This document shows positions 1 to 64,000 of a stretch of 64,000 nt of DNA, piece by piece. This stretch comes from Mantamonas sphyraenae STR306. Lineage: Eukaryota; Protista; CRuMs. The notes under the pieces were generated by a model. That model ran no database searches. It was not told the DNA's origin and saw nothing but the letters and a program-made list of their open reading frames with translations. Each line of letters begins with the position of its first letter. Position 1 is the first letter of the stretch. Made by a program: the position numbers and the translations under genes. The stretch lies in NCBI GenBank assembly GCA_026936335.1, contig JAPMXV010000009.1:124001-188000 (forward strand). The letters are read 5' to 3'.

Positions 1-702
1 ATCGTGCAGATTGGTCATCTGCTGCATCAGCTCTACAAACCCCACCTCGCTCAGCCCGTACCGAGGATCCTCCACCGTGTGAAACCATTTCATCACCTGC
101 AGACGCGACGTTTTGCTGTATAATGAGTCGTAAACCGTCTGTTCGTCCTTCGATCGCTCTTCCCTGTCCAGTTTTTCCTTCGCTCCGTCGTCCTGGGGCC
201 CGTTGCCTCCACTTCCATTCCCGCTCCCGGCCCCGCTCCCTGTGCCCGCCGAGCCGTCCCCTTCTTCCCCCGTTGTTGTTCGATACTTGGCACTGCTCGA
301 CCCTATCCTCGACCGCAGCACCCCTGCCGACGTGCGTCCTCCGTGTCCGCTATCGTCCCCGTCGCCTCCTCCGTCCCTCGATGAGGAACCACCCGGTGAC
401 GCCCCGGCCCCAGCACTGCCTACTCCCACACCCGATCCGTTGCTCCCTGCCTTGTTCCCTCCCATGCCCACACTCATGCTCATGCTCATGCCGATGCTCT
501 CGCTACGCCTCCGCTTCAGCAGTGGCGACAACTCTCCTCCGCCAGGCTGTCCGCCATCCCCCCCTTCGTCCGCAGGCGTCAACGAATACCGCCGTTGCCG
601 CTCCCACGGCCGTAGTGCATACGTCCGCTCCAACACATCCGCCTCCTCCTGTTCGTTCAACTGCTGGATGATCGAGGTGACAAACTCAAGTTGCACCTCC
701 AT
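1..702 (-). CDS. Partial gene running off the left edge; G/S-rich low-complexity N-terminus followed by a folded region, possibly EF-hand (EFCAB9-like)
   Basis: Minus frame has no stop from 747 to 1, with ATG at 702 (MEVQLEFVTSIIQQLNEQ...). It ends at the edge as LQVMKWFHTVEDPRYGLSEVGFVELMQQMTNLHD. Not in the ORF track because no stop lies inside the window. The EF-hand resemblance is weak. Confidence 0.6.
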   Translation of the reverse strand, partial: MEVQLEFVTSIIQQLNEQEEADVLERTYALRPWERQRRYSLTPADEGGDGGQPGGGELSPLLKRRRSESIGMSMSMSVGMGGNKAGSNGSGVGVGSAGAGASPGGSSSRDGGGDGDDSGHGGRTSAGVLRSRIGSSSAKYRTTTGEEGDGSAGTGSGAGSGNGSGGNGPQDDGAKEKLDREERSKDEQTVYDSLYSKTSRLQVMKWFHTVEDPRYGLSEVGFVELMQQMTNLHD

Positions 703-817
703 CTCCTGCGCGTCTTCTTTGCACAGGCTGGCGCAGCCTCCCACCACCTACCCAAGATCCACACACTCCCTTCCTCACGCCATCCCATGGTCCACACACT
801 CTCTCTCTTCTTTTTTT

Positions 818-3800
818 TTATGCTTCGTCTTGCTCCTCCTCCTCTTCCTCGTCGTCTTCCGGAGGTGGCGGCGGAGGAGCCTCGTCCTCCCCAGCACCCG
901 CGCTCCCGCTGCTGCTCCCTGCGCCTGTGCTCTCCTCTGCCCCCTTGCCCTTCTTGATCACCACCTCGCCACGCAGGTACGGCTCCAATTCCTTGCACAG
1001 ATCCGCGTAACCCTGCATCATGCCCTGCTGCAGCAAGTCCGCCTTGCCCACGTACTCTTCGTTCAGCGCCAAGCCATCCTTGCATGCGTCCAGGAACGCC
1101 ACAAACTGGTTCGTCAGCTCTTCCACCAGTTCCGGCGGGTTCGGGTTGTTGGCCAGTCCCAGGAACGACTCGGCGATTTCCATCGAGCCTGCGTTGACCG
1201 TAATCAGCACGGAGCCCTGCAGACTTTGCTGCAACGTCACAATGTTGGCCTTGGTTGTGTTGGCAATGTCCTTGCGGATTTTCAGCACACGATCTCGGAT
1301 GGCTTCGATTCCCACCTCGATCGGCTGCATCTCCACGCTGCTCTTGCTCGTGATGCGCAGTCGCTTCTTCATGTACGGGAACGACGTCTCGGTGCTCAGA
1401 ATCGTCTTGCGCTTCCACTGCTCTGACGTCGGGCCTTGCGTCTTGCCGCTCAGCGTAAACGGCGTCACGTACTCAAACTGCGTCAGGTTCGTGCCCCGCT
1501 CGTAGATCGTCTGCCGGTTGCGCTCCTCCATCGGATCGTGATGCGGCGTCATCGCCGTAATCTGCAGGTACAGCTTGTCCGGATTCAGTTTCGATCGGTC
1601 CACGTCTCGCGAGTCCGGCAGCACCTCCACGTTCTCCTCACCGTACTTGCCGTAGAACACCGTCTTCAGCCGCTCCGACAGCTCAAACAGATGCGTCAGT
1701 TTCGGTTCCTTGTAGATAAACTCGGTGCCGTCCAGCTGGCCGCACAGCGCACCGTAGAAGCCCACACGGTAGTACTTGCCCAGCAGACGAGACTCGGTCG
1801 CTTCCCCCTGCACAATGTCCAGGAAGCACTGCTGCAGGTCCGCGTGGGCGTCCGCAAGTTCTTGGAACATGCGCAGCCGTTCGTACAGCGGCAGCAGGAT
1901 CTTGTACACGTCGTTTGCCTTTTCCATCAGCCCTGCGGCCTTGAAGTGCTCGATGCACTGGCGCAGCAGGTTCATCAGTCCCTCCTTGCTGAAGTACTTG
2001 TGCGTGATCAGGCCCTCCTGCTCCTCGTCCAGGCCCACATCGAACGGCGCCTCCTCCTCAGCCACCGACGGGTGGATGTGCACAAACGCCCCATAGCCAC
2101 CCACCGTCATCATCGATTGGTCCAGCTTGGCCAGTTCAGCGTCGTCCATCCCGGCCTCCTCCGCCTCTGCCACCTGTTGCTGCTCGTACACCAGCAGGTA
2201 CTCTGTGATCAGGGTCGCCGCATGCACCATCGTCATCCCTGCCTCGGCGTACTGTTCGTGCTTCACGTGAAAGTCCGCCAGCGACTCCAACCACGTCAGT
2301 CGCAGATCCGGTGCGTTGATGTACCCCTGCGCAATGCGGTACATCAGATCCGCCTGCATTTCCGGGTCGTCCTTGTGCTTCATCAGCGTCATCGAGTCGC
2401 GCAGGATGTTGCTCAGGTTGTCCATGAGACCGTGCACCTCCTCCACAAACGCCTCGTTCATCTCCACCACGTCTTCGTCCGCATAGCGCGGAATCGAAGC
2501 CATGGCACGGCGCACAAAGATGTCCTCCTGCAGGTTGGCGCCCACCAGCTTGTTCAGCGACACAGTCGTCTGCATCTTCATGCGCGTGATGTTGCCTCGC
2601 TCCAGGTTGTTCTCCCGCAGCAGCAGGTACACCAGCGCCGTGGCCTCGCGACGCGTCACCTTGTTGCGATCGTTGCAGTAGCGCAGAATCTCAAACACCA
2701 GCTCCTGGATGTAGTGCACGTTGGGCGCAAACAGCACACGGCGGAAGTGCAGCACGTAGTACCGCAGCACCGAAAACACGGCCGACAGCGATCGCTGCGT
2801 TTGCGGCAGACGCAGAAGCACCATGATCAAGTCAAACGTCGCTTGCATCGCCTTGCTCGGGTTGCCCTCGTTTGTCAGCAGGTTCAGCTGCGCGTCAAAG
2901 TTGCTCATCTGCGCAAACTCAAACAGCGTGTCCACCACCGTCAGCGCTGCCTCCACAAACAGGTTGCTCTCCTTGGCCGTGCTGATTTTCACCGGCTCCG
3001 TCTCACGCAGCGTGTTGTACGTCGTCGTCATTGTGCGCTTGGTCTTGAACTGCCGCGTGCCAAACTCCTCGCCCGTCGACAATTGGTCGCCCACATTCAC
3101 CGCCTTGTTGTTGGCCATACTCTTGTGTGCACTCTTCCACCCTCGCTCCGTGCCCACGTTGCGTCCGCGTGCCGTTGAGCGTCCGCCGCCCATCGAGTAC
3201 ATGCTTTCCAGCATGGCCTTGGTGGCACTCGTGCTCGACTTGCTCGCCGCCTCGCTTTCCATCTCCGTCAACTTCTCCACACCCAGGTAGCGGAACACCT
3301 GCGCACAGCCCACCAGCAGCTTCCAGAAGCCCAGCATGTCGCGCTGCGTGCATACCTTTTGCCACCAGTCCCGCAGCAGCCGCGGCGACGTGTTGCGGAT
3401 TACGTACAGGAATGAGATCAGCACGTCGCGCTTCTCGTCGTCGTCCATCTTCATGATCAGCTCCTGGTCGTCCACCATCAGCACCACGACGGAGAAGTAC
3501 AGGTCCATCACCCGTTGCCTGCGGCGCCTGTCCTTGTACCGCGGGTCAAAGTTGTGTCGCGCCAGAATCTGCCGCAGCGTACGGTACGCCTTGGCGCGGA
3601 TCTCCTTTTCCGCGTGTCCCAGGTAGCCCACCGTGTCCATGATCAGCAGGCCCGCCAGGTAGTGCTTCTTGCACAGCGAGTCCACAAACTGCGTGTCCTC
3701 CTGGATGTCCTCCACAAACGGCAGGTTCAGCGGCACGTAGTGCTCGTACGTGGTCACAATCTTGAGAAACTCAAACTTGATCTCAATCGTCACCTCGGTG

Positions 3801-6800
3801 GCGCTCACGGGCGAGCAGATCTCTTCCACCGTGCGCGAAATCATGTCAAACACGTGGCCGCGGTTCATGATGGCAAAGAGGTCCTTCAGGAAGTAGGCCA
3901 GGTTGCGGTTCAGATCCTTGGCCAGCGTCAGGCCCTTCTTGGACCGCTCGTGGATCTCCACCGCCAGCAGCTGCACCAGCGACTTGAGCCTGCGAATGAA
4001 CTGGATGTCCAGATAGTCCACGCGTGCGCGTGCGTCCATGAGCACCCCCTGGTCCTGCAGCTGCATGGTGATGCTCTTGACCATCAGGTCAAAGTAGAAC
4101 CACGCCACACGCAGGAAGGGCTCCAGCACAGCCCACGCCTGCTCGTTGACCACCAGCTCCAGCAGCAGCGTCACGAGTCGCTCGTACAGCGGCTTCTCCT
4201 CGCTGTGGTGCTTAAACACATAGTTGATGTATCCCGTCAGGTACGGCGAACGGTTTTGCCCGTGGTAGGCCATTTGCACCTTGTGCACGACCACTGCCAG
4301 CGTCTGGATCACTTCGCGCTGGCAGTCTCGCGATCGCTCCACAATGGCCCGCAGAAGGATGTCCAGAATCAGCGGCGCAAAGCGCACCAGCGTCTCGTCG
4401 TCCAGGTCGCGCAGATCCTGCACGCTCTCTGCAAACGCGTGTGTGTTCTTGTCCAGCAGCGCACGCTGTTCCGTGCTCAGTTCGCTCTTGTTCTGCGGCA
4501 GACCCGCGGGCAGCTCGTAGCAGTGCAGAAAGGTGTTGAGGGCGGCCTGTTGCGCGTACACCGACGACACCAGCTTGGTGCGCACGCGCAGCACGGGCTT
4601 GCCGTTGTCCGCCATGTTCTTCTTGCTGAACTCCTGGCCAAAGTAGTCCTCTTCGTTGTAGTGAGTGACCACCACCAGGTCGTGCACGCCGTCCTGCACC
4701 ACCACGTTGTCCTCGTACAAGCGCAGGTACGCCTGTCCGCCCAACGTCTCCAGGTGCCTGTCCTTCTCCTTCTTCTTAAACTCACACTGGATGTGATAGA
4801 CGCTAAACAGCAGATGGTGGCCCGGCTGCAACACCCACGGCAGGTCGACCTTGATCTCCGTACCCAGATTCACACTCTTCTGGTGATGGATGGTGTGTGT
4901 ACGTGCGTACAGCTCGCGTTCACCTGTCAAATACGAGTCGGGCGCGTACATGGCTGGCACGGGCTCGCCCAGCGGATCGTCGTTGGCTCGCAGCTCCACC
5001 TGCACACAAATGTTGCGCACCGTACCCTTGCCCGGGTTCTTGTTCATGTCCACCGAGTCCACGTACAGGTAGAGGTGGTTCACGTACGCTTGGTGCGGCA
5101 CCAGCTGCGGCGCAAAGGGAAACTCGGCCACCTCCTTGGCCACAATGCCGTTCCAATCAAAGTCCGACTCGGCACCGGGCACGTGCATGGTGACGCCCCC
5201 AGCCGACGACGACGCCGACGACGCCTCAGACGAGGTGGAATCGCGCTGTTCCTTGCCTTTGTCCTTGCCTCCCTTGGTCTTGCCTCCCTTGCCCTTGCCC
5301 TTGGTTTTGCTCGTGTCCACACTGTCCTTGAGCAGCACGGGCACATTGCGCGGGTCCAACAGCTCAACCTGGTCCAGGTGCTGCTGCTGTGTGGAAAAGG
5401 CCACCACGAGCATGCCCGGCACCGTTTTGGGCAGGCGCTTGGCGTTGCCCGCGCTCAATTCGTTCATGTTTTCGATGTACCATTCGTCAGAGGTGTCCTT
5501 GGGCAGCACCTGGTACATGGGATCAAACTCGATGTCGCCCACGAGCAGCGGAGCGCCTTCGCGATCAAACACGGGGCGCGCAGTCCATGCAAACGGCTGC
5601 CGGTAGTTCTTCAGCCGCTGGCAATACTCCTTGGCCGCATCACGTCGCTTGTCCGTCTCCTTGGTGTTTTTGTGCGTCTCCTTCATGTACAGCTTCATGG
5701 ACGAGTCGTAGTCGCCCTCGAGCACCTTGTACACACGCAGCAGCATCCAGATGTTTGGCGTGCGACGTGAGATGTTGAACACTCCGGTGGCAGTGAGCCG
5801 TGCCGTCTGTTCCACCATTTGCATCTGTACGTCGTCGTTCACATCAAACCAAAACTCCTCGCTCAGACGCACACCCTTGTTGATTTCAAACAGCGTCAGG
5901 CAGCAGAAGAACGGCTCCAACGGCCCGGCCGGCAGAATCAGCACCTTGCCACTGGCCATCAGTTGCATGCCTCGCTCCTCCTGCATCGGCTGGCCAAACT
6001 CGCGCGGGTCGTTGTACAGCTCGTCCTTCTCACCGCCACGCTCCTGAAACACCTGGAACAGATCCACGCGCTTGGATTCGTCCTGTGGGTGGTGGAGGGC
6101 GCAGGTGCAAGGCACATGTCATGTCGGCAGCCGGCGCGTGGGGCCCGTGTGTGAGACTTGTGGCTGGGACGGGGCGAGTGGGGTGGGAAATGCGGAGGTG
6201 GGCAAGGCGGTGCAAACGGGCACGTGTGGTGGCAGACCGACACGCAGGCATCCCGAGGCTGTGGGTGGACAGTCACACGTACGCGCAGCTCAGTCTCCCA
6301 GGACGGGAGCTGTTCAGAGGCCGGAGAGACGAGCAGGATGTCGAGTTCGTCGTCGGTGGAATCCAATCCCTCGTCGACGGGAGCGTCGCTCTTGTCGTCC
6401 GCCGGATTCTGGAACATGGTGGTGAGCTTGCTTTCAGTTTCTGCCTCTCCTTTCACTGTGGATGGACGGTGGGTCGAGGGCCAGGCCCGGTGGGGCCAGT
6501 AACGCATGTGTGTGAGCGCGAGGGCCGGCAAAGGGCGAATGGACGCAAAGGGAGGGTCTTGCCTTTTGCGTTGCGGTCGAGCTCAAACACGTGCTTGGGC
6601 ATCTCCTCCTCCTTGAGTTTGGTGGCCTCGATGGCCTCCACTTGGTATTGACGCTGGGTGACCACGTAATCCTGGCTCATGAGCAGCATTTGCTGACGCA
6701 CGGCCGCCGGCGTTTGCTCGTCTTCCAGCGCTCCCTCCTGCGAGGATTTGCGTGCAAAGGTGCGAAACGGGCCACGTGTGGCGCATCGGGAGACACTTGG

Positions 6801-7253
6801 GTCAGTAGACACACACAAAGGGGCAAAAGAACAAGGCATGTGGCGGGTGACGACACGTACAGGAATGGAGGCGTTGACGGTGCGCTGCACGTGTGGGCGG
6901 CGCTCGACAACGACGTCGTCCTCCGGGAAGGCCACGAGATCCTGGAGCGGTTCGTCTTCGATGGCAGCCTGGCGATGCATGGATTCAAAGTCCAGGGGCA
7001 TGCGGTCCCACTCTTCGCCCGGGTTCAGGGCATCGTTCTCCTCGGCAGTCATCTCCTTCATGGCGCCCATGCGGCCCGATTTGCGCAGGGTGCGGATCTT
7101 GGGCGTCGACGAGGCAGAGCCCGTCGACGCCTCGTCGTCCTCTGCAGCAGCCGAGGAGGAGGCGATAGCCAAGTCCTCCTCGTCCTCCTCGTCTTCAATG
7201 TCCACGGGACCCACGTCCAGATCGGCCAGTTCATCGAGGTCGTTGCCAGACAT
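818..7253 (-). CDS. DOCK-C/D family Rho GEF (DOCK6/7/8-like; no PH domain seen). Predicted exons 7253-6861, 6737-6563, 6455-6283, 6082-818
   Basis: N-terminal DLVAFPEDDV..RTVNASIP motif, DHR-1/C2 (YVNHLYLYVDSVDM..RNICVQVEL), DHR-2 (APDLRLTWLESLA, YYRVGFYG, FIYKEP, LQGSVLITVNAGSMEIAESFL). Intron phases are consistent. Confidence 0.93.
6456..6562 (-). other. Predicted GC-AG intron (DOCK intron 2)
   Basis: Donor AAAG|GCAAGA, acceptor CCACAG|TG. The phase-1 join gives RNAK-V-KGEAETESK and removes an in-frame TGA at 6455-6453. Confidence 0.65.
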
Positions 7254-7316
7254 GGTGTTGGCTGTGGATTTGGTTGGGTGTGGGGTGGTGAACGGTGGAT
7301 GTCCATTGACCTCTTC

Positions 7317-8213
7317 TCAATCGCCCGTGTAGCTCTTTGCAAACCGCCGCATGCGCTCCATGACTTTGCCAGCCTCATGGACAGTGTTTGGATCCATGCC
7401 TGCCTCGACAAGCAGGAGAAAGCATTCCCCGGTTTCGGGCGTTCCCAGCAATTGGGCAACTTCGAGTGGGTTCGCATAGCATCCTTCTTGGTGTACATCG
7501 GCACCTGCGTTCAATAGCGTGCGCAGGATGTTCGGAAAGCCGTGGATCGCGGCTGTGTGCGCGGGAGCCAAGCCGTTGTGTCCCGTCCTGTTCACATCGG
7601 CCCCATGCTCAAGAAGGACATCCACCACGTCTTTCCATCCAAAACTGCAGGCTGCACACAAGGCAGTACGGCCGTCTGCCCGTTGCACGTTGGGAGAGAC
7701 TCCCGAACGGAGGAGCAGGGACAAAACCCCTGCGGAATTGCTGCTGACGGCTCTCACAAGCAAACCAGCCACATCATTCTCTTCCATGTCCTCCAAGGTG
7801 GCACCCGCGTCCACAAGAAGCGTGGTTGTGTCGCGATGCAGGTTCTGTGCCGCCAGTGCGAGTGCGTTCCACCCGTCGAACTTCCGGAGCGTCAGATCCG
7901 CCCCAAGCTCCAACAACGCCTGCACCGTGTCGCTATGCCCACTTCGTGCCGCCCACATCAGAGCTGTCCATCCGTCGTCACGTGTGGCGTCTATGTGCGC
8001 GCCTGCTTCCACCAGCGCTTCCACCAACTCCACCCGGTTCTGCATGGCAGCAAGCATCAGTGCAGTCGTGCCGTTGGATGTAGTGCCATTTGGGTCCGCC
8101 CCTGCTTTCAGCAACTCCATCGCTGCCTCGACATTTCCAGCCTCAAGCCGTTGGCACAGTTTGGACTCTTGCAAAGACATGGTGGCGTTTTCATTGGCTC
8201 CGCCATCGGCCAT
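7317..8213 (-). CDS. Ankyrin-repeat protein (~7 repeats), intronless; alternative start at 8180
   Basis: Repeated GxTALxxAA...G..D.V..LL..GAD motifs (GTTALMLAA, GWTALMWAA, GWNALALAA, GRTALCAAC, GLAPAHTAA). Confidence 0.9.
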   Translation of the reverse strand: MADGGANENATMSLQESKLCQRLEAGNVEAAMELLKAGADPNGTTSNGTTALMLAAMQNRVELVEALVEAGAHIDATRDDGWTALMWAARSGHSDTVQALLELGADLTLRKFDGWNALALAAQNLHRDTTTLLVDAGATLEDMEENDVAGLLVRAVSSNSAGVLSLLLRSGVSPNVQRADGRTALCAACSFGWKDVVDVLLEHGADVNRTGHNGLAPAHTAAIHGFPNILRTLLNAGADVHQEGCYANPLEVAQLLGTPETGECFLLLVEAGMDPNTVHEAGKVMERMRRFAKSYTGD

Positions 8214-8220
8214 CGCCCAG

Positions 8221-8937
8221 TCAACCCTGTGAATACCCTACCTGCAGTTTGTACACTCGTGGGCCGCGCTTAAGCAGGTAATTTTGTGTGTTGAGCATCT
8301 CCATGAAGCCCCAAAAGTCGTGCATGGCCACGCCGACCTCCTCGGCATACCGCTTGAGATCGGACACGTTAAACTCGTAGCAGTGCAACCTTTGTGCCAC
8401 GCGGTTGAGATGTGCCACAAACTGAGTCACCTGCTTCTTCTTGCTCATGCCCGTGGAGCGCGTAAAATCCACCACACCGTTCTCGTCCACAAACGTGTCG
8501 AACAACGACTCCTTCATGAGTTCCACGACGTCACGCGCGTCCTGCTCCAGTACAATCTCGCGCAGTTCGAGCCTCGCACGCGCCTCTGCCAACCGGATCA
8601 GCGCCTCCAGCTGCCGGGTGGTGATTGGTGTCGAATCTGCGCTGTGGTAGTTCTTGCGCAGCGTCAGATAGAAATCCTGCAGCACACGACGTGCTGCGTT
8701 TGATAACCTTGGATGCACAAACTTGCGTGCATATGTGATGTACACGCGAAGCAGCGACGCAGGTATGGGTTCAAACTTATCGTCGTCGTCGTCATCGTCA
8801 TCATCGTCGGCATCGCCAAGCCCGTGCCTGCGCATTTCAGCCAACTTGCGATGAAGGGCGTTGGGTGCACGCAGTCGCTCCAGAATCGGTTTCGAGGGCG
8901 AGTCGTCCAGGCCTGGAATCTGGAGCCGGGATCCAGA

Positions 8938-8975
<38 letters not shown>

Positions 8976-11030
8976 GCTTTTCCGGTGATTCACTTGCCCA
9001 TCCAGAGCCAAATGCCAGGCGCGGAGTGGTGTGCAGTGAACCTGAACCGCGGCTGTTCTTGGTGGGGGTCACAAGGTCGTCCACCTCGTTGGACGTGTTG
9101 CGCTGCCTGGAGTTGCTTGCACTGTGCAGACTGATCACATGCTCAGACAGAAAGTGGTCCATCTCTTCGTCGGGTTTGTCCAGCAGGACAAAGATGAGGT
9201 CGAAACGCGAGAGAATGGTCGGCGGCAACTTCAGATTCTCGGGAACCGTCTTGGCCCGGTTGTAGTGACCTCCGGCTGGGTTTGCGGCTGCAATGACACT
9301 CGTGCGTGCAGGCAGCGTGCACACAAGGCCTGCTTTGGCCACGCTGATGCTTTGCTGCTCCATGGCCTCGAGGAGGGCAGGGTGTTCTCCGCCCATCTTG
9401 TCAAACTCGTCGATGCAACAGCAGCCCTGGTCGCCCAGCACCAGAGCGCCGGCCTCCAGGGCAAAGTCGCCCGAGATGGGGTCTTTGAGCACGGTGACAG
9501 TAAGACCAGACGTGGTCGTTGTGTTGCCGCACACGTACACCCCACGAGGCGACAACTGCGAGACCGCATGCAGCATCTGGCTCTTTCCCAGGCCCGGATC
9601 TCCGACCACCAGGACGTGTGGGTCGCCACGGATGCTCACCTTGCTCTTGTCCTGCGCATACTTTGCAGAACCGCCAAACAGGGCAAGCGCAAGTCCAGCT
9701 TTGACCAGCTCGTGGCCGTAGATGGCCGGACAGATGCTGTTCACAATTAGACGAAAGAGCTGGTCGACGTCGCTGATGTGTTGGATGGCATACAGGTCTT
9801 TGATGGAGAACTGCATAAAGTTCATCGTGCCGGTTTCCTGCTCCTTTGTGTTTTGCACCGAGTTGGCGTCGATGTACAGGAAGAACATGGTGCGGCTCTT
9901 GCGGGGACCACTCTCGCTGCTCAGTGCCTTGACTACACCGGACACGGTGACAATGTCACCAGGCACGCAACTGTCCACGAGATCGTCCGTAAGTTCGCAC
10001 TCCACCGTCCGTGGCACGCGTCCCGAGCCCATCGCATCGTCGCTTAAGATCTCCTGCACGCGCACCTTTTGCCAGTCGCGTGTCACTGCCTTTGTGCGAT
10101 GCGGCTCAAACATGGTCGAGCGACAGCCCGTGAGGCCGCAGCGCTGCGGCACCTCAAACTTGCCGTCGCGGAAATTGACCCAGAAGTGGGTGTTGCACTT
10201 GATGCACTCGAATTGCATCTTTTGCACCACCGGTTTGATGATGCTCACGCGGATCACCGTGCCGCGAATGCTGATAAACTTGCCCAGCGAGTTGGCCTTG
10301 AGCGACTTGAGCAGTGTAAACGGCTGGTAGTTCAAAAGGCGGACGTTGATGCGCACCTCGCTTGCTTCAAGCTCCTTCAGCAGCTCCGGGTCTTCCATCT
10401 CCTCCTGGGTGGGTTTGAACGCAACATGGTGGGCCGCCAACGCCAAACATGCGAGCGTCGTCTCCGGATCCTCCTGCACCGTTGTGGACATATGATGAAG
10501 ATCACTATCACTCAGCAGTGATTGAAAGTCCACCTGGATGGCGCCCGTTTTGACCACCTCCTCCTGTGTGTGTGTGGATGCGCCGGGGTGTGAGCACTTT
10601 CGCGGCGGGGTTCTCGGGAACCCAAAAAAGTGGCGCCAACAACCACCCTCGGCGACCCGTCCCGCGCGGTAGAAACACATGCACATGGTACGGCCCAACG
10701 TACGCGATCTACAAGCTTTCGATGCTTGGTTTGAAAGAACTTCACCATGTTTTCGATGCGATTTATACGGGTGTCGACCGTGGAAAGATCGGACTCGGGA
10801 AAGTAGAGGTCCCAACCACGGTACTGGGTGCTGCCATAGGACGGCTCCACCATCAGTGGCAGTGGTTGTGCGCCTTGATGGAACACCGGTGAAGACGAGC
10901 GACTGTAGCCGCCCCCGCCGCCTCCATGTGCACGCCGGCCACCGCCACCGCCGCCTCCACGCCCTCTGCCACGACCCCTTCCACGTGAATACCCTCCACC
11001 GCGTTTTCCATACCCTCCTTTGGCGGGCAT
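8221..11030 (-). CDS. MCM8: DNA helicase MCM8; exons 11030-10704 and 10563-8221
   Basis: N-terminal YRGWDLYFPE motif, zinc finger (CIKC..CGLTGC), Walker A GDPGLGKSQML, CCIDEFDKM, AANPAGGHY, SRFD arginine finger, TTRQLE, C-terminal NYLLKRGPRVYKL. GTACGT..ACAG intron. Confidence 0.93.
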
Positions 11031-11101
11031 TTGCTGTTGTGTTGGTTGGGATTGGGGATTGGAATTTGCCGCGCGACCCTGCCAAACCCAGTTTTCCCGG
11101 C

Positions 11102-12127
11102 ATGCGCGTCAAGGTGAAGCACCCAAACGGGGAAGATGCGCTGGATCTGGAGGACACGGCGACGCGGGACGACCTGGAAGCACTGGTGATGAGCGTGTCT
11201 GGCATCCTGCCCAACTGCCAGCTGCTGCAGATTGCAGGGTTCCCACGCCGCACCACCATCGAGTGCGGCGCAGACGACCAGCTCGCCTCGTCGGTGGGGC
11301 TGCAGGACGGCGACATGATCTTTGTCAGCGAGACGGAGCCTCGTGAGGAGGAGGAGGAGGAAGACGAAGACGAGGACGAGGAGAACGAGGCGGAAGCAAG
11401 CGCAGACGCCATGGCGACCGAGCAGGTGTCCTCGTCCACACACACATCCCACGCGTCCACGTCGACGGTAACACTGCCAGAGCCCGTGTATTCCACGCAG
11501 CATCCGGCCCAGTTGATTGACAGCGGCGACACAGTGGTGCGCCGAGTGATCGATGCCGACAACTCTTGCCTTTTCAACGCCCTCACGTACCTGTTGGAGG
11601 GTGACAAGACGCTAGGGTACAAGTTGCGGAGTCTGGTGGCTGAGGAGGTGGCCAAGGACCCCGAAACGTACAGCGAGGTGGTGTTGGAGAAGAGCAACGC
11701 GGCCTACTGCCAGTGGATCCTCCGCGACGAATCCTGGGGTGGGGCACTGGAATTGGGCATTCTCAGCCACGCTTACCGCACACAAATCCGTGTGTTTGAC
11801 ACACAATCCAAACGCATCGACTCGTACGGCGATGGGTATGCGCAGTGTGTGTTTTTGATCTACGACGGCGTTCATTTCGACGCCCTGGCCGCCACCGCCA
11901 GTCCTGACTACCCGGACGACCTGGACATCCGCATTTTCAATCCCAACGATGACATTGCCATTGCCAAGGCGCAGGCTGTGGCGGAGGAGGCGAACAAGGC
12001 GAGGCAGTTCACCGACACGGCCAACTACACGCTTCGCTGCCTTGTCTGCCAACAGGGGCTCAAGGGAAACGAGGAAGCGGTGCAACATGCAACCAGCACG
12101 GGACACACCAACTTTGCCGAGTTTTGA
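11102..12127 (+). CDS. YOD1: Deubiquitinase OTU1/YOD1 (Ubl + OTU + C2H2 zinc finger)
   Basis: DADNSCLF catalytic Cys, WGGALEL, YDGVHFDAL, terminal LRCLVCQQGLKG..QHATSTGHTNFAEF. ATG at 11102. Confidence 0.92.
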   Translation: MRVKVKHPNGEDALDLEDTATRDDLEALVMSVSGILPNCQLLQIAGFPRRTTIECGADDQLASSVGLQDGDMIFVSETEPREEEEEEDEDEDEENEAEASADAMATEQVSSSTHTSHASTSTVTLPEPVYSTQHPAQLIDSGDTVVRRVIDADNSCLFNALTYLLEGDKTLGYKLRSLVAEEVAKDPETYSEVVLEKSNAAYCQWILRDESWGGALELGILSHAYRTQIRVFDTQSKRIDSYGDGYAQCVFLIYDGVHFDALAATASPDYPDDLDIRIFNPNDDIAIAKAQAVAEEANKARQFTDTANYTLRCLVCQQGLKGNEEAVQHATSTGHTNFAEF

Positions 12128-12218
12128 GTGCTGAATTTGAGCGGGAAGGAGGCGCTTTGGGGACCAGGACAACAACTGCCGAAAAACCACACCCCACACA
12201 CCCACTCCATAGCCCCCG

Positions 12219-13529
12219 ATGAGCGGGTTCTGCAGGTGCTTCACAAATAGGAGCTCCGACGACAAGTACATAAATGCAGATTCGCCCGAGTCGAGTTCCC
12301 CTGAACCGTGGGTTTTATGGAGACACACACACACACACACACACGGGAGGCTGACACAGCTTGAGCGACGGGACGTGCGACGACGATGACGACGACACAC
12401 ACACACACACACACAGAGCACACACGATTGCGGAAGTGACGGAGCAGCCGCTGTGCGAAGAGTTCTTTCGGGAGTTTTTGGAGCAGAATCACAGCGAAGA
12501 CCTGAAACTGCTCGGGTGCACCACGTCGGTGCTGCAGTTCCAACAGGCGGGTCTGATCGACCAGGTGACCATCTCCTACGACATCTACGAACACTTCTTT
12601 CTGCCGTCGTCGCCGTTGTGTATTGCCGATCTGGTGGAGAACGACGTGTGCGAGGAGGTCGAGTCACAGCACAAATTTCCCACCCCCACCCTGTACGATC
12701 CGGTGCTGGCCATCATGCGCGAAAAGCTTGAGGACAGATATCTGCTTGCCTTCCACAACTCTCCACAGTACGAACAGTATCTGAAGGCGTTTGCCACGGA
12801 AGACCGGAGCAAACCCGTTGCTCCGCGAGGAGTCAGCTTCTACGCAAGCCTGCAACCGCCGCTGCGCAGGGGCACACGCACACATCTCAAGGGCACCAGT
12901 CTGCACCAGGACAATATGTCACAACTGTACGTTTGCCAAAGCGCGTATCTGCGTGCCCCCAAACCCATTGCCTTGCGCATGGGCGCTCCAAAACGGTCCA
13001 TTTTCCCCTCCCTCTGCCTCGGGCCCCGACCCCAACCTCCCCGCTGCGAATTCTGCCCGCTGACGACGCCCGCCGCACACAGCCTGGACAACTTTGACGA
13101 TTTCCTGGAGGACCCAGTGCTGTCGGGTCTGCTGATGCGCTTCCTGCGCAATGAATTTAACCAGGAGAACCTTGTGTTCTTCCAGCAGGCGGCGGAGTTT
13201 GAGCAGTGCTTCGACTCGTGGACGCCCGAGAGGCGGAAAGAAGAGGTGGATGCCATTGTCAACGCCTACTTCCGCGACGGGGCGCCGTTCAAACTGAATC
13301 TGGAGCACGAAATGAGCCAGGAGGTGTTGGACGCTGCACAGTCGCCGGATTCGTACTCGGCGAGCATGTTTGCCAAGAGCAAGGCGGAGGCAGGCAAGCT
13401 CCTCTTTTCCGACTCGTTTCCACGCTTCAAACAACACTATCGCCAGCAACCGGCCAAGATGCTGGACGAATTGCACGAGCTCATTCAAGAGGTGGACCTT
13501 GCCAAAGACGAGGAGGAGCACGAAGAAGC

Positions 13530-13562
<33 letters not shown>

Positions 13563-13641
13563 AATGGCCCACAACGACAACGAGGCCGCCAAAGACATCG
13601 ACTCGGGTTCGGGGTCGGGCATTGAAATGCAAAACGTATAA
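12219..13641 (+). CDS. Protein with two RGS domains; predicted exons 12219-12307, 12417-12926, 13083-13641
   Basis: RGS1: FFREFLEQNHSEDL..IYEHFF..SPL..YLLAFHNSPQY. RGS2: LMRFLRNEFNQENLVFFQQA..YFRDGAPFKLNL..DSFPRF. Both introns are phase 2 and consistent. N-terminus MSGFCRCF. Confidence 0.8.
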
Positions 13642-13716
13642 CTTTTTGGGAATGTGGAATGGATTGAGCGTTTGGCACGGTTTGGAAGCCAAAACAAAAC
13701 TTCAAGCTTCAGCTTC

Positions 13717-14085
13717 ATGGTGAGCAGCATCTCTCGTTGGTTGTTGGTGTGGTTGCCGTGCATTGCATGGACTGACAGCAAAGTGCAAATCCATCCCGCC
13801 CCTCTTCTCCGTTGTTCCCTCCAAAAGGGCAATCTGTTGGAGGTGCCTGTGAATCCAAGGGTGGCGGAAGAAGCGACGGTGGCGGAGTATGTCAAAAGCC
13901 GCAGCTACCGTCAACTGGGGGAAGACATCGACAGTGCAAACGCCATGGCGGCCAAGTTTCGAGACGCAGAGGGCCACCAGCTGGTGTTTGAACAACTGCA
14001 CCTGGTCAAGGAGCAGGTGGAGGAAGACAAATCGGAGGAAGGGTTCGAGGTGCTGGGGGAACGCGGCAACAACACAAAAACAGAG

Positions 14086-14118
<33 letters not shown>

Positions 14119-14757
14119 GGGGGCGTCGACTGGTCCAAAGTGGAACCATTTTTCTGGCGTGTGCTTCTGCGTGTGCGCATGAGCAAGGTAAGAGGAAGGA
14201 GGGGAGGTGGGTGGACCAAACGTGTGTGTGCAGAATGAGCCCGAGTTTGCGGCTGACCACACACTCTCACGTGTGCGCACACACAGGCGATTGTCAATGA
14301 GCAAGGAGAGTGCCAAGAGGTGTCCAACCACAAGTTGCTGGACATCCGACAGTTCTACCGCATCCTCATGCAGATGCAGAGTGTGTTTGAGCAGGAAGAG
14401 CAGAGCACGTTGTCGTCGTCCTCCTCCTCCTCCTCCTCCGACAGCGGCGTCTCTGGCCAGCAGGGCGCACAATTGACACGTGCGGGCAGCTTCCTGTCGC
14501 TTCCGGACGACGAGGAGGAAAGCATGTGCATTGTGTGCATGGATGCTGAGCAGGACGTGGTGCTTGCGTGCACACACGCCTTCTGCACCACCTGCATCGA
14601 ACGCTGGAAGACCAGCAACAACACCTGTCCCATGTGTCGCCAACCCATCGACAGTGCCGGCGAATGGGACCTTGTGGCCCATCCCACAAACACAGAAGTC
14701 AGTGATTTCCTCGTGCGCTTCGCCGACGACGTGGGCGGAGGGGGTGCTTCAGGGTGA
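13717..14757 (+). CDS. RNF141: RING finger protein RNF141-like; exons 13717-13719 (ATG only), 13828-14187, 14287-14757
   Basis: Splicing gives MGNLL (myristoylation-type start), LLDIRQFYRI, C3HC4 RING CIVCMD..LACTHAFCTTCI..CPMCR and the tail WDLVAHPTNTEVSDFL, matching the RNF141 layout as recalled. Confidence 0.8.
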
Positions 14758-14842
14758 AGCAGCAGCACGGCCACAACTGCAACAACAACGGTGGCATTGA
14801 GTGCCTGGTTGAGTGAATTCATTCTAGGAATTGTTTTTGTTT

Positions 14843-16180
14843 TCATCCAAACACCATCCTGTCTGCAATGCGAGGCACATCCGGGTTGCGTTGGATGCGT
14901 TCCTCTTCACTCTCCAACCCAGAGTCACGCAGGATGTCCTCTTGCGGTGTGGAGGCCAGAAACTGGGAGCAATCCAGGCTCAGCTGTTCTTGATGTGCCT
15001 TGAGACATGCCAGGGCCTTGGGTTTGGAGTCCAGCGTGCCAATGCACAGCTTGCGTACGTCTTCGCCACACGGCCCTCCTGCAAGCCTCCTCCTGAAACG
15101 CATCACCACAGGACGCACACGCTCGGCACACTGAGGGCTCAGTTCCTCCCGGTGCTGCACGTAGCAGTGGAACGCAGAGATGCTCGTGGCGTCGACCACA
15201 GTGCTGCTGCACAGTCTTTTCATGTCTTGTGTGCATGGGTGGTTCTGCGGGGCGGGAGGGTGAGAGGGGAATTGGGGGAAGGGGGGGGGGATTGGGGGTG
15301 GGGGTGGGTCAGTGGACAAGTTGGACGTTGCGTCGACGCGATGCCACCTCAGCAACCACTGTTCGTTTTCGCACGGTTTTTCACGCAATCTACGCGTGCA
15401 TACTCCCCCCCGTGGCATCTGGTGCGGTGCGTGTGTTTGTGTGTTTGACACTGTAGTGCGTGTGTATGCATCGTAGGAGACTGGGTTGCGTGGTGGATGC
15501 GTGCTGACAAGGCAGGGTCATTTCCCCTCTTCGCAGCGGGTAAACCACGGCCCCCTTCCTTGCACAGGGATCCCCACATGCCAACACCCTGCACCTACCT
15601 TGCGGTCTGTCATTTCCAGGTGCATCATGCACACCTGCGTGAGCTGGCGTTTGCGGTTGATGAGACACTTGCGAATGCGTCCGTTGCCAGGAGGCACCCC
15701 AAGGCAGAAGAACTCGATGTCCGACGCACACGGCGTCTTGCTCAGGTAGCGCTTCGACACCTGCGCAATGTCGTGTTTGGGACGTGCACTCTTCATCTTG
15801 CGCACATCCACAATCACCCTGCCCATGCCCTTGTCTTCTGCCGCCGCCTCCGCCTTCCGTCTCCTGCGGCGACGCTTGCGCTTCAACCCAGCCGTTGTTG
15901 TCGTTGTCGTCGTCGGTGTTGATTCCTCCTTCTTTGTGTCTTTGGTGGTGGTGGTGGTGGTTGTGGCTGACGCTGCCGCTGTGGATGGCTTCTCCTGCTT
16001 GGTGCTCGTGCCCACAGGCTCTTCCAGGTCCTCGTCGCCGAAATCCAGATCCTCGCTGGCCACTTCCAGCTCGTCCGACACTGCAGGTGGTGGCGCCCCT
16101 CCTCCCTCGTATCGTACCTGCGCCCCTGCCGTCCAACCGGCAAGCAGCAGCAGCAGCACAAACGTGGCCATGTGCCTCAT
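14843..16180 (-). CDS. Secreted protein with three GLG1/Cys-rich-FGFR-type repeats; predicted exons 16180-15599, 15418-15404 (15-nt microexon, uncertain), 15244-14843
   Basis: Signal peptide MATFVLLLLLAGWTAGA. Repeats CASDIEFFC..CL..LTQVC, CTQDMKRLC..CY..LSPQC, CGEDVRKLC..CL..LSLDC. Confidence 0.72.
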
Positions 16181-16277
16181 GCCTTGGAGCTTGAGTTGCG
16201 AGGTGGTTGGTGTTGAGAAGGTGTGTCTGCGATGGTGCGCTTCACCAAAATTCATTGTTTTCATCATCATCACGCCA

Positions 16278-19200
16278 TCACGCCAGTCCATACGCCTGCA
16301 GAGCACTCATGAGCACGTACACAAGCCAGAGGGTGACGAGAAAGAGGGCAGAGGCAACCTTGCCCGAGAAGGAGCCGCCGAGCTCGCCGCCCACGTACTT
16401 GCGTCGGTACAGGAGGAGGGCAATGGCGGCAAAGGCACACAGGGTAAACACGGTGACGGAGTAGCTGAGGGAGCCCGCAGGGACGACGTACTTGGTGCCC
16501 TTGGAGGCATGGTAGATGGAGGCAATGAGCCAGGGCAACCCGAGGCCGAGGAAGACGTTGACGCTGTTGCTGCCTGTGACGTTGCCCACGGCGGCGTCTG
16601 CGTCGGGGGCCTCTGTGGCCGCCTGCTTGCTGGCAAAGGTGTCTGGCAACGAGGTGCCCAACGCCACAAAGGTGATGGCGGTGACCGAGTCGAGGAGGCC
16701 CACGGTGCAGCCAAACAGGGAGGCCAGCTCGCCCACCACGGCGGTGACGAGACCGATAAAGGCCAGGGAGACCCAAAAGGTGAGCCAGCCGCCCCAGTAG
16801 TCGGTGGGTGGGATGAGGGCAAAGAAGACCTTCCAGAACATGGTGAGGAAGTGCATGACGTAGTCGACGGAGGACGGGGGCAAATCATGCCCAAACTCGT
16901 CCACCTCACCCTCGATAGTCATGGCGTCGTGGAACTGTTCGGCCCAGCTGGTGCTGGTCATCTTGAAGGCATGCACGCGCTGCTTCATGAGGGCACTCAG
17001 CTTGGTGGCCACCTGGTTGACCCCGTCGTCGTCCAGGATCGTCACCGTGGCCGTGCGCAGCTTCAGCGACAACTTGGCGCCGCCCTTGGGATCGGTGAGG
17101 AACACGTCAAAGGTTTCGTCGTCTTCGTACTCGTCGTCGTCGATGATGGCCACCCGGATGGTCTGCGACGTCTCGCCGTGTTCAAACACAAGCTCGCCCA
17201 CGGTGTCCTCGTAGTCCAGACCCGCCTCAGCCGTGCCATCCTTGGTGAAGTAGCCACAGCGCACCTCGCCGTCGCTGCCCTTGGTGCGCGTGACGGTGAG
17301 CTCCACATACCCGGCACTCTCCAACACCTGGTACGTGGCCTTTTCAAATCCCAACACACCGGGCTCGTCGTCGTCGATGATGGTCACTTCCGTCATGTGC
17401 AGCTTGCTGTGCAGACGTGCGTGCTCGCTGGGGCTGGACAGTTGCACCAGGAACGTCTCGTCCGGCTCGTACTGGTTGTCGTCCACAATCTCGATTTCCA
17501 CCGTTTTCTCCGTTTCCCCCTTGCCAAAGTGCAGCGTGCCCTGCGCAGGCACATAATCGTCGCCCGCCGTGGCCGTGCCATCGATGGTCTTGTAGTTGAC
17601 CGACGCCTCGAACGAGTCCAGGCCACGGCGTTCCACGGTGAGTTCGATGGTGCCACAGTTCTCCAGGCACGAGTAGGTGGGTGCCGCAAACAGAAACTCG
17701 CAGACGCCCTCTTCGGCCAGTCGCGACGAGCTCATGGCACGCACACTCTCCAACTCAATCTGGTTGTTGGCCGTGACTGCCGCTGCGCGTGCTTCGGGCG
17801 AGGCCTTTTCCTGGTCGTTGTCGTCCATGTCGTGTTCGTCCGAGTGCACGCGGGTGGGCAACACACGACGCTTGCCCGACAGTCCACGCACGGCGTTGAC
17901 ACGGTACACCATGCGCGAGGCGCCCTGTTGCGGGTCCGGCATGTTTTCCAGCATGATGCGCTCTGCAATCTCCTCGGCCGTCGGTTCCCGGTCGATGCCG
18001 TTGGCCTTGTTGTGTGCCATCAGTTCGGCCTTGACCCTGCGCATGAGTGCCGTCACGTCCTTCTTGTTGGCCACCAACTCCGTTTCGTGGTTCTCCTTGT
18101 CCCGTGTGGTCGACGTGATGCCCAACACACGGTAGCCCCGCTCCTCCTCCGTCTCTTCCACCTCTTCCAGGTCGTCCAGTTCGGCGTCGTCGATCTCCTT
18201 GCCCTCCAGCGTCTTGGTTTTCTTCTTGCGCGACCGTGCGTCCTGCAAGTACGCAGCCACAAGCAGAATGGGGAAGAAGAGGAACGTCAACACGGCCTCG
18301 CCCACAGTCACCTCGTTCGGCGTCCACAGCTGCAGCACCACAATCATCCAGAAGTAGGCAAACACAGAGCAGAACGCCGTGATCAGAAACACCCCAAACT
18401 GGGAAATGCGACGCAGCTGTCCGTCGGGGATGGCCATCATGCACACCGCCGTGATTGCCAGCAGATTGAATGCAGCCGAGCCCACAATGCTGTGTGTGTG
18501 TGTGTGTGTGTGTGCGATTGTGATTGTGATTGTGATTGGGTTGTGCAAGTGGAAGGAATGTTAGCTGAAGGAAAGCTGATGGAGGAGGAGGAGGAGGAGG
18601 AGGGGGAGGGGTGACACGGGTTGGAATCGAGCCAGCACATCGAGCATCCACACCCACACCATACCCATACCCATACCCATACCCTCCCCACACACTCGTC
18701 TCTTTTGGTGGCTAAAACGTACGTGGACGGTCCAAGCTCGCCTGGGGTGCTGTCGAGCGTCTGGAGGGTTTCGAGGACGGCAAGCATGATCTCGGGTGCG
18801 GAGGAACCGAGTGCCATGAGGGAAAGGTTGGCCACAGTGGGATTCCAAAACTCCACCGTAAGCATCTCCTCTTCGCCCGTCTCACGGTTCTTGCGACGCA
18901 CCGTGCGCGTCTTGCTGGTGATCTTCTCAATGGCTTCCATAAACAGGTCTGACACGATGGCCACACCCAGGAATGCATATCCCTGTGCCATGGTTGGGGT
19001 GTCATGGTGTGTGTGTGTGTGTGTATGCGCGTGTGTGTGTCCATGCGTTTGTGTGTGTGTGTGTGCGACGCTTGTGGGGTCAGTTTTTTGGTCTGCCCTC
19101 GCGCGGTCAAAAACGCGGTTGTGGGTTTGGAGCCCCCAGGTGACGCCGCACCCAGCGTGGACGCAGGTGTGTGGCCACGAAAACAGGCACATGGCCGGGT

Positions 19201-19798
19201 CCACACACACACACACGTGTTGGGTCGGTGCGACAAGGGCGTGTGTGCGTGTGGCGCGTGTGCGGGCCGGCAAAGTGGGTGCAAATCTGGGAGCTGACAA
19301 ACCAACGGGCAAACGCAAGTGGCGGCGCCAACGCTGACGCGGGCGCGTTTTGGCGCCACACGGGGACGGGAGACACACGTACCAGCGACAAAAAGTACAG
19401 AATGCCCAGAAAGGTTTTGTTCCACAGGTTTTGGCCCGGGAACATGAACCACGACTCGCAGCGCTGGCCTTCATAGTATTCAATGATCTTGCCTTGCTCG
19501 CCAAAGTCCTCCACATACTGGACACACGCACGCCACACACGTGCCCACACAACAACCCACGTATCGCACGATGCATCACGCAGCAGTACAGCAGGGTCAT
19601 GTGGCGCACAGGACACGCATGCGTGGGCCAGAGAGAGCACAAACGCGTGCGGGGGGGGGCGGCGGAGTGGAGTGGAGAGAGCCAATGTCAGCGATTGCGT
19701 TTTGCCAGGGCGCAAACGAAAACGCAACAACGCACCGTCTTGCGTTGAGCAAACACAACAAGGACAACCACAGAGACGAGCACAAAGGCCATGCGCAT
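16278..19798 (-). CDS. Na+/Ca2+ exchanger (NCX/SLC8) with two Calx-beta domains; predicted exons 19798-19736, 19517-19383, 18982-18723, 18489-16278
   Basis: Alpha-1 repeat NPTVANLSLMALGSSAPEI..GELGPSTIVGSAAFN, Calx-beta DGTATAGDDY and DGTAEAGLDY, alpha-2 repeat VALGTSLPDTFAS..GNVTGSNSVNVFLGLG. Exon 1 (signal-like) is less certain. Confidence 0.92.
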
Positions 19799-19947
19799 AG
19801 GCACCTGTCTCAGTTTACGTTGCACTCGAGCCCACCGGTTTGCCATCACGTCACGAGGTTGAAGGAATCACTTGAGTGCGCTCGTGGGTGCAGCAAAACC
19901 ACACGGCCTCGACCCGCCCTTTTTTTGCCCCACACCCATTTGTCACC

Positions 19948-20582
19948 ATCAGCTACTTACTGCCTCATCTAGAAAGCGGCTGGCACGTCGACCAGGCCAT
20001 CCTGAGTGAGGAGGACAAGGTGGTGGTCATTCGCTTTGGCCACGATTGGGACCCCGAGTGCATGGTCATGGACGAGGTCCTGTTTGAAATTGCCAACGAC
20101 GTGGCCAACTTTGCCGTCATTTACCTTTGCGACACCACGGAAGTGCCAGACTTTAACCAGATGTACGAGCTGTACGACCCGTGCACCATCATGTTCTTCT
20201 TTCGCAACAAGCACATCCAAATCGACCTCGGTACGTTGTAGGATGGCAGGGGTGCGCTTACTTGCCCAATGCCCTCCGGTATCCATGCATGTGTGTGCAT
20301 GGCATCCCACTGGGGCTCCAGGTTTTCCTGCCTTGGAACGCACAAAACGGAAACCGCGCGCCGTCCGCCTGCACGCTGACGCCCGTCTGGCATGCACACG
20401 CACACCCACCCACCCAATGACACACACACACGCTCACAGGCACGGGAAACAACAACAAGGTCAACTTTGAGATGAACGGCGAGGACCTCATCAACTGCAT
20501 CGAGGCGATTTACCGCGCAGCACGCAAGGGCAAGGGTTTGGCGGTGTCGCCCAAGGACTTTTCCACTCGCTACAAGTACTGA
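19948..20582 (+). CDS. TXNL4A: U5 snRNP thioredoxin-like protein DIM1/TXNL4A; exons 19948-20230, 20440-20582; position-1 codon is ATC
   Basis: SYLLPHLESGWHVDQAILSEEDKVVVIRFGHDWD..VPDFNQMYELYDPCTIMFFFRNKHIQIDLG|TGNNNK..RKGKGLAVSPKDFSTRYKY*. Confidence 0.93.
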
Positions 20583-20659
20583 GGAGAGAGGGAGAGAGAT
20601 CCATATTTCTACATACATGCGAATCGCCACGCGCCATTCACCCTTTAGCCCGTTTGCGA

Positions 20660-23600
20660 TTACAGGAGGAAGATCTCGTCGATGAGCGTCTTGCGGCTGA
20701 GATTGCCCTTGCCCAGCTCCTTGCGGACAAAGGTGAGGAAGCCGTCGACGACGTAGGTGACCATGACGGCAACAAAGGTGTTTTCCTGAGCGTAGTCGAC
20801 GACTGAAAACAGGAGGATGTCAAACAGGAGCAGCTGGTACTCGATGCCGTAGAGGAAAAGCTCGGCAAACTGCATGCCCGACGGGTCCTTGTAGAGGACG
20901 CTGGTGTGGGCGGTGTCCAGATCGCCACTGCTGTTGAAGTACTGCTGCATGAAGCTCTTTTCGCGGATGGTGACGGCGTGGGGCGAGGGCTTGTTCTTTT
21001 CCACAAAGTGAGTCAGGAATCGGGTCAGTTCCCGAGAAGCCTCTGTCAGGCCGCTGGACGGGTTCTTTTTGGCCTTGTTGCGAGCCTCGCGTCCACCGAG
21101 ACGTGTGCTGATGCGTTCGCCAACCTCGCCTGCGCCTGCAGCCTCGCCCATCTCGCGGCGCACCTTTTGGCCGTAGATTTCGTCGTAGTCTGCGCGGAAG
21201 CCAGGCGTGACAAACATCTCAAAGGTTTGCACGTCCTCCTTCTCCAGCAGGCCACGAGAGCCGCTCATGCCGTTGGACTCCTGGCGCAACTGCTCGACGA
21301 TGCCCTCGAGGTTTGTGTCGGCCACGGTGTGCACACTCTTGCCGTGCACGTAGTAGCCGTGGGTGCGGTCGTCCAACACAAACAGGGACACGTTGGCCAG
21401 GGAGCAAAAGTCCACAAACTCCAACACTTCGTTGCCGCGCAGGGGCGTGCGCACGCGCTTCTCCCACACAATCTGCGCCACGGCAATGACCATCCACCAA
21501 AAGGTGGTGATGAAGAAGCGCAGCAGGGCGTTTGTCTGGCCGGGGCTGAGGTCGTTGGCGTCGGGCTGCGAGGTGGCACTGTACACCAGGTTGAGGCCGT
21601 TGAGGAAGAAGAGGAGGGCAAACAGCGTAAACTCGAGATTGACGATGCGCGTGCCCTGCAGCTCGTTGAACTCGTTGGCCACAAAGAGGGTGCGCCAGGC
21701 AGAGACCACCTCCGCCTCGCGGCCACGGTCGTCGTACTTGCGGCGCGGCGATTCCCAGTCCACGAAAAAGATGTCCATGGTGCACTGGCGCCAGAGGAGG
21801 TAGAGCACATGGATGGTTTTGCCCACAAAGGCGAGGGAGAGGATGACGACAAAGCGATCCATGTCGTCGCGGCCGGGGAGCATGACCTGCACGACGCCCT
21901 GGGCCTTGAAGAACAGCCACCAGTAGGCGGTGAGGAGGACCATGAGCCAGAAGAAGCTGTCGGCCACACGGGCCCACAGAAACACCAGGATTTGCACCAT
22001 AAAGTGGCCTCCCACCTCTGCGTTGTTGCTCCTCAGCAGCGCAAACAGCTTCACCAGCCACGACGCCACCGCTGCCACAATCGACAGGATCAGCAGCACC
22101 AGCGCCGTGTTCCAGAACTCGTCCAAGTCCATGGTGTACTCGGCCAGGAAGCGGACCGGCGCACGTGCAAACGTCTGCACCGTGGTGGTGGGGTCGTACG
22201 TGGCCCCAACCGTGGATGAAGAGGAGGATGAGGATGAGGATGAGGATGAGGATGATGATGACGAGGAGGAGGAGGATGTGGTGGACGCCGACTGCGCTGC
22301 GCTGAGGCTGACCTTGGCCGCGTCGCGTTCGCTGTACGTGATTTGGAGGACGGGCGGATAGATGAAGCCCGGCTTGCCCTTTTGCAGGGTGATGGTGAGG
22401 CGCACCTCTTCGGCGTAGCGGAGGACCTGTGTGCTGCCGGCCGGGGTGGATGAGGGCACGCCGGCCAGGTTGTCAAAGAGGAAGAAGCGACGTACGAGCT
22501 GGTCGTCGGCGGCGTTGATGGGCAGTGCGTTCTGGTTCACCGCGGTGGTGCCGTCGCGGTAGTTGGTGATGCGCACGGCAACGGGACGCAGCTCGGTGCC
22601 GTCGAGCAGGTACAGGTCGTAGAACTCCATGGGGCGTGCGTCGCGTGCAATGAGCGTGCTGACGTCGTACAGGCAGCGGTTTTCGTAGGAGAAGCCGACG
22701 CGCAGAAAGTTGGTTTGCTGCGACAGGGTGCCCTCGCACAGCTGCAGTTCCGTGGTCAGGTTGCGCATGCCCAGGTACGTGCCATTGAGAGCATACACAC
22801 CCAACACAAAGGTGAGGCGTGGCACGAGCCCCTGCGACGCATCCTCCGTGTTGAACGTCACCTCCATCTTGATCGCCGTCGACGTCAGCGTGCCCGGCCC
22901 GTTGGCGCCGTAGTACAGCCAGGGCAACGTGGACGGCCATTCACTCTCGTCGTTGACCACGGCACGACGGCTGTTGGCAAGCGAGATGTACAGGGCACAT
23001 GCGGACGAGGTGCGACGGTACATCTGCAACACACACAGGTTGCCCAGCGCCTGACACGCCTCTCGGCTCTTGCGTGCCTGACACTGTGTGGCCACACGCA
23101 GAAACAGCGCCTCAAACGTGGCCGACGTGACTGTGCGCGACGCGGCGGCGCCGTTCTGCGTGTCAATCACGTCGGCGTACGTCACCACCGACGCCGCAGC
23201 CACCGGGTATTGCGAGGCAACCGTGTTGGCTGCCGCACTGGGCACACACGTGGAGCCCGTTTGGGTGAAGCCCGAGTCGCACGTGCACGCACCCGAGGCC
23301 GTGCGGGTCATGTTTGGATGCGGGCACATGGCACACTCGTATGGGTTGCCAGACAGCACCGCACCACCCTTGGGGCAGCTGGCACATGTTTTGAACGTGA
23401 GGTAATTTCCAGCGCCGTCCTTTTCCACTGTGTGGGAGGGGGGGGTGAGTGTGAGAGATTGATTGTGACGAGGGTGATGGGATGGAGGGGGACGGACAAA
23501 CGTACCGACGACCTGGCCTGTGGGACAGGGACACTCGCGGGTGGTTGTGTCTGCTGTGGTATTGCCTGCACACTGCATGCATCGCGATCCGTCGCGTGAG

Positions 23601-24172
23601 GCAGCCAGAGGGGCGCACGGGGAGCAGACGAGATCGCCGGCGGTGGAGAACGAGGCGAGGAAGCCCGTTGCACACTCGCAGCTCAGACCTGTATGTGTGC
23701 AGGACATCAGTTTCCCCGCCCCCCCAAATGGACAACACAAGAGGAGTATGGTTGCAGCACAGGGGCCAATCACACCGTGGTGTCAGTGAATGTCTGTGTT
23801 GCGTGTGTGTGTGCAAAGGCGCGGGAAAATCCGCGAATGGCGCGCGCCAAAAAAACGGTTTGAGGACAACGGGGGGCGGCAGGAAGGTAAGGCCAGGGTG
23901 ACACGAATGGGTGGGTGGGAGGTGGGTGGGGAGGAAGAAGGGCGGGGGGTTGGTGGAGGGGGAAGGTTCAACTTGCCTGTGGCGTCGGGCCGTTGGTTGG
24001 AGGGGCAGGCGACGCAGGAGAGCGAGGAGACATCAAAGTACTGCTCGGCAAAGGCACAGGAGGTGGAGGGATTGTAGGACAGCGGAGCTGCGTGGCCAGA
24101 GTGGATGACCAGGAGGAAACACAGGAGCGCCAGGAACAAGAGGAGGCGCTGGGGAGCGGGAGGGGTGGCCAT
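20660..24172 (-). CDS. TMEM67: Meckelin (TMEM67/MKS3), ciliary transition-zone protein; exons 24172-23977, 23688-23506, 23427-20660
   Basis: Signal peptide, Cys-rich region (QYFDVSSLSC), ACQALGNLCVL, LVRRFFLFD, QCTMDIFFVDWE, SAWRTLFVANEFNELQ, FVDFCSLANVS, GYYVHGKSVH, NLSRKTLIDEIFLL. Confidence 0.95.
23689..23976 (-). other. Predicted GC-AG intron (TMEM67 intron 1)
   Basis: Donor ACAG|GCAAGT, acceptor ATACAG|GT. The phase-1 join gives PDAT-G-LSCEC. Confidence 0.8.
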
Positions 24173-24233
24173 TTCGGTTGGTGGGGGTTGGGCCGGGGTG
24201 CGGCAACGCGGGCAACAGATGTTGGTGGACGAA

Positions 24234-25807
24234 ATGAGCGCAGCAGCAGCAAAGTCGCACGAAATCCAAGTAGGGGTGCCGGAAGAGGCAGGGGGATTGG
24301 AGGAGGGTCAGGCTGACGATCAGCTGGCACTGGAGCTGAGCAACAGCGTGTCGACGGATCCGTACCAGTCGCCCGACTTTAGCGATGCGACGGATCTGTC
24401 CGAGGAGCAACAGAAGATGGAGGACAAATTCGATGCCTACGCCGAAGGAGACACCAGCGACTTTGAGGGCCCGGAGAAGAAGCTGGAATTTGACTTTAAA
24501 GACGGCTTTCTGGCGGAAAACCCCTTGGGGATTCGCAAGGTAAGTCCGCCCACACAGTGCCCAAAGCAAAAACGCCTTCCGGTACGGGCAGGCAGTGGCG
24601 TGCGTGGAAACAAACCCATGGGATGTGTAGGGATGCGCATGGCAAAGTTCAGGGACGTGTGTATGCGATGTGCAAGGCGTGCATGCGTGCGCAGGAGCTG
24701 GAGAAAGCGGGCGTGAGCGTCAATGCAGAAGTGGCCGATGGGCAAGAGAGAAGCACGCGGGAGATAGAGAGGGAGAGAGGCGGGAAGACTGACCCGTTGT
24801 GGACACAACAACACACCAATGACGACCCGGTACAGATTCCTCGTGCTCGGTGGGACGACATCCTTGCACAGGCAAACTGCGAGATCCTGAGTGTGATTTC
24901 GAACGAGCACTGGGACGCGTACGTGCTGAGCGAGTCGTCGCTGTTTGTGGGGCCGGCCAAGGTGGTGCTGAAGACGTGTGGGACGACGACGCTGCTGAAG
25001 TGCATCCCGCATTTGTTGGAGGCGTGCCAGGAACTGGGGGCAAAGGTGCAGTTTGTGTTTTACTCGCGGAAGAACTTCAAATTCCCGGTTGCGCAGCGGT
25101 GGCCGCACACATCGTTCAACGACGAGGTGGAATACCTGAACACGTTCTTCAGCAATGCGGCGGCGTACATCCTGGGCCCGTTGACGCATGACCATTGGTA
25201 CCTGTACGTGGCGGACTACACGCTGCAGGAGGTGGTTGTCACGGACCAGGTGATTGAAATCATGATGACGGATTTGCCGCGGGACGTGATGGATGCGTTC
25301 TTTGTGAACGAAAGCGAGAGTGGAGGCATGACGCAGTCGGAGCTGACCGATCGCACGTCGCGACTCTCGGGAATCGATAATTTAATGCCGGGCTCCATAC
25401 TGGACGCCTACCAATTCAATCCCTGTGGCTACAGCTGCAACGGGGTGCGCGACGAGGCGTACTGGACGGTGCACGTGACGCCCGAGGAGAGCTGCAGCTA
25501 TGTGAGCTTTGAGAGCAATCTGTCTGTGAGCAGGTACGAGTCACTCATCCTGGAGGTGTTGGAGGTGTTTCGTCCGGGACAGTACACCATCACTCTGTTC
25601 TGCGACGAGGACTCGGTGGTGGCCACTGCAGAGAAGGGTGGTCTGGACAACGCCCCGCAGGGGTACAGCCTGTCGCACAAGACCTTTTACAACTTTGACG
25701 GCGACTACAGTTGCATGATGTGCAACTTTACGCACACCAGCAAGCTTGCGGATGCAAAGAAGAAGAAGATGCAGAAGAAGCGACAGAAGAAGGAGGTGAA
25801 GGAGTGA
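24234..25807 (+). CDS. AMD1: S-adenosylmethionine decarboxylase proenzyme; exons 24234-24539, 24836-25807 (alternative in-frame ATGs at 24219 and 24417)
   Basis: FEGPEKKLE, autocleavage site YVLSE/SSLFV, KTCGTT, PHTSFNDEV, FNPCGYS, TVHVTPE..SYVSFE. Confidence 0.95.
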
Positions 25808-25926
25808 AAGAGAGAGAGAGAGTGTGTGGGTGTGGATGGACTGAACATCAGGAACAAAAAGGAACACAACCATGGAAGCATTCCCACCATTGCAACCATT
25901 CGTTCTGCATTCGTGCAACGGCAGCA

Positions 25927-27508
25927 TCACGCCGCTTGGCCGCTTAGGGTGAGGACGATGGCGCGGATGCTCTCGACGGAGCCGAGGACGGCGCCGAGGA
26001 GGCCGAGGACAAAGCAGACGCCATCGGCGATGATTTCGTGGGTGGGACGTGTGCCGTCGAAGCGGTAGCCAAAGTGGACGAGGTTGAGGAGGGACGGGAT
26101 GATAAACTCGAGGGAGGCAGAACCCAATGAGCCGACAAGGCCGATGAGGAGGGAAAAGTCGGGGATGGAGAGGGCGACGAGGTAGGTGAGGAGGACGAGA
26201 GCCAGGCGGAAGCCATTTTGGATCCATGTGACCTGTTTGGGTTTGGGCTCGTAGCCGCGCTGCTGGAGTTTGTCAAAGAGGATGTCCTCGAGGATTTCGA
26301 TGGCGACGTAGAGCTGGCCGGGATAGGTGAAGAGGATGGAGACGATGAGCATGATTTGGATGGTGAGCTGGAGGGTGCGCCAGACGGGTGTTTGGTACTC
26401 TGCGGCGAGTTCGAGATTGAGAGTGACACCCTGGCTGTTTGTGTCGTCGCCAAAGGCAAGGTAGCCGACAATGCCAAAGAGGAGGTAGACAGAGACGGAA
26501 ATGATCATGGTGATGGTGAGGACGCGTGGGAAGCGTTTGGGGTATCGCATGCTGCTCTCGCAGGGGATGACGAGACCGATGCCTTCGAAGGAGTAGGTGA
26601 TCATGCCAAAGGTGATGGGCAGGGTGGCAGGCACGAAAAGGTCGACGCGGCTTTCGGGCAGGTCACCACGAGACCAGGCAGCGGCACGGGGAAAGGCGGC
26701 GACGAGGACGACGGCCATGGCACCACAGACGGCAATGCAGGCCACAATGGACATGGGTGCCACCCATTTCAGGGAGCGAACCCAGCCCATGAGCACATAA
26801 ATAGGGAACAAGCACCAGGCAATGTCCAGGAAGTTCCAACCGGAGATGGCCGCCGTGTGTTTGGCGACGTACACCACGTACACGCAACAGAAGCCCAGCT
26901 GGGTGAACACAAGGGCCACGTTGACAAGGCGGCCACCCCAGACACCCAGTGCCTCGTTTGCTGCGGGAGGGTGGGAAAGGGCGGGGGAAGGTGAGTGATT
27001 GTCCCGGGGGTGATGGTCCGGGGTCTTGCTGGCTCTGGGGTGTGCTGGGATGGGGTGGGGTGTGACGTACCAATGTCTGCATATGTGACGACGTTTTTAC
27101 CCTTGTCCAACATGTCATTCTTGACATCGAGGAGGGCGTAGCACATGTAGGCGGCCAGGGAACACATGACGATCATCAGGATGGGCGTCAGGACGAGACC
27201 GCCCTCTTTGAATGCGTAGGGGAGGGCCAACACACCGCTTCCGAGAAAGGTCTTGAGAAGGGTGGAGCCAACGTGGAGGGATCTGGGAGGGTAGGGCAAC
27301 GGTCGGGGAGCAGGGTTAGCAGGTGAGGGAAAGGGAAGGTGTGGACGCCGGACGGGATTTTCACGTGAACCCACGAGCTGTAGGGACGGCCCTCCTTGGC
27401 AAGGGACGGGGCGTCGTGCATGACATCCTCCTCATCTGCGGCCCCGCCTGCTTGGATCTTGTTGGACATTTCGTCCGAATTGAGCTTGGCGTAGTTGTGG
27501 TTTGCCAT
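25927..27508 (-). CDS. Amino-acid permease, AAAP/SLC36-like; exons 27508-27375, 27282-27071, 26960-25927
   Basis: LLKTFLGSGVLALPYAFKEGG, QLGFCCVY, YSFEGIGLVIP, FTYPGQLY; about 11 hydrophobic segments. Confidence 0.92.
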
Positions 27509-27561
27509 GGCAGGGAAGCGAGTTCGGTTTCATTCGTCGGCGCACGGCCCTGCAACACAAA

Positions 27562-30500
27562 ATGACCTCCAGTGATTTCGCTGTGGGCATTGATTTGGGC
27601 ACGACGAATTCGTGTGTGAGTGTGTGGAGGGACAACGGGGTGGAGGTGTGCACGAACGACCTCGGCCAGCGTTTGACGCCGTCGTGTGTGGCGTACCGGG
27701 AGGATGGGGAGCCGCTGGTGGGTGCGCTTGCGGCCAAACAGAGCACACGCAACCCAAGCAACACGATCTTTGAGGCCAAACGGCTGCTGGGATGCATGTT
27801 TGATGACGATTCGGTGCAACAGGACATGACAAAGTGGCCGTTTGAGGTGGTGCGGAATGGAGACGGGTCGCCGGCGTACAGGGTGACGTCGCAGGGGCAG
27901 ACAGTGGTGGTGTCGCCGGAAGATGTGATGGCAAAGCTGTTGGACAAGCTGAGGAATGATGCGAGTGCTTTCTTGGGTGCAGAGGTCTCTGGAGTGGTGA
28001 TCACGGTGCCTGCTTTTTTCAACGAGGCGCAGCGCACGGCGACGCGGGACGCTGCACGCAAGGCAGGGCTGCGAGTGCTTCGCTTTGTGCCGGAACCAAC
28101 TGCTGCGTCGTTGGCGTACGGGTTGGACAAGATTGGGAATGGAGACGGGGAGAAGAGGGTGCTGGTGTTTGATCTCGGCGGCGGGACCGTGGACGTGAGT
28201 GTGGTCGTCGTCGAAGATGGGATCTTTCAAGTCATTGCTACCTTGGGGGATACCCACTTGGGTGGTGTGGACTTTGACAATCGACTCGTGGCGCATTTGG
28301 CGAAAGAGTTTCGTGAGAAACACCGTCGGGATCTGACCAAGAATCCACGGTCGCTGCGGCGCTTGCGTGTGGCTGCAGAGGCGGCCAAGCGTGCGCTGTC
28401 GAGTTCAACAACGGCAACAATCGAGGTGGATGCGTTGCACGAGGGGATCGACTTTGACACGACGGTGACGCGGGAGGAGTTTGAGGCCATGTGTGAGGAC
28501 TTGTTTGCGGCGTGTCTGGAGCCTGTGGAGCGTGTGATTGCGTCTGCAAAGGTAACCAAGGAGGACATTGACGACGTTGTGCTAGTGGGTGGGTCGACAC
28601 GTGTGCCCAGAGTGCAGGCACAGCTGAGCGAGTTTTTCAACGGCATGAAGCTGCACAAGGGCATCCATCCAGACGAGGCGGTGGCACACGGGGCAGCCTT
28701 GCAAGCGGCAGTGCTGACAGGCCGGGATTCAGCGACCAAGTTGAGTGAGATGCTGCTGATTGATGTTGCGCCGCGATCTGTGGGTGTGGAGACTGTGGGT
28801 GGAGCCATGGTGACGGTCATCACACGCAACCTATCGGTACCTGCCAAAAAGACGACATTGGTGGGAGTGATGGTGCCGTCGCACCTGCAGGCGCGCTCTG
28901 TTGCGATTCGTGTGTTTGAGGGTGAGGCAGCGTTTTCGGAGCAGTGCGCCTTCCTGGGCGAGGTGGTGGTGGATGTGACGCGAAAAGGGGACAAAGATAT
29001 GCAGGAGCTATCCGTGACGGTGGACTGTGACGCCAACGGGGTCATGCACCTGGCAGTGTGGCAGGGAAACGATCGGGAGAAAACGGTGGAGGTGGGCCTG
29101 AAATCGGCAACGCTGCGTCCTGTGCCCACACACGCCGTGCTGCCACGGGAGATGACAGAGGAGAGGGAGGAGATGATTGTGGACTCGCTGGTACAAGCGC
29201 TGCGGACGGATGCATCTGTGACGCAGGTGAATCTGAAAGGGGGTGGCCTGTCGGGGACGTGTGTGCACAGGGTGCTGGATGCATTGCGTGAGAACAAGGG
29301 GGCGGTGTTGCAGAGTCTGGACTTGCGTGGGAACCACATGCGTGAGGACGATGTGGATCTTGTTGCGGAGCTGCTGGAGCGCTGTCCGTCGCTGTGGCGA
29401 GTGAACCTGTCTGGGGTCAGCAGTGAGGTGGTGGAGGAGCGTTTGCAGAGGAATTGGGAACGTGCAGAGGCGTTGCTGGATGCAGCGTGGAGAGGCAGCG
29501 TGAAGAAGGTGGAGCAACTGTTGGGGGATGGCGTGACGGTGGATGTGTGGCCAGACGAGCAGCACACGGCGTTGATGTGTGCGGTCGAGACGGCCAATGC
29601 GGAGATGTGTCGGTTGCTGATGACACACGGGGCAAACGCGCGTGCAAGGCCGTGGAAGACGGGGAAATGTGCATTGTCTGTTGCGCGAGAGCGTGGGGTG
29701 CTGCATTTGCTGGGAATGGGGAAGGACGGAGATGAGGTAGACGAGGAGGAGGAGGAGGAGGAGGACGTGGTGCAGGTGTTGGTGGAAGAGGCGAGTGCGA
29801 GTGTGGAGTTTGAGGATCTGGAGATCCCGTGGTCGGATCTGGACAAGGGGGAGTTGTTGGGAGAGGGTGGATTTGCGTACGTGTACAGAGGGATGCTGCG
29901 TGGAAGCACGCCGGTGGCCATCAAGATGATGAAGGTTCAGGTGATGGACAAGGAGCACGAGGCAGCGTTTATGAAGGAGGTGGAGATGATGAAGCGGCTG
30001 CGGCATCCAAACATGATCACACTGCACGGCGTGTGCACGGAAGCGGAACATGTGTGCATGGTGACGGAGCTGTGTGAGCTTGGATCGCTGCACAAGCTGC
30101 TGCACGAGAGGGGCGAGGGTGCGGAAGGGCTGTCTGAGGAGGCCAAGGTGCACATTGCACGGGATGTGGCAGACGGAATGGCGTACCTGCACGGATACAA
30201 ACCACCGATCATGCACAGGGACCTGAAGCCAGAGAATGTGCTGCTGGACAGGCGAGGCGTGGCACGGATCAGCGACTTTGGGTTGAGCCGTGTCAAGGAG
30301 CACACCAAGACGAAAACCAAGTCAGGCGCCGGGTCCTGGCAATACATGGCCCCTGAGCTGTTGTTGGATGATGATGACACGGACAGCGACGAGGAGGAGG
30401 ATGCAGGGGCGTCGTCCTCGAGCGTTTCCATGCGGACGTTTGACGAAAAGGTGGATGTGTTTGCGTTTGGGATGCTGCTGTGGGAGATGATGCATGAAGA

Positions 30501-31185
30501 GCAGCCGTACAGCGGAAAGGGAGGCTTTTCGATGGCCAAGTTGATCTCCCGATGGGGGAAGAAGCCGGACAAGCGAGAGAAGATCGACACGAGCGTGTGT
30601 CCGGGATGGGCGACAAAGCTGATTGAGCAGTGCTGGGCGACGGATCCATCGCAACGACCTCCATTCACACAGATTGTGGCGACGCTGGACACGGTGGAGG
30701 TGATGAAGAAGGAAGAGATGCACTCGCAGGTGGAGATTGTGAGCATCCTGCACGAGATCCAAGGGACACAGGCACAGATTCTGGACGCGGTGCACTTTGA
30801 CCACGAGGCATGGCAGGCACAGGTGGCTGCACTGGACCCGAGGGCGCAGGAGGAGATTGTCACTGCGCTGAAGCAGGTACAAAGCGACACGGAATCACTA
30901 AAGAGGAAGAGTGGCCAACAGAGCAAGGCAATCCGGTTTCTGGGAGAGCAGGTACCACAGTTGCGGACATGGCTGACAGAGGTGCAGACACGGGCAGAAG
31001 CACAAGGACTGAACGCAGCAGATGTGGACATTGTGCGTGCGCAACTGGCTGCAATGGAGCAGGACGTGATGCAAGTGAAAGAGCAGGTGAGCAGTCAAGG
31101 CGCAGCGATGGTGGGAGTGCAAGCGAGGCTGGTGACGGTGGAGATTGGGATGGGAGAGAGTGGAGAGGATGATGAAGGAGTGTGA
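27562..31185 (+). CDS. Fusion protein: Hsp70 NBD + degenerate SBD-beta + LRR + ankyrin + TKL-type kinase + coiled coil (intronless)
   Basis: GIDLGTTNSCV, EAKRLLG, TVPAFFN, EPTAA, VFDLGGGT, LVGGSTRVP; LxxLxLxxN-type repeats (VTQVNLKGG, LQSLDLRGN, LWRVNLSG); HTALMCAV ankyrin; GEGGFAYV, VAIK, HRDLKPEN, DFG, YMAPE, DVFAFG. Confidence 0.9.
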   Translation: MTSSDFAVGIDLGTTNSCVSVWRDNGVEVCTNDLGQRLTPSCVAYREDGEPLVGALAAKQSTRNPSNTIFEAKRLLGCMFDDDSVQQDMTKWPFEVVRNGDGSPAYRVTSQGQTVVVSPEDVMAKLLDKLRNDASAFLGAEVSGVVITVPAFFNEAQRTATRDAARKAGLRVLRFVPEPTAASLAYGLDKIGNGDGEKRVLVFDLGGGTVDVSVVVVEDGIFQVIATLGDTHLGGVDFDNRLVAHLAKEFREKHRRDLTKNPRSLRRLRVAAEAAKRALSSSTTATIEVDALHEGIDFDTTVTREEFEAMCEDLFAACLEPVERVIASAKVTKEDIDDVVLVGGSTRVPRVQAQLSEFFNGMKLHKGIHPDEAVAHGAALQAAVLTGRDSATKLSEMLLIDVAPRSVGVETVGGAMVTVITRNLSVPAKKTTLVGVMVPSHLQARSVAIRVFEGEAAFSEQCAFLGEVVVDVTRKGDKDMQELSVTVDCDANGVMHLAVWQGNDREKTVEVGLKSATLRPVPTHAVLPREMTEEREEMIVDSLVQALRTDASVTQVNLKGGGLSGTCVHRVLDALRENKGAVLQSLDLRGNHMREDDVDLVAELLERCPSLWRVNLSGVSSEVVEERLQRNWERAEALLDAAWRGSVKKVEQLLGDGVTVDVWPDEQHTALMCAVETANAEMCRLLMTHGANARARPWKTGKCALSVARERGVLHLLGMGKDGDEVDEEEEEEEDVVQVLVEEASASVEFEDLEIPWSDLDKGELLGEGGFAYVYRGMLRGSTPVAIKMMKVQVMDKEHEAAFMKEVEMMKRLRHPNMITLHGVCTEAEHVCMVTELCELGSLHKLLHERGEGAEGLSEEAKVHIARDVADGMAYLHGYKPPIMHRDLKPENVLLDRRGVARISDFGLSRVKEHTKTKTKSGAGSWQYMAPELLLDDDDTDSDEEEDAGASSSSVSMRTFDEKVDVFAFGMLLWEMMHEEQPYSGKGGFSMAKLISRWGKKPDKREKIDTSVCPGWATKLIEQCWATDPSQRPPFTQIVATLDTVEVMKKEEMHSQVEIVSILHEIQGTQAQILDAVHFDHEAWQAQVAALDPRAQEEIVTALKQVQSDTESLKRKSGQQSKAIRFLGEQVPQLRTWLTEVQTRAEAQGLNAADVDIVRAQLAAMEQDVMQVKEQVSSQGAAMVGVQARLVTVEIGMGESGEDDEGV

Positions 31186-31408
31186 AGCCATGAAGGATCC
31201 CACACTCATCAACCCCAATCCTTGTCACTCTTTTGTTTCTGGGTAATGAGGGAGAGGGGCGTGTGAATGGATGCTTGGGTTTAAAGGGTGCGAGGTGGGT
31301 GGGGGCAGATGGGGTTGGAGGCGGGGGGGCAGCAGAGTGAGGAGGTGGGGAGGTGGGTGGGGAGGGACACAGGCCACTTGTGACTGTTTCGAGGAAAGGG
31401 TTTTCCAA

Positions 31409-34388
31409 TCATTCATTCGTCCACGCAAACAACGACCCACCTCTCTCCACCTTTCCTCCATCACCTGCACCACTCCCGTCCTCCTCATCACCTGCATTCC
31501 CACTCCCACCACCCCCACCACTTCCTCCGGTGCTCCACAGCTCATCCCGCGTCCACAAACTATCCCCAAAACTCATCCCACTAAACAGCGACGACGCCCC
31601 TCCTCTCTGACCCCCTCCGCTCCCGCCCCCACTCCCACCAACTCCGCCTCCCTCTCCATTCCCACCACCCATCGAATGCCTGCTCGCCAAATCCGCGTCC
31701 ACCAAATCCGACGGCAGCAGGCCACCCAACAAACTCTGCAGATCCAACCCGCCGCTCCCGCCGCTCCCGCCGCTTCCCTGCCCCATTTGCCCCATCTGGC
31801 CCTGCCCACTCATCCCAAACCCACCTCCACCACCTCCACCACCTCCACCTCCCCCCATCCCACTCTGCCCACCTTGCCCCACCTGCCCAAACCCAGGCGG
31901 CGGCATCCCTGTAAACCCTGCCGTTCCACCTCCCGCTGTCCATCCTCCCATCCCACCCATCCCACCCATCCCTCCCATCCACCCACCACCACCACCACCA
32001 CTCTCTCCCACCGCCACCCTCCCAACCCCCTCTCCGCCTCCTGCCACCACCACCTCCTCCTTCCCGGCCACCACCTCTTCCATCCTCTTCAACTCCCTTT
32101 CCAACCGTTCCTTCTCCTTCCTCTCCTCCTCCAACTCCCTCTCCAACCTCTCCTTCTCCCTTCTCTCCTCCTCCTCCTCTTCCTCCCTCTTCTTCCTCCT
32201 CCTCTCCTCCTCCTCCGCCGCCGCTCTCTCCCTTCTCTTTCTCTCCTCCTCCGCCTCTCTCTGCCTCCTCTCCCTCTCCTCTTCCTCCTCCCTCGCCTTC
32301 CTCTCCGCCTCTTCTTTCTCCTGCTTCTCCGCCAGCACCCGCGCCAGCTCTTCCTCCCTCGCCTTTTCCTCCTCTTCAATCTGCCGTTTGATCCTCGCTC
32401 TCCTCTCCGCCTCTTTTGCCACCCTCTCCGCCTCCTTTGCCTCCTCCTTCCGCTTCTCCTCTTCCAACCTGCGCATCTGCCGTTCATACTCTGCCTGCTC
32501 CTGCTGCTCCTTCACCTTTTTCTTCCGCCTCGCCTCGCTCTCCTTCCTCTTCCTCGCCTTTTCCTCCTCCTCCTCTGCCTCCTGCAGCAGCTCCTGCTGC
32601 CTCTCAAACGCAATCACCTCCTTGTACGCGTCTGTGATCTGCAGCAGCAGCATCTGAGCCACAAACGTCATAAACAGCTCCCTCGCCTCGTCCAGCTCCT
32701 CCTGTAGGTCGGCCAGGTAGTCGTCGCTCTCACTGCGCTTCCCACGCGCCTGTTCACCACCCCCGGCCGCCTCTTCCTCTTCCCTCGCAATCTCCTCCTT
32801 CACAATTGTGTTTAGCAAGTCAATCAGTTCGCCTCCATCCCCGTCCACCATCGACTCGTCCACCATCACATATCCGTGCTCCACACGCAACAGCCCCACC
32901 AGCTTATTCACAGACGGCGACGCCTTTGGAATCACACTCGTGCTCTCCTCCTCGTGGTCATACAGCCTCGCCAGCGACGGCTGCGTCACAAGCGAGCTGA
33001 TAAACTGCGCCGCATCCTCATCAAAGTGCGACACAGGCCAGTAGCCCATGCTCACCATGCCATAGTGCATGCGAAACGATCGCTTCAGAATGTTCCGCCG
33101 TGGCACCAGCGCAAGCATGTCCTGCGGCGAAGGCTCCACCAGCCCAGGCATGTCATCGTACAGTCCCTCCTCATCCTCCTCTTGTCCCTCATCCCCACTG
33201 CCAAACATTGCCTCTGGATACACATGCGACAGGCTGTGCACCATGCTCTCGTCCACAGGCAGGCCCAGCACCTGCGCGCTTGCCGGAATCATCCCGCACA
33301 CGCTCTCCACATCGTTCGTCCTCGTCCCAAACGAGTTGATCATCGCGTCCATGTGATTGTGGCCCTCGTGCACGGGTGCGTTTAGGTACCGCGCAAGCCG
33401 TTCCGCCTCTTTGGCAGGCGTGCCACGCAGCATCAAAAAGTCGCGGTCTCGCTTCTCCTTTGCACTCAGCTCCCTGTCCTCCCTCACCATGGCTGCACTC
33501 CACTCTGCCTTCAGCACCTTTGTGCGTCGCACGTCCTTCCGATCGGCCATCGTGGGAAGCACCTCGCCGCTGTTGTTGCGGTGGCACTCGCTGCTTGCGT
33601 CCGTTTCAAACAGATAATCCACCACGTGGTTGGGTGCACTCTCTTCACTCTCCTCCAACCGTGCGTACTGCGTTTCTGCAAACTGGTTGTGCGACCCGCG
33701 TCGAAAGTACGTCTCCAGCGACATGGCCACCGGTGCCCTCGCATCCAGGATCCCTCCGTGCTGATACCCCAACTCCTGCTGGTAGCCGTCGTACACGCTC
33801 CCAATCTCCTCGCTTGCCAGAATCTTTTTCCGGTTGCACGCCTCGCACCGACACACATGCGCAAAGTGCGTGCGCATCCTCTCGTTCAGTGCCTCCCTGT
33901 CCAAACGCACCACTTTTTGCTGCTCTTCTGCACTCAGCGTTGCCCAGAACTTCTTCACCCTCGCCACAGACCGCATCCCGTGCTCCTTGCACGACATCAT
34001 CGGCGTGTCCCACAGATCGTTCCTGTCCACACGCCTGACCCCATGCAGACTCACTCCTTCCTCGCCTCCTCCCTCTGCCTGCCCGCCGTTCCCGCCACCG
34101 CCTCCCGCCTTTCCGCCCTCCTCCTCATCTCCCGACCGCTTCCGCCGTTGATTGCTCTTGCGTCGATCGCTCTTTCGCCGCCGCTGTTACATCCACCACA
34201 CACGCACACACACGCACATGCACGCACGCACGCACACACGACACCATACCAAATGCACGCCCATCAATCGCGTCAGGAATCCAAGCTGTGATTCTCTCCA
34301 ACCCCCTACCGCCACTCCCCCCACCCCCTCTCGGGTTTGCATTCCATCCACCCTCCCGTCCTACCTCGGCATCTCCTTGACCACCCAT
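31409..34388 (-). CDS. NST1-like stress-response protein with long E/R coiled coil and Gly-rich tail; exons 34388-34365, 34183-31409
   Basis: KKFWATLSAEEQQKVVRLDREALNERM..CRCEACNRK and ARELFMTFVAQML..DAYKE match the two conserved Nst1 blocks as recalled. Confidence 0.75.
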
Positions 34389-34479
34389 GTCCAATGAATT
34401 CTTCCCAAAGTCTGTGGGTTTCCGTGGGTTTTTTCTTGGAGTCTCCCGCGCCCACACCCTCCCAACACCCACCCTGCCT

Positions 34480-35931
34480 TCAGAACAGACACGTGTCCCT
34501 CGCCCTGGCCAACGGCACACAATCTCGAATGTTTCCATACCCTGTCAACAACTGCACCAGCCGTTCAAACCCCAATCCAAGCCCTGCGTGCGGCACAGAC
34601 CCATACCGCCGCAGATCCAGATACCATTGCATCTCTGCAGCCAACTTGGGGCCCATACGAGCCTCCAACCACTCCAAACGTTCCTCCCTGGCACTCCCTC
34701 CGGCCAACTCGCCAATGGACGGCACCAACAGATCCATCGACGCCACCGTTGCATCCTTTGGCTCCTGCCCAGGCACCCACCCGTCCCCATCCACATTCAT
34801 GCGCATGTAAAAGGGCTTGATGGCACTTGGATAATCATACACAATCACAGGCACGCCGTCTGTGTGCACCTCGCAAAGGTACCTCTCGTGTTCGCTTTGC
34901 AAATCCATACCCCAGGACACAGGCACTTCAAACACAGGCACATTGGGTCCCTGCAACACTTCAATTGCCTCTGTGTAACTCATGCGAGCAAACTCCACAC
35001 TTGCCAGCCGTTGGAGACGTTGCCCCAACCCCTCGTGGCCCTGCTGTTCAAACAGAGCCACATCCGACGCATTGTGTTCGCTTACATGGGCCACCACGTC
35101 ACGTACCATGCCCTCTGTCAGGTCCATGACGTCGTCCAGGTCTGCAAACGCCATTTCGGGCTCAAGCATGCTAAACTCTGCCAGATGCCTGCTTGTGTTG
35201 CTGTTCTCCGCACGAAACGTGGGTCCAAACGTGTACACACTGCTCATCCCACACGCATACATCTCTGCCTGCAACTGGCCCGACACCGTCAGGTACGTCG
35301 CGGCGTTGCCAAAGAAATCCTGACTCGGACCCACAGCCTCGCGTACCCGCCCTTCCCTCTCCCTCTCCATCCACTCTGCCTCAATACGAAACATCTCACC
35401 GGCACCCTCGCAATCACTGCTCGTCACCACCGGCGTGTGAACCTGTACAAAGCCACCCTGGTGCAGGTACGCGTGCAAACGCTGCGCTGCCGACGAGCGC
35501 ACCCTGATCATGGCTGCGTGCGCCAAACTACGCGGACGCAAATGACCAATGGAGCGCAGAAACTCGTTGGTGTGCTTCTTGGCCTGCAACGGATATGATT
35601 CCACGTCGCATGCACCCACCACCTGCATCTCTTGCTCCGGATGAACCTCCCACGCTTGCTTTCCGCCCTGGCTTGCCACCAGCTTGCCCTCCAGACTCAC
35701 ACAGGCGCCCAACGTGGCCTCTTGAGGCAGCAGCGCCAACCCGTCCTTGCCAAAGAACACCACCTGCACCGACTCGGCCGTGCTGCCGTCGTTTACCTGC
35801 ACAAACGCAATCTTTTTCTGCCGCCGCACACTACGGATCCATCCCTTTACTTGCACCGTTTCGTCCGCCCCTCCCTTTGCCAACACCTCTCGGATACTGC
35901 GGTACTGCGTGCGGCTCCCTCGTCGAAACAT
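34480..35931 (-). CDS. NARS2: Asparaginyl-tRNA synthetase, bacterial/mitochondrial type
   Basis: GWIRSVR..VNDGS OB fold, HLRPR, SDCEGAGEMF, YLTVSGQL, GPTFRAENSNTSRHLAEF, GGSAREER, PHAGLGLGFERL. Confidence 0.93.
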   Translation of the reverse strand: MFRRGSRTQYRSIREVLAKGGADETVQVKGWIRSVRRQKKIAFVQVNDGSTAESVQVVFFGKDGLALLPQEATLGACVSLEGKLVASQGGKQAWEVHPEQEMQVVGACDVESYPLQAKKHTNEFLRSIGHLRPRSLAHAAMIRVRSSAAQRLHAYLHQGGFVQVHTPVVTSSDCEGAGEMFRIEAEWMEREREGRVREAVGPSQDFFGNAATYLTVSGQLQAEMYACGMSSVYTFGPTFRAENSNTSRHLAEFSMLEPEMAFADLDDVMDLTEGMVRDVVAHVSEHNASDVALFEQQGHEGLGQRLQRLASVEFARMSYTEAIEVLQGPNVPVFEVPVSWGMDLQSEHERYLCEVHTDGVPVIVYDYPSAIKPFYMRMNVDGDGWVPGQEPKDATVASMDLLVPSIGELAGGSAREERLEWLEARMGPKLAAEMQWYLDLRRYGSVPHAGLGLGFERLVQLLTGYGNIRDCVPLARARDTCLF

Positions 35932-35985
35932 GTTGCTGCTGCTCTTGTCGTGTTTTGCACTGTGTGCGTTGGAGCAGCTGGAGCA

Positions 35986-37121
35986 TCATCCACTCTTTTC
36001 CTGCAGACGCTTGTCCACCACATCCTGTGCAATGTCATCCAAATCCACAGCCTGGATCTCTGCGGTGTACGGCTCGAAAAACTCCACGATGGAGCCACGC
36101 AGGGTGGTCACACGGCCCTTGCGCATGGCACGCACGTTTTCACCCACCCAGGACACAAAGAGGAATTTCACGGTGTTGGACATCCCATCCACCAGGTGGT
36201 TCTGTCGCAGAAAGGCGTACTGGATCTCGTTGGGGTCAAACGCGCTTTGCAGCTCCTCCAGCCCTCCAGACCCACTTGCCTCAAACCGCACACTCTTGTT
36301 GTCGTTGTTCACCGTGTACAGGGCCCAGTTGGTGTCGCTGCTGTCGCTTCGCACATCTGCCAAGGCCTCCGGGTTCTCAAACATCGTGTCCTGGTTCTCC
36401 GTGGGCACCAGCCCCACAGGCTTGCTGTTGCTGCTGCTGTTGCTGCTGCTGCTGTTCCCTCCACTGCTTCCACTTCCACTGCTGCTCACTTCTGCCTTGC
36501 CTTCCGGCCAGCGGTTGATCTCGCGCACCTTGGATCCCGACGAGTCCTGCACTTTGCCAAAGATCACCTCCCGGTCGATGTCTGCCACGTCGCTGTAGAA
36601 CACCTCCACGCTGTACGTGCCAATAAACGCAGTCACTGCCGCCTTGTTCGTTGCCGTCGACGCCTTGCGCATGGCACCCACGTCGTCGCCAAAAAAGGTC
36701 AGGTCTGCGACAACGGAAAAACGAGCGTCAGAGGGAAATCCCACACTTTTCCCCGGGTGCCCCCCTACTTTCCCCAAACCCCTCCTCTCGTCAACTCACA
36801 TGCATACCGCGTGGTCTTGATGTCGTCGACAATGTCCAGGAAGCGAATCAACCCGTAGGCAATGTCGCTGTTGGTCAGCTTTGTCTTCAACTCGTCCACG
36901 CCTCCGTCCCCACTGCCCATCAAGACCAGATCGCTGGTGCTGCTCTGGTCTGCATACCCAAACAACACCCAATCCGCAGCATCGTCGTCGCTACGCACTG
37001 CCTCCAACGCCGCCGTCGCCTTGACCCCATCCACCAGAAAGATGTCACCGCCCTGCGACGGGATCTTGATCACCGAGTCGCCCGTGCGGTCGGCCATGGA
37101 GAATCGCAACTTTTCGCTCAT
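35986..37121 (-). CDS. Protein with two coactosin-type ADF-H domains; exons 37121-36800, 36704-35986
   Basis: Two copies of VRSD..W.L..Y..GSG.GG..EL...Y..R..(KF/RY)...G..V.AMRK. Phase-1 GTGAGT..GCAG intron. Confidence 0.85.
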
Positions 37122-37133
37122 TGGTCCTTCTTG

Positions 37134-37166
<33 letters not shown>
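37134..37166. repeat. (GTT)n microsatellite between divergent genes
   Basis: About 10 tandem GTT units directly upstream of the coactosin ATG. Confidence 0.85.
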
Positions 37167-37229
37167 GGCAAATTGGAAAAGAATGGGTGCGCCAGCGTCC
37201 CCCACCAATTCCCCCCATCCCACTCTCAC

Positions 37230-38684
37230 ATGCCTGCCCGCCTGCGTAAACGAGGCTCACGGGTCGACGACGACGCATCATCCAAGGTCTCCACCAAGGA
37301 CGACGATTCGTCCTCGGTGGCATCCTCACACGCGTCGCGACCTGTGTCGCAGCCGGAAGAAGTGTTGCCCTCCACCACCGCGGGTTCCGTGCCGCAGACC
37401 ACCAACACGCCGTACACATTGAACCTGTTTGAGGCTCGCCCGTCCTTCTTTGATGCCCAGGGCGACAGTGCGTTGCAGCGTTCCGAGTTCTACGGCTTCT
37501 ACAACCTGCTGCTGCTGGTCGGAGGGATGTTCCTGCTTGGCGCAGGCGTGCGCAACTGGGTCAACACGGGAGTGCCCATGGACATGGATCTGCTGCACCA
37601 ACTGTTGTCCCGTGCGGATCTGGGTCTCCTCTACGGCTGCCTGTGGGTGTACTCTGCAGTGGCATGGTTGATCCAAGTCGCAGCCCACACCTGGTCGCTG
37701 CCAGACTCCCTCGTGGCCGTCTTGCAACACGTCTCCCAACTCATCATGTTTGTGTTGGGCCTCTCCTACACCTACTTCACAGAGATGCCCTTTGTGCAGT
37801 CGGGCTTCTTTGTCCTCAACGTCATGGTCGTGTTCATGAAGATGCACTCCTACGCCGACCGCAACAGGGATCTGCGCAAGGAATACTTGCTGGCCCAGGA
37901 GACCGGTGCCACCATGGTGAGCACTGCCACACGTTTCCAGTACGAAAACACCCAGGGCATCAACTACCCGGACAACCTGACTCTGGGCAACTACGCCTAC
38001 TTCCTCCTTGTGCCCTCCTTTGTCTATGAGATCGAGTACCCACGTACCACCCGTGTGCGTCCCACCTATCTCCTGGAAAAGGCCCTTTCTGCCCTGGGCA
38101 CCTTTACGGTCATCTACTTTGTGGGTTCGCAATTCCTGCGCCCCGAAATCGACCGCATCCCGCTGCGTGCTCCCCTCGAGAGCATTGCTGTCCTCCTCCT
38201 GCCCTTTTGCATCTTCTACTTCCTCGTCTTCTTCCTCGTCTTTGAGTGCGTGGCAAACTTCTTTGCTGAGCTCACCCGCTTTGCCGATCGCCGCTTCTAC
38301 GGTCCCTGGTGGAACTGCACCTCCTTTGACGAGTTTGCCAAGGAGTGGAACAAGCCCGTCCACGAGTTCCTCCTCCGTCACGTCTACCTCGAGACCCGCT
38401 ACAAGCTGCAGGCCTCCAAGGGCCAGGCTGTCTTTGTCACCTTTTTCTTCTCCTCCCTCCTCCATGAACTCGTCATGGCTGTCTGTTTCCGCATGGTGCG
38501 TCCCTACCTCTTTGCACTGCAGATGTTCCAACTGCCCCTCTATGTCCTCAGCGGAAAGCTGCGTGGCACACGCCAGGGCAACTTTTTCTTTTGGACAAGC
38601 CTCATGCTTGGCTTCCCACTCCTCGCCACTCTGTACACAATGGATTGGAAGGGTGTGCCCATTTGGCGCACATGGGGATGGTGA
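37230..38684 (+). CDS. MBOAT sterol O-acyltransferase (SOAT/ARE; DGAT1 not excluded)
   Basis: GFYNL, MKMHSY, YEIEYPRT, AELTRFADRRFYGPWWN, WNKPVHEFLLRHVY, SLLHE catalytic His. Confidence 0.9.
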   Translation: MPARLRKRGSRVDDDASSKVSTKDDDSSSVASSHASRPVSQPEEVLPSTTAGSVPQTTNTPYTLNLFEARPSFFDAQGDSALQRSEFYGFYNLLLLVGGMFLLGAGVRNWVNTGVPMDMDLLHQLLSRADLGLLYGCLWVYSAVAWLIQVAAHTWSLPDSLVAVLQHVSQLIMFVLGLSYTYFTEMPFVQSGFFVLNVMVVFMKMHSYADRNRDLRKEYLLAQETGATMVSTATRFQYENTQGINYPDNLTLGNYAYFLLVPSFVYEIEYPRTTRVRPTYLLEKALSALGTFTVIYFVGSQFLRPEIDRIPLRAPLESIAVLLLPFCIFYFLVFFLVFECVANFFAELTRFADRRFYGPWWNCTSFDEFAKEWNKPVHEFLLRHVYLETRYKLQASKGQAVFVTFFFSSLLHELVMAVCFRMVRPYLFALQMFQLPLYVLSGKLRGTRQGNFFFWTSLMLGFPLLATLYTMDWKGVPIWRTWGW

Positions 38685-38723
38685 GACCACACAGACACAC
38701 ACACACACTCAACACCAATTTCT

Positions 38724-40708
38724 TCATTGCCTCCAATTCCCTCGCTCTTGCTGCTGTGGATGCGCATGCTGCTGCTGATGATGCCGATTGTAGTTCCGTT
38801 GCCTCGCATGGTGTTGGCGTGGGTGCTGATTGGGCGTGTGGTTGTGGTTGTGGTTGTGGTTGTGGTTGTGGTTGTTCCGACGCTCATACGGCTGTTGCTG
38901 CTGTTGCTGCTGGTGCCCGTTGTTCCGCCTCCTGTAATCCCTGTGACCCCTGTGTTCCCTCTGCTGATACGATCCCTGCCTGCCTCCTGACCTGTACCCG
39001 TGTTGGTACCCCCGTGGTTGTTCCTTGCCACTCCATCCTCCTCCTCCTCCTCCTCCGCCTCCATCTTGACTGCTCCTCCTCCTCCCTCTCCTCGCATGCA
39101 GCTTCCCCCCCCTGCTGCCCACCCATTGTATCACCCTGTTGTTGCTCCCCGTCCATCGTCCCCATGCTCATGGTCGCCGTCCCTACCTCTGCCGTCGTGG
39201 TTGTCCCACTCAATGTCGACAGGGCGTCAATCACATCCTGATCCCTCCTCCGCGGTGTCTCTTGTACCCCGACATTCATCTCCATCATCCCCTGCACCTG
39301 CAACCCTTGTGGTTGCTGCTGCACAAACGGTGTTTGGCCACCCTGACTCCCTTGACTCCCTTCTTGACTCCCCACACTCCCCTGTCCTCCTGGTCCATAC
39401 AACCCTGGATAACCCTGGTGCACCCCCACCTCCCCCATTTCCATTCCCACTCCCATGCCCATGCCCATTCCCATGCCCATGCCCATGCCCATGCCCATGC
39501 CTCCTCCTGCCCCACTCCCCGTGCCCCTTTCCTGCTCTGTATGTACAGCCATTGTTGTTGTGGATGGAAACAACAACGATGTCTCCATCCTCTCGTCCTG
39601 TCCTCCTCCCATGTTTGTCGTCGTTGTCCTGTCCTCCGCGTCCTGCCTCTGCCACCTCTGTGGTGCCTCCACCTGATCCCACTCCTGGCCAAACATGTTG
39701 GACCCCATCATACTATCCACATCGTCCCCCTGCTCCAATCTCTCCCACACATGATTGAACTGTGCCTCAGGTGTCGCCTGTCCCTCTGACGCACACAGTG
39801 CAGACTCCAATCGCTCCCGTTTCTGCTCCTTGCGAATCAACTCCAGCGCCGCTTCATCGCTCCGCGACTTTCGCTTCCCGTTTGTCCCATCCGACGCCGA
39901 CGATCGCTGTGCACTGTGTTTGTGTGTGTGTGTGTGTGTGCGGTGTCCCATCCCAGTGTCCGCATACCATCCGTGTCAGTCTGTGCATGCCCACCTTCCG
40001 ACTGAGGAACCGTGCCCAAGCCTCTCCCAAAATTGCGCAACCCACGCACCGCTTCCGTTTGCCAGCCTTGGCCAGCTTTTCCAGGTCCAGACCCGCACAC
40101 CTGTCCTGTAAGATCTCCAGGGCACGTGCCACCGTATGTTCGGACATTCTCCTGCTGTCCTGCCATTGTTGCAACACCTTGGCATACGCCGTGGCGTTCT
40201 CCTCCGTCGTCTTGACTCCCGCACCCGCACCCGTCGTCACAATCGTCGCCACCTCACACGCTTGACTCTCCACACTCTGCAACACCTTGCTCGCTTCTCT
40301 CGACACTGCACTCTGTGTCGCCCTGTCCAACAGGTACAGCACTGCCACCGTGTTTCCGTGGCTCTTCTGCAATCCCCCCCCGCGTCCATGCCCGACGACG
40401 TGAGCGCCATTTCACTCGTTCTCACCCTTCCTGGCTGGGTATCCATCCCCAACCCCCCCTCTTCCCCTCCCCCTTCCCCACCCACCCCTCGCAACATAGC
40501 TCATCCAACCCCCCCATCCCTTGCTTTCCCTTTCATTCCCTTCCTCGCTGTCACCTACATCTTTCAAATGCTCGATCATCATGGCCAACAAGGCGTCAAA
40601 CTTGTCCAGCCTGTGTTTGACAAACTGATTGGCTGCATCAATGGACTCCTTGCTACTCCGTAGCTGTGCAAGGATGTCTACAAACTCCTCCAATTCCCCA
40701 GCCTCCAT
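38724..40708 (-). CDS. CTK3-like protein (CID-like N-terminus + CTK3_C-like helix) with long low-complexity tail; exons 40708-40559, 40366-40050, 39913-(38884, or 38724 with a frameshift)
   Basis: FVDILAQLRSSKESIDAANQF..VAVLYLLD..KVLQQW is a CID pattern. ELIRKEQKRERLES..EAQFNHVWE resembles the Ctk3 C-terminal motif as recalled. The 3' end is ambiguous. Confidence 0.55.
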
Positions 40709-40766
40709 GTGTGCAGCCTCGTCTCGACGTGTTGCTTGAGCCACCGCGCGGGGCAAAACCCAAGAA

Positions 40767-42368
40767 ATGTCCAGCACCAACCCACTGCGTGCTGCACTCT
40801 CCTCACGTATCCAGGCACGTGGACAGCACACTCCACACAAGTCCTTTACATTCGATGCCTCCCTGAGCCAGGAGTTGTGTGACGAGCTGGGACTGCAGTG
40901 TAGCAGCAGCAGCAGGAGCAGCAGCAGCAGCAGCAGTGGGAGGGAGGTCAAGCCCAGCGACTGGTCCTCAGGCACCTTTCTCCACACCCTCACCAACAAA
41001 CAGTTGTGTGGCGTCATGGCATTCATTGCACGCAAACAGGTGCGTGATCACAGACGCACGGGCACCAAGAAGGAACTCGTGGCACGCATCCTCCTTCTCA
41101 CAGGCTCCCCCTCCTCCTCGTCCTCCTCCTCGTCCTCCTCCTCGTCCTCCTCCTCGTCTTTGTCCAGCAACAACAACAACAACAGTGCCAGTCCACCCTC
41201 ACATGGACTCAGTCATCCGAGGGACAGTCTTAGGGCACGCTTGGCACACAGACTCCATACCAACAGGGATGGGAACCGGCTGGAGCTGGACAAAAAGGCA
41301 CAACGGGGCGCCACCAGTGAAGCCCTGGGCATTGTCATGTCTCCCTTTGTCACCATCCATCGCAGAGAGGCCCACATTGATGCCACACCGTATGACAGAG
41401 ACAAGCAGATGCGCAAGAGGGAACTCAAGGCAGTGGTCCACTCCGCTGCCTTTGTCTCCACCCAAGATCCCTTCTACTGTGTCCAACAGCACCTGAAAAC
41501 CATCCCATTGCTTCCCGCACGCATCCACGACGGCGTCACTCGTGCTTCTTGTTCCCTCATTGTCGACCAGCACCTTGTGGACACCATCCAGGCCGACGGG
41601 CGTCATCGCGTCCACCTGCGTCTGTACAATCGCCATGAGTCACGCGATGACGTGTGGCTGCCCCAACACTCCCTCGAAATCAACCACAAGCGTGTTGACA
41701 TGAAGGGGCGTCGCGTACGCTTGTTTGGTGGCCCTTCCTCATGGCTACCCAGACCCCTCGATGTCACAGACTTGCTCATGCTGGGAAGCAACAGCGTGCA
41801 TCTAGACAATCATGCCGACATCACCGGGGTTGTGGACGTGCAACTTGTCCATGTGCAACACACACAACATGTCGTCGAAGCTCTCTGGGCACACGCACCC
41901 TCGGCGTCCACACACACGCCAGATGTTGGCGACGTACAGCTCTCCTCACTCTCTCTCGAATGCCCCCTGTCCATGGAACGCATCGCCCTCCCTGTACGTG
42001 GCGCACACTGCCAGCACACTCAGTGCGTCGATCTCGCCGCCTTTGTCACACACGCCCACCACGCCCAGCAGTGGTCCTGTCCCATCTGCACTCTCCCACT
42101 CCTTCCTTCACTCCTGCGCAAAGACCTCTCCCTCGTCGCCGTCCTCGACGCCGCCCCATCCGACGCCATTCGCGTCCAGGTCGACCCCAAGGGAGACTTT
42201 GTCCAGGTGATCGAGTCCGACGACAACGACCTAGACGACGACGACGACGACGACGACGATGACCAGGGACTGCACATACAGCACACCGACGAGGCCACAT
42301 TCCTCCAGGGCCCTGGACGCACCACAGGATGGCAAGTCCCACAGCTTGATACAATCGTCGTCGAATAG
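40767..42368 (+). CDS. SIZ/PIAS-like SUMO E3 ligase (SAP-like, PINIT-like, SP-RING, acidic SIM)
   Basis: TGTKKELVARIL (SAP-like), RPLDVT, LECPLSMERIALPVRGAHCQHTQCVD..WSCPIC, VQVIESDDND. Confidence 0.8.
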   Translation: MSSTNPLRAALSSRIQARGQHTPHKSFTFDASLSQELCDELGLQCSSSSRSSSSSSSGREVKPSDWSSGTFLHTLTNKQLCGVMAFIARKQVRDHRRTGTKKELVARILLLTGSPSSSSSSSSSSSSSSSSLSSNNNNNSASPPSHGLSHPRDSLRARLAHRLHTNRDGNRLELDKKAQRGATSEALGIVMSPFVTIHRREAHIDATPYDRDKQMRKRELKAVVHSAAFVSTQDPFYCVQQHLKTIPLLPARIHDGVTRASCSLIVDQHLVDTIQADGRHRVHLRLYNRHESRDDVWLPQHSLEINHKRVDMKGRRVRLFGGPSSWLPRPLDVTDLLMLGSNSVHLDNHADITGVVDVQLVHVQHTQHVVEALWAHAPSASTHTPDVGDVQLSSLSLECPLSMERIALPVRGAHCQHTQCVDLAAFVTHAHHAQQWSCPICTLPLLPSLLRKDLSLVAVLDAAPSDAIRVQVDPKGDFVQVIESDDNDLDDDDDDDDDDQGLHIQHTDEATFLQGPGRTTGWQVPQLDTIVVE

Positions 42369-42444
42369 AACGCTCAATTTTTGATTCACGTGAAAATCAC
42401 ACCACACACACCACCGATTACATTTACATGTCAATCAAAATTCA

Positions 42445-45400
42445 TCAACTGAAAATCGGCGTCTTGCGTCGATTCTGCTCCACAATCTCATTCAGCTTTG
42501 TCAAGTCGCCGTACGCACGCATGTGCAGCGCGTTCTTCACCGCCACAAACCACCCGTCGAGGATATCCTCCTGCGCGCTCTCAGACACAACCGCGCCGCT
42601 TTCGTCCACCTGCTGCGCTCGCAAATGCACAACCTGCCCTTCGTTGTCTTCAATCTGCAGCACAGGACACGACGGCGATGCCCCCACCATGCAGCACGTG
42701 CCTACCTCGTCCAGGATAACCCGTCGGATGTCTGCCAGGTCGTCCAGGGCCATCAGTGTCCGCTGATGGCTTCCTTTCCGGTCCTCCGCCACCATCAAGC
42801 TCTCGATCGTCAGCATCAACACCGTCGATGACCAGCCCCAAAAGCCACGCATCATAAGAACCCCCACACGTCCGATCTTTGTTCCCCGCCGATTCTGACA
42901 CAGCGGACACCTGTAGATCCGCGGGTTCGGCAATGTGATGATGTCACGTTCGTCAGCCGTGTCCCGTTCACGCTCCTCTTCCTCGTCATCCTGGTCATCC
43001 TCGCCACCATCCTCGCCGTCGTCATACACGCCATCGTCCTTGTCCTTGCCATTCATCTCCATCTCGTCCTCAGCCGTCGACGTGTTGCTTACAACCGCAA
43101 ACGTGTGGTATGCACCACATGCAACCGTGAGCACGTTGCGCAGCTCCAACTGCACAGGTTCCAGACTCTCCTTGACGCTGGGGATGCCCAAGGCCCCGCG
43201 TGCGTTCAGCCCCCACACGTACAGCCTTCCCGTGTTGGACAAGGCCGCACTGTGATGGTACCCAGCAGCCACTTCGACAATATGCACCCCTTGCAGTGCA
43301 CGCACGTACGACGGCACAGACACATCAGCAGCCTTGCCCAAGCCCGTAGCACCCCACTTGCCACTCCCACACGAAAATACCTCGCCAATCTCCGTCAGCA
43401 TCAGCACATGTGAATGGCCACATGCAACTTGCACCACCTTGCGTCCGACCATCTCTGTCAACAGCTGCGGCTTGGGACAATCCATGCGGTGGCCCACGCC
43501 GAGCTTGCCAAACCGGTTTGATCCCCACGCATAGATGCTATCCGGCGAACACACTGCATATGCATGGGATGATCCGGCTCCAATACAGATGACCTGTTGC
43601 GTCAGGCTCTTCACCTGTCGAGGCACCAGCAGGTCCTCCTCTCGCTCTGCACCATCGCCATGACCCATCACATGCGTTGGCACGCCGTACCTGTCCTTGC
43701 GTGCCCCAAACGTGTACAGATTGCCACGGATGTCACACAGCATGGTAAAGTTTTCGCCACACACTGCCTGTGTGATCACCTTGTGGATTTCCACACGCCG
43801 AGGCAGCGTCTGGTCGTTGGGCACACCCATGCCCAGCTCGCCATGCAGACCCGACCCCCATGCATACACCTCCCCCTTGTCCGTAATCGCATAGCTGTGC
43901 GTATACCCGGTGGCCACCTGTACGACTCGAGTCCCTGCAAAGCAGCGTACCTTTGTCAATGACGTCACATCCGACGACGATCCCACCCCACACTGACCAA
44001 AGTTGTTGCTTCCGATGGCATACACACCACCACTGGCTGATAGAAACAGCGTGTGATTGCCCTTGGCGCTGATCTGCACCACATCCATCCCACTCGGCAG
44101 ATCCACAAGTTCGACGGGCGAAAACGCATTGCTCTCTGCCCCAATGGCGTTCCCCTGTCCCCATCCGTAGATACTCGTCGCATTCATCCTCTCCTCCTCT
44201 TCTTGGTCGTGCTCACCCGTTTCATCCATCGATGCACCAAAGAGCATCTCGGACTGGCTTTCCTCCACAGACAACGTATACCCGGCGGCCACTGCTGCTG
44301 CTGCTGTGCTGCTTCCCCCCACACCACTCTTGCCTCCTGTGGAATGACTGTCCCTCGAGTCGATGCTGTCCGCACGTGCCATTCGCTGACGGCTGCTGTG
44401 TTCACGCAGAGCATGTGCACTCAGCTTGCCACTCGATCGACTGATCGACAACGACGCCGTGTGCATACTTCCCGAAGACGACGACAAAGACGTGGCCGTG
44501 GTCGTCGTCTTGGGCTGCTTGGGAGGCCGTGTGGCTAGCACCACCGTGTGGTCAGAGCCGCAGACCACACGCAGAATGTGCTGTGCCGGAATGGAGATCT
44601 CACGCGGGTACCGTGCGTTGGCTTGGTCACCACATCCCATCTTGCCGTATGCGCCTGCACCCATGCCATACACGCGATTGTCTGCACACAGAAACATCGT
44701 GCAATCCAGACTGGAGCTCATCTGTTGCACATCCTGCAGCGGCAGAAACAGCGAGCAGGACCAGTCGTCGCGTTGCATTTGGTGCACTTTGCCATCGTTT
44801 GACAACACAAACATGTGGTTGGTGCCCATGGTCACCGCCACCACTTCTGCCCCGTGAGTCCATGGCAGCTGCTTCGCCTTGCTGTACATCCCTCCCTTGC
44901 GCACCCACAGTTCACCCTCTTGTGTGACCACAACCACGTCGTTGGATGCCAAAGACATGTGCATGCTACGCACCCCTTTGCCTGCCAACTCGCTCACCTC
45001 CTCCGGCACACTCTTTTCCTTGCCCTGTCCCCACGCCCACAGCCTTCCTTCCTCATCCAATGCATACGTGTGCGTCTTACCACACACGATGTCCACCATG
45101 CGCTTGTCTGCCACAGAATCCAACAGACACGGGCTCGACCGCGCTTCGCGATCACCCAGTCCCAGTTCCCCGTTCAGATTGTATCCCACACTGAACACGT
45201 GTCCCTCATTGTCCAATGCCATCAGAAACAAATCCCCTGCTGCAATCTTTTGAATGTTCTGCAGCCCCTGGATGGCCACCGGCGTGCGCTGATCGTACGT
45301 GTTGCCCTGGCCCAGCCGTCCATGTTGGCCATCTCCTGTTGCATACACATGGCCATTGCGAGTGAGCAGAAACGTGGTGTCTCGTCCACATGCAATGTCC

Positions 45401-48400
45401 ACCACCTCTTTGTTGGACATCGCATTCATCACCGTGGCCGTGCTGCGGTCAGCTGTGTCTCCCAACCCCAACTGGCCGTGGCTGTTCAGCCCAAACATGT
45501 ACACCAGCGTCTGTTCCTCGCCACCACCTCCACCGTGTGCTCCTTCCAATGCAGCAAATCGCACACTGCGCTTCCCATGTCGACTCAGACGCGTGTTTGA
45601 CTTGAGCAACAGCGATTCCGCCGCCGCTTTCGGCGACACATTCAGATCGGACAGCAGGCCTTCAAACTCCATGTTCTGAAACGCAGCCGTGAGACGCGTG
45701 TATGCCCCAATGGCTGCGTCTGTGGATGGTTTGTCGCCCAGAATCACTTCTTCGGCACGCACCACGTCAGCTTCAATCAGAATGTGCAGGGGCAGCGGCA
45801 CCGCTGCCCCAAACAGCTCCTTGCGCTGTGTCTCGTCTCCATGAAAGGTAAAGGTGTTCCAAATGGCAAAAAAGCGATAGGCCAAGCGCAAGGTCTCCTC
45901 TGTATCCATGTCCAGTGCCTGACGACACGCCAAGATGTTGTTCAGCAGGATCGCCGCGTAGGGATGACCTCCACCCCCACCATTGGCGTACTGTCCCCCA
46001 AAAAGTGACTCCAGAGTGTCCAACGCCACTTCAAAGTGTAGGAGGGCACGTGCAAAGTCCCCTGCCCTGTCCAGACAGCGTCCCTGTGCCGAATAGATCC
46101 CGATCAGGATCTCTGCGGGGACAGAGTCGATCTGTTTCAGCACAGCCAACCCCTTTTGGATGTGCATGGCCCACAGCGAAGGGACAAGGTCCCTGTCATC
46201 ATCACCTCCCACGTGCTCGTCCTCGGTGGTGGTGGGCAGGGTAAATGGAGAGCTTGCGTCTTGCTCACCTTCCATCCCCTCGTCGCTGCTGTACAGAGCA
46301 GGCACAGACGCATACAGGGTCTCCATGTGTGCCATCACACTTTGTGGGTCAAATGCATCGCCGGACCCCGCCTGCATGTCACTCAGCAGATCGGCCAAGC
46401 GGATGTGCGAAGCAGCCACTTCAGGCGACAAGGCCCCGTACACCTGCGTGGCCAGCGCATGGTACACCACCTGTGTGTCCAACGGATCCTCGTGACCCTG
46501 TTGGGCATATTCCAACACATGCTTGCGCACAAACCGTTCGCCTCGCTTCTCCAGGGCATGGATTGCTTTGATGTCCGTTTCTGCCAGAGGGTGGTTGACA
46601 TCAAAGAGCGACGGGTCCTGTTGGAAGCGAGCACGACAATCCTCCGTAAAGATGACTCCTGTGCGCTTCTGGAGGGTGGTAAAGAGGACATTCTTGCTCA
46701 GCTGGGTGCGCAGATCGTGATCATTGGCCAATTCCGATCGGGTGAACGGCGACGCGTGTGCGCCGTACTTGAGTGCAATGAGCACCTTGATTTCAGTGAG
46801 CCAATACGCGTCTGCCTGGTCACTGGCCCCCAGAAGCAGGTTGAAGTACTGAGTGGCCACGTGTTCGGGCGACTGGGCACCCCCGTCGAGTTGCTGATTT
46901 CGCAACAGGGAACGCAGGACGTTCTTGCCAATGCGCGACACCATTTCACCCAGCACCAGCTGACGAATGCGCGACGATTGTAACTGAAGTCGCACGTAGC
47001 CCAGATGGCGCAGGTTGATGCCACGCGATTTCATCAGCTGACACACCTGGTGCGAGTTTCCCAGAATCAAATCGGACGAGTTGAGCAGCTGCACCAGCGA
47101 AGGAATAACGGAACGGAACAAGCGCTCGCTGGCCAACAACACGTCACGGTTGTGAATGGACGAGTTGTGTTTGCCGAACCCCGTAAAGGCATCCGGGGAC
47201 AACGGTTCCGGGTTGCTCAGCACCAGTTCGGGGCGCAGCAGATTGCACAGCACCTGAGCCTTGCTGGGACGAATGAGTAGCACATCTCCCTCCAATCGGA
47301 TGCCCGTAATGAACGATGCACGCTCGTTCAACATCGTTGCACGCCGCTGAACATACACCAGAAACTCGCGTGCGGCGTGTTTGATGCGCTTGCGTGTCAC
47401 CGTCTTGCCCAACAATGACTTGAGTTGGTGTCTGTGCTCCAGGTCAAACTCGGGCTTGATCACTTCAATCTCCAGAATGGGGCCGTCGTCACTGGGGATC
47501 AACACACCCAACACTGTCTTGGACGGCGCCTGTGGAGGCATCAGACGTGCAAAGTCCACCACGTAGTATCTACCGTCGTTTCCCTTGTGACCTTCAATGT
47601 CTGCTGGCATGGAGATCTTCCGCCGTGCGCTGCGAGGCCCCACCAGATGCTCTTTCAGGTTCAGCTTCTTGCCCAGCGTTCGCATCGCTCGGTTCATCTT
47701 GGCATCACTGGTGAGTACACTCTTGCCTCCATCGGCAGATCCGTACACAAGAGTGTCCTGTGTGATGGGCAGATAGGATGCGGCCACCAGACGGTAGCCC
47801 AGAAAGTCAATCAGGTACAGCAACGGCATGCTCAAGTCAGGCACATCCGATACACCCAGCATCGCACGCAGTCCCTTCATCTCATGTGCTGCTGCCTTCA
47901 TGGCCATCTCGTCGCTGCCATAAAGTCCATGAGAGTCGGTGGCAAACTTGAAGAGGATCCCAGCGGCGACGTACTTGTCGCCACCGGCTATGCCGCCAAT
48001 GTGCACCTGTGGAATGGTTTTCCGTTCTGGTGGAAGCGACAGTTCCTGGATGATGCGCTTGCCCAGCGCCCTGTGACACGCGCGGAGGAGGGGAAAGGGT
48101 CAGATCAGGAATTGAGTGGGAGCGGCTTTTGGATAAGAAGGGCTGGCTGGCTGGGATGGGGACATATTGGGGGCCAACAGAGGCAGGCATTGCGGGAAAG
48201 AGACGCACATGGCTGTTGCTGCGAACTCGTTGCTGAGTTTGTACACGGCAGCGCTTCGACGGAGGCGGTCGAGTTTGGACTTGGCTGGCATGGACACGCA
48301 ACGCTGGAACTCTTCGTTCCATTGGCGGGTTGTGTCCAGGTCGGAGGGCAAAGGAGATGGAGATGGCGATGAAGAGGAGGAGGAGGAGGAGGAGGAGGAG

Positions 48401-48870
48401 GAGGAGGAGGAGGTCGATGGGGATGACGAGTGGTAGCGGGTGGTTGTGTCCGCATCGTCGTCGTCCTGTTCGTCGTCGTCGTTGAGCGTGTTTGCGTTGT
48501 AGCCGACATCATTGACGGAACTGTCTGCGTAATAATAACAGGAACGCTTGACAATGTCATATGAGGTGTCGACGATTTCACGGATATGCGAGCCGTCAAC
48601 GCGTGCGTGGCGGTCGTAGGCGCTGTAGCGCTGGACATTGGAGGTGGTGAGGGAGGAGTGGCGAGCAATGGAGGTGGACGGGGCACTGGTCTCGTCGTCT
48701 GATGCATCGTCGAGTGTGGGAGGCACAGAGAAGTGTGTGTCGAGAACAGAGAGGCCTTGCGGGGAGGAGGACGAGGACGATGGTGAGGAGGAAAAGGAGG
48801 AGGAGGCCAACAGGTGGTCATCGTCCTCGGTGTGCACCGTCACCTCGGTGATCTCGATTGCAGAGTCCAT
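42445..48870 (-). CDS. CLU-domain protein fused to TPR-like helices, two RCC1-repeat blocks and a C-terminal PH-like domain; exons 48870-48209, 48070-42445
   Basis: WNEEFQ..GKRIIQEL..GGIAGGDKY, KAAAHEMKG, DIEGHKGNDGRYYVVDFAR, LLRPELV, RGINLRHLG; many RCC1 repeats (GLNSHGQLGLG, VACGHSH, GAYHT); PH-like GFWGWSS..WFVAVKNAL. Confidence 0.85.
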
Positions 48871-48980
48871 GCAACGGAGTTTGGGTCACCGAAGTGTGAT
48901 TGTGTTGGTGGACGGGACGGGGGAGGGGTGAGGGGAAGGCAAACATCAGGTCTTTGCACGGGTCTGCGAGACCGCCTGGA

Positions 48981-50915
48981 CTGCAGCATGCAGGATGTGT
49001 CCACTTGTCCCAACCGAAAGTCCAGGTGCAGTGGGGCGTCACCTTTGGCTACAGTGAGGTCGGTGTCTGCCTGCGCCTGCGGGACAAGAGAAAATGTCGT
49101 CGTCCAGCAGCAGCAGCAGTGGCAACAGCTGGACAAGCCCTGGTGGTGTACGAGAAGACGAGCAACACCCCATGAACACAAACACATTCATGGGAGAAGT
49201 GCAGCTCTACAAGATGCAGCTCGAAAAAGCGCTAATGGCTGCAACAGCCGAAACTGTAGACATTCTGGAAGTGGCCGTGGCAAAGGCAGAGTTGAACGTG
49301 GCAAAGGCAAAGATGGACGTGTCAACCGCTAAGGTGAACGTGGCAAAGGCAAAGGAGTTCAGGGACAAACAAAACGAACGTGAATTCCAGCAACGTGCAA
49401 AGGAGTTCAGTTCGCTCGAAAAATTTTCACGCAGGTCAGGATCGGGTGGCACGCGCGAGGGCTGAGGCAGCCACAGCCGAAGCTGAGGCAGCCACAGCCA
49501 AAGCAGAGGCAGCCACAGCCAAAGCAGAGGTAACGGTGGTCAAAGAAGAGGCAGATTTGGACAAGAAAGAGGCAACGGTGGATGTGGCCAAGGCCGTTTT
49601 GCAGGTGGCAAAGTTGGAAGCGGCAGCAGCAAAAACCCGCTCGGGTTCCGAGAGTGCACAAGGGGATGTGAAAAGAGCAGAGGAGAAGGTGGCCGAAGCA
49701 AAGAAGAAGGTGGCGGAAGCCCAGGGAAGGGCAGAGGCAAGGGTGGAAAGGGCAGAGGCAAGGGTGGAAAGGGCAGAGGCAAGGGTGGAAAGGGAAGAGG
49801 CAAGGGCAGAAAGGGCCGAGGCCGATGCAGAGGAAAGGGCAGCAAGGGCAGAAAGGGCAGAGGCAGAGGCAGAGGCAAGGGCAGCAATAGCAAAGGCAGA
49901 GGCAAAGGCGGCCGAGCTCGAACAAGCGCTTGAGGCCGCCCAGCAGAATGCCGAGAGACTTCCGATTGGCTCCCGTGCGCACGCTGAGGCCATGATGAAG
50001 GTCGCACAGCTTGAAGTGGACCTTGCAAAGCACCGAGGGTATGATTCGGTGTATGCCCAGGAGTCGCTGAGAGAGTGGACAGGTAGGTTGCGGGAGACGG
50101 ACATGGACGCAGGGTGATCTCTAACACAGTCTCACAGCGAAAGCCAGAGAACGGAGGGATAAGGAGAAAGCACAGAGCGTCGCATGCTACCCCATTGGCC
50201 AAACCCCTCGCCGACCTGGAGGTCGTGATCGAGCACTCCACGAGCCTCCAATGGAGATTGACGGCTTGCATGTGCGTAGCCAGGATTTTGGTTCGGTGGC
50301 GGACATGATGGAACGCATGCAGGCGTTCTTTGAAGAACTGTGCCGTGAGGCAGATGAGCGGGGTGTTGAAATCCACGAGGATGACACCGGGGCGGAAGAC
50401 GGCGGCGTTGTAGACAACGTAGAAGCCATTCCGGGTGATGAAGGTGCGATGTACGTTGTATTGAGTTGGACGGGTTTCAAGCAAATGATCTACGAAGTGG
50501 TGCGGTACGGCGTTCGCTGCAAGTTTACGTACGGGCACGCAACTTTCACGTACCGAGTGAACGTGCAAGGCTGGGAGCTGGACGGTGAGCAGCATCGCAA
50601 CTTGGTGTTGAAGCCTGACCAAACGCTGGCCGTGGTCCTTCCCTTTGATACGATGCTCAAGTTTCACTCTGAAGGGAAAGTCGAACATGACTACAGTGAC
50701 CGGCGCAAACTCTGGGTGGAGATCCTCAACCAGGCACAACAAGAGCAGTCCAGGACCAGCGAGATGGACCTCAGCACCAAGATCAGCCAGTTTGGGACCT
50801 ACGTTGCGGGAATGTCGTTTGTGGAATTTGTTCACGTTCTGTACCCTCGACAATTGAAGGCAGGCAGCAGCAGCAGCCAAAGCAACAACGACGTCCAGGT
50901 CGACCATACAAGTGC

Positions 50916-50963
<48 letters not shown>

Positions 50964-52333
50964 CAACGTGATCGATATCCGTCGGGTGGTGGTTGACGCA
51001 CAGCGATCCCCGGAGGATCTTGTGAAGCTGCACAGACTTGCAGGCAAGATCATTGGGCTGGAAGCCAAGTTGCTGGTGTCGACGAAAGAGAAATGGCGGA
51101 GGCAGCCTTTGGCGGAGTTGGAAGACAACTTGTCCTACTCTCAAATTTCGAGCAAATCAACCAGTAGGTCTCGCAATAGTGGGTCAATACGGAGTGGAAA
51201 TAGTTCCTCTGCGAACGGTTGGACAGAATCTGGATCAGGTGACGGGTCAGCGAACAATTCGGACGGAGCAGGCTCTGGTGGTTTGTTCGGGTTGTCTTCA
51301 GGAGGGAACAAAGAGTACGAGAGGGTGAGCGCCCTTGTACAAAACAGCAACGCGAGGTGGAAGGAGGAAATCACGGAGATCCAGCCGTTGAAGCCGAGGC
51401 AGAGGTCCCATCGTCGTGACAAGGTTTTCTGGGCCATCTGGCGGCCGCGTGAGGAAGGCATGGCTAAGCGGGAGGTGGTGTTGAAGCTACTGGATCTTTA
51501 CACAAGTGAAGGGCGCACAGAGCTGCGATGGCACCGGTTCATGCAGGCCCAAGACGAGAAGGTGGGGCGGGGAGTGTGGGCGCCGTCCCTTCTGCGTGCA
51601 GAGGGAATCGTGGAGGAAGAGGAGTGGGCTGTGCTGATTTCACCGTACATGGAACCGATGAAGCAGGAGTGGGAGCGGGGCATGTGGTGGTCGGGAGAGC
51701 GTCTGGAAGCAGTGGTGCGTGAGATGCACTCTGTGATGCTGGAGCTATGGCGGGAAGGGCTTTGCCACAGGGACATCAAGCCATCTAACCTGGTGTTCAC
51801 GCGGGAGAAGTCAGTGCGTGTGATTGACACGGAGATGATGGTGGGGATGTGGGAGCGTGTGGAAGGGGGTCAGCGGATGCACAGCAGTTGCGGAACGCGC
51901 GGTTTCATGGCACCGGAGGTTGAGGAGCCGTGTGAGGATGGGTACACGCGTGCGTGTGACTTGTATTCGTGGGGACAGACGATGCTGGAAGTGGCTGAGG
52001 CCAGCGGTCAGGGCAAGACGAGTGCGGGCTTGTGGGTTTGGGAGCTGGTGGGCAGCCTTGGTCTGACCCTGGAGGATCCGAACGAACGCATCGAAGCGTT
52101 CACAGCTGCCACTGGCCTCCCGCTTGTGTGGGATGAGGAGATGTGTGCACGCGACACGGCGTCGATGGAAAGCGAGGTGACGCATGAATAGTCGCCTTCA
52201 TCACCAACGTCGCCACCACACAAACCAGTCCAAGAGGAGCGCACGGCGCACGAAGTACACCCGATGAGTGTCTCGACGTCCACACGCTCGCCAGAGAGTG
52301 CTTTGGAGTGAGAATGAAGAACGCAAGGTTGAA
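48981..52333 (+). repeat. Segmental duplicate, copy 1 (~3.35 kb)
   Basis: Aligns by eye to 56225-59480 from ctgca..atgtgtccac to gaatgaagaacgcaa.gttgaa. The 3' two-thirds are nearly identical. Confidence 0.95.
49094..52191 (+). CDS. Coiled coil + putative PD-(D/E)xK nuclease fold + atypical Ser/Thr kinase, copy 1; predicted exons 49094-49379, 49435-50082, 50138-52191
   Basis: Intron 50083-50137 has GTAGGT, a CTAAC branch point and CAG, and joins the frames. Kinase motifs VVLK, HRDIKPSN, IDTE, GTRGFMAPE, DLYSWG. The first break may be an intron or a frameshift. Confidence 0.72.
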
Positions 52334-52542
52334 TTCAGAGGCCGTTGCTTGCAGGCTGCTTCAGGCGCACCACGCCAACCCCTTTGACTCACCACCCTTC
52401 CCACGATGCCCATTCTCCCTACTGCTATGTCCAAGTGTGGTGGGCCACCCCAAACCGAGAAATGAGGGGCAATGGAGACCACCTTTCTTCCCACATTGCG
52501 AACCTGTTCGAACACCGCTATAGTGTACATACCAACCGTGCA

Positions 52543-54165
52543 TCATCCCTTTCCCTTGCTCTTTCCCTTCCCCTTGCCCTTGCGTCGCTTTGATTCAGCA
52601 ACCTCGGAGTTGATTGCGTCCTCCAGGTTGCCACTTCGTCCTCGTTGCACTGCTTCTGCGTGTGTCTTTGCGCCTGCGCGTGGCTTTCCTCTCCCTGTGC
52701 CTCTCTTGCTGTCGCCGTCTTCCACCTCGTCCACTTCACCCTCGCTGTCCATGTCCTGCACATCCATCTCATCCTCGTCCCCAGCCTCCTCATCCTCCTC
52801 GTCGGCCTCGTCCGCTCCGTGCTGCACTTTAAGAAAGTTCTCTGCAAAGATTTCAAATTCCTGCAGGGCTGCCGAGTCCACCCCTGAGATCACATTGCGC
52901 GACTCGGTGACGCCCAACTCGGCGTCCTCTGCCTCGCCCTGGGCCTGCATGGCCAGTGCAATGCTGCTCACCTGCTTGACACTACTCGTCCTTGTCGTAT
53001 CCAAACCCGGTGCAGGGAAGCTGCTTCCGCTGCTTCCGCTGCTGCTGCTGCTGCTGCCACTGCGTTGCATCTGCGTCCACTTGCGTGCCAAGCTTCAGCT
53101 GGCCGCTGCTCAGTTGGCCCAGATTGTCCGTGTTTCCTTTCTTGGTCTGCTCCAATGCACTCTCAATCAGCTTGCCCAACTCCTGCACCTTCACCTGGGC
53201 AATACGCGTGCACAGCAGCAGCTGATCAAGATCGATCGGCACCCCGCCCCCTTTGTGCACGCAGCAGATCTCGTTGTGTGCGTTCATCGTGATTGTCATC
53301 GACCCCTGTCGTGTGTTTTCTTCCTTCCAATTGCTGTCCACCAGCACCGTGTTGCTGTGACCCCGTTCATCGTGAGTTTTGTGCGAGATTGTGTGCGTGT
53401 GAGCCGAACCCAAATTGCAACCACCACGCCCCTGCCCTCCACTCCCTATGGCTCAATCCACTCGCCATGCACGTACCCGTCGTCAAAGAAAGACAAAGTC
53501 ACACAGATAGGGGTGTGGTGGATGGTCAGTGGCACAGGCTCTTTCTCGTCAAAGTCGTGCTGCATTTGTGCGTGAGTGTCTCTGCGTTCCAAGTTCCCCC
53601 TTCCCCTTCCCCCGTTCCTCCTCTCTCCGGTATGGCAACGTACCACAGTGACTGTTTCGCCAATGACACTGATGTCCTTCCTGCGGAAGTGCTTGAGAGC
53701 AAGGACGGCGGCGAGGTTTGCGGCGTCGACGAGGTTGCCGTCGTGGTCAAGGATGTGGATGTCACAACGGATGGACCACACCTTGTCACCGGCCACCACA
53801 CACAGCCCTTCTGTGTCGATGGCACGCGACTCCTTCAGGCCTCGGTCGACCACACGTGCCAGTTCAATCAGCTCGTCCGTGGGTCGTCCACCCTCAAATG
53901 CCTCTGAGGCCATGGGTGAGAACTCGGTGTTGATGGAAAGGAAGCCCTCTGTGGGACGATCGTGGAATGGCACGGTGATTTCACCTGTGACGACCCCAAT
54001 CACACGGGTGCGCCCCACTTGCACCTGCACGTGTCCGTACTCGCTTCCAAAGGCAATGCGCACCTTGCGGAAGTCGTACAGGCCACGTCCATCCAACCGT
54101 TTCCCCTCACGCAACGCCCTTTGGATGAACGCTGTCTCGTTGATGCTCAACAACCGTTCCTTCAT
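52543..54165 (-). CDS. EXOSC9: Exosome subunit RRP45/EXOSC9; exons 54165-53644, 53559-53477, 53354-(52982, or joined to an acidic/basic tail ending at 52543)
   Basis: RLDGRGLYDFR, PFHDRPTEG, EFSPMAS, AIDTEGLCVVAGDKVWSIRCD, DGNLVDAA..ALKHFRR, PLTIHHTPICVT, HKGGG. Confidence 0.9.
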
Positions 54166-54234
54166 TTCCCGTGTGTGTGTGTTTGCCTCGACGCGCGCAG
54201 TGCATACTGTAGCCTCATCCCATCTCATCCCATC

Positions 54235-56148
54235 TCATCCATTCGTGCCCAGTGCCATCCTCATGAGCCGTTTCTTGACCTCTGGCAAACTGTCTGTGAG
54301 GCTGAGCCCCAGATTGCGAGCGAGCGCCACAGGCAACACCGAAGTGGTAAACATGCGCTGCAAGGCATCGATGCCAGTCATGAGGAGTGTGTTTGCCGAT
54401 CGACGCATTCCTTGGTAGTCATCCAAGACAAAGGGTGATCCGATGTCCTGGCCCGTGGCACAGGCGTCACCCACCAATTGAGCCAGCTTGTGTGCGTCGG
54501 CAAAGCCCAAGTTGACACCCTGGCCAGCCAACGGATGGACCACATGAGCAGCATCGCCCACCAAAGCCAGGCGTGCGTCCACGTAGCGGTCAGCGTGCAT
54601 GAGTTGCAAGGGGAAGGACTGGCGAGGGGTCACCACGTCGACAAAGGACGGGACCTCGACCAGGGGGGCCAATTGGTCGATGGAACCATGGACACCCAGT
54701 TTGTTGAAGGGCAATGAGGGCACCACCGTTTCACGGAACTTGGAAGCCATCTTGAGGGTGGGAAAGGTGTTGCCCAGCAGCTGTTCCGCAGTCTGAGCCA
54801 TGTGTTCCACAGCGTTGACCAGTGACGAGGGCATCACGGCAAGGTGGGCGTGCGACTGTTGGTTGCCGGGGTAAAAGTCGGCTGGGGCTGCGTTGAGCAC
54901 GAGATCCAAGCAGGCGACAAACTCCGCATCGTCCAAGGATTTCAGGTACGCCGCATGCTTGTTGCTGGTCGACCACACCACATTGTAGTAATCAAACATG
55001 TTGCCGTCATCATCACCACCCCCCTCCTTTGCCTCGCATGGGGCCATTGGAAGCAACGCAAGCGTTCCGTCTGGCAAGAAGCGTTGTCTTGCCACCACCT
55101 CAGGCGGCGTCGTCCTCTCGCCGCGCTTCCCCTCCTCAGCACCACCCTGCGTGTCATCATGGCCATTGGCGGTGGCACTGGCACTGGCACTGGCACTGCT
55201 GCTCTTCATGGTTTTCACCACCGTGCACACTGCCTGTTGGCCATACATCTTGTGTGACACGTCGATGCCTGCCATGGCACGCACGGTACTGCGTCCCCCA
55301 TCCGCAGCAACCACCAGAGATGCGTTCATGTGTTGTCCATTGTCCAATCCCAGGTGTCCTGCGCTCCATGAGGTCACCTTGACCCCCGGGAGCAGCTTCA
55401 CCTGCTCCAGCGCTTCCATTTCTCGCCACAGGGCGTTCTGCACCAGATCGTTGCGTACAATACAACCAATGTCACTCTATGCATGGGATGTACCACCTCC
55501 TGTGTCAGTGTGCATGCTCGCTGCATGGCAAGGGTTTGCTTCCGGTCGATTTCCTCCGCCGTCGCCTTCCGGTGACTTCCGTCTTGGCCTGTCCAATGGG
55601 TATCACTCACCTTGTCCTCCTGTTCAAACGTGATGTTTCCATTGCCCAGGCTATCCCACACGGTCATCTTGTTGTATGGCTTGGCATGCAGCGCAGCCAA
55701 GTCAAGGCCTGCACCTGCAGGACGAGCCGCACCCACAGAGACACGGAGATCGTGTCAGTGATCCCCATGACCCATGGCTTCCCTCCAAGAACCCCCATCA
55801 CGCACGCAAACACACGCACACAAACTCACTTGCAAGCCAACTCTGCGAGAGAGAGTTCAGTGCGACAACGCGGTTGCTGAACGGTTCTGCTTTCTCCTTG
55901 GCCATCCGTTCAGGTGTCGGCGGAAACGGCTCAATAACGGCCACGTTGAGGTGTTGTGTCGATGGGCTGTTGGCTGTGCACGTGGTGCCCACAGTCTCGG
56001 TGTGTCAGCGAGGGACGGGCGAATGGGAACTACGCCGCTGTTGCAACTGACCCAAGGCGCATGCTAGGGATGCCCCGACCATTCCACTGCCCACAATGGC
56101 CACGTCAACAGCGTGCGCCGCCTCCTGGGCGACCTGTCTTGAAAACAT
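54235..56148 (-). CDS. COQ6: FAD-dependent ubiquinone biosynthesis monooxygenase COQ6; exons 56148-56052, 55973-55830, 55714-55611, 55476-54235
   Basis: DVAIVGSGMVG, SNRVVAL, MTVWD, VAADGGRSTVR, QRFLPDGTLALLP, GDAAHVVHPLAGQGVNLG. Confidence 0.9.
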
Positions 56149-56224
56149 GGTTCACGTTGGTGAGGAGGCGCGGGCTCTGGACAAGCACACAAATTCTGGC
56201 CTTGTGTGATGCATTGTCGCCACC

Positions 56225-58053
56225 CTGCATCTTGCAACATGTGTCCACGTGTTCCAACCGAAAGTCCAGGTGCAGTGGGGCGTCACCATTGGCTACAGTG
56301 AGGTCGGTGTCTGCCTGCGCCTGCGGGACAAGAGAAAATGTCCAGCAGCAGCAGCACCGGCAACAGCTGGACAAGCCCTGGTGGTGGACAAGAGAACGAG
56401 CAAAACGCCATGAACACAAACACATTCATGGGAGAAGTGCAGCTCTACAAGATGCTGTTCGAAAAAGCGTGCAAGGCTCACATGGCTGCAGAAACAAAGG
56501 AAACACAGGCAAAGATGGACGCGGCAAAGGCAAAGATGGACGTGGCAAAGGCGGAGTTGGAGGTGGCAACCGCCAAGGTGAACGTGGCAAAGGCAAAGGA
56601 ATTCAGGGACCAGCAACGTGCAAAAGAGGGCGAAGCGAGTTCGCTCGAAAATTTCGACGCAAGTCAGGAACTTGTTCTTGAGAATCGGGTGGCACGCGCG
56701 AGGGCTGAGGCAGCCACAGCCAAAGCTGCTGCAGCCACAGCCAAAGCAGAGGTAACGGTGGTCAAAGAAGAGGCAGATTTGGACAAGAAAGAGGCAATGG
56801 TGGATGTGGCCAAGGCCGTTTTGCAGGTGGCAAAGTTGGAAGCGGCAGCAGCAAAAACCCGCTCGGGTTCCGAGAGTGCACAAGGGGATGTGAAGAGAGC
56901 AGAGGAGAAGGTGGCCAAAGCCCAGGCAAGGGCAGAGGAAAGGGCGAAATTGGCATTGAGAAAGGTGGAAAGGGCAGAGGCAAGGGTGGAAAGGGCAGAG
57001 GCAAGGGTGGAAAGGGAAGAGGCAAGGGTGGAAAGGGCAGAGGCAAAGGCGGCCGAGCTCGAACAAGCGCTTGAGGCCGCCCAGCAGAATGCCGAGAGAC
57101 TTCCGATTGGCTCCCGTGCGCACGCTGAGGCCATGATGAAGGTCGCACAGCTTGAAGTGGACCTTGCAAAGCACCGAGGGTATGATTCGGTGTATGCCCA
57201 GGAGTCGCTGAGAGAGTGGACAGGTAGGTTGCGGGAGACGGACATGGACGCAGGGTGATCTCTAACACAGTCTCACAGCGAAAGCCAGAGAACGGAGGGA
57301 TAAGGAGAAAGCACAGAGCGTCGCATGCTACCCCATTGGCCAAACCCCTCGCCGACCTGGAGGTCGTGATCGAGCACTCCACGAGCCTCCAATGGAGATT
57401 GACGGCTTGCATGTGCGTAGCCAGGATTTTGATTCGGTGGCGGACATGATGGAACGCATGCAGGCGTTCTTTGAAGAACTGTGCCGTGAGGCAGATGAGC
57501 GGGGTGTTGAAATCCACGAGGATGACACCGGGGCGGAAGACGGCGGCGTTGTAGACAACGTAGAAGCCATTCCGGGTGATGAAGGTGCGATGTACGCTGT
57601 ATTGTGGACGGGTTTCAAGCAAATGATCTACGAAGTGGTGCGGTACGGCGTTCGCTGCAAGTTTACGTACGGGCACGCAACTTTCACGTACCGAGTGAAC
57701 GTGCAAGGCTGGGAGCTGGACGGTGAGCAGCATCGCAACTTGGTGTTGAAGCCTGACCAAACGCTGGCCGTGGTCCTTCCCTTTGATACGATGCTCAAGT
57801 TTCACTCTGAAGGGAAAGTCGAACATGACTACAGTGACCGGCGCAAACTCTGGGTGGAGATCCTCAACCAGGCACAACAAGAGCAGTCCAGGACCAGCGA
57901 GATGGACCTCAGCACCAAGATCAGCCAGTTTGGGACCTACGTTGCGGGAATGTCGTCCGTAGAATTTGTTCACGTTCTGTACCCTCGACAATTGAAGGCA
58001 GGCAGCAGCAGCAGCCAAAGCAACAACGACGTCCAGGTCGACCATACAAGTGC

Positions 58054-58098
<45 letters not shown>

Positions 58099-59480
58099 CA
58101 ACAACAGCAACAGCAACGTGATCGATATCCGTCGGGTGGTGGTTGACGCACAGCGATCCCCGGAGGATCTTGTGAAGCTGCACAGCCTTGCAGGCAAGAT
58201 CATTGGGCTGGAAGCCAAGTTGCTGGTGTCGACGAAAGAGAAATGGCGGAGGCAGCCTTTGGCGGAGTTGGAAGACAACTTGTCGTACTCTCAAATTTCG
58301 AGCAAATCATCCAGTAGGTCTCGCAATAGTGGGTCAATACGGAGTGGAAATAGTTCCTCTGCGAACGGTTGGACAGAATCTGGATCAGGTGACGGGTCAG
58401 CGAACAATTCGGACGGAGCAGGCTCTGGTGGTTTGTTCGGGTTGTCTTCAGGAGGGAACAAAGAGTACGAGAGGGTGAGCGCCCTTGTACAAAACAGCAA
58501 CGCGAGGTGGAAGGAGGAAATCACGGAGATCCAGCCGTTGAAGGCGAGGCAGAGGTCCCATCGTCGTGACAAGGTTTTCTGGGCCATCTGGCGGCCGCGT
58601 GAGGAAGGCATGGCTAAGCGGGAGGTGGTGTTGAAGCTACTGGATCTTTACACAAGTGAAGGGCGCACAGAGCTGCGATGGCACCGGTTCATGCAGGCCC
58701 AAGACGAGAAGGTGGGGCGGGGAGTGTGGGCGCCGTCCCTTCTGCGTGCAGAGGGAATCGTGGAGGAAGAGGAGTGGGCTGTGCTGATTTCACCGTACAT
58801 GGAACCGATGAAGCAGGAGTGGGAGCGGGGCATGTGGTGGTCGGGAGAGCGTCTGGAAGCAGTGGTGCGTGAGATGCACTCTGTGATGCTGGAGCTATGG
58901 CGGGAAGGGCTTTGCCACAGGGACATCAAGCCATCTAACCTGGTGTTCACGCGGGAGAAGTCAGTGCGTGTGATTGACACGGAGATGATGGTGGGGATGT
59001 GGGAGCGTGTGGAAGGGGGTCAGCGGATGCACAGCAGTTGCGGAACGCGCGGTTTCATGGCACCGGAGGTTGAGGAGCCGTGTGAGGATGGGTACACGCG
59101 TGCGTGTGACTTGTATTCGTGGGGACAGACGATGCTGGAAGTGGCTGAGGCCAGCGGTCAGGGCAAGACGAGTGCGGGCTTGTGGGTTTGGGAGCTGGTG
59201 GGCAGCCTTGGTCTGACCCTGGAGGATCCGAACGAACGCATCGAAGCGTTCACAGCTGCCACTGGCCTCCCGCTTGTGTGGGATGAGGAGATGTGTGCAC
59301 GCGACACGGCGTCGATGGAAAGCGAGGCGAGGACTGAGTCGCCTTCATCACCAACGTCGCCACCACACAAACCAGTCCAAGAGGAGCGCACGGCGCACAA
59401 AGTACACCCGATGAGTGTCTCGACGTCCACACGCTCGCCAGAGAGTGCTTTGGAGTGAGAATGAAGAACGCAACGTTGAA
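56225..59480 (+). repeat. Segmental duplicate, copy 2 (~3.26 kb)
   Basis: Direct-orientation paralogous copy of 48981-52333. Confidence 0.95.
56338..59458 (+). CDS. Coiled coil + putative PD-(D/E)xK nuclease fold + atypical kinase, copy 2; exons 56338-57223, 57279-59458
   Basis: A 55-nt intron (GTAGGT..CTAAC..CAG) fuses ORFs 56338-57258 and 57392-59458 into one frame (EWT-A-KARERRDKEK). Confidence 0.78.
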
Positions 59481-59601
59481 GCGCAATTCCCCCCAGCGAA
59501 AACGTGGGTTGTGTGTAACCGCATCTGATCCCGTTCCTTCCTGACACGTTCCCCCCCCCCCCCCCCCCAAACCCCTCTCTCTCTCCCTGGTCCAGTCTCC
59601 C

Positions 59602-60565
59602 ATGAGCAGCAACAAGAGCCAGAGTGCAAAGATAGTGGAGAATCTGCTCTCGCGGGTCATCAACGATCCCATCAAGTACTTCTCCATGGTGCTCTACAAG
59701 GAGCAGAAGTACTACCTGTGTCTGTGCCGCCGCGATTTCTATCTGGTGCCTCCTACTCTTGACATTAAGGGTCAACCCCACCACAAGTACCTGCAAGTCG
59801 ACCACATCAAGGTCGACGACAATGATGTCACCCTCTTTGAGATTGTCCTCACCAGTGGCGTACGTGTGACTTGTCTCCCTTCCTCTCCTCCTGCCCGCCC
59901 TACCTTCGTCTTTGCATGGGGGCAACCGTGTGGCCGGCCTTGCAGACATGCCGCCGGCGCGCTCACTCTCCCCCCTTCTCCCTCCACACACATTCACAGG
60001 ACTCTGTCTTTGTCGAGACTCCCATCCGCGACATCGTCGTTGATGAGTTCAAGGTCTATTGGCGCACCAACCTTATGGATGGCTTTCAGCGTCGCACGGT
60101 ACGTGGTGGCGCGTGTGTGTTCCGTCAGCTCGTGGATTTCCTGATTTCCCTCCCTTTCTCACACTGGGGCCCTGTCCGTTTGACCACTCCACAGGTGCGC
60201 AAGTTCAAGATCGAAAGCGGCACGGTCAACATCCAGCGCAGCAAACCGCGCAAGATCGCCAACTTTTCCATGCCTCCCGAAGAGTACGTGTGCGAAGCAA
60301 CACCTGCGGAGGATGCAGCCCTGCCCCGCGTCTCTCTTGCACGCAACGCTCCCCCCCACACCATTCACCTGTTTGCCACGCCCACACTCACACGCACGTG
60401 ACCTCATGTGGGCTTTGCATACAACAGATACAAGAAGGAGGAACTGCGAGGCTATCTGTTTTGGCTGTACAAAAAGTACAAAGAGACGGTCGTGGACGAA
60501 GATGCGTTTGAAGATCCCACCACCAAAGAGTGGATCGCAGGTGAGTGTGCTTCCTCGTCCTGTGT

Positions 60566-60601
<36 letters not shown>

Positions 60602-62948
60602 TGTGTTCGTGCCCAGCGCTCACACTCAACACCACCCGCCCACACGCGCATGGTGTGCTTCGTTTTGTGCAGAGGACGACGAGGAGCCGAGCGACTACAC
60701 AAAGGAGCAGCGTGCACGATGGGAAGCCGAGGGTGACCGTGATGCGCTGGAGGCTGATCTGGACATGCACCGATGGCACACATTGGTGGAGGTTGCCGAC
60801 CCCACCCCGGTGGCACACCTCTCGCGTCGCGAAAAGATGGATCTGCGTCTGCTGGCCGAGCGCAGGGCACGTGACCTCGTTGTTGCCGGCAACGACTATG
60901 GCTTTGTGTATTCGGATGACTATCGCAAAAAGATGAATCTCACGGGCGACCCTGCCAGCTGGAAGTGCTACGCCGTGCACCTGAAGCAGATCTTTGTGCC
61001 CGAGGCACATGACGAATCGTCGTCGTCGTCGTCATCGTCATCGTCATCGTCCTCCTCCTCCTCATCTTCCTCGTCATCGTCCCACCATGGACTGAGCGAG
61101 AAGCCGCCGCTGCAGGTGCGTGACGTGGGTGTGATTGTGGCGCGTCGCAAGTACGTGCCTCCGTTTGGGGATGTGTCGCAGGACTTTTGCTTCACTCGCA
61201 TTGGCCCTCTGCGGGACGCACGCAAGCCTGTGGTGAAGTTTATGCAGCCGTTGGAACGGATGGTGGACTGCCTGGCACCCAAGAACCAGAATTACTTCTA
61301 CGACGACCTTGTGATCCAGTACAAGCTGGATGGACTGATGTGTGACGAAGAGTCGTTCACATGGTACCAGACACAGCTGCGCCTGGTGCCGGAGATCATC
61401 TTTGCCGTGCGTGCGTTCCTCAAGAGCATTGCCAACACGCTGGAGGAGGAGGGCATGGAGGACATCAGCAGCGAAGACTTGGAACCCGGCACCATTGTGT
61501 TTACCGATCCCTTTGCCGTGCGTGATGACATCAACGAGGGCGGTAGCAAGTCCGCGAACGAGGATGACGCAAACAAGGAGGCATGGCGACGCAAGGTGGC
61601 TCGCTACCTGGCCTTTTGCATCGACGGCGGCCTGCACTCTGAGCTCCGCTTCAACGACCTGGTGGGACTGCTGAACAAGGAGGAGGAGCCAGCGTCGAAG
61701 GAGGCGGTGAACATGGTGCACCGTCTGTTCAACTACTTCCTGTACCTGCGTCCCGGCGGTCCCATGCAGGAGTATGACGACACGGTGGAACTGTGGCCCA
61801 AGTTGCAAAAGGTGATCAAGCAGTGCCAGCTGACGACGCCGCGCGACCACTTTGCCTTCAACGAACGCGTGTGCATCCGCCTGATGGAGCTGGGCTACCT
61901 GCAGATGTACATGCGCACGTGCGAGGAACGGTACGAACAGATGCCCAAGGACGAAATCCCCGAGGAGTATCGGGACACGCGTTACGACTTTGTGGACTTT
62001 CTGCTGGCGCTGCTGAAGAAGCGGGATGCAAGCAACGAGCTGATCAGCGGATGCCTGGCGGAGGTGGCTCTGTTGTCGCAGAAGCCGAGCGAACACAACA
62101 ACCTGGTGGACAAGGGCACGGTGAACGTGCTGCTGCGCCTGCTGAAGGACGAGGTGAACAAGGAGGGGGACCGGGACGAGCTGAAGCTGCTGTCCGTGGG
62201 CAAGGCCCTTGTAAATATCTCTGCGGGCAACGCAGAGGCCAAGTCGGTGATCATTGCGCAGGACGCAACGGTGTTTATCCGCAAGTTGCTGAACTACAGC
62301 AACGAGGAGCTTGCACGCACCTACGCAGCGCTGATCAAAAACTGCACCAACACGCCCGAGCATCGCAAGAAGATTGCGGAACAGGGGGCCATCTCCGACC
62401 TGGTGGGTCTGCTCAAGACGACCTCCCTTCCCAGTGGCCGCTCGTCGGACCCGGTGATCATTGCGGCCGCGAGTGCACTGTGGAACCTGGCCACCACCGA
62501 GTCCAACGTGCGCTTCATTGTCATTGCCGACGGCCTCACACGCCTGGTGTCGCTGGTGCGGCGCAACAAGAACGAAGAGGTGCTGGCCAAGTGCTGCGGT
62601 GCCCTCATGGTGTTGTGCAAACCCAACAACAAGGAGGAGTTTCAGGAGTACAAGCTCAAGCGCTCCATTGGATGCCCCACGCCCCCTGGCGTGGTGGACG
62701 ACGAGTATCGCGAGGTGGAGGACACCGGTGTGGTGGGCACCCTGTGTGCCCTGTTGCGCAAGAGCAAGAACGTGACCCTGCTGCGCAACATTTGCGGTCT
62801 GTTTGCCTTTTTGTGCTCCGACCCAGACATTCAGAAGCTCATGAAGCAGAACCAGATTGCAGAGGGTCTCGAGTACTGCAAACGTGCGCGTGAGAAGCGC
62901 ATGGAGGCCTTTGTCGGCCAGATTGAGCTGCGTTTGGGTTTGGATTGA
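59602..62948 (+). CDS. Uncharacterised protein with possible PH-like N-terminus and C-terminal armadillo repeats; exons 59602-59859, 60000-60098, 60195-60283, 60428-60540, 60673-62948
   Basis: Four phase-consistent GT-AG introns; ARM motifs GTVNVLLRLL, ALVNIS, GAISDLVGLL, AASALWNLA, GVVGTLCALL. Confidence 0.8.
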
Positions 62949-62997
62949 AAAATGGAATGCACCATCCAAGCCACTGCCTTTGTTTTCCTTCGTTGGC

Positions 62998-63893
62998 TCA
63001 CAACTTGGCCTGCATCCATGAGGAAAACTCGTCGGGTGAGGCAACGCCTTCACGTCCATCGTCGTCGTTGAGGGGTGGTCGGTCGAGTTCGTCCCAATGA
63101 TCGATGAGCCAGTATCGGAACCAGGCGACACAGTGACGCACCATGCGTGGGGTCACGCGATGACCGACGCCGTCGTATTCCACCAGCTGCAAACGGCGCT
63201 GGTCGCTGTAAAACACGCGTGCTGCGTCCATAAAGGTGAGGTTGCACACGGTGGGCACCAGGGTGTCCTCCTTGCCCGAGCAGATGAGCAGCGGCCGGTC
63301 TGCAAACGCACTGGCGTGGAAGATGGGATCGTGCTTGCGAATGAGTTGAAGCAGAGGCTGTGAGTAAGGCGCAAACGGAGGCTCGTCCACCTCTTCCAGG
63401 CCTCCGCCGCCGCTGGTGTTGTTGCCATTCGACGACGATGCAACCACACTGCTGTCGTTGCTCCCGCCTGTGCCCACACTGCCTGACTTGTCCTTGTCCT
63501 TGCCTGTGCCCTTGCCCCCCTTGTTCTTCTTCTTGGTACGTCTGCCGCCGCTGCCGCCGTTGTTCATCATCCGCTCCTGCTTGGCCGTCGCTTCCAGCTG
63601 CTTCTTCTCCAGCCTCCTGCGGAAATTGTACACGCGGATCTCCATCATGAGTTTGTAGTTGGCCGATCCGATGATGGGACAGGCGACGGCGACGCGCGAG
63701 TCCATGGCCATGCTGAGGAAGGCAATGTGGCCGCCCAGCGACACTCCCGTCACACCCACCCGCTCCAGAGACAGGTTGGGGAAGCGGCAGGGCAGAAAGT
63801 CCAGCACTGTGCTGATGTCCATTGCCGTACCCAGCTGCATGCTGTACATGTCACTCTCGTGCAGCGGGTTGCGGTTCCAACCGTGGTTTGCGC
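62998..63893 (-). CDS. Alpha/beta hydrolase (esterase-like), last exon only; 5' part lies beyond the window
   Basis: Nucleophile elbow GVSLGG, EDTLVP (Asp), GVGHRVT (His). CCCACAG acceptor near 63894 with an upstream CTGAC. Confidence 0.8.
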
Positions 63894-64000
63894 TGTGGGT
63901 TCCCGCGAAATCAAAGCAGCAGCAGCGTCCCGTGTTTTTTTGTGGTGGTGGGCCTGGTCAGCCTCGTTGCCAGACACCATTTTCCAGGTGAACGGGAGCA

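What the first reader, a model, noticed from the sequence alone, without database searches (positions are those of the whole stretch)
27562..31185. Hsp70 ATPase fused to LRR, ankyrin, an intact-looking TKL kinase and a coiled coil: candidate chaperone-gated signalling or immune receptor
Seen: one uninterrupted ~1,200-aa ORF. It has a full Hsp70 NBD (~27562-28720) keeping all three signatures and the catalytic K/E positions. A divergent SBD-beta follows (~28750-29060) with no alpha-lid and no EEVD. Next come ~3 LRRs (~29170-29420), ~2 ankyrin repeats (~29470-29710), a kinase with all core motifs plus an acidic insert after APE (~29830-30690), and a heptad-rich tail. Known: ROCO/LRRK kinases combine ANK/LRR, a nucleotide switch and a TKL kinase, and plant NLRs carry integrated decoy domains. 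Inference: the Hsp70 ATPase may act as the nucleotide switch, an unfolded-protein sensor, or a decoy for pathogen factors that target Hsp70, and so control a kinase that oligomerises through the coiled coil. I do not recognise this architecture from any characterised protein.
Basis: partly seen in the sequence, partly recalled or inferred. Interest (0 to 1): 0.8.

Follow-up and report, generated by a model that had tools for sequence, protein, structure and literature searches.

The report
Hsp70 chaperone fused to receptor-like kinase
A deep-branching flagellate (very probably Mantamonas sphyraenae) has one real, transcribed gene that joins a lid-less Hsp70 chaperone to the short LRR, ankyrin, Raf/CTR1-like kinase and helical tail of a large receptor-like kinase family, so the chaperone sits where that family normally carries its variable recognition domain.

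Summary
Window 27562-31185 (+) is one uninterrupted 1207-aa ORF. It encodes an Hsp70 NBD, linker and SBD-beta with no lid and no EEVD. A 20-aa disordered joint follows, then 3 RI-type LRRs, about 2.5 ankyrin repeats, an acidic linker, an intact TKL kinase (closest solved structure: CTR1) and a helical tail. DNA contigs and spliced RNA contigs from public runs cover it; the transcript contig starts 40 nt before the ATG.

New context:
- The kinase and tail form a 1.38-kb cassette, 90-94% identical in DNA to at least 10 paralogs, with a sharp edge at 29818.
- Those paralogs carry 4-17 variable LRRs in front (dN/dS 0.76, against 0.13-0.20 in kinase and tail). None carries Hsp70.
- The Hsp70 keeps 67 of 68 highly conserved NBD positions but only 6 of 10 in SBD-beta. 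SBD-beta also holds 7 of the 10 amino-acid polymorphisms.

An exhaustive protein search found no protein with this full architecture. It did find seven other Hsp70+kinase proteins from protists, plants and bacteria, several of them lid-less and seemingly independent in origin; I found none characterised.

Best reading: the Hsp70 is the ATP-driven input module of a receptor-like MAP3K-type kinase. This is inferred, not shown.

The parts
27522..27561 (+). 5' leader: the RNA contig of run X3 begins at 27522, 40 nt before the ATG
   Evidence: record 18 (27522-29163). X3 is RNA because its record 17 is spliced over two GT..AG introns of the upstream minus-strand gene.
27562..31185 (+). Complete intron-less coding sequence, 1207 aa plus stop
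   Evidence: covered by DNA and RNA contigs
27562..28719 (+). Hsp70 nucleotide-binding domain (aa 1-386) with an intact ATPase site
   Evidence: 67 of 68 highly conserved columns kept. pLDDT above 90.
28720..28752 (+). Conserved hydrophobic interdomain linker (aa 387-397, ...EMLLIDV...)
   Evidence: alignment to human HSPA2 and HSPA1A
28753..29094 (+). Divergent Hsp70 substrate-binding beta domain (aa 398-511). The cleft loop L3,4 is remodelled. No alpha-helical lid and no EEVD.
   Evidence: 6 of 10 conserved columns kept. 7 nonsynonymous to 1 synonymous variants fall here.
29095..29157 (+). Disordered joint between the Hsp70 and LRR parts (aa 512-532): the fusion junction
   Evidence: pLDDT below 50 in both models
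29158..29406 (+). Cap helix plus three ribonuclease-inhibitor-type LRR units (aa 533-615)
   Evidence: AF2 strand-helix pattern; homology to the LRR_6 arrays of paralogs
29425..29712 (+). About 2.5 ankyrin repeats (aa 622-717)
   Evidence: Pfam Ank_2 aa 638-712; AF2 helices
29719..29808 (+). Acidic, poly-Glu disordered linker (aa 720-749)
   Evidence: sequence; pLDDT about 43; flagged as a simple repeat at 29731-29778
29818..31197 (+). Kinase-plus-tail cassette shared at 90-94% DNA identity with at least 10 paralogs (81% with the C58 copy). It has a sharp 5' edge at 29818 and ends 12 nt after the stop.
29821..30687 (+). TKL-group, Raf/CTR1/MLK-like protein kinase domain with all core motifs and an acidic insert after APE
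   Evidence: Pfam; the best solved relative is Arabidopsis CTR1, 3ppz, E 5e-56; invariant columns
30688..31146 (+). Helical tail of five predicted helices, with clear heptad periodicity at about aa 1147-1200
   Evidence: dN/dS 0.13 among paralogs

Best explanation
This is a genuine, expressed, lineage-specific fusion gene. It belongs to an expanded intracellular receptor-like family of this flagellate, built as variable RI-type LRR array, ankyrin repeats, Raf/CTR1-like TKL kinase and helical tail. In this one member all but three LRRs are replaced by a lid-less Hsp70.

Proposed working, with each step marked:
1. The Hsp70 part is a working ATPase. This is inferred from its fully conserved catalytic core and interdomain linker.
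2. Its remodelled substrate-binding beta domain captures an exposed peptide segment. The ligand could be unfolded proteins in general or one particular client or foreign protein. Inferred.
3. The ATP/ADP cycle docks and undocks the beta domain. That repositions the attached LRR-Ank scaffold and releases the MAP3K-type kinase. Inferred.
4. The kinase then signals through the same output cassette that the LRR-bearing paralogs use. It is shown that the cassette is shared and homogenised. It is inferred that shared output means shared pathway.

Tail-mediated self-association is possible but untested.
For: - One ORF with Pfam-confirmed domains.
- DNA contigs are continuous over 26400-29163. RNA contigs run 27522-29163, 29215-29867 and 29838-30081. 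The first gap is bridged by a 111-nt contig listed for the DNA runs; where pieces meet, they overlap by k-1. The last RNA piece shows 0 mismatches in a stretch where paralogs differ by about 6%.
- The assembly is PacBio-based (PMC10492846).
- NBD: 67 of 68 conserved columns are kept although the domain is only 56% identical to the genome's own cytosolic Hsp70. This indicates long-term purifying selection on the ATPase.
- The Hsp70 stands at the position where paralogs carry 4-17 variable LRRs.
- Across the family dN/dS falls from 0.76 in the LRRs to 0.20 in the kinase and 0.13 in the tail.
- The output cassette is 90-94% identical among at least 11 genes.
- The kinase motifs are intact and the domain is CTR1/MLK/B-Raf-like.
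- Lid-less Hsp70 joined to a kinase recurs in other, seemingly unrelated proteins. This suggests the pairing is useful rather than accidental.
Against: - No biochemical data exist.
- Variants among three runs give 10 nonsynonymous to 4 synonymous changes over aa 1-723 (pN/pS 0.83). That is compatible with neutrality, although the numbers are small.
- The missing lid should make peptide binding fast and weak.
- The sharp cassette edge means the present kinase half may have been joined or overwritten recently, so the Hsp70 and this kinase need not have co-evolved for long.
- No ortholog could be examined; the Mantamonas proteomes appear to be absent from the libraries searched.
- Contigs cannot exclude an internal transcription start.
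Confidence: 0.5

Rival explanations
1. Integrated decoy. The Hsp70 part is bait for factors of prey, parasites or viruses that target host Hsp70. Their binding to it, or modification of it, triggers the kinase. This would resemble integrated domains of plant NLRs and cereal kinase fusion proteins.
For: - The family has immune-receptor-like traits: tandem arrays, variable LRR copy number, LRR dN/dS of 0.76, and gene conversion of the output half.
- Amino-acid polymorphism clusters in SBD-beta: 7 N to 1 S, pN/pS about 2.5, clustering p = 0.0014.
- Plant proteins joining a kinase to Hsp70 exist: P0135 (malectin-kinase-Hsp70) and wheat P0136.
Against: - A passive bait has no need for all 67 of 68 conserved ATPase positions and the allosteric linker.
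- No NB-ARC, NACHT or helper partner is evident.
- The polymorphism sample is only 14 sites from one study.
Confidence: 0.2
2. Client-recruiting or self-chaperoning module. The Hsp70 part either holds unfolded clients so that the kinase phosphorylates them, or stabilises the attached TKL kinase in cis. By established knowledge, TKL kinases are typical Hsp70/Hsp90 clients.
For: - P0140 joins a lid-less Hsp70, a TKL kinase and a U-box in one 955-aa ORF. Hsp70 with a U-box ligase is the CHIP quality-control pairing (established knowledge). This points to modification of bound clients.
- The kinase is of the Raf/MLK type.
Against: - At least ten paralogs with a 90-94% identical kinase do without a fused Hsp70, so the kinase does not need one in cis.
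- The Hsp70 occupies the input position of the family.
Confidence: 0.15
3. A young chimeric gene of little or no function, made by recombination of a divergent Hsp70-LRR-Ank gene with the family's kinase-tail cassette, and now drifting.
For: - Sharp homology edge at 29818 with 94% identity downstream and no detectable DNA similarity upstream.
- The gene is a singleton.
- Overall pN/pS is 0.83.
Against: - The 1207-codon frame is intact.
- The conserved ATPase core persists despite 44% divergence from the canonical copy.
- The gene is transcribed at a depth similar to unique flanks.
- The cassette itself is under purifying selection.
- LRR-Ank shows 0 N to 1 S.
Confidence: 0.12
4. Assembly or gene-model artefact: two genes wrongly joined.
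For: The 3' half is a multi-copy repeat. Short-read DNA contigs of X1 and X2 have a hole at 29731-29919, over a GAG repeat.
Against: - RNA contig 29215-29867 crosses the ankyrin, poly-Glu and cassette edge. The next contig matches this copy exactly.
- The cassette differs by at least 6% from every other copy.
- The frame is open throughout.
- LRR-Ank-kinase is the family's normal order.
- DNA and RNA contigs overlap by k-1 across the Hsp70-LRR joint.
Confidence: 0.03

Closest known systems
LRRK/ROCO kinases (LRRK2, Dictyostelium Roco proteins)
   Same: One polypeptide with ankyrin repeats, LRRs, a nucleotide-hydrolysing regulatory domain and a TKL-group kinase. ROCO proteins are among the kinase-domain hits (P0015, P0017, P0049).
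   Different: No Roc GTPase and no COR domain. The NTPase here is an actin-fold Hsp70 ATPase at the N-terminus. The domain order is ATPase-LRR-Ank-kinase. A helical tail replaces the WD40 domain.
Canonical cytosolic Hsp70 (HSPA8, HSPA1A, HSPA2)
   Same: NBD, hydrophobic linker and SBD-beta align end to end (E about 1e-158). The catalytic residues are intact.
   Different: Only about 52-56% identical. No alpha-helical lid and no EEVD tail. The substrate-cleft loop L3,4 and the PAPRG loop are remodelled. About 700 aa of signalling domains follow.
The genome's own LRR_6-Ank-(coiled spacer)-TKL kinase-tail family (contigs C25, C2, C34, C58, C73)
   Same: The same short-LRR/Ank/kinase/tail order. 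The kinase-tail cassette is 90-94% identical.
   Different: Paralogs have 4-17 LRRs and no Hsp70. Most have an extra spacer of about 500 aa between Ank and kinase. LRR-Ank is only 31-38% identical to the window gene.
Uncharacterised Hsp70+kinase fusions in public data: P0140, P0168, P0169, P0135, P0136 (wheat), P0249 and P0221 (bacterial)
   Same: Hsp70 and a protein kinase in one predicted protein. P0140, P0135 and P0168 also end the Hsp70 at about profile position 495-500, so they are lid-less. P0140 is a single uninterrupted ORF on its contig.
   Different: None has the LRR or ankyrin parts. The order is often kinase first. The partners differ (U-box, malectin). The Hsp70 parts do not group with the window's in a tree. 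Some of them may be gene-model fusions.
Arabidopsis CTR1 and Raf/MLK MAP3Ks
   Same: Closest solved kinase domains (3ppz, E 5e-56; MLK and B-Raf at about 1e-34).
   Different: Different regulatory regions. The acidic insert after APE is specific to this family.
BiP-regulated stress kinases (IRE1, PERK) and plant NLR-ID / cereal kinase fusion proteins
   Same: Only the logic: a chaperone or an integrated domain controls a signalling kinase. This is established knowledge, not tested here.
   Different: In those systems the Hsp70 acts in trans, or the integrated domain is not an Hsp70. There is no sequence relationship beyond the generic domains.

Membership tests
Hsp70 family (PF00012) | Actin-fold NBD with catalytic Asp/Lys/Glu and phosphate-binding loops | tested here: met
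   Pfam E 1.7e-169. D11, K73, E178, D204 and T209 are present. 67 of 68 conserved columns are kept.
Hsp70 family (PF00012) | Hydrophobic interdomain linker and SBD-beta sandwich | tested here: met
   Aligned to aa 499-511 of solved Hsp70s. AF2 gives beta strands at 398-509 with high pLDDT. The sequence is divergent: 6 of 10 conserved columns kept.
Hsp70 family (PF00012) | Alpha-helical lid and C-terminal EEVD of cytosolic eukaryotic Hsp70 | tested here: not met
   The profile match stops at 496 of 599. Aa 513-531 are disordered. The next helix is homologous to LRR helices of paralogs. The protein ends in ...EDDEGV.
ROCO / LRRK | Roc (Ras-like GTPase) followed by a COR domain | tested here: not met
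   No Roc, COR or Ras family hit at E up to 0.1.
ROCO / LRRK | LRR and/or ankyrin repeats with a TKL kinase | tested here: met
TKL-group protein kinase, catalytically competent | Gly-rich loop, VAIK Lys, alphaC Glu, HRD, DFG, APE | tested here: met
   K788, E806, H885-D887, D905-G907 and A930-E932. PK_Tyr_Ser-Thr E 5e-59. CTR1 is the best solved hit. Activity itself cannot be tested here.
NLR / STAND immune receptors | NB-ARC or NACHT NTPase | tested here: not met
   No such Pfam hit in the gene or in 12 paralogs.
Mantamonas LRR_6-Ank-kinase-tail family (defined here) | RI-type LRRs, then 2-3 ankyrin repeats, then the conserved kinase-tail cassette beginning ...SLEIPWSDL | tested here: met
Coiled-coil oligomerising tail | Self-association of the tail | tested here: inconclusive
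   Helices and one heptad stretch are predicted. The homodimer job gave no answer.

The most novel reading that the evidence does not exclude
A lid-less Hsp70 serves as a built-in, ATP-driven ligand sensor of a MAP3K-type kinase. This would be a cis version of the chaperone-titration logic known from BiP with IRE1/PERK, wiring proteotoxic stress or a specific captured peptide directly to a kinase cascade. The solution would have arisen several times independently: Mantamonas, the unknown protists behind P0140, P0168 and P0169, plants and planctomycetes.
Probability: 0.25. Interest if true: 0.8.

Novelty: new variant of a known kind. Interest (0 to 1): 0.6.

Why it matters
Hsp70s are known to regulate kinases only in trans, for example BiP with IRE1 or PERK, or Hsp70/Hsp90 with client kinases. 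A natural single-chain Hsp70-kinase would be a compact test case for how the Hsp70 ATPase cycle can be read out as a signal. Its apparently independent recurrence in other lineages works as a 'Rosetta stone' hint of a general Hsp70-TKL kinase link.

The gene also sits in a receptor-like family with variable LRR inputs and a homogenised kinase output, in a lineage (CRuMs) near the base of Amorphea. It therefore bears on how intracellular recognition systems were assembled in early-branching eukaryotes.

The evidence so far is purely computational.

Tried and rejected
- Word-index homolog search with the C-terminal 688 aa. It returned only generic kinase hits at 40% identity or less. There was no self hit, so the Mantamonas proteome seems absent from that library, and a blank for orthologs means nothing.
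- The top exhaustive-search hits with two matched stretches looked like fusions. Pfam showed that nine of them are tandem Hsp70-Hsp70 models.
- Complex prediction on two copies of the tail gave 'no answer' (score 0.11, mark 0.32). It is not evidence either way.
- The second AF2 job (aa 1-760 with an Hsp70-rich alignment) modelled the LRR-Ank part badly, because lid helices of other Hsp70s were aligned to it. Only its Hsp70 part and the disordered joint are used.
- ESM Atlas feature search found only Ank+kinase clusters at 0.88, below the 0.9 level. It is a lead only.
- Literature searches for Hsp70-kinase fusions, kinase fusion proteins with Hsp70, and an HSP70 domain with a kinase domain in protists found no description of such a protein.
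- Two word look-ups in earlier scan notes were blank for this family.
- The idea that helix 533-549 is a remnant of lid helix A was rejected. It aligns with LRR helices of the C58 paralog.
Full report
**What is there**

The window has about 59% GC and long intron-poor genes. Positions 27502-31185 (+) form one open frame. The first ATG is at 27562 and gives a 1207-aa protein beginning MTSSDFAVGIDLGTT, the usual start of an Hsp70.

Pfam finds:
- HSP70 at aa 7-511 (E 1.7e-169). The match covers profile positions 1-496 of 599, so the helical lid is absent.
- Ank_2 at aa 638-712.
- PK_Tyr_Ser-Thr / Pkinase at aa 762-1042 (E 5e-59).

Solved cytosolic Hsp70s (HSPA2, HSPA1A, Hsc70) align from residue 6 to about 500 with E near 1e-158.

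**The organism**

The assembly holds 25,061,354 bases in 78 contigs. This matches the published FALCON assembly of Mantamonas sphyraenae: 25.06 Mb, 78 primary contigs, GC 59.19%, PacBio-based, with haplotigs separated (PMC10492846). I take the identification as very probable, but it rests on these statistics only.

**Is it one gene?**

Four public runs of one study were laid on 26400-32300.
- X1 and X2 are DNA. One 3285-nt contig runs unspliced from the upstream gene into the Hsp70 part, up to 29163.
- X3 is RNA. Its contig over the upstream minus-strand gene skips 26961-27070 and 27283-27374, with CT..AC ends, which read GT..AG on the minus strand.
- X3 has a contig that starts at 27522, 40 nt before the ATG, and runs to 29163. 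Further X3 contigs lie at 29215-29867 and 29838-30081.
- A 111-nt contig at 29134-29244, listed for the DNA runs X1 and X2, spans the gap between 29163 and 29215; in X3 only the depth table shows cover there.
- Adjoining pieces overlap by 30 nt, which is k-1. They are therefore neighbouring nodes of one graph, broken at variant sites.
- The piece at 29215-29867 crosses the ankyrin repeats, the poly-Glu linker and the start of the multi-copy cassette.
- The piece at 29838-30081 has no mismatch, in a stretch where every paralog differs by about 6%.

The fusion is therefore present in DNA and RNA. Contigs cannot exclude additional internal starts.

**Anatomy**

- Hsp70 NBD. The catalytic and phosphate-binding residues are all present: D11, K73, E178, D204, G206-G208, T209. 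The linker reads EMLLIDV. Against 53 diverse Hsp70s, 67 of 68 columns that are at least 90% conserved are kept.
- SBD-beta. Only 6 of 10 conserved columns are kept. The cleft loop that reads FSTAEDNQ in DnaK is replaced by VGVMVPSHLQ. The PAPRG loop is also replaced (my reading of the alignment).
- Joint. AlphaFold2 gives pLDDT above 90 for aa 1-510 and a disordered joint at 513-531.
- LRR, Ank and onward. With an alignment of paralogs, aa 533-549 form a cap helix. Three strand-helix LRR units follow (to aa 615), then ankyrin helices (622-717), a disordered acidic linker (720-749), a confident kinase fold (754-1034) and five tail helices (1035-1195).
- Kinase. The motifs are intact (K788, E806, HRD 885-887, DFG 905-907, APE 930-932). 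The closest solved kinase is Arabidopsis CTR1, followed by MLK and B-Raf.
- Tail. Heptad periodicity is clear only for about aa 1147-1200.

**The family around it**

Searching the genome with aa 521-1207 gave 73 matches.
- The kinase-plus-tail part (aa 751-1207) is 90-94% identical in protein and DNA to at least ten genes: six in a tandem array on contig C25, three on C2 and one on C34.
- It is 81% identical in DNA to one gene on C58.
- In every case the similarity starts at window 29818 (...SLEIPWSDL) and ends just after the stop.
- Upstream of that edge the window gene is only 31-38% identical to them.
- Pfam shows the paralogs to be LRR_6 x4-17, then Ank, then (in most) a helical spacer of about 500 aa, then kinase and tail. 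None has an Hsp70 or any other N-terminal domain.

Among the ten close paralogs identity rises from 74-82% in the LRRs to 96-99% in the kinase. Among the six C25 copies dN/dS falls as follows:

| Region | dN/dS |
|---|---|
| LRR | 0.76 |
| Ank | 0.49 |
| Spacer | 0.44 |
| Kinase | 0.20 |
| Tail | 0.13 |

dS is also lower in the 3' half. A variable input with a homogenised output fits gene conversion of a common signalling cassette.

The Hsp70 part is a singleton. Its nearest kin in the genome are the two canonical cytosolic Hsp70 genes, at 56% identity. No other Hsp70-like frame exceeds 823 aa.

**Polymorphism**

Against the reference, the three runs show 14 variants in aa 1-723: 10 nonsynonymous and 4 synonymous.
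- By region the counts are NBD 3:2, linker plus SBD-beta 7:1, and LRR-Ank 0:1. The clustering in SBD-beta gives p = 0.0014.
- None is listed in the 1.1 kb upstream.
- The N:S ratio rejects strong purifying selection (omega 0.1, p = 2e-4) but not neutrality.

The sample is small and comes from one study. It probably reflects two haplotypes of a diploid culture, so this is a lead and not a result.

**Relatives elsewhere**

- The word-index search with the C-terminal 688 aa found only generic kinases.
- The exhaustive HMMER search with aa 1-1100 was justified because the claim rests on absence of relatives. It found no protein matching Hsp70 plus the LRR-Ank part.
- The highest scorers are tandem Hsp70-Hsp70 models.
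- Seven of the top 150 representatives combine Hsp70 and a kinase:

| Protein | Make-up | Source |
|---|---|---|
| P0140 | lid-less Hsp70, Pro/Ser-rich linker, TKL kinase, U-box | one uninterrupted ORF on a 3.6-kb metagenome scaffold |
| P0169 | full Hsp70, kinase-like domain | 826-kb contig with only sparse short called genes around it, which I read as eukaryote-like |
| P0168 | helical domain, kinase, lid-less Hsp70 | metagenome or Logan |
| P0135 | malectin, kinase, lid-less Hsp70 | Logan |
| P0136 | kinase, Hsp70 | wheat |
| P0249, P0221 | DnaK with a bacterial Ser/Thr kinase | one is labelled as a Planctomycetales MAG |

- In a FastTree of the Hsp70 parts the window's domain sits on a long branch and is not sister to any of them. 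The support is weak and the root arbitrary, so 'independent origins' is likely but not proven.
- The list shows only the top 150, so weaker fusions would be missed.
- Three literature searches found no description of such a protein.
- The Atlas search offered only Ank+kinase clusters.

**Interpretation**

Shown:
- The gene is real, transcribed and intron-less.
- The ATPase core and the kinase are intact.
- There is no lid and no EEVD.
- The gene belongs to a receptor-like LRR-Ank-kinase family whose output half is shared.
- The Hsp70 stands in the input position.

Inferred: the Hsp70 cycle and peptide binding gate the kinase. The rivals are an integrated decoy, a client-recruiting or self-chaperoning module, and a young near-neutral chimera.
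- The conserved ATPase and linker argue for an active switch.
- The replacement polymorphism in SBD-beta and the family's immune-like evolution keep the decoy idea open.
- P0140's U-box hints at modification of bound clients.
- The paralogs show that the kinase does not need an Hsp70 in cis.

It is not a ROCO protein, because it has no Roc-COR. It is not an NLR, because it has no NB-ARC or NACHT.

**Limits**

- No orthologs could be examined.
- The canonical Hsp70 genes could not be fetched for a codon-level comparison.
- The tail dimer test gave no answer.
Only simple repeats were skipped (29731-29778, 31812-32011, 32108-32300).

Noticed in passing
G000 contig C25, about 107000-176000 (loci L011-L014, L020-L023, L034, L036): Six LRR_6-Ank-spacer-kinase-tail genes lie about 7.4 kb apart in two blocks. 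At least four of them alternate with a conserved 618-aa minus-strand ORF that has only a weak G8-domain hit. The repeated unit is therefore a two-gene unit.
   Followed up: partly
window 29818-31197 and paralogs on C25, C2, C34, C58: The kinase-tail cassette has the same sharp 5' edge (...SLEIPWSDL) in three different upstream contexts: directly after the ankyrin repeats in the window gene, likewise in the C58 copy, and after a helical spacer of about 500 aa in the C25 type. It looks like a discrete exchangeable module kept alike by gene conversion.
   Followed up: partly
window 27504-27522: RNA contigs of the upstream minus-strand gene and of the Hsp70-kinase gene end only 18 nt apart, head to head. 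This suggests an extremely short bidirectional promoter region.
   Followed up: no
window 26961-27070 and 27283-27374 (minus strand): Two GT..AG introns of 110 and 92 nt in the upstream gene are confirmed by a spliced RNA contig of run X3.
   Followed up: partly
L037:266-3133 (P0140): A metagenome scaffold carries a single ORF joining a lid-less Hsp70, a TKL kinase and a U-box. It is an uncharacterised chaperone-kinase-E3 combination from an unknown organism.
   Followed up: partly
L027:1201-3615 (-) (contig C43, 281198-283615): An 805-aa ORF with LRR_6 and ankyrin repeats has a C-terminal region 47% identical to the helical tail (aa 1055-1206) but no kinase domain. The tail therefore also occurs without the kinase.
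   Followed up: no
window 31165-31182 and all close paralogs: The family's proteins end in an acidic ...GESGEDDEGV. Whether this acts as a docking motif, as EEVD does in Hsp70 and Hsp90, is unknown.
   Followed up: no
window 28753-29094: Seven of ten amino-acid variants among three public runs fall in the 114-codon SBD-beta, while the 1.1 kb upstream shows none.
   Followed up: partly
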